A DNA stretch of 26,529 bases from assembly GCA_964587845.1 (NCBI GenBank), contig CAZPNG010000154.1, positions 1 to 26,529 of the forward strand, read 5' to 3'. This stretch comes from an uncultured bacterium (GTDB lineage Bacteria > Omnitrophota > Omnitrophia > Omnitrophales > CAZPNG01). This document shows, one piece after another, positions 1-26,529 of the stretch (within the stretch, counting starts at the first letter, position 1; the number at the start of each line of letters is the position of its first letter). Position numbers and translations under genes: made by a program. The notes beneath the pieces were generated by a model. The model searched no databases and had not been told where the DNA came from. It saw only the letters and a program-made list of their open reading frames with translations.

Positions 1-96
1 GATCGTGTCGTCATTGACCGCAGCCTTGCCCGCCGCATCGAATCCGTGATCCAGCTTTCCGCCTTAAGCCGCCAGGCGATCGCCCGCGCCGCCTAA
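1..96 (+). CDS. 3' end of an upstream gene, product not identifiable
   Basis: Frame 1 is open from base 1 to TAA at 94-96 (DRVVIDRSLARRIESVIQLSALSRQAIARAA*) and is followed by a promoter-like element. Too short to assign a family. Confidence 0.35.
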   Translation, partial: DRVVIDRSLARRIESVIQLSALSRQAIARAA

Positions 97-111
97 TTCC
101 GCCGGAGTCGA

Positions 112-140
112 TTGACAAACCCCAATGGCTGTGCTACGTT
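112..140 (+). promoter_or_regulatory. sigma70-type promoter for the bactofilin-HTH operon
   Basis: TTGACA (112-117), 17-nt spacer, TGc extended -10, TACGTT (135-140). The same TGTGCTA junction recurs in the promoters before the bamD-like gene and rpsT. Confidence 0.6.
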
Positions 141-194
141 ACGTCGATTCCCATCTTTGCCAGCGCACGTCCGCAAGCCACTAGGAGGGAACCC

Positions 195-731
195 ATGGCC
201 AAGAAAACCCGCGAAGAGCTCGAAGGCAAGATCCTCGACGTCGATGCGAGCATGCAAGGCACCATTTCCTTCAAGGACCCGGTCAATCTTCGCATCAACG
301 GGAGTTTCGAGGGCAAGCTCGACACCCGCGGCACGCTCACGATCGGTGAAAACGCCACCGTGCGCGCCAACATTCAGGGGGACCGCATCTTGATCGCGGG
401 CAAGGTGTGGGGCGACATCCTCGCTCGGGAGTCCCTTTCCATCGTGAGTCCGGGTTTGGTGCGGGGCAATGTGCAGACGCCTTTGATCAGCATCACGGAG
501 GGCGCTCGCATGGACGGGCAAATCTCCATGGGGGGCACGGCTCGCGGCGCCGAGGGGACTGATGAAACGATGAGCCTCGAAGACGTGGCCCGCTACCTCG
601 AGGTGGAGATTCATGTGGTGGAAGAGTGGGCCCGCAAGAAGAAGATCCCGGCGGTGCGCGATGACGCCGGCTGGAAGTTCCAGCGCGCCGAGCTGGACCG
701 TTGGATTCAAGAAGAACGCGTCAAGGTCTGA
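195..731 (+). CDS. Bactofilin (polymer-forming cytoskeletal protein) fused to a C-terminal excisionase/MerR-like HTH (HTH_17-type) domain
   Basis: Residues ~13-112 show the bactofilin beta-helix pattern (LRINGSFEGKL..RGTLTIGENATVRANIQGDRILIAGKVWGDI..LSI..GLVRGNV.TPLISITEGARMDGQISM). The C-terminus MSLEDVARYLEV..VVEEWARKKKIPAVR..WKFQRAELDRWI is an excisionase-like winged HTH. SD GGAGG lies upstream of the ATG. Confidence 0.88.
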   Translation: MAKKTREELEGKILDVDASMQGTISFKDPVNLRINGSFEGKLDTRGTLTIGENATVRANIQGDRILIAGKVWGDILARESLSIVSPGLVRGNVQTPLISITEGARMDGQISMGGTARGAEGTDETMSLEDVARYLEVEIHVVEEWARKKKIPAVRDDAGWKFQRAELDRWIQEERVKV

Positions 732-736
732 GGAAA

Positions 737-1039
737 GTGTCTGAACGGTTTTTAAGTCTTGAAGAAACGATGCAATTCCTCTCGACTGAGCGCCGTGGCG
801 TCGAGGACCTCGTGCAGCGCGGCAAGCTCGTGGCGTACCGCATGGGCGGCACCTACCTTCGATTCAAGAAAGAAGAAGTCGAGTCTCTCCTGGCGGGCCG
901 CCGCCGCAAGTTTTCCTGGTCGGTCTCAGGGGGTCAGCGCACCCTGGCCGCGCGCATGCGCGACTTCTGGGCCTTCAACAATCTTTACATCGTGTCCGCG
1001 CTGGTCCTTCTGGTTCTCTTCGTCATCTTCTATCAATAA
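737..1039 (+). CDS. Excisionase-like HTH protein with a C-terminal transmembrane anchor
   Basis: GTG at 737, just after the previous stop. FLSLEETMQFL..VEDLVQRGKLVAYRMGGTYLRFKKEEVESLL is HTH_17-like. The hydrophobic C-terminus LYIVSALVLLVLFVIFYQ fits one TM helix. The ORF-track start at 701 overlaps the previous gene and is less likely. Confidence 0.8.
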   Translation: MSERFLSLEETMQFLSTERRGVEDLVQRGKLVAYRMGGTYLRFKKEEVESLLAGRRRKFSWSVSGGQRTLAARMRDFWAFNNLYIVSALVLLVLFVIFYQ

Positions 1040-1054
1040 AACCCTCTCCCCGAC

Positions 1055-1528
1055 ATGAAAGCCGTGCGCCTGACCCGTGCGGGGTTCACAAAGCTCAAAG
1101 CTGAGCTGGATGACCTCAAGAAAAATCGCCGACCCCAGGTGATCCGCGACATCGCCGAGGCGCGCGCCAAGGGTGACCTGCGTGAGAACGCCGAGTACGA
1201 TGCCGCCAAGGACGCGCAGGCGCACCTGGAAAAGCGAATTGCTGACCTTGAGACGCAGCTTTCACACGTGGAGTTTCTCGAAGACTTCGACATCGACGCC
1301 AGCAAAGCGTATCTCGGCAGCGTCGTGCGCTTGAAGGACCTCGTGCGCGACAAGGAGATCGAGTACCTCCTGGTTTCCAAAGAAGAGGCGGATCACGCGG
1401 CCGGCAAGATTTCCATCGAGTCCCCGGTGGGCCGCGCCCTGTTGGGTAAGGAGAAAGGCGCGCGCGTAACGGGCAGCGTGCCGGCCGGGGCGTTCTCCTA
1501 CGAAATCCTCAGCATCCGGCGCGCCTGA
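1055..1528 (+). CDS. greA: Transcription elongation factor GreA
   Basis: LTRAGFTKLKAEL..RPQVIRDIAEARAKGDLRENAEYDAAK (GDLxENAEY motif) and ISIESPVGRALLGK. Confidence 0.97.
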   Translation: MKAVRLTRAGFTKLKAELDDLKKNRRPQVIRDIAEARAKGDLRENAEYDAAKDAQAHLEKRIADLETQLSHVEFLEDFDIDASKAYLGSVVRLKDLVRDKEIEYLLVSKEEADHAAGKISIESPVGRALLGKEKGARVTGSVPAGAFSYEILSIRRA

Positions 1529-1531
1529 CGC

Positions 1532-2668
1532 GTGAGCGAAGTCGTTCGCCTCATCACACTCGCCGCATTCCGAAGGCTCAAACGAAGGCCAAACTTTCTT
1601 GGCTTCACGTTCAGCCCCGGCGAACGGCGCTACGCGCTCACCCGCCCACATCCGGATGAGCATCTGTCGGCCCGCTACGCCGCCAAGCTTGCGTTGCTCG
1701 AGCTGCTGGCCTGGGCGAAGCCGCCCGTGGCCCTGCGCGAGCTTGAAATTGCGCGAAAGCCGCATTCGCCGCCCGAGTTTCATCTAAGCGCCCGAGTTCG
1801 TCAGGCGCTCGGCCTCCCGCAGAAAGGCCCCCTGTGGCTCAGCTTGACGCACGAGCGCGACCGCGCGGCCGCGTATGTGGTTTTCCGGGCCGCTGAGCGG
1901 GTTCTCACCGTGACCGCCGATGACTTCAATCTTGCCCCGGGAGTCTCACGCGGCATTCTCGATGCGCACGAGCGGGGGATCGTCAGCAACACGTCTTTTT
2001 TGGTGAATTACCCGTTTCCAAGTGCTGTGCGCGCGCAACTGGCGCGTGCCAGGCGGCTGGCCGTCGGGCTGCACGTGAATCTCGTGCGCGGCAAGCCCGT
2101 GGCGGGGCGCTCGCGGGTGCGCGCGCTCCTCACCGCTGCCGGAGAGTTCACGCCCAGGCCCCTTGCGTTCTACAACACGGTGAGCCGCTCGGCACTGGAG
2201 TCCGAATGCCGGGCTCAGTTCAAGCGCTTCTCGAGCCTCTTGGGCGCGAAACCCCATCACTTGGACACGCACCACCACACCCACCGCCATCCGCGCGTGC
2301 TGGCGGTCGTGATGCAGCTTGCGCGCGAGCACGGCATTCCCGTGCGCCACACGGGGGAGGCAGGCCGGCATCACCCGTTGTTTTTAGCCGACCGCGTGTG
2401 GGGTTCACTCGACCGCGCGGGCATTTGGTCGCAGGCGTCGCTCGCGAAGAAGCTGCAAGCGTTGCCGAAGGGCGTCACGGAGGTGGCGTGCCATCCCGGC
2501 CGGGTAGACCGCCTGCTCGCCACCCGCAGCAGCTTTCTCGGCGAACGGGAGAAGGAAACGGCCGTGTTTTGCGCTCCCGGGCTGCGGCGCCTGCTCGCGC
2601 GCGAGAGAATCTGGCTCGCCTCGAGCCGAACCTTGGGGAGTCTTCGTGAACATTCTGCTGACGAATGA
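1532..2668 (+). CDS. Fusion of a degenerate AcpS-like (phosphopantetheinyl transferase) domain and a YdjC/ChbG-family carbohydrate deacetylase
   Basis: Residues ~20-118 (FTFSPGERRY..EHLSARYAAKLA..LEIARK..P.F.L..LSLTHE..AAAYV) follow the AcpS pattern. Residues ~124-378 carry YdjC motifs TADDFNL, TSFLVN, VGLHVNL, ECRAQF, HLDTHHHTH and EVACHPG. Confidence 0.8.
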   Translation: MSEVVRLITLAAFRRLKRRPNFLGFTFSPGERRYALTRPHPDEHLSARYAAKLALLELLAWAKPPVALRELEIARKPHSPPEFHLSARVRQALGLPQKGPLWLSLTHERDRAAAYVVFRAAERVLTVTADDFNLAPGVSRGILDAHERGIVSNTSFLVNYPFPSAVRAQLARARRLAVGLHVNLVRGKPVAGRSRVRALLTAAGEFTPRPLAFYNTVSRSALESECRAQFKRFSSLLGAKPHHLDTHHHTHRHPRVLAVVMQLAREHGIPVRHTGEAGRHHPLFLADRVWGSLDRAGIWSQASLAKKLQALPKGVTEVACHPGRVDRLLATRSSFLGEREKETAVFCAPGLRRLLARERIWLASSRTLGSLREHSADE

Positions 2669-3431
2669 CGATGGCATCGACGCGCCGGGTCTGGTGGCGC
2701 TCGAGACCCACCTGGCCGCGCGGCACGCCGTCGCGACCGTGGCTCCCCGTTTCCATGTCTCGGGATCCGGCCACAGCATCTCGCTTTCCAAGCCCATGCG
2801 GGTGGAGCGGCGCAAGCGGGGGAGTGTCGAGCTTTGCTCGATCGAGGGCACGCCGGCGGACTGCGTCAAGTTCGCGCTGTTCGGCCTGGGACTGAAACCC
2901 GACGTGGTCTTGTCAGGATTCAACCTTGGCGCCAACACGGGCGTGAGCGTGCATTACTCGGGCACGGTTTCTGCGGCGCGTGAGGCCTTGATTGCCGGAA
3001 CGCCTGCGATCGCCCTCTCGGTCGCGTCGCGCGAGGTTCATGACTTTGCCGGGCCGTGCCGGGTGGTGGACGTCCTCCTGGCTCATGAAGCTTTGTGGCG
3101 GGACCCCCTAGCCACCATGCTCAACGTCAACATTCCGCCCGTGGCCCTTGGCGAGATCAAGGGGATCCGGGTCACCCAGCAAGCGCGCTCGCGGTTTGCG
3201 GAGAACTTTCAGTGGCAGGGCTCCGGAGAGGATGAAACGGTGCTTCTGACAGGCGAGATTCTCTTGATCGAGGACAATGCGCATGCCGACGAGGAGGCCG
3301 TGCGTTCGGGCTACGTGTCGGTGACGCCGCTTGGGCTCGATCTGACGGATTACAAGCGCTGGGAAAGTCTAAAGGCGCGCGAGGGGGACTTGGATAGCCG
3401 TGACTGGCAGGGGAGGAAGCCTAGTGGGTGA
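2646..3431 (+). CDS. surE: 5'/3'-nucleotidase SurE
   Basis: NILLTNDDGIDAPGL, SGSGHSIS, GTPADCVK, SGFNLGANTG..YSGTVSAAREA, GYVSVTPL. GTG start overlaps the end of the upstream gene. Confidence 0.97.
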   Translation: MNILLTNDDGIDAPGLVALETHLAARHAVATVAPRFHVSGSGHSISLSKPMRVERRKRGSVELCSIEGTPADCVKFALFGLGLKPDVVLSGFNLGANTGVSVHYSGTVSAAREALIAGTPAIALSVASREVHDFAGPCRVVDVLLAHEALWRDPLATMLNVNIPPVALGEIKGIRVTQQARSRFAENFQWQGSGEDETVLLTGEILLIEDNAHADEEAVRSGYVSVTPLGLDLTDYKRWESLKAREGDLDSRDWQGRKPSG

Positions 3432-3612
3432 GCGAGCTGTCGAGGGTTTCGAAAATGATGGTGACAAGGTTGTTGCACTTGGGGCACTTGATTTGTTTGA
3501 AGGCCTGGATGTTCTCGTGCTTGGGCCGGTACATGATGCTCAGCACGCGCGTGACAAAGCGCGATTCATCGCCGGTCCATTCGCACGAAGAGCATGTGTA
3601 CAACGGTTTCAC
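3421..3612 (-). CDS. Small zinc-ribbon protein (63 aa), function unknown
   Basis: GTG at 3612 is preceded on the minus strand by AGGAAG. The protein MKPLYTCSSC..KQIKCPKCNNLV has two CxxC pairs. Its stop overlaps the surE end convergently. The ORF track uses a TTG at 3633. Confidence 0.65.
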   Translation of the reverse strand: MKPLYTCSSCEWTGDESRFVTRVLSIMYRPKHENIQAFKQIKCPKCNNLVTIIFETLDSSLTH

Positions 3613-3686
3613 GCTATTCTTCCTTTCCCTCAAGCGGCCCCGTGTTAGGAACCTATCGGCCTCGGAAGGCCTAACTTTAACCCGCC

Positions 3687-3714
3687 TTGGCAGGACTCTT
3701 GCTCCTTCTAAAGT
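3687..3714 (+). promoter_or_regulatory. Possible sigma70 promoter for the tandem secreted-protein pair
   Basis: TTGGCA (3687-3692), 16-nt spacer, TAAAGT (3709-3714). Imperfect match to consensus. Confidence 0.3.
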
Positions 3715-3818
3715 CTACTTGATCCCTGGCCTCAATCCTAGGGGGTTCCTGCCGATACATTAATGGGCAGGCTCCGTATGCCTTTTCGCGTAGGGACTGC
3801 CACAGAAAGGAGGTTGTT

Positions 3819-4139
3819 ATGAAAAAGTTGATGGTGCTGGCAATCGTAGCCATGATGGTGTTGAACCTGGCGCCCGGGGCGTACGCCTTGGGAGAGCTGA
3901 ATCCCGACATGACGAAAGTCTTCACTCGGGGATTCAAAAACGCCCTGACCTTTTGGGTGGAGGTGCCCAAGACCCTCTACCATGAAGGCAAGGCGGAGCC
4001 GGGGAAGGGCCACCTTCGGGGCGTTTTTCTCGGCCCCATGAAGGCCTTCGAGCGTGCCTTGAGCGGTGTCTGGGATATGGCGACCTCGCCATGCAGCCAG
4101 GCTGACAGGCTGGCCGTCGATCCTGAAACGTTGATTTAG
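3819..4139 (+). CDS. Secreted small protein, resembles the TIGR04073 (exosortase-system-associated) family; paralogue 1
   Basis: Strong SD AAAGGAGG. Signal peptide MKKLMVLAIVAMMVLNLAPGAYA. Pattern RGFKNALTFWVEVPK..G..LGP..A.ER.LSGVWDMATSP..DPETL recalls that family. The family match is from memory, not a search. Confidence 0.7.
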   Translation: MKKLMVLAIVAMMVLNLAPGAYALGELNPDMTKVFTRGFKNALTFWVEVPKTLYHEGKAEPGKGHLRGVFLGPMKAFERALSGVWDMATSPCSQADRLAVDPETLI

Positions 4140-4187
4140 CGGTAGCGAACTGCTTGGTTTGGCGAGACTCAGAAAGGAGCGTGTAGG

Positions 4188-4532
4188 GTGAGACGCAGAA
4201 GAGAAATTTTGGTTGTGGGGTCAGCCGCCCTGCTCATCGTTGCGTTGGCGTGCCCGGCGTTTGCGGGCGACTACTTCACGAACATGGCCAACGCTTGGAC
4301 GCGAGGCGTGACCAATGTCGCCACCTGTCCCCTGGAAATCTTCAAGACGCTGGACAAGTATCACTCCGGCGAATTGGGCGTCAAGATCAAAGGGGTGAGC
4401 TGCATTCAGGGCTTGGTTCACGGCACGGGCAAGGCGGCTATCCGCGCTGCGAACGGCGCGTGGGATATCGTGGCGGGTCTCATCCCCGGTCACCAGGACG
4501 GGATACCGCTCGATCCGGAAACCCTGGTTTAA
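4188..4532 (+). CDS. Secreted small protein, TIGR04073-like; paralogue 2
   Basis: SD AAAGGAG 8 nt before GTG. Signal peptide ends AFA. RGVTNVATCPLEIFK..GLVHGTGKAAIRAANGAWDIVAG..PLDPETLV is homologous to the upstream gene, and both end DPETL[IV]*. Confidence 0.7.
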   Translation: MRRRREILVVGSAALLIVALACPAFAGDYFTNMANAWTRGVTNVATCPLEIFKTLDKYHSGELGVKIKGVSCIQGLVHGTGKAAIRAANGAWDIVAGLIPGHQDGIPLDPETLV

Positions 4533-4554
4533 CGCGAAACACTGTCCAAAAATT

Positions 4555-4614
4555 AGGAGGCGTTATCAAAGCCGATCCCTGAAGGGTCAGCTCTGATAAC
4601 GCCTCCTGTTTTTT
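4555..4614. terminator. Probable bidirectional intrinsic terminator
   Basis: Perfect 14-bp stem AGGAGGCGTTATCA (4555-4568) / TGATAACGCCTCCT (4594-4607), with further pairing in the 25-nt interior. An A-run precedes it (4548-4552) and a T6 run follows (4609-4614). It lies between convergent transcription units. Confidence 0.7.
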
Positions 4615-4669
4615 AGGGCGTGGTGCCGGTGGACCTACCCCCGTGGCATCAGTTGTTCGTGAAAGCAGA

Positions 4670-5254
4670 CTAATCTTTCTTTGCCAGACCCAGGACTTCT
4701 AGGAATTCGTCCACATTCTTGGAGACACGAATCGTGTGTTTTATCTTGGCGGATTGCGGGATTTTATAAAGGTGAGCCGTAAAACCGAGTTTGGCGATCG
4801 CGGCCATAACGTCGGTTGCTAAACTTGGCAGCATCGTTACGAAATTTACCATCTTGTATGCCCTGTCGTAGTAAATAGAGCCGTCGGTTTCAATGAGCCC
4901 CTGGAGGCAAGGGATGATGAAGCGTTTATCGTTTTGAATCCAGCGAGGAACGGAAACTTGCTGGCGGTATTTCGGCCCCTTGTCTGCTTTCCATCCGAGC
5001 CACCTCTCCCATCGATTGGAATAACAGCTAATGTCGACACAATTTTTAGGACGGCGTACAAGACTTACTTTATTATGCGGCAGGAGAGTTTGAATCGCTC
5101 TACAGATGCGGCGGAGAATGCTCTTGTATTTAACGTCACACGTGATTCTCAGTCTGGTAGCTCCACGGTTAGGATTTGAAAGATTGCCGTCCCCGATCGC
5201 GGCACCTACCACATAGGCTAAGACTTTCCTATCTACATCATGCAGATGAGGCAT
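4670..5254 (-). CDS. Free-standing double-motif LAGLIDADG homing-endonuclease-like protein (~194 aa)
   Basis: Two LAGLIDADG helices, LAYVVGAAIGDGNL and CLQGLIETDGSI. The first ATG outside the tRNA-Leu gene is at 5254; the ORF-track extension to 5368 runs through the tRNA. Hand-counted GC is ~47-48% in two sample lines versus ~65% in a leuS line. Confidence 0.88.
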   Translation of the reverse strand: MPHLHDVDRKVLAYVVGAAIGDGNLSNPNRGATRLRITCDVKYKSILRRICRAIQTLLPHNKVSLVRRPKNCVDISCYSNRWERWLGWKADKGPKYRQQVSVPRWIQNDKRFIIPCLQGLIETDGSIYYDRAYKMVNFVTMLPSLATDVMAAIAKLGFTAHLYKIPQSAKIKHTIRVSKNVDEFLEVLGLAKKD

Positions 5255-5257
5255 TCG

Positions 5258-5340
5258 TGCCGCTGGTCGGAGTCGAACCGACATGAGCTCGCGCTCACAG
5301 GTTTTTGAGACCTGCATGTCTGCCATTCCATCACAGCGGC
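5258..5340 (-). tRNA. tRNA-Leu(CAA), CCA not encoded
   Basis: GCCGCTG/CAGCGGC acceptor stem plus discriminator A. Anticodon arm CAGGT-CTCAAAA-ACCTG. Long variable arm TGAGC-GCGA-GCTCA. T arm GTCGG-TTCGACT-CCGAC. The gene is followed by CGA rather than CCA. Confidence 0.95.
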
Positions 5341-5345
5341 ATAAC

Positions 5346-5444
5346 GTGTACCTGAGGGGATTTGACACCTGCGGCTCGCTCTGTCTTTCTGCGTCTCGCT
5401 GGCGCTCGACGCGGCCAGGCTTGCCCCAAGTCGGCCACAGGCCC
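5346..5444 (-). pseudogene. tRNA-Ala-derived remnant with an unrelated GC-rich hairpin interior
   Basis: The 5' end GGGCCTGT is identical to the adjacent tRNA-Ala 5' end. The 3' end CAGGTGTCAAATCCCCTCAGGTACAC resembles CAGGGGTTCGAATCCCCTCAGGTCCAC, with 13 identical nt (5350-5362 vs 5479-5491). There is no recognisable anticodon arm and no CCA. Confidence 0.6.
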
Positions 5445-5472
5445 GCTCAATTCGAGATCACATGCACCATCT

Positions 5473-5548
5473 TGGTGGACCTGAGGGGATTCGAACCCCT
5501 GACCCTCAGCATGCCATGCTGATGCTCTGCCGGCTGAGCTACAGGCCC
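5473..5548 (-). tRNA. tRNA-Ala(GGC)
   Basis: 76 nt. GGGCCTG/CAGGTCC acceptor with the G3:U70 alanine identity pair. Anticodon arm TCAGC-ATGGCAT-GCTGA with A32/U38 as in known Ala(GGC) tRNAs. T arm AGGGG-TTCGAAT-CCCCT. ACCA end is encoded. Confidence 0.96.
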
Positions 5549-5595
5549 GTGTAAGCTTATTTAGAAGACCCCTCGTGTCTGACTGATCACTCGGG

Positions 5596-5656
5596 GTATA
5601 AATTCGCGCGGTGACTTACGTCTGCTGAGTTCCGTAAGTCACGCGCTCATTTATAC
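5596..5656. repeat. Long imperfect inverted repeat in the tRNA/leuS divergent intergenic region
   Basis: GTATAAAT..GCGCG-GTGACTTACG (5596-5620), 12-nt loop, CGTAAGTCAC-GCGC..ATTTATAC (5633-5656). The inner 10 bp pair perfectly. Confidence 0.75.
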
Positions 5657-5678
5657 TTACATTTTTTTGCCTTGTCAA
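5650..5678 (-). promoter_or_regulatory. sigma70 promoter for the tRNA-Ala / tRNA-Leu / endonuclease transcript
   Basis: Minus strand TTGACA (5678-5673), 17-nt spacer, TATAAA (5655-5650). Confidence 0.7.
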
Positions 5679-5701
5679 TTCCTTTTCCCGCAGTGTAAGA
5701 T
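5672..5701 (+). promoter_or_regulatory. Probable leuS promoter sharing its -35 region with the divergent tRNA promoter
   Basis: TTGTCA (5672-5677), 18-nt spacer, TAAGAT (5696-5701). The leuS ATG is only 11 nt further on. Confidence 0.45.
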
Positions 5702-5712
5702 GCCAACTCCGC

Positions 5713-8160
5713 ATGAGTACTTATCAACCGCAGGCGATTGAGCGCAAGTGGCAGGAGCGCTGGGAGCGCGACGGGCTTTTCCGCGTGGATGTCCGCTCAG
5801 GCGAGCGCAAGTTTTACTGCTTGGTGATGTTTCCATATCCTTCCGCCGCCCTGCATGTGGGCCACGGCCGCAATTACATCCTCGGAGACGCTCTCAGCCG
5901 CTACAAACTCATGCGCGGGTTCACCGTGCTCAGCCCCATGGGCTTCGACGCCTTCGGCCTCCCGGCTGAGAATGCCGCCATCAAGAACGGCATTCACCCC
6001 AAGGTTTCCACGCTCTCGAACATCACCAACATGGAGCGCCAGCTTCGCGACTGGGGCTGTGGGTATGACTGGTCGCGCAAAGTGATTTCCTGCCTTCCGG
6101 ACTATTACAAGTGGACCCAGTGGATTTTCCTGAAGCTCTTCGAGAAGGGGCTGGCATACCGCAAAGCGGCGGATGTGAACTGGTGCCCGTCCTGCCAGAC
6201 GTCGCTCGCCAACGAGCAGGTGGTCGACGGGGCCTGCGAGCGCTGCGAGACGCCGGTCACCATCAAGCCGCTGGAGCAATGGTTCTTCAAAATCACGGCC
6301 TACGCGGACCGGCTGCTCGAGGATCTCAAGCTGCTCGAGAACTGGCCCGAGCGCGTGCGCGTGATGCAGAAGAATTGGATCGGGCGCAGCGAAGGCGTGG
6401 AGATCGATTTCCAGCTCGCGGGGGGCGGAGCGCCGCTTTGCTGTTACACCACCCGCCCCGACACGCTCTTCGGCGCCACCTACATGGTGATTTCACCCGA
6501 GCACCCCCGGCTGCCGGAGTTGATCAAGGGCGTCAAAGAGGAGGGCGCGGTGCGCTCATTCGTCGAGCGCGTGAAGGCGGTCGAGGTCAGAACGCGCATG
6601 CTCACCTCGTTTGAAAAAGAGGGCGTTTTCACGGGCTGCTACGTCGTCAATCCAATGACAAAGGAGAAGATTCCCCTGTGGGTGGCCAACTACGTCCTCA
6701 TGGATTACGGCACGGGCGTGGTCATGGCGGTCCCCACGCATGATCAGCGGGACTTCGAGTTTGCCGCCAAGTACGGCTTGCCCATGCGCGTGGTGATCGA
6801 CCGGCCCGGCGGGCGCCTCGATGCTAAGACCCTGAAAGCGGCTTATGAGGAGCCCGGCGTGATGCGGGAGTCCGGCGAGTTCACCGGCATGACGAGTGAG
6901 AAGGCCTGGCAGGGGATCGCGGACCGCATCGAGCGCGAACGCATCGGCACGCGTAGAGTGCGCTACCGGCTCAAGGACTGGCTCATCTCGCGGCAGCGCT
7001 ACTGGGGCGCGCCCATTCCCATCATTCATTGCAAGGCCTGCGGCGCCGTTCCGGTCGAGGAAAAAGATCTGCCCGTGCTTTTGCCGGAAGATGTGCAGTT
7101 CATGCCGACGGGGGAGTCGCCGCTCACGCGTCACCCTTCCTTCATCCGTGCGAAGTGCCCGAAATGCGGCCTGTCCGCGCGCCGCGATGCCGACACGATG
7201 GACACCTTCGTGGACTCGAGTTGGTATTTTCTGCGCTACATCACGCCGCAGGATGACCGGCAGGCCTTTGACCGCAAGCTTTGCGACCGGTGGCTGCCCG
7301 TGGACCAGTACATCGGCGGCGTCGAGCATGCGATCTTGCACCTTCTGTACTCGAGGTTCATCAACAAGGTTTTTTACGATCTCGGCCTCGTGGGGTTTGC
7401 GGAGCCCTTCGCCCGCTTGTTCACCCAGGGGATGATCGTCAAAGACGGCGCGAAGATGAGCAAGTCGAAAGGAAACGTGGTGAGCCCCGATGCGTTGATC
7501 GAACGCTACGGCGCCGACACCCTGCGCCTCTACATCTTATTCATGGGCCCGCCCGAGAAGGATGTCGAGTGGTCGGATGCGGGCGTCGAAGGCGCGTACC
7601 GGTTTTTGCACCGCTTGTGGCGCTTGGCCACGGGCCTGCAAGACTGGCAGGCGGCGGGTGATGCGAGCGCCACTGAGCTGCGCCACCGCCTCCATGAAAC
7701 CATCAAGAAAGTGACGGACGACCTCGAGGGAGCGTTTCATTTCAACACGGCGGTCAGCCGCGTCATGGAGCTCGTGAACGTTTGCTACCAGTTCACGCCC
7801 AAGACGGACGCCGAGCGTGCCCTGCTTCGCCAGGCCGCGGAGGCGTGCGCGCTGCTCCTGGCCCCCTTTGTGCCCCATGTCTGCGAGGAGCTGTGGACGC
7901 AGCTTGGGCACACCCGGAGCGTTTTCCGCGAGGCGTGGCCGGGCTACGATCCGGCTGCGCTGCTGTTGTCCGAAGTGGAGATCCCTGTTCAAGTCAACGG
8001 CCGCTTGCGCTCGCGCGTCGTGGTGCCCTCTGAGATCACGGAGGATGAGCTGCGCTCCAAGGTCCTTGAGGACCCCAAGGTCCGCACCTGGACCGACGGC
8101 AAGAAGGTCCAGCGCTTCGTGATCGTCCCCAAAAAACTCGTCAATCTTATCGTCTCTTGA
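5713..8160 (+). CDS. leuS: Leucine--tRNA ligase
   Basis: MFPYPS..LHVGH (HIGH motif), editing domain YTTRPDTLFGATY and GTGVVMAVPTHDQRD, DWLISRQRYWG, QYIGGVEHAILHLLY, KMSKSKGN, and C-terminal PVQVNGRLR. Confidence 0.99.
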   Translation: MSTYQPQAIERKWQERWERDGLFRVDVRSGERKFYCLVMFPYPSAALHVGHGRNYILGDALSRYKLMRGFTVLSPMGFDAFGLPAENAAIKNGIHPKVSTLSNITNMERQLRDWGCGYDWSRKVISCLPDYYKWTQWIFLKLFEKGLAYRKAADVNWCPSCQTSLANEQVVDGACERCETPVTIKPLEQWFFKITAYADRLLEDLKLLENWPERVRVMQKNWIGRSEGVEIDFQLAGGGAPLCCYTTRPDTLFGATYMVISPEHPRLPELIKGVKEEGAVRSFVERVKAVEVRTRMLTSFEKEGVFTGCYVVNPMTKEKIPLWVANYVLMDYGTGVVMAVPTHDQRDFEFAAKYGLPMRVVIDRPGGRLDAKTLKAAYEEPGVMRESGEFTGMTSEKAWQGIADRIERERIGTRRVRYRLKDWLISRQRYWGAPIPIIHCKACGAVPVEEKDLPVLLPEDVQFMPTGESPLTRHPSFIRAKCPKCGLSARRDADTMDTFVDSSWYFLRYITPQDDRQAFDRKLCDRWLPVDQYIGGVEHAILHLLYSRFINKVFYDLGLVGFAEPFARLFTQGMIVKDGAKMSKSKGNVVSPDALIERYGADTLRLYILFMGPPEKDVEWSDAGVEGAYRFLHRLWRLATGLQDWQAAGDASATELRHRLHETIKKVTDDLEGAFHFNTAVSRVMELVNVCYQFTPKTDAERALLRQAAEACALLLAPFVPHVCEELWTQLGHTRSVFREAWPGYDPAALLLSEVEIPVQVNGRLRSRVVVPSEITEDELRSKVLEDPKVRTWTDGKKVQRFVIVPKKLVNLIVS

Positions 8161-10202
8161 TGAGAAGGGTTGTCGTTCGAGGCCGGAGACTGTGGGTCGG
8201 TCGCCAGGCGGTGCCGCTTTTGGCGGGGGAGATCCATTACTGGCGGCTCTCGCCCGACGCGTGGAGCGATGCGCTCGATGCGGCGCGCTCAATCGGCGTG
8301 CGCATCATTTCGACCTACGTCTGTTGGGACTTCCACGAGGCGCGCCGCGGCAGCTTCGACTTCCGGGGCCGCACCTCACCGCAACGCAATCTCGTCCGCT
8401 TCTTAGAGCTCACCCGCAAGAAGGGGTTTTGGGTTTTCATCCGGCCCGGGCCCTACATTTACAGCGAGTGGCCGCGGGACGGTGTTCCCGCCTACGCTCA
8501 CGCCTATCACCGGCTGCATCCCCGTTTCCTCAAGTCCGCCGAGACCTACCTCAGAGCCGTCATGGCTGTCCTGCGGCCCTACCAGGCCGTGAACCCGCGC
8601 GGCCACGTCGTGATGCTGCAGGCGGACAATGAGATCGATTGCCAGCCCGACCTCTTTGGGCACCAATTCGGATTAGGCAGCCAGCCGGGCCTCTTTCAGT
8701 CTTTCCTTCGCGACAAATATGCGGGAGATATCGACGCTCTGAACGCAGCGTGGGGAACTGACCTCCGGCGTTTCCAAGACGCCCGGCCCTTCGCGCGCAC
8801 GATGGGGACGGTGGCGGAAGGTGTCCCATCGAGCTACCCGCTCGAAGGCGAGCGGGAGCTCGTGCGCAACCTGGACTATTTCGCGTTCAAGCACGAGTAT
8901 GCGAAGCAGTACGCTTCGTGGGCCGTCACGACGTTCCGAAAGCTGGGCGCGCGCGTGCCGATCGTCTTGAATCTCTATCCTTTTCACTACGCCCAGGACT
9001 GGCAGGCTCTGCAGGGGACCTGCGATCTCGCGGGCCTGGACCTCTACCCCTCGCATGAGTTTTGCGAAGACCCTTACGATCACCGCAAGTTTCTGGACAA
9101 GATCCGCCTGCTCGGCACCGTGGCCCCGCTCGCGTTTTTGCCTGAGTTTGCGGCGGGAACCTGGCATGGCCAGCATTACCGCGCGGGCGTGCAGTTGCCA
9201 AACCACTACCGGCTTTCGGCCCTGAGCGCGCTGGCCGCCGGGGCGCACGGCTGGAACTGGTACATGCTCGTCAACCGCGACAACTGGTACATGGCGCCCG
9301 TGAACGAGCGGGGAAGAGTCCATGAGGAGCTCGCGCAGGTGTTCCGGGAAACGGCGAAGATTTTTTTGGCGCTCGATCCGCCGCGCCTCACACGCCTCAC
9401 CGACGTGGGGGTGGTCGCCGACACGATGCACCGAGCTGCGCGCGCCATGCGCCAGGAAGGCTCCGCGGCGCAGGCGCTCTACGACGCGGACATCGACTAC
9501 GACGCCTTCAACCCGGCGAGCGGCCGGTTCGCCAAAAGGATCTTGTTTTACAACGGCGCCCAATGGATGGATCGGCGCTCCCAGGAGCGGCTATTGTCCT
9601 ACGTGCGCGCGGGTGGGATTTTGGTGGCCTTCCAGGATTTTCCCAGGAAGGACGAGCGCATGCGGCCATGCCACACGGTGGGATTCGCGGAGCCGGCGGG
9701 CCACCTCTTCGAGTTTCGCCGCCCCTTTGAGTTCTCGCTCGCTCAAGGATCAGCTGTAGCTGCCTGCGGGTCGGTTTACGTCTTTTCGAACCCTCCCGGG
9801 CGGCCGATCCGGGCGCGCTTTCCAGGCCACGGAGTTCAAACGATCGGCTACGAAAGGCGGGTGGGCGCGGGCCGACTGCTGCACCTGGGGGTGGAGGCGA
9901 GCGGGCCGATCGTCTCGCAGATCCTGGCGCATTACCGCATCCCGGTTTATGCCCAGGCGCTGGGACGGTCCGTCAAGACCGCGCTCTTCCGGGCTGGGCG
10001 CCGCCGCTATTTAATCGCCCTCAATCTGGGGGAGTCCGACACCCTCGCAGCCGTCCGCCTGCCGGAGATGCCGCGCGCCCAAAAAAGGTATCGTCTCCGC
10101 GATCTTGCTTCTGGTAGAATAACGCCTGTCCCGCGCGCGGGAGAAGGTCCCGTGTGCTTCGAGTTGCCCCGGAAAGACGGCATCGCCTTCGAGATTAGCT
10201 AA
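8160..10202 (+). CDS. Beta-galactosidase-like glycoside hydrolase (GH35/GH42-type TIM barrel plus C-terminal domains)
   Basis: GEIHYWR..ISTYVCWDFHE..G.FDF..FIRPGPYIYSEW is the GH35 N-terminal signature. Putative acid/base LQADNEI and nucleophile PEFAAG. The ATG at 8160 overlaps the leuS stop (TGATG). No signal peptide is evident. Confidence 0.85.
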   Translation: MRRVVVRGRRLWVGRQAVPLLAGEIHYWRLSPDAWSDALDAARSIGVRIISTYVCWDFHEARRGSFDFRGRTSPQRNLVRFLELTRKKGFWVFIRPGPYIYSEWPRDGVPAYAHAYHRLHPRFLKSAETYLRAVMAVLRPYQAVNPRGHVVMLQADNEIDCQPDLFGHQFGLGSQPGLFQSFLRDKYAGDIDALNAAWGTDLRRFQDARPFARTMGTVAEGVPSSYPLEGERELVRNLDYFAFKHEYAKQYASWAVTTFRKLGARVPIVLNLYPFHYAQDWQALQGTCDLAGLDLYPSHEFCEDPYDHRKFLDKIRLLGTVAPLAFLPEFAAGTWHGQHYRAGVQLPNHYRLSALSALAAGAHGWNWYMLVNRDNWYMAPVNERGRVHEELAQVFRETAKIFLALDPPRLTRLTDVGVVADTMHRAARAMRQEGSAAQALYDADIDYDAFNPASGRFAKRILFYNGAQWMDRRSQERLLSYVRAGGILVAFQDFPRKDERMRPCHTVGFAEPAGHLFEFRRPFEFSLAQGSAVAACGSVYVFSNPPGRPIRARFPGHGVQTIGYERRVGAGRLLHLGVEASGPIVSQILAHYRIPVYAQALGRSVKTALFRAGRRRYLIALNLGESDTLAAVRLPEMPRAQKRYRLRDLASGRITPVPRAGEGPVCFELPRKDGIAFEIS

Positions 10203-10204
10203 AA

Positions 10205-11029
10205 ATGTACAGAGATTTCTTCGGTTTCTCCGAGTATCCGTTCAACATCACCCCCGACCCGAAATTCTTCTATCCCACGGCGCAGCATGAGGATGCCCTC
10301 TCGAGCTTGATGTACGGCATCGAGTACCGCAAGGGCTTTCTGGTGTTGACCGGCGAGATCGGCAGCGGCAAGACCACGCTCCCGCGCTCGCTCCTGGAGC
10401 GCACTCGCGAGTCGGTCACCAGTTCCCTGGTCCTGAATCCGTTGCTCTCCGACGGGCAGCTTCTCGAGGCGGTGGTGGACGATTTCGGGATTCAGTTCAC
10501 GCGGGCCAAGACCCGCAAGCGCTGCTTCGACGCCCTCAACCACTTCCTGATTGAGGAAAACCAGAGGGGCCGCACGTGCGTGCTCATCATCGATGAAGCG
10601 CAGAATCTCAAGCCCAAGACCCTGGAAGCCGTCCGCCTGCTCTCGAACCTTGAGACCGTGAAGGAGAAACTGCTGCAGATTCTGCTGGTCGGCCAGCCCG
10701 AGCTCGAGGCGCTGCTCAACCTTCCTTCCCTTGCGCAATTCAGGCAGCGTATCACCGTGCGCTGCCATCTGAAGGGCTTGACGGAACAGGAGGTTGGGGA
10801 CTACCTCGAGTACCGCCTGCGCGTGGCGGGCGCGCCGCACAAGGTGCAGTTCGGGCAGTTTGCCGTCCACGAGGCCTACGAGTTCTCCAAGGGCATTCCG
10901 CGGCTCATCAATCTTTTCGCCGACAAGTGCCTCCTGGCGGCCTTCGTCAAGGGCACGCAGCGGATCGGCCCCGAGGTCACTGAGGAAGCCCGCGCCGAAC
11001 TCGGCTCTTTCGCGCTGGCGCCCGCCTAA
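10205..11029 (+). CDS. ExeA/GspA-type AAA+ ATPase without a peptidoglycan-binding C-terminus
   Basis: MYRDFFGFSEYPFNITPDPKFFY, Walker A GEIGSGKTT, Walker B IIDEAQNL, LVGQPEL, QRITVRCHL, GIPRLINL. Confidence 0.9.
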   Translation: MYRDFFGFSEYPFNITPDPKFFYPTAQHEDALSSLMYGIEYRKGFLVLTGEIGSGKTTLPRSLLERTRESVTSSLVLNPLLSDGQLLEAVVDDFGIQFTRAKTRKRCFDALNHFLIEENQRGRTCVLIIDEAQNLKPKTLEAVRLLSNLETVKEKLLQILLVGQPELEALLNLPSLAQFRQRITVRCHLKGLTEQEVGDYLEYRLRVAGAPHKVQFGQFAVHEAYEFSKGIPRLINLFADKCLLAAFVKGTQRIGPEVTEEARAELGSFALAPA

Positions 11030-11038
11030 GAAGGACCC

Positions 11039-11617
11039 ATGAGTCTGATTAACGAAGCCCTCAAGAAACTCAACAGCGAGAAACCGAAGGCCCCCGGGGC
11101 CGCTCTACTCCCGGCCGAGGCGCCACAGGCGGCCTTTGAGGCGTGGCGCCGGGTTTCTCCGCCTCGCGCCGTGCGCCGGCGGCCTTTGCGAGGGTGGCTT
11201 CTCATCGGGGCGCTCGCGCTCATCGCGGGCGGCGCCCTGTTGGGCCTGCAGGGGACAGGCGCGCGAGTGATTTTGTTTGCAGGGCCGGCGGCTTTCACGG
11301 CCACCTTCAATGAGGTGTTGCCGCCGGGAGGCCTCGATCCCGCCGCCACAGCCGTGCTTCCTCAGGGACAGATGAAACTTTGGGGTCAGGTGCCTGCCGG
11401 TGTTTTCGCGAAGTCGAAAAGCGTGGAAACCCGCCCCGCCCCATCCGCCTTCCGATTGAGCGGAACGGTGGCCGGAACGCAGACGCGCGCGGCGCTTGTC
11501 AACGACCGATGGGTGGAGGTCGGCGACTCGATTGACGGGGCGCGCGTGCAGGAGATTCTCGCGGGCGAAGTGGTTTTGAACCGCCAGGGGCGCGAGATCC
11601 GCCTTGAGGTGGCGTAA
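11039..11617 (+). CDS. ExeB/GspB-like single-pass membrane protein
   Basis: N-terminal MSLINEALKK, a TM segment (WLLIGALALIAGGALLGL) and the C-terminal domain FRLSGTV..AALVNDRWVEVGDSIDGARVQEI..VVL. It lies directly after the ExeA-like ATPase. Confidence 0.7.
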   Translation: MSLINEALKKLNSEKPKAPGAALLPAEAPQAAFEAWRRVSPPRAVRRRPLRGWLLIGALALIAGGALLGLQGTGARVILFAGPAAFTATFNEVLPPGGLDPAATAVLPQGQMKLWGQVPAGVFAKSKSVETRPAPSAFRLSGTVAGTQTRAALVNDRWVEVGDSIDGARVQEILAGEVVLNRQGREIRLEVA

Positions 11618-11631
11618 GCCCGGGTTTCGGC

Positions 11632-11733
11632 ATGAACTTTTACCGCCGCCGCGAGCGGCTGATGTGGACTTTTCTCGCGGCCGTCGTTGTTTTTCTCGCG
11701 CTTCAACGGTTCATCACCCAGCTTAGCGGCTGA
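11632..11733 (+). CDS. Small single-pass membrane protein (33 aa), absent from the ORF track
   Basis: ATG..TGA reads MNFYRRRERLMWTFLAAVVVFLALQRFITQLSG: a basic N-terminus followed by a hydrophobic stretch. It fills the gap between the exeB-like gene and comEC in the same orientation. No clear SD. Confidence 0.5.
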   Translation: MNFYRRRERLMWTFLAAVVVFLALQRFITQLSG

Positions 11734-11790
11734 GTTTTTTCCTTATCCGCCCTTCTCACCCCCTCCGATAAGGATTTTCCAGGAGGACGG

Positions 11791-14274
11791 GTGTCGCGGC
11801 GTTTTCCATTTCTTCATTTTTTCCTCTTCCTGACGGCGGGAATCCTCATCCAGCCCGTTGCTTTCCGGTCCTGGCCGGGTGTTGGAATCTGTGCGGCCGG
11901 GGCCGGGCTTTGCGCAACGGCCGTCCTGGCCTGCGAGCTGCTACCCGGTCTTCTCAAGGTGAGAGCGAACGCGTGGTGGCGCGCCCGCGGGTTCGCGGCC
12001 CTTTTGGGTTTTGCGATTTTTTTCTCCGGGGTCGTTTCGAGCTACTGCTTTTTTTCCGAGACGGCGGGCTGCGCGCTATCAGTCGGTCCCGCCGAGATCG
12101 AGGGCGACATTGCGGGGCCGGTGGAGGTCGTTCGCCGCGGCCGGCAGCGCCGTGTCGCCTTTGAGCTGGAAACGCTTGCCGGGGGGCCGGCGCCCCCACC
12201 TCCGGTCTCTCGACCTTCGGGGACTTGCCAGCCGACCCGCTTTCAGCGGGTGCCCCGGCTGCCGGCGCGAGCGCGCGTGCAATGCTTTCTCGTCAACCCA
12301 CCGGGGTCTCTGCGCTCCGCGGACCGCGTTCGCCTGGCCGGGCGCCTGGAGGATCCGCCCGGCGCGCGCAATCCGGGCGAGTTTGATTACGCGGCGTTCC
12401 TGCGCTCGCAAGGAATTCGATATGTGTTCCGGGGAGTCGGGACCCGGAGCGTGCTGGGAGGGGTGCGCCGCCGGCCGGCCTCGCTCGCCGCCTGGTTTTA
12501 CCGAATGCGGGGAATGCTCTCCACCCGTCTGGCGCGCGCCATGCGCCCTCCGGAGGGGGACCTGGTAGCCGCCCTCTGCCTCGGCGAGCGGCGCGGCCTG
12601 TCACCGGAACTCACGGCCGATTTCGTGCGCACGGGCCTCGTGCACGTGATCGCCGTGAGCGGTTTCAACGTGTGGCTCCTCGCCGGCGGCCTATGGGGCG
12701 CGCTCAAGCTTTGCGCCGTCCCGCCCCGCATGGCCGTGGCGGCCTGCCTGGCCACGGTGGGCGGATACGTGTTTTTGTCCGGCGCGCCCGTGACCGTGGT
12801 GCGGGCGGCGTGGATGGCCGCCGGCGCGTTTCTCGCGGTTCTCCTGCGGGAGCCGGCCGCGTCGCTCAATTTCCTGTTTTTTGCAAGCTTTCTCATTTTG
12901 TTCGCCGACCCCGGCGCCCTGGCCTTGCCGTCGTTTCAACTTTCCTTTGCCTCTTCGCTCGCGCTGCTCACGCTGGCGCCCCGTCTAGACATGGGCTCCG
13001 GCAGCGGACGGCCGCGAAGCCGCAAGCGCGCGGCGAGAAGCTGGAGAGCCGCGCGCTGGCTCGCCCGGCAAGTTTTCTCCTCCCTCAGTGTGAGCGCAGC
13101 CGTCTTGATCGGCGCGGGGCCCGTGAGCGCCTGGCACTTCCATGCGCTCTCGCTCGTGTCCGTTTTGGCCAACCTCCTCGTGCTGCCGTTGTTTGTGCTG
13201 GCCATGTGGTGCGCGCTGCCCGGCCTTGTGAGTTTGGTGGCCTGGCCGCCGGCGGCATCCGTGTTTCTCGAGGGCGCCCGGGTGCTTCTCGGCGGCGCTG
13301 TGGCGTTGAACGGTTATCTGGCACGGCTGCCCGGGTTCTTTCCGGTGCCGAAGGCCGCGTGGGGGTGGCTGGCGCTCGGATGCGCTTTCCTCGGGGCCTA
13401 TGCTCTGGCGGGCCGGGCGGGGGCCCTCCGGGCCCTTTGGCCCGTAGGGCCGGGGGCAGGCAGGATTTCCCGGCTGCCTCGCCCTGCCTATCTCGCCGGG
13501 GCGGCGCTCGCCGTACTCGGGGGGCTTGTTTTCTCGGCCGCCGCTCGCGAGCAACCCTTCTCGTTCACGGTCCTCGCTGCGCGGCAAGGATTTGTCGCCC
13601 TGGCTCGCATGCCGGGCCGGGCCCCCGTGTTGTTCAACACGGGCGGCGGCCGGTCGGGCCGCGGCGTCTTTTGGCTCACGCTTCCCTATTTGCGCTCCCA
13701 GGGCGTTCGGCGCTTGAGCGGCTTGGTCTTGCATTCCCTTTCTGCCGCCGACGCGGGCGGCCTTGCGGTGCTGGGCCGGCAGGTAGAGGTGGGTAGGGTC
13801 TTCGTGCCTGCGAAGGACGCAAAACGCGCGGCCGCCGTGGACCCTTCCGTCGGACGGAGGATGAGCGTTTATCGCCTCCGCGAGTCGCTGCAGCTTGAAC
13901 CCGGGACAGGAGTCGCGCAGCGCGTAGCGCCTTTTGCATGGATGTTCTCCGGCCGGTCCGTCAGGATCGCTGTGCTCATGTCTGCTCGAGCTTCCGGCGC
14001 CCTCGGCCTGCGAAATCAAGGGGGCTGTTTCGATGCGGTCGTCTTGGCTGCCGGCTCAAGCGGCGAACGCAAGGGTCCGTGGGCGTCCTACGCGAAGCGG
14101 TGCCCCGAAACGGTCATGGTCACCGCCGACAAGAAGGGGGATGGCGGCTTTCTTCGAGGGCTCGGGTTAAGGAGTTTCGCGACATCGGCGTGCGGTATGG
14201 TTCGGCTCATCGAGTCGCCGGCCGGGCAGGTTGCGGTCGAAACCTTTCTCCCCTGTTCCTCGCTGCACGTTTGA
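11791..14274 (+). CDS. comEC: ComEC/Rec2 DNA-uptake membrane protein with a degenerate beta-lactamase-fold C-terminus and a 25-aa insert
   Basis: SD AGGAGG before GTG. N-terminal TMs, OB-fold region (LAGRLEDPPGARNPGEFDYAAFLRSQGI), competence domain (ALCLGER..TGLVHVIAVSGFNV..VVRAAWM..PSFQLSF) and a C-terminal MBL-like region. Confidence 0.9.
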   Translation: MSRRFPFLHFFLFLTAGILIQPVAFRSWPGVGICAAGAGLCATAVLACELLPGLLKVRANAWWRARGFAALLGFAIFFSGVVSSYCFFSETAGCALSVGPAEIEGDIAGPVEVVRRGRQRRVAFELETLAGGPAPPPPVSRPSGTCQPTRFQRVPRLPARARVQCFLVNPPGSLRSADRVRLAGRLEDPPGARNPGEFDYAAFLRSQGIRYVFRGVGTRSVLGGVRRRPASLAAWFYRMRGMLSTRLARAMRPPEGDLVAALCLGERRGLSPELTADFVRTGLVHVIAVSGFNVWLLAGGLWGALKLCAVPPRMAVAACLATVGGYVFLSGAPVTVVRAAWMAAGAFLAVLLREPAASLNFLFFASFLILFADPGALALPSFQLSFASSLALLTLAPRLDMGSGSGRPRSRKRAARSWRAARWLARQVFSSLSVSAAVLIGAGPVSAWHFHALSLVSVLANLLVLPLFVLAMWCALPGLVSLVAWPPAASVFLEGARVLLGGAVALNGYLARLPGFFPVPKAAWGWLALGCAFLGAYALAGRAGALRALWPVGPGAGRISRLPRPAYLAGAALAVLGGLVFSAAAREQPFSFTVLAARQGFVALARMPGRAPVLFNTGGGRSGRGVFWLTLPYLRSQGVRRLSGLVLHSLSAADAGGLAVLGRQVEVGRVFVPAKDAKRAAAVDPSVGRRMSVYRLRESLQLEPGTGVAQRVAPFAWMFSGRSVRIAVLMSARASGALGLRNQGGCFDAVVLAAGSSGERKGPWASYAKRCPETVMVTADKKGDGGFLRGLGLRSFATSACGMVRLIESPAGQVAVETFLPCSSLHV
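12188..12268 (-). mobile_element. 75-bp palindromic element plus 6-bp direct repeat, in-frame within comEC (copy 1)
   Basis: CGGCGC at 12188-12193 and 12263-12268, exactly 75 nt apart. 12188-12269 is the reverse complement of 21265-21346 at 81/82 positions. It encodes [23 protein letters not shown] within ComEC. Confidence 0.85.
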
Positions 14275-14300
14275 CAGGGGGGGAGGCCCTGTGCTATCAT
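14271..14300 (+). promoter_or_regulatory. sigma70 promoter for the bamD-like/lptE/holA unit
   Basis: TTGACA (14271-14276), 18-nt spacer, TGc extended -10, TATCAT (14295-14300). It overlaps the comEC stop codon. Confidence 0.7.
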
Positions 14301-14365
14301 GCCCAAAATGTCGTATCCCTCGGTGAAATCTCCGCTTAGACTATCTGGGAAGTGAGGCCAAGGCT

Positions 14366-17300
14366 ATGAAGCGTCCCATCCTGTGGGGTTTCGCTGTGCT
14401 GTGCCTGCTCCTCGCGGCGGTTCTGTCTGCCGAGGCTTATGCGTTCTGGATCTGGTCCCCCGAAACCAAAACTTTCGTGAATCCCGAGGGAACCGTGCAG
14501 GACACGGCGGAGGAGCAGTTCACCTACGCCATGAAGCTCTATTCCAATGGGGAGACGGGTGAGGCCGTCAAGGAATTGTCGAAGCTTCTCAAAGAGTATC
14601 CCACCTCCACGACCGCGCCCAAGGCGCAATTCCAGCTTGCGGTCCTGCACGAAGATGCCGGCTCGCCGTACAAAGCTTTTGAAGCGCACCGGGACTTGTG
14701 GCGCACGTATCCCCAAAGCGATCAGTTGGACGAGTCGCTGAAGCGCGCTTTCCAGATCGGCAATGTGTTTCTCTCCGGCAAGAAAGGCAAGGTGCTCGGC
14801 TTGGCGGTGGTGCCGGTCCTGCCGCGCGCGGAGGAAGTGTTCTCGGAAATCGGGACCTGGGCGCCTTACTCGGAGTGGGGTGACCGGGCCCAGTTCTCCT
14901 TGGGGCTAGCGCGCAAGCAAATGGCGAAGTACCAGGAAGCCATCCAGGCCTTCCAGGACCTCGTCGACCGATACCCCAGAAGCGAGTTCGTCCCGGACGC
15001 GCGCTATCAGATGGCGGAGTGCACCCTGCTTTACAGCGCGCAGGGGGAGCGCGACGACCGCGTCTTCCAGCAAGCCCAGAGCCGCTTCGACACGTTCCTC
15101 AAGCAGTACCCTGGAAGCTCCTCCTTCGAGAAAGCGCAGGCGCTCAAGCGCGAGGTCGAAGAGCGCAAGGCGGAGAAGGATTTTCTCATCGGCAAGTACT
15201 ACGAAGATCGTCATTACCTAGACAGCGCGCGCATTTATTACGAGGGCGTGGCGGCCGAGTACGCGGACACCGCGTGGGGCAAGCGAGCGGCCGAGCGGCT
15301 CGAGAAGCTGAAATCTCCGGAGAAGTTTTGGCGGGACCGCGAGGAAGTGCTGGCGAAGGACCTTGCCTCCCTCGAGCAGAAGGAGCGCGCGCTGGCCCAG
15401 CGCGAGCGCGACGTGACCGGCCAGCCGATCCAGGGCCGCGAGCGGGAGCTCCTGAACGCCGAGAAAAAGAGCATCGTGCAGGACGAGCAGGCCCTGCGCC
15501 GCAAGCTCCAGAAGTTCAAGACGACCAAGGTGCAAGAGTTTCGCAGCCGCCAGAAGGCGCTGGACCGGGAGGGGCAGGCGCTCAGGGAGAAGCACAAGAC
15601 CCTCAAGCAAAAGGCCAAACTTCTCAAGCGTAACCCTTCTCCCGACTTGAACCGCGCCATCGAGCGCTGGCAGGATTCGCTGGCGGCCGAAGAGTTGTCG
15701 CTTGCGCGCCGGCGCGGCGAGCTTGAAAACCTGCGCCGCGCGTGGGGCGTTGGGCCGAACCTTCAAGAGATCGTCGGGGGGTGGGTGAGCGGCCGGCCGA
15801 GCCCCGAGCGGCGGGTCGAAAAGCTGCTGCAGTACAGAGCGCACGATCTGGCCTCGATCGGCAAGAAGCGCCATCGCATCCGGGTGGCGAAGCGCTCCCT
15901 GTACCGCGAGCGGGAAACCCTGGAGCATGCCCAGCGCGCAATCGATCTCGAGCTCATCAACCTTGTTCTGGACAAGAAGGAGTTCCGCCACGCTTTGGCG
16001 CGCGGCCCTTCGGGCCTCGAGCGAAAGCGGCTGGCTCTGGAGGAGGAAGAGAGGCGTCTCGCCTTTCTGGAAGAGCGTCTCGCGGTCCGCCGCCACATGC
16101 TCGGGTTAGAGGCCGGAGCCCTGCGCTTTCCCGCCGAGCGGGGAGTGAGGTTGGAAGCTTTGATCCGCGAGCGCGAACTCCGCCGCCGTCATCTGGCGCG
16201 GGCCGTGCGCGCCAAGCGCGCCGAGATTCAGTCGACCCACAATGCCTTCGAGATGGCGTTCGAGTCATTGCCTGCACAGGTCCTGCCCGTGATCACGGCC
16301 GACAGTCCGCAGCGCGATTCCCGCCAGGCGCGCAAAGCCTTGAAGGACCTCGAGCGGCGCGTGCGCCAGGGCATCGACGAAATCCGTGACCGCAAGAGGG
16401 CCAAGCAGAAGAGAATTGCCGACCTGGCCGAGGTGTTGCGCGAAGCCCGCCGGGAGAGGCGGCCCAGGATCCTGGAAGCCGGGCACAAGATCGCCCGGCC
16501 CGGCTTCGTGTTCTTGGAGTTAACGAAGGCCTTTTTCGTGGGTGTTGAGGAGGAAGAGACGCGCGTCGATCAGCAAGCCCGCCGGGACACGCGGCACGTG
16601 ACGGAGGAATGGCGGGGCCAGATTCAGGCCCTGCGCGAAGCCATTGCCTTGGAGAATGTGATGATCGCCGCGCGCGCGTTTGAAGTGCGCACGGCCGAGA
16701 ATGAGCTGCTCAAATTGCGCGCCGAGACGATGGGGAATCGGCCAACGGAAGTCCGAAGTATCCTGCCGGCCACGCCTCGGGGGTTCGTGAACCAGGCGCA
16801 CAGCCAGGCCGCTTTGCATATGTCGACCGATGCTGAGAAGGGGGTCTTGATCGACCGGCTCGACCGGGAAACGCGCACCTTGGCCGAACTGGAGCGAGAG
16901 TTGCGCAATGTGAACATGGACCTTGCGGCTGCGCGCGCCCAGCGCCTGCGTCGAGCGCGGCCCCAGGCGGAGCCGCCCGGTGCCCCCGCTCCGGCAGCGC
17001 CGCGCGTCGCCCCTGCCGAGCGGCGCGCTCGGGCAGGGCATTCTCTGGCGCGTTTTGAACGCGTTTTTGCGGCCAAGCGCGCGCGTTTCGAGCGCGCACG
17101 CCTGGGGCTGGAGCGCGAGCTGGCTCAAGTTTACCGGACTTCTCCGGATGCGTCTTTGCGCGAGTCTATCCGCGTTGAGGAGCGGAAGCTCTTTAGCAAG
17201 TTGGACCGCCTGCGCGATCACGAGCGCGAGACCTCGCAGTCCATCCTCAAACTGCTTGATGAGGAGCAAGCGCTTTTGGGCCGGGAGCGCGAGCTCGTGG

Positions 17301-17497
17301 CCCAAAAGATCGACCGCTTCGAGCAATCCATGTCGCAGCGGTCCGTCGCGGATTCGGCCGCGAGCAGCTGGCGCTCCCGCGTGAGCGGAGAGCGCGAGCG
17401 GCTTGCGACGCGCCTCACCTCCCTGGACCGGGCCTCAGGCCTTGCCCAACGGGAGAGGCGCCAGATGTTGGAAGCGCGAGGAGACGTGGCGCGGTGA
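14366..17497 (+). CDS. BamD-like TPR protein (aa ~27-315) with a ~730-aa predicted coiled-coil C-terminal extension
   Basis: Signal peptide ends AEAYA. TPR helices (EEQFTYAMKLY..LLKEYPTS..APKAQF; AIQAFQDLVDRYPRSEFVPDARY; FLKQYPGS; KAEKDFLIGKYY..SARIYY..AWGKRAAERL) follow the BamD layout. The rest is E/R/L/A/K-rich and helical. The gene is immediately upstream of lptE. Confidence 0.7.
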   Translation: MKRPILWGFAVLCLLLAAVLSAEAYAFWIWSPETKTFVNPEGTVQDTAEEQFTYAMKLYSNGETGEAVKELSKLLKEYPTSTTAPKAQFQLAVLHEDAGSPYKAFEAHRDLWRTYPQSDQLDESLKRAFQIGNVFLSGKKGKVLGLAVVPVLPRAEEVFSEIGTWAPYSEWGDRAQFSLGLARKQMAKYQEAIQAFQDLVDRYPRSEFVPDARYQMAECTLLYSAQGERDDRVFQQAQSRFDTFLKQYPGSSSFEKAQALKREVEERKAEKDFLIGKYYEDRHYLDSARIYYEGVAAEYADTAWGKRAAERLEKLKSPEKFWRDREEVLAKDLASLEQKERALAQRERDVTGQPIQGRERELLNAEKKSIVQDEQALRRKLQKFKTTKVQEFRSRQKALDREGQALREKHKTLKQKAKLLKRNPSPDLNRAIERWQDSLAAEELSLARRRGELENLRRAWGVGPNLQEIVGGWVSGRPSPERRVEKLLQYRAHDLASIGKKRHRIRVAKRSLYRERETLEHAQRAIDLELINLVLDKKEFRHALARGPSGLERKRLALEEEERRLAFLEERLAVRRHMLGLEAGALRFPAERGVRLEALIRERELRRRHLARAVRAKRAEIQSTHNAFEMAFESLPAQVLPVITADSPQRDSRQARKALKDLERRVRQGIDEIRDRKRAKQKRIADLAEVLREARRERRPRILEAGHKIARPGFVFLELTKAFFVGVEEEETRVDQQARRDTRHVTEEWRGQIQALREAIALENVMIAARAFEVRTAENELLKLRAETMGNRPTEVRSILPATPRGFVNQAHSQAALHMSTDAEKGVLIDRLDRETRTLAELERELRNVNMDLAAARAQRLRRARPQAEPPGAPAPAAPRVAPAERRARAGHSLARFERVFAAKRARFERARLGLERELAQVYRTSPDASLRESIRVEERKLFSKLDRLRDHERETSQSILKLLDEEQALLGRERELVAQKIDRFEQSMSQRSVADSAASSWRSRVSGERERLATRLTSLDRASGLAQRERRQMLEARGDVAR

Positions 17498-18018
17498 ACG
17501 GTCGTCGGCTCCTGGCCCTGGGGGTTCTGAGCCTCGCCGGCCTCCTTGCCGGCTGCGGCTACACCAACAAGACGACCTTGCCGAGGGAAATCCGGACGAT
17601 CGTGGTTCCAACCTTTGAAGACCGCATTCCCCAGGAGGTGGAGTTCACCCATCAAGCCGGCCTGCCCGTCGATGTCACGAATGCCGTGATCGACCGGCTG
17701 CTCTTCGACGGCAACCTTCGGGTGGTGGATGAGAAGGACGCGGACGTGACGCTCGTGGGCAAGATCATCCGTTTTGACCAGGAACCCACGCGCTTCAACG
17801 AGCAGGAACGCGTGGAAGAGTACCGCCTCATCATCACCGCGCGCGTCACCCTTTTGGACAACCGCACCCAGAAACCGCTGTGGATTGAGCCGAACCTCAG
17901 CGGCGACATCGAGTTTTTCCTTGAAGGCTCGCGGGCCATGGGCCAGAGGCGCGCCGTGGAGGATGCCATCAAGGAAATCGCGCGCAACATCGTGGACCGC
18001 ATCGTCGAGGATTGGTGA
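17494..18018 (+). CDS. lptE: LPS assembly lipoprotein LptE
   Basis: Lipobox LAGC then GY, IRTIVVPTF, ADVTLVGKI, EEYRLIITARVTL, AIKEIARNIVDRIVEDW. It precedes holA, as in the conserved lptE-holA arrangement. GTGA overlap with the upstream stop. Confidence 0.85.
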   Translation: MNGRRLLALGVLSLAGLLAGCGYTNKTTLPREIRTIVVPTFEDRIPQEVEFTHQAGLPVDVTNAVIDRLLFDGNLRVVDEKDADVTLVGKIIRFDQEPTRFNEQERVEEYRLIITARVTLLDNRTQKPLWIEPNLSGDIEFFLEGSRAMGQRRAVEDAIKEIARNIVDRIVEDW

Positions 18019-18024
18019 GGGTGG

Positions 18025-18987
18025 GTGGAACGGCCGGTTCTTCTTGTCCTGGGCGTTCGGCACAAGCGGCAGGCGGCGGCCCAGGAAGCTCTCGCCACTT
18101 GGGACAAGCACCTCGCCGCCCGGCCTGAAGCGTGGGTTCGCCTCCTCGCTGACCCCGGTTGCGCGGCCCGCATCCTCGAGCAGGCGCGCACCTACCCGCT
18201 GGGCGCCGAGCGGCAGCTCGTTTGGGTGGAGGAGGCCGACCGCCTTCACGCCGCCGACCAAGCGCACCTCACGACCTACCTTGAGCATCCCGCCCCTTTC
18301 AGCATGATCGTGCTGGCCGCCGATTCCTGGGACCGCCGCACGGCGTTCTATAAAGCCATAGCCGCCAAGAAATGGGTGCTTTCCTGCGAAGAAGAAGGAA
18401 CAGGCTCGAGCGCTCAGGAGTTTGACCGGTGGGCGCGAGCGCGAGCCATTCGCCTGGAGGAAGGTGCTCGCCGCTACCTGGCCGGCCAGCTCGAGCTTTC
18501 CCCCGATCTTCTCCCCGACCTCCAAGCCCGCCTGGAACTCTTCGCGGAGCCGGGCCAGGCGCTCCAGGAGGCGGCGGCGAGAGCGCTGGCTCCGGAAACG
18601 GTGGCGACCGACGCCTTCGCTCTTTTGGATGACTTTTTTTCAGGCAGGCCCGCCGAGGGCGTCAAGCGGTTGCGCTCGCTCTCGCGGCGCTCGGAGGAGT
18701 GGACAGAGCTGGTAGGAGCCATCCACTGGTCGGCGCGGCGCATGTGGATCGCCGCGCGCCTTCACGCCCACGTTTCTCCGGTTGGCCTGGCTCGCGAGCT
18801 GGGCGTTTCCCCCTCCCGGGCTCGCGAGCTGGCCGAGCGCGCTCAAAGGCTGGGGCGCGGGAAAATTGAGCGGCTGATTGAAGAGCTCTCGGAGATCGAC
18901 GCGGCGTTTAAAGTGAGCAGCCCGAACGCGGCCGAGCGGCTGGAGTTCCTGTTGATGTCGTTGAGCGTTACGCCAAAAGGCGCATGA
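18025..18987 (+). CDS. holA: DNA polymerase III delta subunit (divergent)
   Basis: ILEQARTYPLGAERQLVWVEEAD, YLEHPAPFSMIVL, DRRTAFYKAI, DAFALLDDF, LSEIDAAFK..LEFLL. Syntenic between lptE and rpsT. Confidence 0.8.
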   Translation: MERPVLLVLGVRHKRQAAAQEALATWDKHLAARPEAWVRLLADPGCAARILEQARTYPLGAERQLVWVEEADRLHAADQAHLTTYLEHPAPFSMIVLAADSWDRRTAFYKAIAAKKWVLSCEEEGTGSSAQEFDRWARARAIRLEEGARRYLAGQLELSPDLLPDLQARLELFAEPGQALQEAAARALAPETVATDAFALLDDFFSGRPAEGVKRLRSLSRRSEEWTELVGAIHWSARRMWIAARLHAHVSPVGLARELGVSPSRARELAERAQRLGRGKIERLIEELSEIDAAFKVSSPNAAERLEFLLMSLSVTPKGA

Positions 18988-19219
18988 AGCGGGAGACTTT
19001 GCGGCTGGCGCGCCGGCGCGGGATCACGCCGACATGGGCCGCGCGGCTGTACTTGCCGATGACGGCAGGCAGGAGCTTCTGGGCGGCTGCGCGGTCAGTC
19101 TTGGCAAGCTCATAGAGCTTGAGCGAGAGGTTCTCCAGTTCCGTTTGCGCATGCTGGTTGCGCACGTGGCGCCGGGCGTCCTGGCGCATCCGCTTGGCTG
19201 CAGAGGGTAAGTTCGGCAT
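18968..19219 (-). CDS. rpsT: 30S ribosomal protein S20
   Basis: MPNLPSAAKRMRQDARRHVRN..AAHVGVIPRRRASRKVSR. Converges on holA in the conserved arrangement. Confidence 0.92.
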   Translation of the reverse strand: MPNLPSAAKRMRQDARRHVRNQHAQTELENLSLKLYELAKTDRAAAQKLLPAVIGKYSRAAHVGVIPRRRASRKVSRFMRLLA

Positions 19220-19224
19220 AAGGG

Positions 19225-19253
19225 CCGACAGGCTAGCACAACTTCTTTATCAT
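19225..19253 (+). promoter_or_regulatory. Possible murJ-operon promoter overlapping the rpsT promoter
   Basis: CCGACA (19225-19230), 17-nt spacer, TATCAT (19248-19253). Confidence 0.35.
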
Positions 19254-19258
19254 GTCAA
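19230..19258 (-). promoter_or_regulatory. rpsT promoter
   Basis: Minus strand TTGACA (19258-19253), 17-nt spacer, TGc extended -10, TAGCCT (19235-19230). The ATG lies 10 nt downstream. Confidence 0.65.
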
Positions 19259-20925
19259 AACCTTCTCATTCTCCAGGCGCGCGCGGCGCGAGAGCCGGCT
19301 CGCCGCATCTGACTGATTTACACGGCGCCCCGGCCGAAGAGGGGTCTGTCTTCGCGGGCCCGGCGAGCGAGAAGCTCGCGCTCCTGAAGCACGCCCGCCA
19401 AGTGGGGTCCTTGACGCTCGCCAGCCGCGTGGTCGGCATGTTTCGCGACATCGTCAATGCGGGCCTCTTCGGCACCGGCATGGTGTGGGACGCGTTCGTC
19501 TACGCCTTCATGATTCCCAACTTCCTGCGGGGTCTCGTGGCCGAGGGGGCGCTCTCGAGCGCCTTCATTCCGGTGTACGCTCAGGTCAGGAAGGAGGGCG
19601 GCCCTCAAGCCGCCTTTCGCTTCGGCCGGCTGATCTTAAACGGGCTGGCCATCGCCTGGCTCGGCGCGCTCGCCCTCGTGTACCTCGCCCTGGCGTGGGT
19701 CCCGCAGGCGTTTGGTTTAAGCCCCAAGCTCGCGCTCGCGATCGAGCTCCTTCGGGTCGTCTTCCCCTACATTGTATTTCTGTCGCTGGCGGCCGTGTGC
19801 ATGGCGATGCTCAACTCGGAAAACCACTTTGTCATTCCCGCGCTGTCTCCCTGCCTGATGAATTTCATCTGGCTCCTCGCCGTCGGGGTGGCCTGTCCGC
19901 TGGCGGGTGGCAGCCTCGAGCGGCAGGCCTTTGTGTTGGCCGCGATCGTCTCGGTGGGGGGCTTGATTCAGCTTGTCTTGAACGGCGGGGCGCTCTCGCG
20001 GCGGGGATTCCGGTGGCGTTGGGAATGGAAGCACGATGACCCGCTCGCCGGGCGGTTCTTCGCGCTCCTGGCCCCAGCTGCTCTCGGCTATGCCATTACC
20101 CAGGTGAACCTGTTCATCGATCTCTCGTTCGGATTTTTCCTGGGTGACGGCGCGAGTTCCAGTCTTTGGTACGGCAACCGGCTCATGCAGTTTCCCATGG
20201 GAATTATCTCGATCGCCATGGCCACGGCGCTCTTCCCGCTCTTGAGCCGCGCCGCGGCCTCGCGGGATCATGTGCAGCTTGAGGAGACCCTGACCTTCTC
20301 GCTCAAGACCGTGTTCCTCATCATCTTGCCGGCCAGCGCCGGCCTGATCGTCCTCTCGGAGCCCATCATGCGGGTGCTCTTTGAGCGCGGGCGCTTTGAC
20401 GAGGTGTCCACGCTGCGGGCGTCCCGCGTGCTGGTTTGCTACGCCATCGGCCTTTTTGCGCACTCTGGATCCAAGCTCCTGCGCGCCGCGTTTTATTCCC
20501 TGCAAGACGTGAAGATGCCGGTGCGCGTCGGCGCCGCCGCGGTGACGCTCAACGTGGTGTTGAACCTCATCCTCATGCGCTATCTGGCGGAAGCGGGCCT
20601 GGCGCTCGCCACCACCTTGAGCGGGATCTTCGAGTTCGCCGTCTTGATGGTGCTCCTCAAAGCGAAGATTCACTTCCCGGGTGCGAGGGCCCTGGCGCGC
20701 GTTTCCCTGCAGGCCCTTGCGGCGAGCGCGGTGATGGCGGCGCTCGTGACGGTCTTGTTCGACTGGATGTCTGCGCGCCTTGCGCCGATGGGCTTCTGGG
20801 GCGAGGCCCTGGCGCTCGCCGCAGTCATGGCTCTGGGCGCCGCGGCCTACGCGGGGCTGGCGCGGCTTTTCGGCGTGCGCGAGCTGGCGCGTGCCGTCCA
20901 AACGTTGTCCAGAAAGGCGCCGTGA
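19252..20925 (+). CDS. murJ: Lipid II flippase MurJ (start codon uncertain)
   Basis: TLASRVVGMFRD..DAFVYAFMIPNFLRGLVAEGALSSAFIPV, YGNRLMQFPMGI, LFERGRF, FYSLQDVKMP, GLALATTLS. The first ~38 codons look non-homologous. Confidence 0.93.
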   Translation: MSKPSHSPGARGARAGSPHLTDLHGAPAEEGSVFAGPASEKLALLKHARQVGSLTLASRVVGMFRDIVNAGLFGTGMVWDAFVYAFMIPNFLRGLVAEGALSSAFIPVYAQVRKEGGPQAAFRFGRLILNGLAIAWLGALALVYLALAWVPQAFGLSPKLALAIELLRVVFPYIVFLSLAAVCMAMLNSENHFVIPALSPCLMNFIWLLAVGVACPLAGGSLERQAFVLAAIVSVGGLIQLVLNGGALSRRGFRWRWEWKHDDPLAGRFFALLAPAALGYAITQVNLFIDLSFGFFLGDGASSSLWYGNRLMQFPMGIISIAMATALFPLLSRAAASRDHVQLEETLTFSLKTVFLIILPASAGLIVLSEPIMRVLFERGRFDEVSTLRASRVLVCYAIGLFAHSGSKLLRAAFYSLQDVKMPVRVGAAAVTLNVVLNLILMRYLAEAGLALATTLSGIFEFAVLMVLLKAKIHFPGARALARVSLQALAASAVMAALVTVLFDWMSARLAPMGFWGEALALAAVMALGAAAYAGLARLFGVRELARAVQTLSRKAP

Positions 20926-22439
20926 AGGACCTAAAGGAAACCGTGCGCGCTCTGCCCCACCGGCCGGGCGTTTACCTGTTCAAAGACAAGGATGCGGGGG
21001 TGCTGTACATCGGCAAGGCCGCGGACCTGCGCAAGCGCGTGGCTTCCTATCTGACCCAGCGTTGGAATAGCCCCAAGCTCGAGGCCATGACGGGCAAGAT
21101 TGCCTCCGTGGATTGCGTGGAGACGCCGACCGAGGTGGAGGCGCTGCTGCTCGAAGCGCACCTCGTCAAAGAGCTCGAGCCCCGATACAACACGATGCTG
21201 CGGGACGACAAGAGCTACCCGCTCTTGAAGATCTCCGGCGAGCGGTTTCCGCGCCTCTCGCTTGCGCGCCGGCAGCCGGGGCACCCGCTGAAAGCGGGTC
21301 GGCTGGCAAGTCCCCGAAGGTCGACAGACCGGAGGTGGGGGCGCCGCGGGCAAGACCGGCGCGCCTCTTACTACGGCCCCTTTACGGACGCCAAACTCTT
21401 GCGGGAGGCGATCCGCATCATCAACACGATCTTCCCGCTGCGCAAGTGCCAACCGCTCCCCAAGCGGGAGTGCCTGTATTATCATCTGCACCAGTGCCTG
21501 GCTCCCTGCATCAAGCCCGACGTGAAGCCAGAGTACGACCGCGTGGTCGGAGAGGTGAAGCGCTTTTTGGCGGGCGGCAAGAAAAGCTTGATCGAGTACC
21601 TCACGGAGCGCATGGAGGAGGCGGCCGGGGAGCTTCGCTTTGAAGACGCTCAGATGTTTAAAGAGCAGCTTGACGCGCTCTCGCGCCTGCGCCGCCGCCG
21701 GTTCCATCCCGCACAGCCCCCCGGCCGTGCGGTGGCGCTCTCAGCCACCCAGGAGTTGAAGTCCGTCTTTCGGCTCAAACGGCTTCCCGAGCGCATCGTC
21801 TGCTTCGACGTGTCCAACGTGCAGGGCGCTTACGCGACCGCCTCGCGCGTGAGCTTTTACCGCGAGCTGCCCGACAAGAACGAGTACCGCCGCTACCGCA
21901 TCCGCACGGTGCGGGGCATCGACGACTACGCCATGATCCGCGAAGTCGTGACGCGCATGATCTGCGGCCTGCGGGAAGGGCGGGAAGCGTTTGATCCCGA
22001 TCTCCTGCTGATCGACGGGGGCAGGGGGCACTTGTCCTCGGCCCTGCGGGCCATGAAGGCGGAGGGCTACGAGGGCCCTCTCGTGGTGGCCATTGCGAAA
22101 CGCTTCGAGCACCTGTACACTTCTCACTCACCGGGGCCGGTCGTGCTGGAGCGGGATTCCTCGGCCCTTCGGCTGCTCATCCGCGTGAGGGACGAGGCGC
22201 ACCGTTTCGCGGTCAGCTACCATCGCTTGTTGCGCTCCAAGGGCTTGCAGGCGTCACTCCTGGACCACATTCCGGGCGTGGGCGAGGAACGCAAGCGGCA
22301 ACTTTTGCGCGCGTTCGGGTCCGTGGAGGCGATTCGCGACGCCGAACCGGCCGTGCTGGCGAGACTGCACGGCATGAATGCGGCGATCGCGCACCGGGTC
22401 AGTTCCTATCTCGCGCGGGCATCGGGAAGTGCGGCGTAA
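20922..22439 (+). CDS. uvrC: Excinuclease ABC subunit C (505 aa, including a 25-aa insert)
   Basis: GTGA overlap with the murJ stop. GIY-YIG domain [40 protein letters not shown], Cys cluster [16 protein letters not shown] motif, RNase H-like [26 protein letters not shown] and HhH IPGVG. Confidence 0.96.
21266..21346 (+). mobile_element. 75-bp palindromic element plus 6-bp direct repeat, in-frame within uvrC (copy 2)
   Basis: GCGCCG at 21266-21271 and 21341-21346, 75 nt apart. Internal hairpins CAGCCG..ACCCGC-TGAAA-GCGGGT-CGGCTG and GGTC-GACA-GACC. It encodes [25 protein letters not shown]. Confidence 0.85.
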
Positions 22440-22452
22440 TGGAGCGGGTACG

Positions 22453-23568
22453 ATGAACGAATCTCTGGTCCGTCTGAAGGAAACAATTGAGCGTGTCCGC
22501 GCCAAGCTGCAGGAGTTGGTGCGCTTCGTCGATCTCGACGGCAAGCGCGCGGAAATCGACCGCCTCAACGTGGAAATGGCGCGGGAGGGCTTTTGGTCAA
22601 GCCGCGAGCAAGCGCAAAAGGTGGTCGAGTCCCTGAAGGATCTCAAGGCCCTGGCGCAGCCGGTGGAGGAGACTCAGCGGAGCGTGAGCGAGCTCAGTGA
22701 GCTCAGCGAGCTCTTGCGGGACGATGAGGAAGCCGGTTGCAAGGATCTGGAAGAAGAGGCGCGGCGACTCGAAGCGCGCGTCGATGCGCTGAGCTTCCAG
22801 CGCCTGATGTCGGGCCCGCTGGATCGCTCGGGCGCGATCGTCAGCATCAACGCGGGGGCGGGGGGCACGGAGTCCTGCGACTGGGCCAGCATGCTCCTAC
22901 GCATGTATAGCCGCTGGGCGGAGCGCAGGGGGTTCAGCGTGAGCCTGGTGGACGTGATGCCGGGGGAGGAAGCCGGGATCAAGAACGCCACCTTTTTTGT
23001 GCGCGGCGCTTACGCCTATGGATACCTCAAGGCCGAGCGCGGGGTGCACCGGCTTGTGCGCATCAGCCCCTTTGACGCCAACAAGCGCCGGCACACCTCG
23101 TTCGCTTCCCTCGACGTCATTGCGGAGGTGGAGGACGCCCTCGAGGTGGAGTTGAAGGAGAGCGACATCCGCATGGACACCTACCGCGCCGGCGGCGCCG
23201 GCGGCCAGCACGTCAACAAGACCTCTTCGGCCGTCCGCTTGACGCACGTTCCGTCGGGCATCGTGGTCCAGTGCCAGAACGAGCGCTCGCAGTTTCAAAA
23301 CCGCCAAACCGCGTTGAAGGTCTTGAAAGCGCGGCTTTATGAGAAGCGCCTGCGGGACGACGAGGAGAAGCTTCGAAAGGAGTACGGCGAGAAGAAGGAG
23401 ATCGCCTGGGGCAGCCAGATCCGTTCCTACGTGTTCCAACCCTACAAGATGGTCAAAGATCTTCGCTCGGGCGTCGAGACCTCGGACGTGGACGGGGTCA
23501 TGGACGGGGACTTGGACGGTTTCATGGAAGCGTATTTGAAGAGTTTAGGCACCTTAGGGGAATCGTAA
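22453..23568 (+). CDS. prfB: Peptide chain release factor 2, uninterrupted reading frame
   Basis: SD GGAG before the ATG at 22453. [11 protein letters not shown], the RF2-specific SPF motif (RISPFD), GGQ (GAGGQHVN) and WGSQIRSYV. Confidence 0.97.
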
Positions 23569-23569
23569 C

Positions 23570-26146
<2,577 letters not shown>

Positions 26147-26173
26147 ACTCGCAGCCTTCCTTTTCTCGAACCC

Positions 26174-26529
26174 ATGTCTCTAGCTGTCCTCACAGGATTC
26201 CTGTCTTTTCTCGCATTCCCCCCTGCGGCGCTGGATGTCGTCGCGTGGTTGGCGCTCGTTCCGCTCCTCTCGACTTTGCGCCGCGCCCCCTCGTGGCGCC
26301 GGAGCTTCGCTCTGGCCTACGCGGCGGGGTCTGTGTTCTTTGCGCTCTCTAACCTCTGGCTGCATGAGGTCACGTGGGCCGGCGTGGCATTTGCTGGGCT
26401 CTTCTACCCGCTCTTTTGGGCGCTGTGGGGCCTGGCGGCGACGGCGCTGCAACGCGGACAGTCACCCGGAGTCGCCCCGGGCTGGCCGCTGGTGCTGGCG
26501 GCGACGTCCGCGCTGACCGGCGCGCTCCC
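26174..26529 (+). CDS. lnt: Apolipoprotein N-acyltransferase, 5' partial (runs off the window)
   Basis: Read directly from the sequence: MSLAVLTGFLSFLAFPPAALDVVAWLALVPLL..SFALAYAAGSVFFALSNLWL..LFYPLFWALWG matches the Lnt N-terminal TM pattern (LAFPP..AW.ALVPL). No stop before the window end, so it is absent from the ORF track. Confidence 0.8.
   Translation, partial: MSLAVLTGFLSFLAFPPAALDVVAWLALVPLLSTLRRAPSWRRSFALAYAAGSVFFALSNLWLHEVTWAGVAFAGLFYPLFWALWGLAATALQRGQSPGVAPGWPLVLAATSALTGAL

What the first reader, a model, noticed from the sequence alone, without database searches (positions are those of the whole stretch)
4670..5340. Free-standing LAGLIDADG endonuclease starting 4 nt after tRNA-Leu(CAA), apparently inside the tRNA transcript
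Seen: a low-GC double-LAGLIDADG ORF with no intron or intein context. Its first ATG (5254) lies 4 nt beyond the tRNA-Leu discriminator, it has no SD, and no promoter separates it from the tRNA promoter at 5650-5678. A bidirectional terminator closes the unit. Established: these enzymes normally sit in group I introns or inteins, and free-standing homing endonucleases beside tRNA genes are known in phage T4 (SegB, GIY-YIG type). Inference: a chromosomal selfish cassette that rides tRNA transcription. tRNA 3' processing would release a near-leaderless mRNA, and the enzyme may cut endonuclease-free tRNA alleles to home.
Basis: partly seen in the sequence, partly recalled or inferred. Interest (0 to 1): 0.72.

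Follow-up and report, generated by a model that had tools for sequence, protein, structure and literature searches.

The report
Homing endonuclease gene behind tRNA-Leu
A small selfish gene for a DNA-cutting enzyme sits 3 bases behind a leucine tRNA gene with no room for signals of its own, and the same gene-tRNA pairing recurs in well over a hundred loci from uncultured bacteria of two phyla, which I could not find described anywhere.

Summary
Window 4670-5254 (-) encodes an intact 194-aa single-chain LAGLIDADG protein. It starts 3 nt after tRNA-Leu(CAA), has 48% GC against 64% around it, and ends at a strong bidirectional terminator.

It is not a one-off. It belongs to a compact family (958 protein clusters, all members about 50-65% identical) found in Patescibacteria/CPR and Omnitrophota. 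In 65 non-redundant loci the gene follows tRNA-Leu(CAA) on the same strand, with a median of 6 nt between tRNA and start codon.

The gene is patchy. Three syntenic Omnitrophota relatives lack it, and only about 11% of CPR tRNA-Leu(CAA) genes of one allele class carry it. Filled and empty pairs differ by the ORF alone. Both catalytic aspartates are invariant and dN/dS is about 0.1.

About 12% of occupied loci keep a foreign tRNA-Leu 3' fragment after the gene. This suggests that tRNA plus gene moves as a cassette into resident tRNA-Leu genes.

Best reading: a free-standing homing endonuclease gene that uses the tRNA's promoter and 3' processing. Transcription and cleavage are untested. I found no published description. 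It is a new variant of a known kind.

The parts
5650..5678 (-). Promoter-like site TTGACA-17 nt-TATAAA upstream of tRNA-Ala. It is the only candidate promoter for the tRNA-Ala / tRNA-Leu / endonuclease unit.
   Evidence: Read directly from the sequence. The consensus scan did not list it because the second hexamer lacks a final T, and it lists no other - strand site down to 5254.
5473..5548 (-). tRNA-Ala(GGC), first gene of the unit.
   Evidence: ARAGORN; Rfam tRNA, 66.4 bits. The same tRNA-Ala(GGC)+tRNA-Leu(CAA) pair is found in relatives L001, L087, L088 and L089.
5258..5340 (-). tRNA-Leu(CAA), complete and uninterrupted, CCA not encoded. It is the family-wide partner of the endonuclease gene.
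   Evidence: ARAGORN; Rfam, 54.9 bits. The acceptor stem pairs 7/7.
5255..5257 (-). Three-base junction (CGA) between the discriminator and the ATG. There is no room for a promoter or ribosome-binding site.
   Evidence: The family-wide junction has a median of 6 nt.
4670..5254 (-). Free-standing single-chain LAGLIDADG homing endonuclease gene, 194 aa plus stop.
   Evidence: Pfam LAGLIDADG_3; 958 homologues; AlphaFold model with pLDDT 94 and pTM 0.90; Foldseek matches to I-DmoI, I-Tsp061I and intein endonuclease domains; GC 0.48 against 0.64.
5186..5221 (-). First LAGLIDADG helix (residues 12-23, LAYVVGAAIGDG). The catalytic Asp22 codon is at 5189-5191.
   Evidence: G21-D22-G23 are invariant in 26 sequences. 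The helix spans residues 9-22 in the model.
4880..4918 (-). Second LAGLIDADG helix (residues 113-125, IIPCLQGLIETDG). The catalytic Asp124 codon is at 4883-4885.
   Evidence: D124-G125-S126 are invariant. The helix spans residues 110-124 in the model.
4546..4615 (.). Bidirectional intrinsic terminator: a 24-bp hairpin between an A-run and a U-run. It closes the unit and also the convergent + strand ORFs.
   Evidence: Fold of -54.3 kcal/mol, z = -8.9, with 0 of 200 shuffles as stable.
4621..4632 (-). Possible decayed remnant of a tRNA 3' end (CCACCGGCACCA) 37 nt after the stop codon. This is weak and not significant on its own.
   Evidence: Local alignment score of 7-10, within the top 5% of control windows only. 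It is listed because clear fragments occupy this position in 8 of 68 other loci.
3421..3633 (-). 70-aa zinc-ribbon-like ORF. It is the syntenic anchor that lies directly after tRNA-Leu in the empty relative L089 and directly after the endonuclease gene in L001.
   Evidence: No Pfam family.

Best explanation
The ORF is an intact, mobile, free-standing LAGLIDADG homing endonuclease gene. It belongs to a compact family whose fixed home is the 3' trailer of tRNA-Leu(CAA) genes in Patescibacteria and Omnitrophota.

Shown:
- The protein has the complete two-domain fold, with both catalytic aspartates.
- The family is tied to this one tRNA species, with the start codon a few bases after the tRNA.
- The gene is present or absent at otherwise identical sites, and the difference is the ORF alone.
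- The gene is under strong purifying selection.

Inferred:
1. The gene has no promoter of its own. It is transcribed by read-through from the tRNA promoter (here TTGACA/TATAAA at 5678-5650, through tRNA-Ala and tRNA-Leu).
2. The host's tRNA 3'-end processing frees the tRNA and leaves an mRNA with a leader of 0-20 nt (3 nt here), which is translated as a leaderless or near-leaderless message. The insertion therefore costs the tRNA nothing, much as splicing makes introns and inteins harmless.
3. The enzyme cuts tRNA-Leu(CAA) loci that lack it, and repair copies it in.
4. Leftover tRNA-Leu fragments of foreign allele type beside some copies suggest that the copied unit includes part or all of the donor tRNA, and that the break lies within the resident tRNA gene, possibly in the anticodon arm.
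For: Protein. Pfam LAGLIDADG_3 scores above its cut-off. D22 and D124 are invariant in 26 diverse members. The model is confident and places those residues at the C-terminal ends of the two helices. Foldseek matches I-DmoI, I-Tsp061I, PI-SceI and the TliVMA endonuclease domain at TM about 0.7.

Link to the tRNA. All 6 loci of the first 4 homologues have tRNA-Leu(CAA) directly upstream despite different neighbours. Among 80 GTDB species loci and others, 65 non-redundant junctions have a median gap of 6 nt, 19 of them 3 nt or less. Two loci have the gene beside the same tRNA in inverted orientation, L015 and L037.

Mobility:
- Only 175 of 185,579 species genomes carry the gene.
- Empty syntenic sites exist in Omnitrophota: L087-L089.
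- L001 against L089 differ by about 600 nt starting at the tRNA end.
- CPR filled/empty pairs L139/L163, L061/L138 and L209/L197 have the ORF filling a roughly 20-nt tRNA-miaA spacer.
- In an unbiased sample chosen by tRNA sequence alone, 12 of 93 contigs gave a hit. About 10 have the intact gene directly after the tRNA, 1 has a remnant, and 2 are distant hits elsewhere.
- Decayed copies exist: L026, L048, L058 and L132.

Foreign composition. GC is lower than the flanks in 84 of 86 loci, and 0.48 against 0.64 in the window.

Selection. dN/dS is 0.06-0.12.

Cassette footprints. 8 of 68 loci have a tRNA-Leu 3' fragment within 70 nt after the stop codon, against 0 of 301 control windows. These fragments differ from the intact tRNA by compensatory stem changes. 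L080 has a 5' fragment upstream.

Sister family. Relatives of about 250 aa sit 12-20 nt after tRNA-Leu(UAA), or abut tRNA-Leu(GAG), in phage-like tRNA arrays.
Against: No RNA data could be found, so co-transcription, the processed 5' end and translation are all untested. No cleavage data exist.

Identical full-length tRNA sequences occur both with and without the gene: L110 against L101/L127, and L209 against L093/L126. The tRNA therefore carries no obvious immunity change. If the target lies wholly inside the tRNA gene, carriers should cut themselves.

Where flanks can be aligned, the gene has usually diverged about as much as its neighbours, and its GC tracks host GC (r = 0.81). This points to long vertical residence rather than frequent recent transfer.

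Intact copies far outnumber decayed ones, which is also what a host-useful gene would show.

Five of 65 loci have no canonical start codon between the tRNA and the conserved N-terminus. Three loci (L034, L060, L077) have no adjacent tRNA, and L057 has a terminator and its own AT-rich leader between tRNA and gene.
Confidence: 0.65

Rival explanations
1. It is a domesticated LAGLIDADG protein kept because it benefits the host. Examples would be a nuclease that destroys incoming DNA carrying an unoccupied tRNA-Leu(CAA) gene (a defence or competition role), or a regulator of the tRNA operon. It would be inherited mainly vertically.
For: dN/dS is 0.06-0.12 across pairs that have diverged to saturation at silent sites. 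The gene's divergence is close to that of flanking genes in most alignable pairs, and its GC tracks host GC with r = 0.81. About 95% of copies are intact. The whole protein is unusually conserved, at 47-82% identity across two phyla.
Against: It is present in only 175 of 185,579 species genomes, and in about 11% of tRNA-Leu(CAA) genes of one allele class. Close syntenic relatives lack it. Decayed copies exist. Both catalytic residues are kept, so it is not a WhiA-style binding protein. It has no partner genes and no PADLOC-type context was seen. GC is consistently below that of the host.
Confidence: 0.15
2. It is a relic. There was one ancient insertion behind tRNA-Leu(CAA), followed by vertical descent and many losses. 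On this reading the tRNA association is a founder effect, and the enzyme's target, if it has one, is not the tRNA locus.
For: Gene and flanks mostly co-diverge. Identical tRNAs occur with and without the gene, so there is no immunity signature.
Against: The gene lies behind host-type tRNA-Leu(CAA) genes in two phyla. The L002/L007 tRNA is nearly identical to the empty Omnitrophota alleles L087/L089. The gene also lies at the same tRNA in inverted orientation (L015, L037). Foreign-allele tRNA fragments flank some copies. A distant sister family sits behind other tRNA-Leu isoacceptors in phage-like DNA. Such repeated, independent arrival at tRNA-Leu genes needs targeting. An unselected ORF would not keep dN/dS near 0.1.
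Confidence: 0.12
3. It is cargo of a conventional tRNA-targeting integrative element moved by an integrase, or it is an intron- or intein-encoded endonuclease whose host element was overlooked.
For: tRNA 3'-end repeats, which are typical of integrase att sites, follow the gene in a minority of loci.
Against: The filled/empty difference is about 600 nt, which is the ORF alone, with no integrase. The tRNA is complete and uninterrupted, and Rfam finds no intron. The ORF is not embedded in a host protein frame. It was not found in phage or viral collections.
Confidence: 0.03

Closest known systems
I-DmoI and I-Tsp061I (archaeal rRNA-intron single-chain LAGLIDADG endonucleases)
   Same: Similar size (about 190 aa), a single chain with two LAGLIDADG domains, and an acidic residue ending each helix. 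They are the best free-standing-size structural matches, with TM 0.70-0.77, and the only endonuclease sequence hits in the PDB (E about 0.2).
   Different: Sequence identity is only 15-18%. Those enzymes are encoded inside introns of rRNA genes. This one has no intron and sits behind a tRNA gene.
LAGLIDADG genes in insertion sequences of CPR rRNA genes (PMC11270868)
   Same: Same host group (CPR/Patescibacteria) and the same enzyme superfamily. They also target highly conserved RNA genes, are patchily distributed and are attributed to homing.
   Different: Those lie inside 16S/23S rRNA genes, often in group I introns. That paper contains no mention of tRNA. The present family is a separate compact clade tied to tRNA-Leu(CAA) and lies outside the mature RNA.
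Phage T4 SegB and other free-standing Seg/Mob endonucleases ('intronless homing'; from my own knowledge)
   Same: A free-standing endonuclease gene next to tRNA genes. Spread is proposed to occur by cutting the endonuclease-less allele nearby, with co-conversion of flanking markers.
   Different: Those are GIY-YIG or HNH enzymes in phage genomes with their own expression signals. This one is a LAGLIDADG enzyme in bacterial chromosomes, fused to within a few bases of one particular tRNA, and was not found in phage collections.
Yeast HO endonuclease and bacterial WhiA (domesticated LAGLIDADG proteins; from my own knowledge)
   Same: Free-standing LAGLIDADG fold outside any intron or intein. WhiA's N-terminal domain matches at TM 0.66.
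   Different: WhiA has lost the catalytic residues, carries a C-terminal HTH and is universally conserved in its lineages. This protein keeps both Asp, has no HTH, scores far below the WhiA model cut-off and is patchy.
tRNA punctuation of mitochondrial transcripts, and bacterial tRNA-mRNA co-transcripts such as the E. coli tufB operon (from my own knowledge)
   Same: An mRNA lies directly behind a tRNA in one transcript and is freed by tRNA-processing nucleases. In mitochondria this yields messages with little or no leader.
   Different: In those cases ordinary host genes are involved. Here the arrangement would serve a selfish gene and would make its insertion harmless. It is not demonstrated here.

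Membership tests
LAGLIDADG homing endonucleases (single-chain) | Two LAGLIDADG helices, each ending in a catalytic acidic residue | tested here: met
   LAYVVGAAIGD22G and IIPCLQGLIETD124G. Both Asp are invariant in 26 members and lie at the ends of helices 9-22 and 110-124 of the model.
LAGLIDADG homing endonucleases (single-chain) | Two alpha-beta-beta-alpha-beta-beta-alpha domains forming a DNA-binding saddle | tested here: met
   The model has pLDDT 94 and pTM 0.90, with that order of secondary-structure elements twice. Foldseek probability is 1.00 to I-DmoI, I-Tsp061I and PI-SceI. Pfam LAGLIDADG_3 scores 30.3 bits against a cut-off of 22.5.
LAGLIDADG homing endonucleases (single-chain) | Cleaves a long (about 20 bp) specific DNA site, leaving 4-nt 3' overhangs | not testable with these tools
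   Needs purified protein and substrate DNA.
LAGLIDADG homing endonucleases (single-chain) | Gene present or absent at one fixed genomic site among relatives (mobility) | tested here: met
   Empty syntenic sites L087-L089. Filled/empty pairs L001/L089, L139/L163, L061/L138 and L209/L197. About 11% occupancy.
Intron- or intein-encoded endonuclease | ORF embedded in a self-splicing intron or in-frame in a host protein | tested here: not met
   The tRNA is complete and uninterrupted. Rfam finds only the two tRNAs. The filled/empty difference is the ORF alone.
WhiA | C-terminal helix-turn-helix domain, loss of catalytic residues, and conservation throughout the lineage | tested here: not met
   194 aa with no HTH. 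TIGR00647 scores 15.2 bits against a cut-off of 44.1. Catalytic Asp are invariant. Close relatives lack the gene.
Free-standing phage endonucleases of the Seg/Mob kind | GIY-YIG or HNH nuclease in a phage genome | tested here: not met
   The fold is LAGLIDADG. There are no hits in 50,697 phage records or in IMG/VR. Only a distant sister family lies in phage-like tRNA arrays.
Free-standing phage endonucleases of the Seg/Mob kind | Cuts the endonuclease-less allele near its own insertion site, with flanking markers co-converted | tested here: inconclusive
   Foreign-allele tRNA-Leu fragments lie beside 8 of 68 copies, which fits co-transfer of tRNA sequence. However, identical tRNAs occur in both states, and no cleavage data exist.
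Integrase-borne tRNA-targeting island | Site-specific recombinase gene, and att repeats of the tRNA 3' end at both ends | tested here: not met
   There is no recombinase within the roughly 600-nt insert. tRNA 3' repeats are seen only in a minority of loci, and they are of a different allele.

The most novel reading that the evidence does not exclude
tRNA-Leu plus the endonuclease gene may form a self-contained gene-replacement homing cassette. The enzyme would break a resident tRNA-Leu gene, with break points clustering in the anticodon arm. Repair would install the cassette's own tRNA copy followed by the promoter-less ORF. The resident tRNA promoter and the cell's tRNA-processing nucleases would then express both. 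This would be a third way, besides introns and inteins, for a homing endonuclease to live harmlessly in an essential gene. A small GIY-YIG gene that sits just upstream of the same tRNA, with a duplicated tRNA 5' half, would be its mirror image.
Probability: 0.35. Interest if true: 0.85.

Novelty: new variant of a known kind. Interest (0 to 1): 0.7.

Why it matters
Homing endonucleases are thought to persist in essential genes only by hiding inside self-splicing introns or inteins. Free-standing ones are known mainly from phages. This family points to another solution in bacterial chromosomes: sit in the trailer of a tRNA gene and let the cell's own tRNA promoter and processing enzymes supply expression and remove the insert from the tRNA.

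If confirmed, it would give:
- a natural, testable case of an mRNA created by tRNA 3' processing and translated without a leader in bacteria;
- a new class of compact (about 190 aa) meganucleases whose conserved DNA-binding surface presumably reads a tRNA gene;
- a marker of gene flow within and between Patescibacteria and Omnitrophota, groups for which almost no genetics exists.

Tried and rejected
- RNA evidence. No RNA runs hold the window or two CPR loci. The DNA runs X1-X4 cover the locus at 4-9x with no clear polymorphism. One contig joint (3542 to 5257 in X4) comes from a related organism and is too short-sided to interpret.
- Phage origin. No match in INPHARED by tblastn or in IMG/VR. 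No PHROG match.
- A conserved C after the discriminator as a mark of the element. Rejected: 25 of 28 other CPR tRNAs have it too.
- Absence of an SD as a special feature. Weakened: a crude baseline gives only 23 of 262 neighbouring ORFs with an SD-like motif.
- Translation starting inside the tRNA (the 232-aa ORF from GTG 5368). Rejected: the extensions that gene callers made through the tRNA are in different frames in different members.
- Immunity substitutions in the tRNA of carriers. None found: identical tRNAs occur with and without the gene.
- Recent-transfer signal from gene against flank identity. This is mostly concordant. The gene is clearly better conserved than its flanks in only a few pairs, such as L038/L047 at 87% against 72%.
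- Close solved structure by sequence. None; I-DmoI at E about 0.2.
- Curated name. No NCBIfam model fits.
- Rfam family for the GC-rich elements that occupy the same site in some empty loci. None.
Full report
**The observation**

On the - strand the window carries, in order:
- a promoter-like TTGACA-17-TATAAA (5678-5650);
- tRNA-Ala(GGC) (5548-5473);
- a 132-nt spacer;
- tRNA-Leu(CAA) (5340-5258, discriminator A at 5258, no encoded CCA);
- three bases, CGA;
- an ATG at 5254 that opens a 194-codon ORF ending at 4670;
- a 24-bp hairpin flanked by A- and U-runs (about 4615-4546; -54.3 kcal/mol, z = -8.9).

The ORF passes Pfam's cut-off for LAGLIDADG_3. It has 48% GC in a 64% GC window. The consensus scan lists no - strand promoter between 5650 and the ATG. 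The one caveat is the promoter. I could only confirm it by eye, because the scan's rule rejects a second hexamer that ends in A.

**The protein**

An alignment with 25 homologues shows G21-D22-G23-N-L-S-N-P-N and D124-G125-S126 to be invariant, so both LAGLIDADG acidic residues are kept. AlphaFold gives a confident two-domain model (pLDDT 94, pTM 0.90) with those residues at the ends of helices 9-22 and 110-124. Foldseek matches the endonuclease domains of the TliVMA and PI-SceI inteins, and the free-standing-size enzymes I-DmoI and I-Tsp061I, at TM about 0.7. WhiA's N-terminal domain follows at 0.66. By sequence the PDB holds nothing close (I-DmoI at E about 0.2). No NCBIfam model fits, and WhiA scores 15 bits against a cut-off of 44. 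This is an active-looking single-chain LAGLIDADG enzyme, not a WhiA-like binding protein.

**The pairing with the tRNA is family-wide**

The protein has 958 homologous clusters, about 190 aa long and 53-66% identical to it. Where they are named, they come from Patescibacteria/CPR and Omnitrophota. At 50% clustering the core is very compact: 46 clusters at E <= 1e-30. All pairs in my sample are 47-82% identical.

In the first four homologues I looked up, all six loci had tRNA-Leu(CAA) immediately upstream on the same strand, although the other neighbours differed (ParAB, an aminotransferase, topoisomerase and others). A scan of one genome per species found relatives in 175 of 185,579 genomes.

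Across those loci, 65 non-redundant junctions have tRNA-Leu(CAA) directly upstream. The median distance from discriminator to start codon is 6 nt. In 19 it is 1-3 nt, and in several the ATG follows or overlaps the first bases after the discriminator.

The exceptions are informative:
- In L015 the gene is divergent from the same tRNA. In L037 it is convergent with it.
- L057 has a terminator and an AT-rich leader between tRNA and gene.
- L034, L060 and L077 have no adjacent tRNA, and two of these share a promoter-like sequence.

So read-through from the tRNA is the rule but not an absolute requirement. The link to this one tRNA species holds even when the orientation changes.

**The gene is mobile, or at least dispensable**

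The window's LeuRS is at most 69% identical to anything known, and all top hits are Omnitrophota. Three of those relatives keep the tRNA-Ala(GGC)-tRNA-Leu(CAA) pair beside or near leuS but have no endonuclease gene or remnant.

L001 (occupied, 65% identical protein) and L089 (empty) share this gene order: tRNA-Ala, tRNA-Leu, a 70-aa zinc-ribbon ORF, an aminotransferase, an aldehyde dehydrogenase. They differ by about 600 nt that begin at the tRNA 3' end: 626 against 27 nt between the tRNA and the next conserved block. In the window that zinc-ribbon ORF is at 3421-3633.

I also drew a sample blind to the endonuclease: 120 metagenome contigs selected only by a 31-nt pattern in the anticodon and variable arms of a common CPR tRNA-Leu(CAA). 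Of the 93 with at least 700 nt downstream of the tRNA, 12 gave a hit. About 10 have the intact gene right after the tRNA, one has a short remnant (L132), and two are distant hits elsewhere on the contig.

The syntenic CPR pairs L139/L163, L061/L138 and L209/L197 show the ORF filling a roughly 20-nt spacer between tRNA-Leu and miaA. Decayed copies exist: L026 and L058 with stop codons, L048 with a frameshift, and L132 truncated. GC is lower than the flanks in 84 of 86 loci. dN/dS between diverged pairs is 0.06-0.12.

**What argues for caution**

Where flanks can be aligned, the gene has usually diverged about as much as its neighbours, and its GC tracks host GC (r = 0.81). Much of its history within lineages therefore looks vertical. 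Intact copies greatly outnumber decayed ones.

Identical full-length tRNA sequences occur with and without the gene. If the enzyme's site lies wholly within the tRNA gene, it is unclear how carriers avoid cutting themselves. The site may span the tRNA-trailer junction, or the empty copies with identical tRNAs may descend from carriers that lost the gene.

Absence of an SD is not special here: by a crude count only 9% of neighbouring ORFs have one. A C after the discriminator is general to CPR tRNAs.

I found no RNA data for the window or for two CPR loci. Co-transcription, the processed 5' end and leaderless translation therefore remain inferences from anatomy.

**Footprints that hint at the mechanism**

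In 8 of 68 occupied loci a fragment of a tRNA-Leu 3' end lies within 70 nt after the stop codon (score >= 13), against 0 of 301 control windows. The fragments begin at tRNA positions 33 (L048), 47 (L045), about 62 (L019) and 68 (L039). They differ from the intact upstream tRNA by paired, compensatory stem changes, so they come from a different allele.

L080 has the converse: a 5' fragment (positions 1-34, four differences) 58 nt upstream of the intact tRNA.

The simplest reading is that a cassette made of tRNA sequence plus the ORF was inserted into a resident tRNA-Leu gene. It restored an intact tRNA and left pieces of the old one, which then decay. Break points at positions 24-36 in several loci point to the anticodon arm. 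That arm is a natural near-palindrome of the kind LAGLIDADG enzymes prefer, but this rests on few cases. In the window itself, only a weak candidate remnant (CCACCGGCACCA, 4632-4621) follows the stop codon, and it is not significant alone.

**Relatives further out**

Proteins of about 250 aa that match the family profile at 90-115 bits lie in phage-like stretches rich in small ORFs and tRNA genes. One is 20 nt after a tRNA with anticodon UAA (L210). One is 12 nt after tRNA-Leu(UAA), with an SD, ahead of nine more tRNAs (L212). One has its stop codon abutting tRNA-Leu(GAG) (L213, L214). L210 and L212 both have a truncated tRNA-Leu 5' fragment just upstream. The habit of living beside tRNA-Leu genes is therefore older and wider than the CAA family.

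**Comparison with what is known**

The enzyme is a member of the LAGLIDADG superfamily by fold, motifs and Pfam score. It is not intron- or intein-encoded, not WhiA, and not of the phage Seg/Mob enzyme classes.

In lifestyle it is closest to free-standing phage endonucleases such as T4 SegB (my own knowledge). In host range it is closest to the LAGLIDADG genes inside CPR rRNA genes, but that study does not mention tRNA (PMC11270868).

Five full-text searches found no description of an endonuclease gene tied to tRNA-Leu(CAA). The library lacks most subscription journals, so this is absence of evidence only. NCBI already labels some members 'LAGLIDADG family homing endonuclease'. The protein class is therefore known. 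The fixed tRNA partnership, the promoter-less fusion to the tRNA trailer and the cassette footprints are, as far as I can tell, not.

**Verdict**

I rate it a new variant of a known kind, with interest 0.7. My confidence is 0.65 in the selfish, tRNA-riding homing endonuclease reading. The main rival is a host-retained nuclease (0.15).

Noticed in passing
L121 891-1133 (= L128), L144 3661-3903, L200 4996-5244 (coordinates in my tRNA-forward orientation): An 81-aa GIY-YIG ORF sits 6-27 nt upstream of tRNA-Leu(CAA) on the same strand in three distinct CPR contigs. In L121 and L144 a duplicated tRNA 5' half ending in the anticodon loop (..CGACTCA), plus a hairpin, lies upstream of it. This is a mirror image of the LAGLIDADG arrangement.
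   Followed up: partly
L090, L184, L113, L168, L169, L137, L151 (directly after tRNA-Leu(CAA)): A GC-rich, strongly self-complementary element of 140-300 nt follows the tRNA in endonuclease-less contigs. It begins with an inverted copy of the T-arm and ends in an exact 18-20-nt direct repeat of the tRNA 3' end. No Rfam family matches, and its nature is unknown.
   Followed up: partly
window 5345-5445 (-): The 132-nt spacer between tRNA-Ala and tRNA-Leu carries the two ends of tRNA-Ala (GGGCCTGT... and ...AATCCCCTCAGGTaCAC) around an unrelated GC-rich core, like a gutted duplicate. Relatives L001, L087 and L089 have only 1-9 nt there.
   Followed up: no
window 5560-5645 (-): The roughly 95-nt leader between the promoter-like site and tRNA-Ala contains a perfect 14-nt inverted repeat (GCGCGTGACTTACG ... 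CGTAAGTCACCGCGC) and a second hairpin (CCCCGAG...CACGAGGGG). Its function is unknown.
   Followed up: no
window 3819-4139 (+) and 4188-4532 (+): Two paralogous small ORFs (106 and 114 aa, each with a signal-peptide-like N-terminus and ending ...DPETLI/V) lie between the endonuclease terminator and the zinc-ribbon ORF. Neither has a Pfam hit here, although a similarly placed 115-aa gene in L001 is listed under PF28289. They are absent from this position in L089.
   Followed up: no
L001-L086, non-Leu tRNAs: 25 of 28 other tRNA genes in these CPR loci have C at position 74, although only 6 encode the full CCA.
   Followed up: no
L139, L163, L061, L138, L209, L197: In several CPR lineages miaA starts about 20 nt after tRNA-Leu(CAA), with no room for a promoter. 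That tRNA is probably one of MiaA's own substrates (my own knowledge). A native tRNA-mRNA co-transcript therefore seems to exist at this site even without the endonuclease.
   Followed up: no
L212 2404-5199: A phage-like contig carries an array of 10 tRNA genes, with a roughly 250-aa LAGLIDADG gene wedged after the first one, tRNA-Leu(UAA).
   Followed up: partly

Follow-up and report, generated by a model that had tools for sequence, protein, structure and literature searches.

A probable degenerate copy of a gene-less, tRNA-trailing element family between the tRNA-Ala and tRNA-Leu genes of an uncultured Omnitrophota bacterium

Tyrosine integrases of the T-loop sublocation class reportedly leave a direct repeat of the tRNA 3' segment. 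Integron attC cassettes and CTX-phage-type sites are recombination sites that fold as single strands, and the omega-RNA of TnpB is a guide RNA that carries its guide at the 3' end. Together with MITE/REP-like repeats and tRNA pseudogenes, these are the described systems with which we compare a short spacer between two tRNA genes.

The spacer lies in the window, by which we mean the whole stretch of 26,529 nucleotides that was analyzed. Its source is an Omnitrophota MAG (G000) that is 88% complete and is the sole representative of its family. A tRNA-Ala(GGC) and a tRNA-Leu(CAA) gene are separated here by 132 nt, and this spacer holds a 99-nt piece on the same strand (5346-5444, (-)). A preliminary description of the DNA took the piece for a tRNA-Ala duplicate with a replaced interior, or for a tRNA-mimic RNA. 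Our analyses indicate that it is, with high probability, a degenerate and probably dead copy of a family of gene-less elements that trail tRNA genes in Omnitrophota. It is very probably not a decayed tRNA duplicate.

A structured element behind tRNA genes of Omnitrophota

The lead came from a scan in which each tRNA, in the genome and in the fetched loci alike, was checked for additional copies of its ends. For several of them, an exact direct repeat of the last 16-17 bases turned up ~130-200 nt downstream. The repeats delimit a family of gene-less structured elements that trail tRNA genes in Omnitrophota. The elements are 100-220 nt long and carry no gene, and intact members have the same order throughout: a variable trailer, a left arm, an invariant junction octamer, P2, a 12-nt core, P3, a hexamer and a right arm. 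The left arm is the reverse complement of tRNA positions 54-63, that is, antisense to the T-loop and T-stem, and the right arm of intact members is an exact copy of the neighboring tRNA from purine 57 to the 3' end. Pairing between these two arms (P1) closes a three-way junction, while the invariant core and the invariant hexamer (GGCGCC) pair as helix P4, inside which lies the variable P3.

We searched 401 sampled genomes of the phylum with a strict pattern that joins the two most conserved motifs, using the reversed pattern as a control. The search gave 149 matches in 59 of the 401 genomes, with up to 11 per genome, and the reversed control gave none. Among the fetched loci, a same-strand tRNA was found upstream of 49 of the 54 pattern matches, most of which lay 12-230 nt behind the tRNA gene, and the tRNAs belonged to 13 isotypes. 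At these loci the reverse-complement match of the left arm was mostly 8-13 nt long and the right arm was mostly identical to the tRNA tail at 15-17 of 17 positions, its start always being position 57, directly after the invariant hexamer. Another 18 pattern matches were found on viral contigs; none was near a tRNA and their P2 pairing was at chance level, and we take them as chance matches. When eight element-bearing loci were searched against Rfam 15 at E <= 1, only tRNAs were returned, and full-text searches of the paper literature found nothing relevant to the family and no public description of it. The family fits no RNA family or mobile-element class with which it was compared.

The fold was examined in an alignment of 33 members, with shuffled sequences and slid pairing partners as controls. 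Cells assigned to helices were paired in 97.2% of cases, as opposed to 78% in the shuffles and 41-49% when the partners were slid. Double changes were observed in 120 cells, with 32 expected, and none of 500 shuffles reached 120. The junction triplet GGG was invariant in all 33 members. The tRNA-sense strand is the folded one, since the G-U pairs of the family fall on this strand and P3 often ends in a GNRA-like loop. The tandem G-A motifs that are also present, together with these loops, make it most likely that the fold acts as RNA and not as single-stranded DNA.

Three intact copies, ~168 nt each, were found in the source genome behind tRNA-Gly(TCC), tRNA-Asp(GTC) and tRNA-Gly(CCC) (Table 1). 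Their interiors are very similar by eye in the alignment and their ends differ, each following its own tRNA. The genes around them are housekeeping genes, and there is no recombinase in or beside the copies. On contig C96, and also in genome G353, the unit is followed by an extra copy of tail, trailer and left arm that ends right at the point where the core would start; on C96 this 47-nt repeat is followed by a small HTH_17 gene.

Two further tRNA genes of the source genome are accompanied by copies of their own parts. Behind the tRNA-Ala(CGC) gene on contig C87 (C87:5960-6162(-), L154), at a distance of 13 nt, its 3' end recurs as a perfect 15-nt inverted repeat, and a degenerate copy of its tail lies ~100 nt beyond that. 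The family core motifs are absent from this structure, which may be a different or a decayed element. The tRNA-Gln(CTG) gene on contig C168 (C168:3987-4400(+), L153) has an exact copy of its own first 10 bases 89 nt upstream, and ~215 nt downstream of it, after two hairpins, there is a left-arm-like reverse complement of the T arm and then the junction octamer.

The spacer between tRNA-Ala and tRNA-Leu

Judged by comparison with related genomes, the tandem of tRNA-Ala and tRNA-Leu genes was already present in the ancestor of the order, and it is conserved there. In most same-order relatives the spacer is 2-53 nt long, and the longer spacers there consist of unrelated DNA. On contig C46 of G003 (L010:1032-1504) the spacer lacks the element and is made up of AT-rich DNA, 473 nt long, in which there is a small ORF; the Ala-Leu spacer seems to be an insertion hot spot. 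Contigs break exactly at tRNA-Leu or at the endonuclease gene in three relatives (G003 C45/C46, G035 C28 and G159 C45).

The LAGLIDADG endonuclease gene that follows tRNA-Leu (Table 1) showed no tie to the element: its homologues occur in 41 of the 401 genomes and are present in only 5 of the 59 element-positive ones, as chance would predict. Past this gene, at 4621-4636, a short stretch resembles the ends of tRNA-Ala (9 nt) and those of tRNA-Leu with CCA, while the tRNA-Leu gene itself is without CCA. On the other side of the tandem, a 61-nt inverted repeat (5587-5658) lies over a putative tRNA promoter recognized by eye (TTGACA, 17 nt, TATAAA). A promoter scan upstream of tRNA-Ala did not call this pair because its rule requires a T at the last position. 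Matches to the inverted repeat, 73-86% identical, were found at ~10 other places in same-order genomes, one of them directly upstream of tRNA-Ser(GGA) in G015 (L024), and the repeat has a weak match to Rfam P31 (E=0.013).

The placement of the spacer in the element family rests on alignment and on a covariance model built from the 33 members, the E-values of which are rough owing to a short calibration. The best match of this model in the window was 5347-5504(-), with a modest 17.5 bits and E=8e-4, and the next had E=0.35. Genome-wide, the window copy ranked fourth after the three intact copies (E=0.07) and no other tRNA locus scored; a sequence-only profile of the three intact copies misses the window copy. 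A single 3-nt gap suffices to align the whole piece collinearly with the 3' domain of the intact copies. The piece matches them at 16 of 20 positions over the P2 3' strand and core motif and at 51% across the core as a whole (shuffle z 3.1-4.3). The element thus placed, at 5346-5448, is matched to the tRNA-Ala(GGC) gene in front of it, and its recognizable part begins 24 nt past the CCA of that gene on the same strand. The unit is therefore longer than the 99 nt first assigned to it: family homology begins no later than 5448, and what may be remnants extend up to the tRNA CCA.

Table 1. Features of the tRNA-Ala/tRNA-Leu locus in the window, and intact elements elsewhere in the source genome
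Feature	Position	Strand	Basis or remark
LAGLIDADG endonuclease gene, start 3 nt after tRNA-Leu	4670..5254	(-)	Pfam
tRNA-Leu(CAA), 5 nt downstream of element	5257..5340	(-)	ARAGORN
Right arm, sense copy of tRNA-Ala 57-74, 16/18 identical	5346..5363	(-)	Directly after hexamer, as in all members
P4 3' strand; GGCGCC to GGTGTC, two C-to-T changes, both wobble-pairing	5364..5369	(-)	Alignment
P3 domain	5370..5428	(-)	Alignment
P4 5' strand (family core motif)	5429..5437	(-)	Alignment and 33-member structure
Apparent "acceptor 5' strand": last four P2 3'-strand bases and junction triplet (GGG to CTG)	5438..5444	(-)	Alignment
P2 3' strand, 8/8 identical to C165 and C294 copies	5441..5448	(-)	Alignment
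Spacer after tRNA-Ala; possible scrambled remnants of trailer, left arm and apical P2	5449..5472	(-)	Alignments disagree
tRNA-Ala(GGC), intact, CCA encoded	5473..5548	(-)	ARAGORN; Rfam tRNA 66.4 bits
Intact element behind tRNA-Gly(TCC)	C96:1989-2157	(-)	Locus L150
Intact element behind tRNA-Asp(GTC)	C165:591-758	(-)	Locus L151
Intact element behind tRNA-Gly(CCC)	C294:46-214	(-)	Locus L152

Within the window copy, 10 of the 12 core-motif bases are present. When the sequence is read against the family structure, all seven P4 pairs are possible with 5363-5369, three of them as G-U/U-G wobbles. Both hairpins named in the preliminary description (CTTG-GGG-CAAG and GCGTC..GACGC) are indeed present; the apical hairpin of P3, with stems at 5408-5412 and 5391-5395, is a hairpin that had been seen there, and about three-quarters of its 12-nt loop (5396-5407) agrees with the loops of the intact copies, while the stem sequence differs. 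From the core motif to the right arm there are 77 nt in the window copy versus 74-75 in the intact copies. The junction octamer, the P2 5' strand and apex and a recognizable left arm are absent; the only left-arm-like trace is a TCGAA pentamer at 5451-5455, in a stretch that three alignments place differently. We regard the copy as damaged because the octamer and the P2 5' strand are missing, and these losses, together with the mutated family invariants, bear out the earlier view that the piece is decayed.

The piece had been said to copy both ends of tRNA-Ala. This stood for the 3' end, which is tRNA-derived: it is identical to tRNA-Ala positions 55-74 at 18 of 20 positions, including an exact 13-mer, far above chance. 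It did not stand for the 5' end, which is family core with two substitutions. The first eight bases of the piece are all identical to the tRNA-Ala 5' end, as are 10 of the first 11. The homologous eight bases in the intact copies (P2 3' end, junction triplet and first P4 base) already match it at 6 of 8, and two window-copy substitutions in the otherwise invariant triplet complete the match. The tRNA-like 5' end thus arises because the P2 sequence of this genome and the two triplet substitutions together spell tRNA bases, and we consider the 8/8 match a coincidence with a chance, by our own estimate, of ~1 in 10 given two substitutions there. The expectation that an att-type event duplicates only one end agrees with this outcome, as only the tRNA 3' end is truly copied.

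The alternative that survives best, although we consider it very unlikely, is that a tandem duplicate of tRNA-Ala(GGC) has decayed and taken up an insertion in its D region. It would account for the two end matches (8/8 and 18/20) in the right order and at about the right distance, and for the fact that the piece occupies the place of tRNA-Ala in relatives with short Ala-Leu spacers. It could also draw on a 3'-anchored ungapped stretch in which the piece is identical to tRNA positions 22-53 at 18 of 32 positions, at a p of ~5e-4 that is uncorrected for the 8-9 windows tried; this identity may reflect the purine-rich composition of both sequences. Against it, ARAGORN made no tRNA call on the piece at default settings, with -ps80 (80% thresholds) or with introns allowed, and the Rfam tRNA model had no match at E<=10. 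All four of the tRNA stems are broken by non-compensatory changes, the fold of the piece is no more stable than shuffles (z -0.76) and gapped similarity between its interior and that of tRNA-Ala is at chance (z 0.4-0.7). The interior that had been described as replaced aligns significantly and collinearly with the element family instead, the tRNA-identical part starts exactly at the family boundary, position 57 after the hexamer, and most of the 5' 8-mer (6/8) is already found in the family core of this genome.

The suggestion that a palindromic repeat had invaded the piece was not sustained either. In BLAST searches of the genome the interior gave only chance 13-20-mers and no other copy, whereas the same search recovered the ~20 copies of an 82-nt palindromic mini-element, with which the piece shares nothing beyond 6-mers. 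This mini-element is present in the window at 12188-12269 and 21265-21346, and its ~20 further copies in the assembly are 86-99% identical, several of them lying at contig ends.

Other searches centered on the spacer gave little. The interior of the piece had no match in phage records, the element part of the window had none in 40 same-order genomes, and none of 80 LeuRS-anchored metagenome loci (identity <=69%) carried the element. When the species genome collection was screened with a gapped pattern of the piece's ends, the sole match was an archaeal tRNA with an intron, and the 127-nt interval between the repeats contains no ORF. A two-piece or permuted tmRNA was considered and rejected: the match reached 30.2 bits versus an Rfam threshold of 47 and covers only the T-arm, CCA and next 5' strand. 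The standard tmRNA of the source genome is on contig C72.

Origin of the window copy and behavior of the family

Related genomes differ in the elements that they carry at the same tRNA gene. Within one genus, tRNA-His is followed by two tandem units in G069, one unit in G178, a decayed one in G135 and a relic in G194, and the site is empty in six genomes; the flank behind the G069 array matches the sequence that comes immediately after the tRNA in G140. At several tRNAs the units form tandem arrays of two or three. At the Ala-Leu pair, three tandem units follow tRNA-Leu(CAA) in G005; in G353, tRNA-Ala(GGC) and tRNA-Leu(CAA) are separated by one unit, the layout seen in the window, and a further unit follows tRNA-Leu. 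Trailer and core similarity are discordant between species, at 85% versus 65% in one pair and 70% versus 80% in another.

Because of the presence/absence differences, the tandem arrays and the relics, we favor, as the somewhat more probable reading, that the family is an insertion element that lands at the universal T-loop and preserves the tRNA by supplying or duplicating its tail, rather than a resident RNA gene family. The landing site would be the T-loop junction C56|R57. Insertion there would leave the tRNA complete, with a spare copy of its tail on the far side of the element, and this spare tail would explain the copied 3' end of tRNA-Ala. The copy behind tRNA-Ala would subsequently have lost its octamer, the 5' half of P2 and a recognizable left arm, and would have mutated the invariant junction triplet as well. 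It would now be inactive and discarded as spacer RNA once RNase P and 3' processing have freed the two flanking tRNAs.

A more speculative extension, toward which we are inclined to be skeptical, is a self-propagating, protein-less element. Its folded RNA, clamped by the antisense and sense T-arm copies, would direct its own insertion at C56|R57 of any tRNA gene by way of a hypothetical enzyme and would regenerate the tail, and the window copy would be a fossil of this process.

The candidates considered as partners yielded no gene that accompanies the family. Large serine recombinases were evaluated as a partner and rejected, as they occur in 248 of the 401 genomes but are absent from the source genome, from G069, which has 9 copies of the element, and from G005. 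No TnpB-type domain was found in the source genome. At L214 (G202), and also at L217, L222 and L224, a left-arm-like 11-mer lies ~60 nt after tRNA-His and abuts a convergent large serine recombinase gene, the frame of which extends into the tRNA-His 3' end. In G140 (L219) a tyrosine integrase is found at the same tRNA-His. On contig C8 of G069 (L189:500-3330), the second and a third tRNA-His-matched unit are separated by a 2.8-kb segment that encodes a histidine kinase and a response regulator, as if it were cargo captured between units.

An integrase-borne island could have inserted at the tRNA-Ala T-loop and later lost nearly all of its DNA, leaving an attL/attR-type scar. T-loop-class integrases reportedly leave just such a repeat of the tRNA tail, starting in the T-loop, and integrase and large-serine-recombinase genes do occur at some tRNA-His sites of relatives. 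Yet the remnant in the window shares its conserved, covarying fold with more than 140 other copies and is not random leftover DNA, and neither the recombinase-free surroundings of the intact copies nor the distribution of large serine recombinases described above fits such an origin. We therefore judge it improbable, a shade more so than a tRNA duplicate.

Least probable of all is a functional tRNA-Ala minihelix mimic, in which 5438-5444 would pair with 5347-5353 as a substrate of RNase P, RNase Z or AlaRS: six of seven acceptor-like pairs with the G3:U70 pair and discriminator A are there, the minimum-free-energy fold uses five of these pairs and P4 is kept through wobbles, as would suit an RNA under some constraint, but the G2/A71 mismatch and the damaged T arm, both as previously described, the mismatch in the T-stem and the 6-nt T-loop without T54, the lack of CCA, a fold stability at chance, a sequence unique to this genome and mutated family invariants, as decay predicts, all speak against it. 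The idea of a tRNA-mimic RNA was nonetheless close in spirit to the element family, even though the piece itself is not a tRNA mimic.

For the locus, the reading of the piece as a degenerate element copy means that neither a second tRNA-Ala nor a tRNA mimic with a replaced interior is present, and that what lies there is probably only the fossil of an insertion. The family itself has many copies and no gene, and its strongly covarying fold adapts both arms to the preceding tRNA. If it is mobile, how a gene-less element re-programs two arms for each new tRNA target while the tRNA is kept intact becomes a testable question. If it is an RNA gene, it would represent a new mimic of tRNA ends that the ultra-small bacteria of this phylum carry in up to 11 copies per genome. 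For annotation, the copies yield pseudo-tRNA signals, duplicated tRNA tails and breaks in MAG contigs, and deserve to be labeled as such.

Comparison with known systems

The att duplications left by integrases, and CIMEs, resemble the family in the repeat of the tRNA 3' segment from the T-loop on, the intact tRNA, tandem accretion and presence/absence between relatives. Unlike them, the family is only 100-220 nt long and gene-less, forms a covarying three-way junction and has an extra antisense T-arm; moreover, the same family core is found behind many isotypes in one genome, without a co-occurring recombinase. A tRNA pseudogene would share with the window copy a tRNA-derived 3' end beside the parent gene, but only positions 57-74 are tRNA-derived here and the remainder is element core.

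MITE/REP-like repeats, of which the 82-nt palindromic element is an example, are likewise small, protein-less and multi-copy, with intact beside decayed copies. The family differs from these in that it is found strictly at tRNA ends, its arms vary with the neighboring tRNA and it has no fixed terminal inverted repeats. Integron attC and CTX-phage sites are similar to it in having structure conserved more than sequence and in being strand-specific, and the discordance between trailer and core is cassette-like. In contrast to those sites, the family has no attI/IntI context and carries RNA-type motifs, and its target is the tRNA T-loop.

The omega-RNA of TnpB is comparable in that a scaffold of ~100-130 nt is followed by ~17-20 nt identical to the flanking target DNA, and in that the target is preceded by a fixed motif, which in the family would be TTC of the T-loop. 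The differences are that this genome has no TnpB-type gene, that the family has a 5' antisense arm and tandem arrays and that its scaffold is not part of a transposon end. By this comparison, each of the systems considered shares one or two traits with the tRNA-trailing elements and none has their combination.

What the first reader, a model, noticed from the sequence alone, without database searches (positions are those of the whole stretch)
12188..12269. A 75-bp palindromic mini-element inserted in-frame into two unrelated genes (comEC and uvrC) in opposite orientations
Seen: 12188-12269 and 21265-21346 are reverse complements at 81/82 nt. The single difference lies in a hairpin loop (GGTC-GAGA-GACC vs GGTC-GACA-GACC). 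Each copy is bounded by the same 6-bp direct repeat GCGCCG spaced exactly 75 nt (25 codons). The element has only one stop codon in six frames, so it is tolerated in ORFs, and it yields two different peptides from opposite strands. Removing it restores LETLAGGPARARV in ComEC. Established: Rickettsia palindromic elements insert in-frame into genes, and REP/MITE-type elements are mobilised in trans. Inference: a recently active, target-specific (GCGCCG) non-autonomous element that creates new protein segments in this lineage. Two copies in 26 kb suggest many more genome-wide. No mobilising enzyme is in the window.
Basis: partly seen in the sequence, partly recalled or inferred. Interest (0 to 1): 0.9.

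Follow-up and report, generated by a model that had tools for sequence, protein, structure and literature searches.

The report
Mini mobile element inside two genes
A 75-base hairpin-forming DNA element sits in-frame inside two housekeeping genes (comEC and uvrC) of an uncultured Omnitrophota bacterium, adding 25 amino acids to a surface loop of each; this is a new, rare example of a phenomenon best known from Rickettsia.

Summary
Window 12188-12269 and 21265-21346 are reverse complements at 81/82 nt. Each copy is a 69-nt core between two CGGCGC hexamers spaced 75 nt.

Both copies are insertions:
- UvrC has exactly 25 residues that 45 Omnitrophota orthologues lack.
- ComEC has exactly 25 residues that its closest relative lacks (about 65-70% identity).
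- Removing the 75 nt restores the orthologous length in both genes.

A third copy (75/81 identical) turned up in a different Omnitrophota metagenome contig, upstream of an SDR gene. Its similarity starts and stops at the same hexamers. That makes three contexts with one fixed target, which indicates a target-specific non-autonomous element.

AlphaFold places both 25-residue inserts in low-confidence coils between well-predicted beta-strands.

Weaker points:
- It is not a true palindrome. It has two unrelated hairpins and a 5-bp closing stem.
- Five open frames out of six is expected from its 75% GC.
- No further copy was found in any collection scanned: species-representative genomes, JGI metagenomes, viral contigs, plasmids and phages.
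- No mobilising enzyme is known, and reads could not be checked.

It works like Rickettsia palindromic elements and in-frame MITEs but shares no tested defining feature with REP or IS200/IS605 derivatives. I rate it a new member of a known kind, of moderate interest.

The parts
12188..12193 (+). Left CGGCGC hexamer of copy 1. It is either the target or a target-site duplication; the register is ambiguous within the hexamer.
   Evidence: Similarity among the three copies begins exactly here.
12194..12262 (+). 69-nt core of copy 1, inside comEC. Together with one hexamer it makes the 75-nt insertion, ComEC residues about 134-158.
12263..12268 (+). Right CGGCGC hexamer of copy 1.
   Evidence: Similarity among the three copies ends exactly here.
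12204..12215 (+). Hairpin A, GGTC-TCTC-GACC, extended by CCTC/GGGG over about 12199-12222. Its loop holds the only difference between the two window copies.
12229..12261 (+). Hairpin B. Lower stem CAGCCG/CGGCTG, 4-nt bulge, upper stem ACCCGC/GCGGGT, loop TTTCA. Five of the six differences in the third copy (L082) fall in its loop or bulge and break no pair; the sixth, just 5' of the lower stem (12228), creates an extra pair.
21266..21346 (-). Copy 2 (hexamer + 69-nt core + hexamer), inverted, inside uvrC. It encodes UvrC residues about 118-142, [25 protein letters not shown].
11791..14274 (+). comEC host gene (DUF4131/OB-fold + Competence domains). The insertion lies in a loop of the N-terminal OB-fold domain.
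20922..22439 (+). uvrC host gene; the GTG start overlaps the murJ stop. The insertion lies between two short strands just after the GIY-YIG core and before the invariant YYGP motif.

Best explanation
This is a small non-autonomous mobile DNA element of Omnitrophota. It is a 69-nt core that folds into two hairpins, and it integrates at the hexamer CGGCGC, so every copy is bracketed by CGGCGC repeats 75 nt apart.

Because 75 is a multiple of three and the GC-rich core almost never encodes a stop, an insertion into a gene adds 25 residues in either orientation and leaves the downstream frame intact. Selection then keeps only insertions in tolerant surface loops. Here those are a loop of the ComEC OB-fold domain and a loop just after the GIY-YIG core of UvrC. 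Both host proteins probably remain functional, each carrying a basic, disordered 25-residue loop.

Shown:
- the repeat itself;
- its absence from orthologues;
- a third copy elsewhere with identical boundaries;
- the constant flanking hexamer;
- the loop locations.

Inferred:
- Mobility in trans by an enzyme encoded elsewhere.
- Which mechanism acts. One option is insertion next to a fixed target by a single-strand (HUH-type) transposase or a site-specific recombinase, with no true duplication. The other is a DDE transposase that makes a 6-bp duplication at a strict target. The lack of usable terminal inverted repeats mildly favours the first.
- Loss by slippage between the two hexamers.
For: - Two copies in the window are 81/82 identical, in opposite orientation and in different reading frames, with sharp ends.
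- UvrC has exactly 25 extra residues between LARR and [12 protein letters not shown] that the 11 orthologues inspected column by column lack; the 46-sequence alignment, seen in summary, is consistent (its consensus has no room for the insert). Deleting 75 nt restores the consensus spacing.
- The closest ComEC relative (P0121 on contig L081, same gene order, 76% nt identity) reads FELEALGAAGMRARVQCFL, against FELETLAGGPA[25 aa]RARVQCFL in the window.
- A third copy lies in L082 (JGI Ga0114945_10223785, also ENA k141_294558), a 57% GC Omnitrophota contig. It is 75/81 identical and again reads CGGCGC-69 nt-CGGCGC. Similarity to the window copies begins and ends at the hexamers.
- All seven variable positions among the three copies lie in loops, a bulge or a mismatch. 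One change converts a mismatch into a pair, and the changed loop lengthens its stem.
- The hexamer occurs about once per 270 nt in the window. Three of three insertions beside a pre-existing copy is therefore far from random.
- AlphaFold puts the UvrC insert in a coil with pLDDT <50 at 123-144, between strands 112-115 and 149-151. It puts the ComEC insert in the coil 129-161 (pLDDT 56-65) between strands whose flanks score >92.
- An unrelated 84-nt hairpin repeat sits in-frame five codons away in the UvrC of another Omnitrophota (L044), which shows that this loop tolerates such insertions.
Against: - Only three copies are known.
- No pattern found a real copy in the species-representative genomes. 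JGI metagenomes gave one. Viral contigs, plasmids and phages gave none.
- A profile of the three copies found nothing in 1.24 Mb of Omnitrophota loci.
- No transposase or recombinase is linked to any copy.
- There is no near-identical strain with an empty site. The empty sites come from relatives at 57-70% protein identity, and at the L081 site the hexamer itself is not conserved.
- The terminal inverted repeat is only 5 bp, and the two hairpins are unrelated, unlike the ends of IS200/IS605 elements.
- The junctions have not been checked against reads.
Confidence: 0.75

Rival explanations
1. This is not a transposable element but the trace of rare ectopic copying, by template switching or microhomology-mediated repair. 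A stretch lying between two CGGCGC hexamers at a donor site would be copied into another CGGCGC site, and the abundant hexamer would supply the microhomology at both junctions.
For: - CGGCGC/GCGCCG is very common, with 99 occurrences in 26.5 kb.
- Only two copies lie in the window, 9 kb apart.
- No mobilising enzyme was found.
Against: - Both window copies are derived relative to orthologues, so neither is an obvious donor.
- A third copy with the same two boundaries exists in a different organism and context. That would need the same rare event with the same end points at least three times.
- Variation is confined to unpaired positions, which suggests the hairpins themselves matter.
Confidence: 0.08
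2. The segment is kept for a function of its own rather than as selfish DNA. That function could be a structured DNA or RNA signal, or a basic peptide loop recruited by the host. The three copies would then reflect selection and not recent mobility.
For: - Substitutions avoid the stems.
- Both encoded peptides are strongly basic, with pI about 12, in two DNA-handling proteins.
- The core is 92.6% conserved between organisms that differ by 6% in GC.
Against: - The two genes read opposite strands and so receive unrelated peptides.
- The third copy lies where no gene was called.
- There is no Rfam match.
- No promoter-like site lies within about 300 nt of copy 1, and terminator-like sites are no more frequent than in shuffles; one overlaps the element's last four bases.
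- Orthologues function without the segment.
- Both peptides are predicted to be unstructured.
Confidence: 0.1
3. This is an assembly or chimera artefact. The 75-nt block would have been spliced wrongly into two genes during metagenome assembly.
For: - The window is a single metagenome contig, and its reads could not be examined.
- The independent Logan contig identical to the window covers only 856-1884, not the junctions.
Against: - An artefact would not be expected to add exactly 25 codons twice, in open frames, in opposite orientation, at loop positions and flanked by the same hexamer.
- The same element with the same ends occurs in a separate assembly from another sample.
- The repeat is shorter than typical final assembly k-mers and lies in the middle of the contig (inference).
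Confidence: 0.03

Closest known systems
Rickettsia palindromic elements (RPEs; Ogata et al. 2000, as summarised in PMC10969869)
   Same: - Short, structured, non-coding repeats inserted in-frame into unrelated housekeeping genes.
- They add a peptide segment in places compatible with the protein fold.
- No transposase is carried by the element.
   Different: - RPEs are about 100-150 bp, are confined to Rickettsia, occur in tens of copies and fall into defined sequence families.
- This element is 75 bp and lives in Omnitrophota, and only three copies are known.
- It is always flanked by one fixed hexamer.
- It is read on both strands, giving two unrelated peptides.
- Sequence similarity to RPEs was not tested, because no RPE sequences were on hand.
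Bacterial MITEs that make in-frame fusions (QMITE1/2 of Coxiella, PMC5896051; intragenic ERIC, Correia and Anabaena MITEs, PMC10969869)
   Same: A non-autonomous small element flanked by direct repeats, sometimes inside ORFs, where it contributes basic peptides.
   Different: - Classical MITEs have clear terminal inverted repeats matching a parent IS, and their direct repeats vary in sequence (QMITE1 2-3 nt, QMITE2 7-11 nt).
- Here the ends share only a 5-bp complement (GCGCC/GGCGC).
- The direct repeat is the same 6-mer at all three sites.
- The element is far shorter.
REP/REPIN and BIME elements mobilised by RAYT (TnpA-REP); GTAG- and CGTC-tagged REPs (PMC3733652)
   Same: GC-rich imperfect hairpins of a few tens of nucleotides, with variation concentrated in loops and bulges. 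A trans-acting single-strand transposase is a plausible mobiliser.
   Different: - REPs are 20-40 bp, extragenic, high in copy number and tagged by GTAG or CGTC. This element carries neither tetranucleotide on either strand.
- It has two unlike hairpins.
- It sits inside genes.
IS200/IS605-derived palindrome-associated elements (PATEs)
   Same: They insert next to a short fixed target without a true duplication and have subterminal hairpins instead of inverted repeats. That would explain a 'direct repeat' made of the target plus the element's own right end.
   Different: - The left-end and right-end hairpins of that family resemble each other, and their targets are 4-5 nt.
- Here the two hairpins are unrelated in sequence and size.
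- No Y1 transposase or TnpB is linked to any copy.
- The two window copies lie in opposite orientation on what looks like one replichore.

Membership tests
Rickettsia palindromic elements (RPE) | In-frame insertion of a repeated, structured element into unrelated protein-coding genes, absent from orthologues | tested here: met
   UvrC and ComEC each carry exactly 25 extra residues that orthologues lack. The two copies are 81/82 identical.
Rickettsia palindromic elements (RPE) | Sequence membership in one of the RPE families, in a Rickettsia host, at 100-150 bp | tested here: not met
   The host is Omnitrophota and the length is 75 bp.
MITE (DDE-transposon derivative) | Terminal inverted repeats matching those of an autonomous IS | tested here: not met
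   Reading the 82-nt sequence by eye, its ends share only a 5-bp complement, GCGCC/GGCGC, which forms the closing stem in the ssDNA folds. No IS or transposase lies in the window or beside the third copy.
MITE (DDE-transposon derivative) | Target-site duplication flanking each copy | tested here: inconclusive
   All three copies are flanked by CGGCGC direct repeats. The repeat is identical at every site, so it may be a duplicated strict target, or the target plus the element's own end.
REP / REPIN (RAYT-mobilised) | A 20-40 bp imperfect palindrome with a GTAG or CGTC tag, extragenic and in high copy number | tested here: not met
   By reading the sequences, none of the three copies contains GTAG, CTAC, CGTC or GACG. 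Two of the three copies are intragenic. Only three copies were found in all collections.
REP / REPIN (RAYT-mobilised) | A cognate RAYT (Y1 HUH) gene flanked by the repeats | not testable with these tools
   Only 26.5 kb of this genome and 1.1 kb of the other host are available. There is no transposase or recombinase domain hit in the window.
IS200/IS605-derived PATE | Similar subterminal hairpins at the left and right ends, recognised by one TnpA | tested here: not met
   Hairpin A (4+4 bp, loop TCTC) and hairpin B (6-8 + 6-7 bp, loop TTTCA or a GGC-centred loop) are unrelated in sequence.
IS200/IS605-derived PATE | Insertion 3' of a fixed short target, without duplication | tested here: inconclusive
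   A constant CGGCGC lies on the left of all three copies, which is compatible with this. An empty site from a near-identical strain, needed to tell it from a duplication, was not found.
Known structured RNA families (Rfam), tRNA-derived elements | A match to a curated covariance model, or tRNA detection | tested here: not met
   At Rfam gathering thresholds the window gives only two tRNAs elsewhere. A permissive scan of the element gives only chance-level hits with E around 1 or higher. ARAGORN finds nothing there.

The most novel reading that the evidence does not exclude
Omnitrophota may harbour codon-multiple hairpin mini-elements adapted to live inside genes. Two unrelated families are seen here: this 75-nt element and an 84-nt element. 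On this reading, this family is moved by a single-strand or site-specific enzyme that recognises the strict hexamer CGGCGC, a target rule not described for any MITE or REP family. Together the families would act as a recurrent source of new surface loops in core proteins, having hit the same UvrC loop independently in two lineages.
Probability: 0.2. Interest if true: 0.7.

Novelty: new member of a known kind. Interest (0 to 1): 0.5.

Why it matters
In-frame colonisation of housekeeping genes by selfish repeats is textbook only for Rickettsia, with scattered MITE cases elsewhere. This finding shows the same process in an uncultured, poorly sampled phylum. The element is unusually small, its length is an exact codon multiple, and it is tied to one fixed 6-bp target.

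It also identifies two concrete insertion-tolerant loops, one in UvrC and one in the ComEC OB-fold domain.

For annotation, it explains lineage-specific 25-residue 'insertions' that could otherwise be read as divergence or error.

If the mobilising enzyme can be found, the strict hexamer target and the two-hairpin architecture would give a compact system for studying how such elements choose their sites.

Tried and rejected
1. **Peptide search for other insertions.** I ran a protein search with the five open-frame peptides of the element, to find other proteins that carry it. Nothing was returned. Local phmmer gives the window's own ComEC and UvrC E = 5e-7 and 3e-5 at the same database size. 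The search therefore failed its positive control, and I treat it as uninformative.

2. **Exact-pattern scans of public DNA.**
   - Five patterns were run on the species-representative genomes (plus the uvrC locus search). They gave only chance 20-mer hits, with no extension beyond about 30 nt.
   - Two patterns on viral contigs gave nothing.
   - blastn against plasmids and phages gave nothing.
   - The first metagenome pattern gave nothing. The second found the third copy.

3. **Profile search.** A profile (nhmmer) of the three copies against all 1.24 Mb of fetched loci found no diverged relative.

4. **Known RNA families.** The element is not a known RNA family, tRNA or tRNA-like element.

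5. **Exact-protein look-ups for a sister strain.** I looked for other assemblies of the same strain with an empty site. UvrC, LptE, the gene upstream of comEC, and MurJ are not on record. GreA gave a Logan contig 100% identical to window 856-1884, far from the element.

6. **Neighbouring gene in L082.** After a homology search, the relatives' loci showed a different upstream gene and no element.

7. **Rejected on reasoning:** an intron, intein or translational bypass element (75 nt is too short and both frames are open), an integron attC site, and a CRISPR repeat.
Full report
**1. The observation**

The two stretches exist as described. The repeat finder lists arms 12188-12269 and 21265-21346 as an 82-nt inverted repeat, 99% complementary. 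It is by far the longest repeat in the window. A base-by-base comparison gives 81/82, and similarity is lost on both sides immediately outside these coordinates. A low-stringency blastn of the element against the window finds only these two places (E about 1e-30) and no partial or degenerate copy.

The single mismatch lies in the 4-nt loop of the small hairpin GGTC-TCTC-GACC. Each copy consists of CGGCGC, a 69-nt core, and CGGCGC again, so the hexamers are 75 nt apart.

**2. Host and genes**

The window is an entire 26,529-nt metagenome contig. Its UvrC, and the other loci fetched with it, place it in Omnitrophota. It is an outlier in that phylum:
- It has 63.6% GC, against 58.5% or less in all 80 Omnitrophota uvrC loci fetched.
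- Its best UvrC relative is only 57% identical.

The gene order is bactofilin-like, greA, ydjC-like, surE, two tRNAs, leuS, a GH35/42 glycosidase, an AAA ATPase, a T2SS-like gene, comEC (11791-14274), a TPR/YfiO-like gene, lptE, holA, murJ, uvrC (20922-22439), prfB and secA. None of the 20 larger ORFs scanned against Pfam has a transposase or recombinase domain.

**3. Both copies are insertions**

*UvrC.* The window UvrC was aligned first with 11 and then with 45 Omnitrophota orthologues. It has exactly 25 extra residues ([25 protein letters not shown], about residues 118-142) between ...FPRLSLARR and [12 protein letters not shown]. None of the 11 orthologues inspected column by column has them. 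The 46-sequence alignment was seen only in summary; its consensus leaves no room for them. Without them the spacing to the invariant YYGP motif equals the consensus.

*ComEC.* An exhaustive profile search found one much closer relative, P0121, at 65% identity overall and 68-70% in the N-terminal part. It lies on a 4.1-kb Logan contig (L081) with the same upstream genes and 76% nucleotide identity over 1.1 kb. It reads FELEALGAAGMRARVQCFL where the window reads FELETLAGGPA[25 residues]RARVQCFL. The two have equal length once the 75 nt are removed. At that site L081 has GGATGC where the window keeps CGGCGC, so the hexamer is not conserved at this distance.

**4. A third copy elsewhere**

Most exact-pattern scans of public DNA found nothing. 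One 20-mer pattern hit a 1,096-nt JGI metagenome contig, L082 (the same contig is also held by ENA). That contig carries an 81-nt block 75/81 identical to the window copies. The other six hits to that pattern do not extend and are chance matches.

In a three-way alignment, similarity begins exactly at the left CGGCGC and ends exactly at the right CGGCGC. The flanks are unrelated.

L082 has 57% GC, and its SDR/FabG gene has Omnitrophota relatives. The element lies 66 nt upstream of that gene's start and 24 nt from the contig end, where no gene was called. A relative at 81% SDR identity (L089) has a different upstream arrangement and no element.

**5. What three copies tell us**

Three unrelated contexts share the same two end points and the same flanking hexamer. 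That is the signature of a discrete element with a fixed target. CGGCGC or its complement occurs 99 times in the window, about once per 270 nt. Three of three insertions next to a pre-existing copy cannot be random placement.

Where the break falls within the hexamer cannot be decided without a near-identical empty site. The same applies to whether the hexamer is duplicated or merely matches the element's own end.

All seven variable positions among the copies avoid the stems:
- one lies in the loop of hairpin A;
- four lie in the loop of hairpin B, where TTTCA becomes CGGCG and lengthens the stem;
- one lies in the bulge;
- one turns a mismatch at the base of the lower stem into a pair.

The number of independent events is small, so this only suggests that the hairpins are under constraint.

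**6. Anatomy**

As single-stranded DNA the 81-nt block folds into three parts:
- a 5-bp closing stem (GCGCC/GGCGC, possible because GGCGCC is self-complementary);
- hairpin A;
- the longer, bulged hairpin B.

The z-scores against shuffles are -1.7 to -3.0. As RNA with flanks they are only +0.15 and -1.7. There is no long terminal inverted repeat, and the two hairpins are unrelated to each other.

The element has 75% GC. At that composition five or six open frames out of six are expected 62% of the time. The stop-poor frames are therefore not evidence of adaptation, although the length of 75 nt does guarantee that the frame is preserved.

No Rfam family, tRNA or promoter-like site matches the element; terminator-like sites near it are no more frequent than in shuffles.

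**7. Consequences for the proteins**

The two genes read opposite strands and receive unrelated peptides. Both peptides are very basic (pI about 12) and hydrophilic.

AlphaFold models built on 45-46-sequence alignments give these results:
- The UvrC insert lies in a coil between strands 112-115 and 149-151, with pLDDT below 50 at residues 123-144. Most of the flanking domain scores 77-95, apart from a short dip at residues 93-97.
- The ComEC insert lies in the coil 129-161 between strands 119-128 and 162-168 of the OB-fold domain. Its pLDDT is 56-65, against more than 92 on either side.

Solved GIY-YIG structures end just before the UvrC site, and the solved ComEC aligns only after the insert. 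No experimental structure therefore covers either position.

Another Omnitrophota (L044) independently carries a 28-residue insertion five codons downstream in UvrC. Its DNA belongs to an unrelated family of 84-nt hairpin repeats. That family occurs as tandem units downstream of uvrC in L063 and L056, and also in L068, L071 and L049. This loop therefore tolerates such insertions repeatedly.

**8. Mechanism**

*Best supported:* a non-autonomous element that integrates at CGGCGC and persists only where 25 extra residues are harmless.

*Inferred:* the enzyme.
- The constant 'direct repeat' and the lack of inverted repeats fit insertion beside a fixed target by a single-strand HUH transposase or a site-specific recombinase better than a classical DDE cut-and-paste with a variable duplication.
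- Against an IS200/IS605 origin, the two hairpins are unlike each other, the target would be unusually long, and the two window copies are in opposite orientation on what the steadily rising cumulative GC skew suggests is one replichore.
- The direct repeats at the foot of a folded structure should also allow precise loss by slippage. This is an inference from the well-known behaviour of transposon excision.

**9. Rivals**

- *Ectopic copying by microhomology.* It would need the same end points three times in two organisms.
- *A selected function.* This is hard to square with opposite-strand reading, an apparently non-coding third site, and orthologues that lack the segment.
- *An assembly artefact.* It is unlikely given exact 25-codon additions in loops and the same element in a separate assembly, but reads were not available. 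The only independent confirmation of the contig (Logan ERR3478687, 100% over 856-1884) does not reach the junctions.

**10. Comparison and verdict**

Functionally this element behaves like Rickettsia palindromic elements and the in-frame MITEs reviewed in PMC10969869 and PMC5896051. It is not a member of the RPE, REP/RAYT (no GTAG or CGTC tag; PMC3733652), classical MITE or IS200/IS605-PATE families on the features that could be tested.

A full-text search listed no paper (top 12 of 1,697 hits) that links Omnitrophota with MITE, REP or palindromic elements.

It is a real, previously undescribed but rare element family of a known kind. The claims of high copy number and recent activity remain open.

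Noticed in passing
L044:10370-10456 (UvrC of Omnitrophica bin-627); L063:11648-11919; L056:2894-3079; L068:11702-11793; L071:3580-3665; L049:3205-3287: A second, unrelated family of roughly 84-nt two-hairpin repeats (GGCCGTCCCAATAC...ATTGGGGCGGTC, then TTGACT...AGTCAA). It occurs as two or three tandem units just downstream of uvrC in several Omnitrophota. In L044 a single 84-nt unit (28 codons) is inserted in-frame in UvrC, five codons from the window's insertion point.
   Followed up: partly
window 4670-5368 (-), next to tRNA-Leu(CAA) 5257-5340 (-) and tRNA-Ala(GGC) 5473-5548 (-): An ORF with two LAGLIDADG motifs (Pfam LAGLIDADG_3). Its likely start (Met39, about 5254) lies 3 nt downstream of the tRNA-Leu gene, in the lowest-GC part of the window (55%). 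It looks like a free-standing homing-endonuclease-like gene. No group I intron was detected by Rfam.
   Followed up: partly
L091 (Logan ERR3478687 contig) = window 856-1884: A 1,029-nt contig from an independent assembly is 100% identical to the window. The same strain is therefore present in run ERR3478687, and its reads could be used to test the element junctions.
   Followed up: yes
window, whole; L081: The window (63.6% GC) and its only close relative L081 (67% GC) are much more GC-rich than all 80 Omnitrophota uvrC loci fetched (58.5% or less). The lineage is nearly unsampled: the best UvrC relative is 57% identical and the best ComEC relative 65%.
   Followed up: partly
window 22378-23568 (+): The RF-2-like ORF (PCRF + RF-1 domains) starts 62 nt inside the end of uvrC, and its PCRF domain begins only at residue 58. 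Whether the true start is later, or a programmed +1 frameshift is present, was not examined.
   Followed up: no
L063:12163-12235 and 13249-13296: Arrays of a GGGGAAC-like heptamer occur in inverted orientation about 1 kb apart, in a 2-kb stretch downstream of uvrC that has no ORF of 130 aa or longer.
   Followed up: no
L089:9970-10000: In the relative of L082, the spacer between the thioredoxin-reductase-like gene and the SDR gene holds a perfect palindrome, GGGGTCTGACCCC-TT-GGGGTCAGACCCC. In L082 the 75-nt element lies upstream of the same SDR gene.
   Followed up: no

What the first reader, a model, noticed from the sequence alone, without database searches (positions are those of the whole stretch)
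14366..17497. BamD-like TPR protein with a ~730-residue coiled-coil tail and no lipobox
Seen: the BamD-like region ends near aa 315 and continues without a stop into 728 aa of charged, heptad-like helix, ending in a GTGA overlap with lptE. The signal peptide looks like SPase I type (AEAYA/F), with no lipobox Cys. Established: canonical BamD is a lipoprotein of about 250-300 aa. Inference: a long periplasmic tether or scaffold (up to ~100 nm if fully extended at ~0.15 nm per residue) that might link OMP/LPS assembly to another envelope structure.
Basis: partly seen in the sequence, partly recalled or inferred. Interest (0 to 1): 0.62.

Follow-up and report, generated by a model that had tools for sequence, protein, structure and literature searches.

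The report
Lipid-free BamD with giant helical arm
This gene is the Omnitrophota version of BamD, a core helper of the machine that builds the bacterial outer membrane; it has no lipid anchor and carries a conserved, undescribed 728-residue helical arm that probably ties that machine to another part of the cell envelope.

Summary
The 1043-aa ORF at 14366-17497 is real and reads as described. It has a Sec/SPase-I signal peptide with no lipobox, a BamD domain (aa ~40-315; TIGR03302 above its cut-off; fold matches E. coli BamD, TM 0.77), then 728 aa of charged alpha-helix ending in a GTGA overlap with lptE. It is not a read-through artefact. About 70 relatives of 950-1160 aa form one clade in the BamD tree, and every named one is Candidatus Omnitrophota. 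They share comEC-bamD-lptE-holA synteny. The tail is under purifying selection almost as strong as the BamD domain (dN/dS 0.08 vs 0.06) and has about 30 invariant residues. Contigs from two other runs cross the junction unchanged.

The "~100 nm coiled coil" picture is only partly right. The tail is about 18 helices (longest ~65 aa) separated by conserved breaks, has no internal repeats, shows heptad character only in patches, and matches no known fold or family. Sister Omnitrophota lineages have short BamD, or BamD extended with repeat linkers, AMIN-like domains, or LptE fused in frame.

Best reading: a non-lipidated BAM subunit whose arm acts as a structured periplasmic scaffold or tether. 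That function is inferred. GenBank already labels such proteins BamD, but I found no description of the arm. New variant of a known kind.

The parts
14271..14300 (+). sigma-70-like promoter (TTGACA-18-TGcTATCAT, 11/12) overlapping the comEC stop, 66 nt upstream of bamD
   Evidence: This is a consensus match only. No terminator-like site on the + strand lies between bamD, lptE and holA.
14366..14443 (+). signal peptide, aa 1-26 (MKRPILWGFAVLCLLLAAVLSAEAYA), SPase-I type, no lipobox
   Evidence: KD19 2.34. The cleavage site was placed by alignment with relatives (ASA|DWVWSP, AHA|YWVWSP).
14444..14482 (+). conserved aromatic N-terminal motif FWIWSPETKTFVN (W28, W30, S31, P32, F37 invariant in 29 long forms), predicted as a small beta-hairpin
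   Evidence: pLDDT is only ~50-57, so the hairpin is low-confidence. The motif is found in 114 of 175 family members by a strict regex and in variants in most others.
14483..15310 (+). BamD TPR domain, aa 40-315
   Evidence: TIGR03302 112.5 bits > 81.4; PF13525. pLDDT >90. Foldseek: 3qky E 3e-7; E. coli BamD 7nri_D TMt 0.77, rmsd 2.6 A over 191 columns. phmmer against PDB: R. marinus BamD 4.7e-12.
15311..17494 (+). C-terminal helical arm, aa 316-1043 (728 aa): about 18 helices, no TM segment, no known family or fold
   Evidence: dN/dS 0.08 in relatives. 30 invariant residues.
15491..15745 (+). conserved block A, aa 376-460: two long helices joined by the conserved turn KLLKRNPSPDL...RW..SL (K416, K418, A431, R434, W435, S438, L439, E442 invariant)
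15746..15802 (+). conserved non-helical loop, aa 461-479 (GVGPNLQEIVGGWVSGRPS). Family consensus ..LIPFxGxPETP, with P475 and F476 nearly invariant.
   Evidence: pLDDT <50
16166..16465 (+). conserved block B, aa 601-700 (R656, E663, R667, I673, R676 invariant). The strongest amphipathic periodicity is in helix 652-706.
16490..16546 (+). most hydrophobic spot of the arm, aa 709-727 IARPGFVFLELTKAFFVGV (F723, G726 invariant). Not a TM segment.
16616..16915 (+). conserved block C, aa 751-850 (ENVMIAAR; E763, I767, R797, P804, A811, L832 invariant)
16955..17014 (+). variable Pro/Ala-rich linker, aa 864-883. Poorly conserved and gapped in relatives.
   Evidence: pLDDT <50
17066..17494 (+). C-terminal helical block D, aa 901-1043 (E974, R1016, E1030 invariant). 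pLDDT up to 93-96.
17494..18018 (+). lptE (174 aa) with its own signal peptide and lipobox LLAGC|GYT. Its start overlaps the bamD stop (GTGA).
18025..18987 (+). holA (DNA polymerase III delta), the last gene of the conserved bamD-lptE-holA run

Best explanation
Shown. This is the BamD orthologue of an uncultured Omnitrophota bacterium. It is exported by Sec, is most likely cut by signal peptidase I, and is not lipidated. It consists of a conserved Trp-rich N-terminal motif, a canonical BamD TPR domain and a clade-specific 728-residue alpha-helical arm. It sits in a bamD-lptE-holA run, with its stop overlapping the lptE start. The arm arose once in one Omnitrophota clade. It is kept at 640-780 residues, is non-repetitive, and is under purifying selection nearly as strong as the BamD domain.

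Inferred. The TPR head docks on BamA as in other BAM complexes, held there by protein contacts and perhaps by the aromatic N-terminal motif rather than by an acyl anchor. The arm folds into a segmented bundle or rod of long helices with conserved inter-helix loops. It projects into the periplasm as a structured scaffold that binds a second envelope component. The most likely partners are the LptD/LptE assembly site or the cell wall, so that outer-membrane protein insertion is positioned relative to LPS insertion and the sacculus.

My odds: BamD identity and a real conserved extension ~0.9; the scaffold/tether role of the arm ~0.45.
For: Identity: TIGR03302 112.5 bits > 81.4 and PF13525. Best PDB sequence hit is R. 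marinus BamD, 4.7e-12. The AF2 head has pLDDT >90 and matches E. coli BamD at TMt 0.77, rmsd 2.6 A. GenBank's pipeline names the 960-1048-aa relatives 'outer membrane protein assembly factor BamD [Candidatus Omnitrophota]'.

Real and conserved: 37 loci in GTDB species genomes, about 30 of them with 958-1049-aa ORFs. About 45 long representatives at the 50% cluster level align end to end. All 71 long forms fall on one side of one branch with support 97. Synteny comEC-bamD-lptE-holA holds in nearly all. dN/dS is 0.08 for the tail against 0.06 for the head over 28 pairs. There are 30 invariant tail residues. Contigs from runs X1 and X3 cross nt 15310 with no differences.

No lipid anchor, specifically: no lipobox in 33 of 34 relatives, while LptE next door keeps ..SGC|GYT in nearly every genome.

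Arm architecture: all-helical, about 18 helices with conserved breaks; no TM segment; no internal repeats.

Tether idea: at the same C-terminal position, sister lineages carry linkers ending in an AMIN domain (P0081 22.8 bits > 20.5; P0096 and P0109 19.2-19.3 bits) or an in-frame LptE that has lost its own signal peptide and Cys (P0085, P0087, P0048, L119).
Against: Nothing was tested directly for BamA binding, for partners of the arm, for oligomeric state or for localisation. The AF2 models have low global confidence (pTM 0.34-0.40), and no coordinates or PAE were available, so I cannot say whether the helices pack into hairpins or form a long rod. The arm's net charge ranges from -40 to +47 among relatives, so any electrostatic mechanism is not conserved. 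The AMIN and LptE fusions are in sister clades with unrelated linkers; they suggest a theme but do not prove the arm's function. The rest of the genome could not be searched because the tool was shut. A second, canonical lipoprotein BamD, or absence of BamA/Lol, therefore cannot be excluded. No RNA or proteome evidence was found.
Confidence: 0.5

Rival explanations
1. Read-through, frameshift or misassembly artefact: a normal ~315-aa BamD gene wrongly joined to a separate downstream gene.
For: Canonical BamD is 240-300 aa. Some Omnitrophota have 310-320-aa forms.
Against: The long form recurs in about 70 sequences from many independent assemblies at 26-34% identity with the same length. Tail dN/dS is 0.08. 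Independent contigs cross the junction unchanged. In short-form genomes lptE follows directly and no free-standing tail gene exists.
Confidence: 0.02
2. The TPR head is not the BAM subunit. It is a BamD-like paralogue (CpoB/YbgF-like or other periplasmic TPR adaptor) with a different job, and the true BamD lies elsewhere in the genome.
For: The head also scores against YbgF/CpoB models (63.9 and 46.7 bits) and CpoB structure 6g5s. It lacks the lipid anchor that defines canonical BamD. The rest of the genome could not be searched.
Against: The CpoB models are below their cut-offs (90.1; 383), whereas the BamD model is above its own. The best structural matches are BamD chains. CpoB has its coiled coil at the N-terminus and sits in tol-pal operons; here the order is reversed and the neighbour is lptE. 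All named relatives, long or short, are the proteins that pipelines call BamD in Omnitrophota MAGs.
Confidence: 0.08
3. The arm is a homo-oligomerisation device. Parallel or antiparallel coiled-coil pairing between arms clusters several BAM complexes into assembly islands, with no heterologous partner.
For: Heptad-like patches exceed shuffled expectation. Weak Foldseek resemblance to SMC/MukB/cohesin arms and to the prefoldin coiled coil.
Against: Heptad character is patchy, about 6% of windows. Many invariant residues lie in non-helical loops with aromatic or proline residues, which suggests specific docking sites rather than a plain zipper. The Foldseek matches are not significant (best E 0.0096, TM ~0.1).
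Confidence: 0.2
4. The arm is a built-in chaperone (Skp/prefoldin-like helical tentacles) that holds unfolded outer-membrane proteins and hands them to BamA.
For: Long amphipathic helices. The window's arm is very basic (pI 10.9, net +47), like Skp. The only sub-threshold PDB sequence hit is prefoldin beta, E 0.008.
Against: The basic charge is not conserved: relatives range from net -40 to +24, pI 5.0-9.4. The prefoldin and SHE3 hits are typical coiled-coil noise.
Confidence: 0.1
5. The arm is a passive spacer or entropic bristle without specific interactions.
For: High charge (38%), no recognisable domain.
Against: dN/dS of 0.08, 30 invariant positions, conserved length and no repeats are not what is expected of a spacer. 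Sister-clade spacers are repetitive and vary widely in length.
Confidence: 0.05

Closest known systems
Canonical BamD (YfiO/ComL) of the BAM complex (E. coli 3q5m/7nri_D, Rhodothermus marinus 3qky, Neisseria 5waq, Flavobacterium johnsoniae 9n2d_F)
   Same: Same TPR fold and family: TIGR03302 above its cut-off; TMt 0.77, rmsd 2.6 A to E. coli BamD. Exported to the periplasm.
   Different: No lipobox Cys, and an SPase-I type signal instead. A conserved W-x-W-S-P motif at the mature N-terminus. A 728-aa helical C-terminal arm, making it 3.5 times the normal length. Gene order bamD-lptE-holA with overlapping stop and start.
Short and intermediate Omnitrophota BamD forms (e.g. L114-L116, 310-320 aa; P0060/P0075/P0080 repeat tails; P0081/P0096/P0109 AMIN-like ends; P0085/P0087/P0048/L119 BamD::LptE fusions)
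   Same: Same non-lipidated head with the aromatic N-terminal motif. Same position next to lptE. Same phylum.
   Different: Their extensions are absent, or are low-complexity or repetitive linkers of variable length ending in other modules. The window's arm is long, non-repetitive, structured and confined to one clade.
CpoB/YbgF (Tol-Pal associated TPR protein with a coiled-coil domain)
   Same: A periplasmic, non-lipidated TPR protein combined with a coiled-coil segment. Weak sequence similarity of the TPRs.
   Different: CpoB models are below their cut-offs. Domain order is reversed (coiled coil N-terminal in CpoB), the coiled coil is short, and the operon context is tol-pal, not lptE/holA.
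Phylum-specific BAM remodelling in Bacteroidota (BamG/BamH canopy; Liu et al. 2025, PMC12611786)
   Same: A precedent that BAM is extensively modified outside Proteobacteria, with lineage-specific essential additions.
   Different: There the additions are separate subunits on the extracellular side. Here it is a covalent periplasmic extension of BamD itself, with loss of the lipid anchor.
Long periplasmic helical connectors (TolA domain II, Lpp; SMC-type antiparallel coiled-coil arms as fold analogues)
   Same: Highly charged long helices in the periplasm. The weak Foldseek top hits are SMC/MukB arms.
   Different: No TM anchor, no repeats, no significant sequence or fold match (best E 0.0096, TM ~0.1). 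These are analogues only.

Membership tests
BamD (YfiO) family | Match to the curated family models above their cut-offs | tested here: met
   TIGR03302 112.5 bits (cut-off 81.4); PF13525 53.6 bits (cut-off 25). The E. coli-type equivalog NF008119 scores only 18 bits (cut-off 363), so it belongs to the subfamily, not to the enterobacterial equivalog.
BamD (YfiO) family | Five-TPR BamD fold | tested here: met
   AF2 head pLDDT >90. Foldseek: 3qky E 3e-7; 7nri_D TMt 0.77, rmsd 2.6 A; 8qp5_D TMt 0.72.
BamD (YfiO) family | Outer-membrane lipoprotein: lipobox with Cys+1 | tested here: not met
   No lipobox. Cys13 is in the context AVLC inside the h-region and is not conserved. 33 of 34 relatives lack one, while LptE next door keeps ..GC|GYT.
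BamD (YfiO) family | Single-domain protein of about 240-300 aa | tested here: not met
   1043 aa. The head ends at aa ~315 and 728 aa follow.
BamD (YfiO) family | Binds BamA POTRA5 and is needed for OMP assembly | not testable with these tools
   No multimer prediction or experiment was available.
BamD (YfiO) family | Is the (only) BamD homologue of its genome | not tested
CpoB/YbgF | Match to TIGR02795 / NF008068 above their cut-offs | tested here: not met
   63.9 bits < 90.1; 46.7 bits < 383.
CpoB/YbgF | N-terminal coiled coil followed by C-terminal TPR, in a tol-pal gene context | tested here: not met
   The order is reversed (TPR first). Neighbours are comEC, lptE and holA.
Canonical continuous coiled coil | Unbroken heptad periodicity over the whole segment | tested here: inconclusive
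   The mean heptad score is above shuffles (3.40 vs 2.53), but only 6% of windows exceed the 99th percentile. About 18 helices are separated by conserved breaks. No dedicated coiled-coil predictor was available.
Repeat-type charged tails (TolA domain II-like) | Internal sequence repeats / low complexity | tested here: not met
   hhalign between tail blocks gives probabilities of 7% or less. There are 30 invariant, non-periodic positions.
Any Pfam/NCBIfam/PDB family for the arm | Significant sequence or fold match | tested here: not met
   No Pfam hit even at E<=5. Only coiled-coil noise (SHE3) among the 29 tails. PDB profile best hit is prefoldin, 0.008. Foldseek finds nothing at E<=1e-3.

The most novel reading that the evidence does not exclude
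In Omnitrophota, BAM and the LptD/LptE LPS translocon work as one physically coupled outer-membrane biogenesis unit. BamD has given up its acyl anchor: an aromatic N-terminal hairpin plus protein contacts hold it at the membrane. In this clade its 728-residue structured arm is the coupler. It would do non-covalently, and over a set distance, what sister lineages do covalently with BamD::LptE fusions or with AMIN-domain ends that grip peptidoglycan. That would make it a periplasmic ruler or scaffold of a kind not described for any BAM complex.
Probability: 0.2. Interest if true: 0.8.

Novelty: new variant of a known kind. Interest (0 to 1): 0.55.

Why it matters
BamD is the one BAM lipoprotein that is essential in E. 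coli (as stated in the review PMC11784454). From general knowledge, it is also the most widely conserved of them. Its lipid anchor is usually treated as part of its definition. Here a whole phylum makes BamD without the anchor while still lipidating LptE, and one clade has added a strongly constrained 700-residue helical arm. Together with natural BamD::LptE fusions and AMIN-like ends in sister lineages, this gives concrete, testable material for three open questions. First, how far BAM needs lipoprotein anchoring. Second, whether OMP and LPS insertion are physically coupled. Third, how outer-membrane biogenesis is positioned relative to the cell wall in ultrasmall, possibly host-dependent bacteria. 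The arm is also a large protein family without any assigned fold or function.

Tried and rejected
1. A single-protein scan of genome contigs with the head found nothing. The two-sequence alignment was needed.
2. Whole-genome searches for BamA, Lol, Lgt/Lsp, SurA/Skp or a second BamD were impossible because the genome search and the fetch from genomes were shut.
3. Arm against Pfam at E<=5, against NCBIfam (as part of the whole-protein scan), as a PDB sequence profile and by Foldseek PDB gave only coiled-coil noise: prefoldin 0.008, SHE3, SMC arms at TM ~0.1.
4. Internal repeats in the arm: none.
5. Conserved basic charge (Skp-like or membrane-binding rod): rejected, since net charge ranges from -40 to +47. 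The window's Arg-richness goes with its 64% G+C.
6. A TM or lipid-embedded segment in the arm: none.
7. RNA-seq evidence: no run found.
8. A taxonomic scan for short forms with alignments A4 and A5 failed for lack of a conserved stretch. It was replaced by the protein search, in which all named hits are Omnitrophota.
9. Literature searches (BamD + Omnitrophota; BamD + coiled-coil + C-terminal extension; BamD + lipobox + phyla; Omnitrophota + BamA; BamD + LptE + fusion) found no description of this architecture.
Full report
**What is in the sequence**

The window holds one uninterrupted ORF at 14366-17497 on the + strand, 1043 aa with an ATG start. That next ORF is LptE: PF04390 at 63 bits, with its own signal peptide and lipobox LLAGC. 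holA follows, then rpsT on the other strand, then murJ, uvrC, a PCRF/RF-1-domain peptide chain release factor gene and secA. comEC lies upstream. A strong sigma-70-like site (TTGACA-18-TGcTATCAT) sits at 14271-14300, just ahead of the gene. No terminator-like site on the + strand separates bamD, lptE and holA. These are consensus matches only.

**The head is BamD**

- Pfam YfiO scores 53.6 bits against a cut-off of 25.
- NCBIfam TIGR03302 (BamD subfamily) scores 112.5 bits against a cut-off of 81.4.
- The CpoB/YbgF models stay below their cut-offs, at 63.9 < 90.1 and 46.7 < 383.
- The best solved relative by sequence is Rhodothermus marinus BamD, at 4.7e-12.
- An AlphaFold2 model built on 29 homologues gives pLDDT >90 for aa ~50-315.
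- Foldseek places the model on BamD chains: 3qky at E 3e-7, and E. coli BamD 7nri_D at TMt 0.77, rmsd 2.6 A over 191 columns.
- GenBank's pipeline already names the 960-1048-aa relatives 'outer membrane protein assembly factor BamD [Candidatus Omnitrophota bacterium]'.

**No lipid anchor**

The N-terminus is MKRPILWGFAVLCLLLAAVLSAEAYA|FWIWSP. The only Cys lies inside the hydrophobic core in a non-lipobox context (AVLC) and is not conserved. In 34 relatives whose N-terminus could be read, 33 have a signal peptide ending in an A-x-A-like site and no lipobox. The remaining one, L115, was given a doubtful TTG start, and its frame shows a signal peptide further upstream. In all 34 the motif [x]W[VI]W[ST]P follows. 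In the 29 aligned long forms W28, W30, S31, P32 and F37 are invariant.

AF2 draws this motif as a small beta-hairpin, but with low confidence (pLDDT ~50-57). The absence of a lipobox is specific to BamD. In nearly every one of these genomes the adjacent LptE keeps a signal peptide and ..(S/T/G/A)GC|GYT. No SignalP was available, so the SPase-I assignment rests on the -3/-1 rule and the alignment.

**The arm is real and conserved**

- *Relatives found.* A word-index search found one 1015-aa relative at 32% identity, with identical ComEC-BamD-LptE-HolA-RpsT-MurJ-UvrC synteny. A scan of GTDB species genomes with the two-sequence alignment then gave 37 loci. About 30 of them carry ORFs of 958-1049 aa, and almost all are titled Candidatus Omnitrophota.
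- *Length distribution.* An exhaustive HMMER search of 1.84 billion cluster representatives gave 3437 hits. About 45 are representatives of 950-1163 aa, and most align across nearly the whole query. They are followed by ~300-330-aa forms and a set of intermediates. Among 175 family members, the C-terminal extension beyond the BamD domain is bimodal: 76 have under 100 aa and 69 have 600-780 aa.
- *Single origin.* On a tree of the BamD domain alone, all 71 long forms lie on one side of a branch with support 97. The seven non-long sequences inside that clade look truncated or frameshifted (FastTree, midpoint root).
- *Selection.* Across 28 pairs of closer relatives, dN/dS is 0.06 for the head and 0.08 for the arm. 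dS is high, ~0.4-1.5, so these values are approximate.
- *Invariant positions.* The arm has 30 invariant and about 60 nearly invariant positions.
- *Read support.* Contigs from two other public runs, in two studies, cross the head/arm junction at nt 15310 without any difference: X1 at 15159-15911 and X3 at 15055-15584. One of these runs may be the source sample.
- *No separate tail gene.* In genomes with a short BamD, lptE follows directly and no free-standing tail gene exists.

**What the arm looks like**

The arm is 38% charged, with R 17%, E 12%, A 12.5% and L 12%. In this 64% G+C genome it is very basic, with net charge +47 and pI 10.9. Relatives range from net -40 to +24, so the charge sign is not a conserved property. 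It has no TM segment; the maximum 19-residue Kyte-Doolittle mean is 1.29, at the conserved IARPGFVFLELTKAFFVGV.

Two AF2 runs, one on the full protein and one on the arm alone, agree on about 18 helices, the longest 62-65 residues. The helices are separated by breaks at roughly 347-357, 420-425 (the conserved NPSPD turn), 461-479, 580-591, 633-651, 707-712, 789-805, 865-883 (a variable Pro/Ala linker) and 992-996. Global confidence is low (pTM 0.34-0.40) and no coordinates were returned, so the packing of the helices is unknown.

Heptad character is higher than in shuffles on average (3.40 vs 2.53 +/- 0.115). It is strong only in patches: 386-462, 611-697, 822-860, 888-917 and 964-991. Blocks of the arm show no similarity to one another, with hhalign probability of 7% or less.

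Nothing known matches the arm:
- no Pfam family even at E<=5;
- only coiled-coil noise among the 29 tails;
- the best PDB profile hit is prefoldin, at 0.008;
- Foldseek finds nothing at E<=1e-3, and its weak top hits are SMC/MukB arms at TM ~0.1.

The '~100 nm continuous coiled coil' picture is therefore not supported. A segmented, specifically structured helical arm is.

**Context from sister lineages**

The same non-lipidated head occurs throughout the phylum, and every named short-form hit is Omnitrophota. Other clades carry different C-terminal additions:
- Lys/Glu-rich helical stretches (P0070, P0073, P0089);
- disordered linkers studded with short hydrophobic motifs, such as FLGLFPVGPDPN, GLWPFGKK and W-x-P-L-x-F (P0060, P0075, P0080, P0081, P0083);
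- linkers ending in a beta domain that matches AMIN in P0081 (22.8 bits, cut-off 20.5) and nearly so in P0096 and P0109 (19.2-19.3 bits);
- in-frame BamD::LptE fusions in which LptE has lost its own signal peptide and Cys (P0085 by Pfam; P0087, P0048 and L119 by sequence).

The long arm's nearly invariant loop '..LIPFxGxP' resembles these short motifs. I record that as a lead, not a result.

**How it most likely works**

*Shown:* a Sec-exported, non-lipidated BamD orthologue with a conserved aromatic N-terminal motif and a clade-specific, strongly constrained helical arm. It lies directly upstream of lptE with overlapping stop and start codons, which suggests co-expression.

*Inferred:* the head binds BamA as in other BAM complexes, and the N-terminal motif and protein contacts replace the acyl anchor. 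The arm is a structured periplasmic scaffold whose conserved loops dock a second envelope component. The recurrent fusion of this same C-terminus to LptE or to AMIN-like modules in sister clades points to the LptD/E assembly site or the cell wall as the likely partner. I give ~0.9 to the identity and reality of the protein and ~0.45 to the scaffold/tether role.

*Rivals:*
- self-association that clusters BAM complexes (0.2);
- a Skp/prefoldin-like holdase arm (0.1), weakened by the non-conserved charge;
- a non-BAM paralogue (0.08);
- an inert spacer (0.05), disfavoured by dN/dS and the invariant positions;
- an artefact (0.02).

**Comparison with what is known**

The protein is a member of the BamD family by model score and fold. 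It fails two textbook features, lipidation and size. Two others, BamA binding and uniqueness in the genome, could not be tested. It is not CpoB.

Searches of the paper library found no description of a non-lipidated BamD with such an arm, or of BamD::LptE fusions. A 2024 review of OM lipoproteins treats BamD as an essential lipoprotein. It notes that lipoproteins re-engineered to be soluble can still function when expressed from multicopy plasmids (PMC11784454). The Bacteroidota BAM structure shows that phylum-specific remodelling of BAM exists, but by separate extracellular subunits (PMC12611786).

Earlier notes of this scan describe the same family in other Omnitrophota genomes. They agree with what I found independently here, but they are not independent evidence.

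**Limits**

No multimer modelling, coordinates or PAE, dedicated signal-peptide or coiled-coil predictors, transcript or proteome data could be used. The tree is a FastTree tree of one 290-column domain.

**Verdict**

This is a new variant of a known kind: the Omnitrophota long-form BamD. Interest is moderate to high for outer-membrane biogenesis, and the function of the arm is still open.

Noticed in passing
L119:2580-4157 (also proteins P0085, P0087, P0048): Natural in-frame BamD::LptE fusions in sister Omnitrophota lineages. BamD head, a Lys-rich linker with short hydrophobic motifs (KPFFSF, KPLLDFRKK), then an LptE domain that has lost its own signal peptide and lipobox Cys (..FSFFGYTTGS instead of ..SGC|GYT).
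   Followed up: partly
proteins P0081, P0096, P0109 (and possibly P0068, P0069, P0072, P0090): Intermediate-length BamD forms end in a ~100-aa beta domain. It matches the peptidoglycan-associated AMIN domain in P0081 (22.8 bits > 20.5) and nearly so in P0096 and P0109 (19.2-19.3 bits). The other four gave no Pfam hit.
   Followed up: partly
proteins P0060, P0075, P0080, P0081, P0083, P0062, P0071; window aa 461-479 and 709-727: Many intermediate tails are disordered linkers carrying 3-9 copies of short Lys-flanked hydrophobic motifs (FLGLFPVG, GLWPFGKK, W-x-P-L-x-F, FWEVWK). The long arm's conserved loops (family consensus LIPFxGxP and AFIFGLPN) look similar. The binding partner is unknown.
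   Followed up: no
window 14271-14300: Near-consensus sigma-70 promoter with an extended -10 (11/12) that overlaps the comEC stop codon, suggesting bamD-lptE-holA has its own promoter.
   Followed up: no
L110:1611-3785 and 3786-4352: In Omnitrophica RIFOXYB12_FULL_50_7 the long-form gene stops after 724 aa, and ~570 nt lie before the frame in which lptE is read opens. This is probably a frameshift, an assembly error or a decaying copy.
   Followed up: no
window 23570-26146: The best SecA match among 185,579 GTDB species genomes is only 59% identical, and the top hits are spread over many phyla. The window's organism therefore has no close sequenced relative in that set. BamD relatives place it in Omnitrophota.
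   Followed up: partly
window 15311-17494: The window's arm uses Arg (17%) where relatives use Lys (10-15%), giving pI 10.9 against 5.0-9.4. This is consistent with the 64% G+C of this genome rather than with a functional change.
   Followed up: partly
window 10205-11617: An ExeA-like AAA ATPase (PF13401) and a small protein with weak T2SS-C/B-like matches lie between a GH35/GH42 glycosidase and comEC, inside the usual leuS...lptE-holA neighbourhood.
   Followed up: no

Follow-up and report, generated by a model that had tools for sequence, protein, structure and literature searches.

The uvrC gene in the 26,529-nt stretch of Omnitrophota DNA analysed here (denoted as the window) encodes a nuclease that carries 25 residues in excess of the usual UvrC within one short segment, and the question arises where these residues come from and whether the protein makes use of them. 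We consider it probable that they stem from a small non-autonomous mobile repeat that inserted recently and in frame; on this reading the insert is a passenger and not an adaptation. The coordinates of the features referred to below are collected in Table 1.

Table 1. Features of the element, its copies and its host genes. Coordinates refer to the window unless a contig is named.
Feature	Coordinates	Strand	Description and basis
Repeat copy 1	21266..21346	+	81 nt; net insertion 75 nt = 25 codons; repeat pair, depth jumps at both ends, empty alleles in X7 and X10
Left GCGCCG hexamer	21266..21271	+	target-site duplication or crossover core; repeated 75 nt downstream; one left in empty sites
Right GCGCCG hexamer	21341..21346	+	as left hexamer; one hexamer in common at the joint 21341->21267 of head-to-tail dimers
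Hairpin A	21272..21306	+	folding; outer stem GCAGCC/GGCTGC, inner stem ACCCGC/GCGGGT, loop TGAAA
Hairpin B	21310..21342	+	folding; outer stem GTCCCC/GGGGGC, inner stem GGTC/GACC
uvrC coding sequence	20922..22439	+	505 aa; Pfam domains and Omnitrophota homologues; start chosen from sequence reading
Repeat copy 2	12188..12268	-	antisense to comEC, in frame; Pro-rich 25-aa insert in the N-terminal DUF4131 region
comEC/rec2 coding sequence	11791..14274	+	827 aa; Pfam DUF4131 and Competence; homologues; hosts copy 2
Repeat copy 3	L003 992-1072 (JGI contig Ga0114945_10223785)	-	92.6% identity, same two hexamers, intergenic

The GTG start codon of uvrC overlaps the stop codon of the upstream murJ gene (GTGA, window 20922-20925), and the gene contains neither a frameshift nor a premature stop. 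Pfam assigns to the encoded protein a GIY-YIG domain (residues 15-90, E = 1.9e-8), the RNase H-like endonuclease domain PF08459 (281-431, E = 1.1e-41) and a helix-hairpin-helix region (HHH_5 and HHH_2, 446-499), and PF27096 (UvrC_M) is present in the precomputed domain matches of this UvrC and of its homologues. In a PDB sequence search the solved GIY-YIG structures 1YD6 and 1YCZ align to residues 3-99 and the entries 2NRT and 3C65 match the C-terminal nuclease/HhH part with E values of about 1e-39; for the middle region (UvrC_M), which holds the insert, the search returned no solved structure. Across the alignments with 17 and 120 UvrC sequences the residues Y29, R39, E78 and N90 of the GIY-YIG site are invariant, as are C176, C192 and C196 of a cysteine cluster, with C184 nearly so, and D296, D365 and H427 of the C-terminal nuclease. 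All of them are kept in the window, and a UVR-like helix ('RFEDAQ') is conserved in the middle region. The statement of an earlier, sequence-only reading that the domains downstream of the insert are intact is in accordance with these data. A second uvrC allele bearing the element occurs in run X8; of the 40 codons that can be listed across two X8 contigs as changed relative to the window, 26 are synonymous, and the non-synonymous changes cluster in a linker of low model confidence. Taken together, the open frame, the retained catalytic residues and the mostly synonymous changes argue for purifying selection on uvrC.

The closest relatives of this UvrC in a collection of 5.8 billion proteins are from Candidatus Omnitrophota and are mostly 473-490 aa in length. 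They share only 56-57% identity with it, and the window thus belongs to a lineage of Omnitrophota that has been sampled poorly. On the Omnitrophota contig L001 (1700-9850) the genes follow the order TPR/YfiO-like, holA, murJ, uvrC as in the window, with lptE and rpsT additionally called within this stretch.

The segment from FPR to YYGPF comprises 21 residues in 105 of the 120 Omnitrophota UvrC homologues vs 46 residues in the window, a difference of exactly 25, and in the 17-sequence alignment a 25-residue block following FPRLSLARR is found in the window UvrC alone. The sequence-only reading had described a clean in-frame insert of 25 codons, the removal of which gives back the usual UvrC segment. 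Both alignments place a gap of exactly 25 residues where it had been expected, and the natural X7 and X10 alleles devoid of the 75 nt match the restored segment. The peptide had also been called basic, in agreement with its seven arginines, one lysine and one aspartate (net charge given as about +7); the native loop is Lys/Arg-rich in the homologues too.

In an AF2 model based on the 120-sequence alignment (mean pLDDT 84) the insert, residues 118-142, is located in a loop between the strands 111-115 and 149-151, with pLDDT values below 50 for residues 123-141. This model replaces an earlier run with 17 sequences, which had yielded pLDDT below 50 over residues 93-202 and was discarded. Thus, the proposed location in a loop is borne out by the model of the insert-bearing protein, whereas the proposal that the element splits the GIY-YIG domain is not, since the insert lies beyond the core of this domain in both the Pfam and the PDB delimitation given above. 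Most likely the insert forms a disordered basic loop extension that is tolerated by UvrC; presumably it is translated and UvrC activity is retained.

Variation in the length of this loop occurs naturally, as 14 other Omnitrophota UvrCs of the 120 possess 1-37 extra residues, resulting in segments of 22-58 aa. These inserts are situated in the same FPR...YYGPF loop as that of the window, but their sequences are unrelated to it. The sole one examined further, the 20-aa loop insert of P0060, differs from the window element in not being repeated: no second copy is present in the 20-kb locus L001, and a GTDB search gave three chance-level matches only. Its DNA (L001 8669-8791) is a long imperfect palindrome of the form GAGTCT-CGCCTCTC-GAAA-GAGAGGCG-GAA-AGACTC. 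The loop inserts of P0011, P0087 and P0105 look related to one another.

In a repeat search of the window, positions 21265-21346 (82 nt) pair with 12188-12269 on the opposite strand with 99% identity and one mismatch; in a shuffled-sequence control, a 24-mer taken from the repeat gave 0 matches. The insert therefore belongs to a repeated element, as had been claimed, and the 82-nt stretch reported earlier is a real repeat, although its extent is refined here to a unit of 81 nt. At the position of the second copy, a ComEC relative of 61% identity is without exactly 25 aa.

Naturally empty sites are found for both host genes. In contigs of related strains from the public groundwater runs X7 and X10 the uvrC sequence ...CTCTCGCTTTC is joined directly to GCGCCGCGGGCAAG..., with the 75 nt absent and a single GCGCCG present. 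At the comEC site exactly 75 nt are missing from an X10 contig, 6 nt of which can be assigned to the one side or the other, and X8 is empty there as well. As filled sites contain two GCGCCG hexamers 75 nt apart and empty sites only one, the 81-nt unit is composed of a net insertion of 75 nt and 6 duplicated nt.

The same boundaries are obtained when public contigs are aligned to the region. The word depth rises from about 5-6 in the uvrC flanks to 85-280 over 21266-21346, jumping exactly at the ends of the element (runs X1-X3); lower ratios of element to flank depth are observed in X4 and X5 (about 7 and 10). In public contigs many distinct and unrelated flanks start at 21265/6 and at 21346/7. 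Furthermore, head-to-tail dimers that share one GCGCCG (joints 21341->21267 and 12261->12187) are present in X1-X3. These depth jumps, the varied flanks and the joints leading back by 75 nt define the unit as 81 nt bounded by GCGCCG. Dimers of this kind are expected if every copy offers further hexamers as targets, or if slippage of the unit occurs during replication. There are roughly 7-40 copies of the element per genome equivalent, a number obtained from summed community k-mer depth, in which some copies may belong to other hosts.

The element has a G+C content of about 77%, vs 64% for the window. It forms two hairpins, and its near-palindromic ends pair to close the structure (+ strand including flanks: -57 kcal/mol, z = -2.65). 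Variants of the element recur in public contigs at positions 21300, 21304, 21306 and 21317. At 21306 the exchange G>C prevails in X2 and in one of the two tallies for X1, and this majority variant has a perfect outer stem in hairpin A. Terminal inverted repeats are not above chance, the best end-to-end inverted alignment scoring 6 vs 6.7 +/- 1.5 in 500 shuffles; only the near-palindromic hexamers pair between the termini. Promoter- or terminator-like sites are absent from the element, and an Rfam scan of 21100-21500 (E <= 10) returned two chance-level matches only and neither a ribozyme nor an intron. No transposase, TnpA or RAYT gene is present in the window. The 75 nt amount to 3 x 25 and are stop-free in five of the six frames, so that most insertions into genes would preserve the reading frame. 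Elsewhere in the window (4548-4614), convergent ORFs are separated by an inverted repeat of 31 nt flanked by an A-run and a T-run (AAAAATTAGGAGGCGTTATC...GATAACGCCTCCTGTTTTTT), which looks like a bidirectional terminator.

The element was detected only in sequencing runs from three studies (five or more independent runs) and on one JGI contig, L003. Three full copies are known together with their flanks, those in uvrC, comEC and L003, and all of them bear GCGCCG at both ends. The L003 copy is situated between divergent genes on a contig of 55% G+C, at a distance of about 70 nt upstream from a short-chain dehydrogenase gene, for which the nearest genomes are MAGs labelled Planctomycetia or Omnitrophota. 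In hairpin A of this copy the inner stem ACCCGC/GCGGGT is kept, with the loop CGCCG instead of TGAAA. This third copy suggests that the element has spread beyond the lineage of the window. In the groundwater runs X12-X14 many element copies are present (depth up to 58) without this uvrC, and the hairpin A loop of some copies in X12 and X13 is longer by three bases (after 21291-21293).

Exact-pattern scans of the GTDB genomes with three different element cores gave no match. In the JGI metagenomes a first element pattern found nothing and a second one the single contig L003, which was also the sole match in a blastn search of the element against 83 loci (518 kb). A protein search for other host proteins, using five joined open-frame translations, yielded no match either, but was insensitive to a degree that the window UvrC itself was missed. 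A search for RNA sequencing runs returned none.

The window contains the hexamer GCGCCG or its complement at 99 places, including four inside the two copies, and only two sites are occupied. It had been remarked before that both host genes handle DNA and that this may be coincidence. The latter looks right at roughly 7-40 copies, because many unrelated flanks exist, the target hexamer is abundant and the third copy is intergenic.

The element was compared with several classes of short bacterial repeats. The Rickettsia palindromic elements (RPE) are short, hairpin-forming, multi-copy selfish repeats of about 150 bp that reside in frame in unrelated housekeeping genes and encode a peptide compatible with the host protein fold (review PMC10969869). 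Likewise, the window element is found in frame in protein-coding genes, with both uvrC and comEC open and extended by 25 aa each. The window element departs from the RPEs so described in size and base composition, measuring 75 nt (81 with hexamers) at about 77% G+C compared with about 150 bp. Moreover, RPEs inhabit AT-rich obligate intracellular Alphaproteobacteria, whereas the window element belongs to free-living or epibiotic groundwater Omnitrophota, and it is set apart by its constant GCGCCG at both ends, its natural empty sites and its tandem dimers.

Bacterial MITEs, for example Coxiella QMITE1/2 and the Neisseria Correia elements, at times also give rise to in-frame fusions and basic peptides, and for some of them insertion in frame into housekeeping genes is reported (PMC5896051; PMC10969869). 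The window element resembles MITEs in being small, non-coding and multi-copy (81 nt at 7-40 times the flank depth), in lying between short direct repeats and in showing a target-site duplication, with one GCGCCG in the empty and two in the filled site. Classical MITEs end in inverted repeats and are flanked by direct repeats that vary in sequence; in the window element, by contrast, inverted termini are not above chance and, atypically, one and the same hexamer is found at all three full copies. Elements derived from IS200/IS605 and REP/REPIN sequences, which are mobilised by Y1/HUH enzymes, lack inverted termini, carry hairpins near their ends, insert beside a short specific sequence and are excised seamlessly. 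In IS200/IS605-type elements the hairpins near both ends are similar, and insertion takes place 3' of a fixed short sequence without duplication. The window element carries hairpins near its ends and a fixed hexamer, but the former are unlike each other and the latter is found on both sides. REPs are palindromes of 20-40 nt tagged by a GTAG or CGTC head (PMC3733652). By direct reading, GTAG, CGTC and their complements are absent from the 81-nt unit. No report of elements of this kind in Omnitrophota came up in a literature search. The window element is a further example of the phenomenon known from RPEs and not a new kind of system.

Of 660 positions compared, 40 (6.1%) differ between the window and the element-bearing uvrC allele of X8; this comparison, like those with X7 and X10 below, is based on contigs of about 4x depth. 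The 81-nt element is nevertheless identical in the two alleles, and no differences occur between 21244 and 21349; given the divergence of the flanks, zero change in 81 nt has a probability of P ~0.005. X7 and X10 share the flank variants 21383, 21395 and 21399 with X8, yet their site is empty. X8 holds about 1-3 copies of the element, and three X8-specific substitutions (21349, 21353, 21368) are found within 22 nt downstream of it. An identical element despite a flank divergence of 6% is not explained by the simple picture of an old neutral passenger. The simplest readings of these sequences would be an independent insertion at one uvrC site in two lineages, or a precise loss together with a homogenisation of the element copies. 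Homologous recombination is unlikely as the cause, as the tract would need to end within 22 nt on one side of the element and 3 nt on the other. Since the identity extends over all codon positions, it points to the youth of the uvrC copy and not to selection at the protein level.

Integration is precise, takes place in both orientations and duplicates or recombines at GCGCCG. A mechanism consistent with these observations would start with integration of the element at a GCGCCG hexamer, which ends up on both sides. In uvrC, the element would have landed in the loop between two β-strands, just past the GIY-YIG nuclease core. Insertions inside genes would survive because the length of 3 x 25 nt and the five open frames keep the ORFs open. 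Mobilisation would presumably depend on an enzyme whose gene lies elsewhere and which recognises both the hairpins and the hexamer. Conjecturally, a small circular or single-stranded 75-nt intermediate would recombine at GCGCCG, which would account at once for the same hexamer on either flank, for the dimers and for empty sites that are seamless. Going further, one may think of a site-choosing, 'homing-like' mobile DNA of an undescribed mechanistic type. Such a unit of 75 nt, with two hairpins and no inverted termini, would integrate at GCGCCG, possibly via the tiny circular or single-stranded intermediate, would be selected for translatability (3n length, five open frames) and would have hit the same uvrC site independently in strains differing by 6%. 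This extended reading is tentative and in our view rather doubtful.

Several other explanations of the extra residues have to be weighed against the insertion of a mobile passenger. The basic 25-aa loop might have been co-opted, in line with the suggestion of the sequence-only reading that it may alter DNA binding; it would then change the DNA binding of UvrC or its interactions with partners and be kept by selection. Its net charge, the Lys/Arg-rich native loop of the homologues and the unchanged uvrC copy in two alleles with flanks diverged by 6.1% would be compatible with a function. However, the unchanged sequence includes all codon positions, as in a young copy, a closely related strain lives without the insert, AF2 predicts it to be disordered, and the same element read in another frame yields an unrelated Pro-rich peptide in ComEC, which together make co-option unlikely. 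The opposite outcome, an inactivation of uvrC with the gene now decaying and the frame open merely by virtue of the 3n length and recency, draws on the undiverged element, as a very recent insertion would have left too little time for visible decay, and on the lack of a solved structure of the insert region by which tolerance could be judged. Against decay stand the absence of frameshifts and stops, the retention of all invariant catalytic and cysteine positions, the preponderance of synonymous changes (26 of 40 codons) between two element-bearing alleles, the extra residues that 14 other Omnitrophota UvrCs accommodate in this very loop and the preserved translational coupling with murJ. We consider an inactivated gene to be still less likely than a co-opted loop.

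The 75 nt could also be removed before the protein is made, either from the RNA at the repeated hexamers or from the DNA in expressing cells. Folded as RNA, the element has a strong structure (-57 kcal/mol, z = -2.65); it is bounded by direct repeats, and alleles precisely lacking 75 nt do exist in nature. A strand-specific RNA mechanism could not serve both copies, though, as these are oppositely oriented with respect to their host genes, and no Rfam family, ribozyme or intron is matched. In the runs containing the window strain no joint skipping 75 nt is seen, bearing in mind that contigs would hide rare forms, and the 3n length with its open frames is what is expected of an element that is translated. 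An excision of this kind appears very improbable. Finally, a lineage-specific expansion of the loop, a local duplication or an assembly artefact would dispense with mobility altogether, and the loop is indeed variable in length within the phylum. This view is hardly tenable, being already contradicted by the data: the same 81 nt are found in comEC and in an unrelated JGI contig, many other flanks exist at 7-40 times the flank depth in at least five independent runs from three studies, and empty sites are known for both uvrC and comEC.

Elements of this type have practical consequences, since they break short-read assemblies at each copy, as seen in the Logan contigs, and put spurious-looking inserts into protein alignments. 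In-frame selfish repeats in essential genes are a rarely documented route to new protein loops, for which Rickettsia provides the best-known case. The Omnitrophota case adds an uncultured phylum and unusually clean evidence, with filled and empty alleles of two genes in close natural strains. Its integration is specific for a hexamer, and both the length and the reading frames of the element look tuned to survival inside genes. The tolerance of a DNA-repair nuclease towards an insertion, the movement of the element and the re-targeting of one and the same site thereby become testable.
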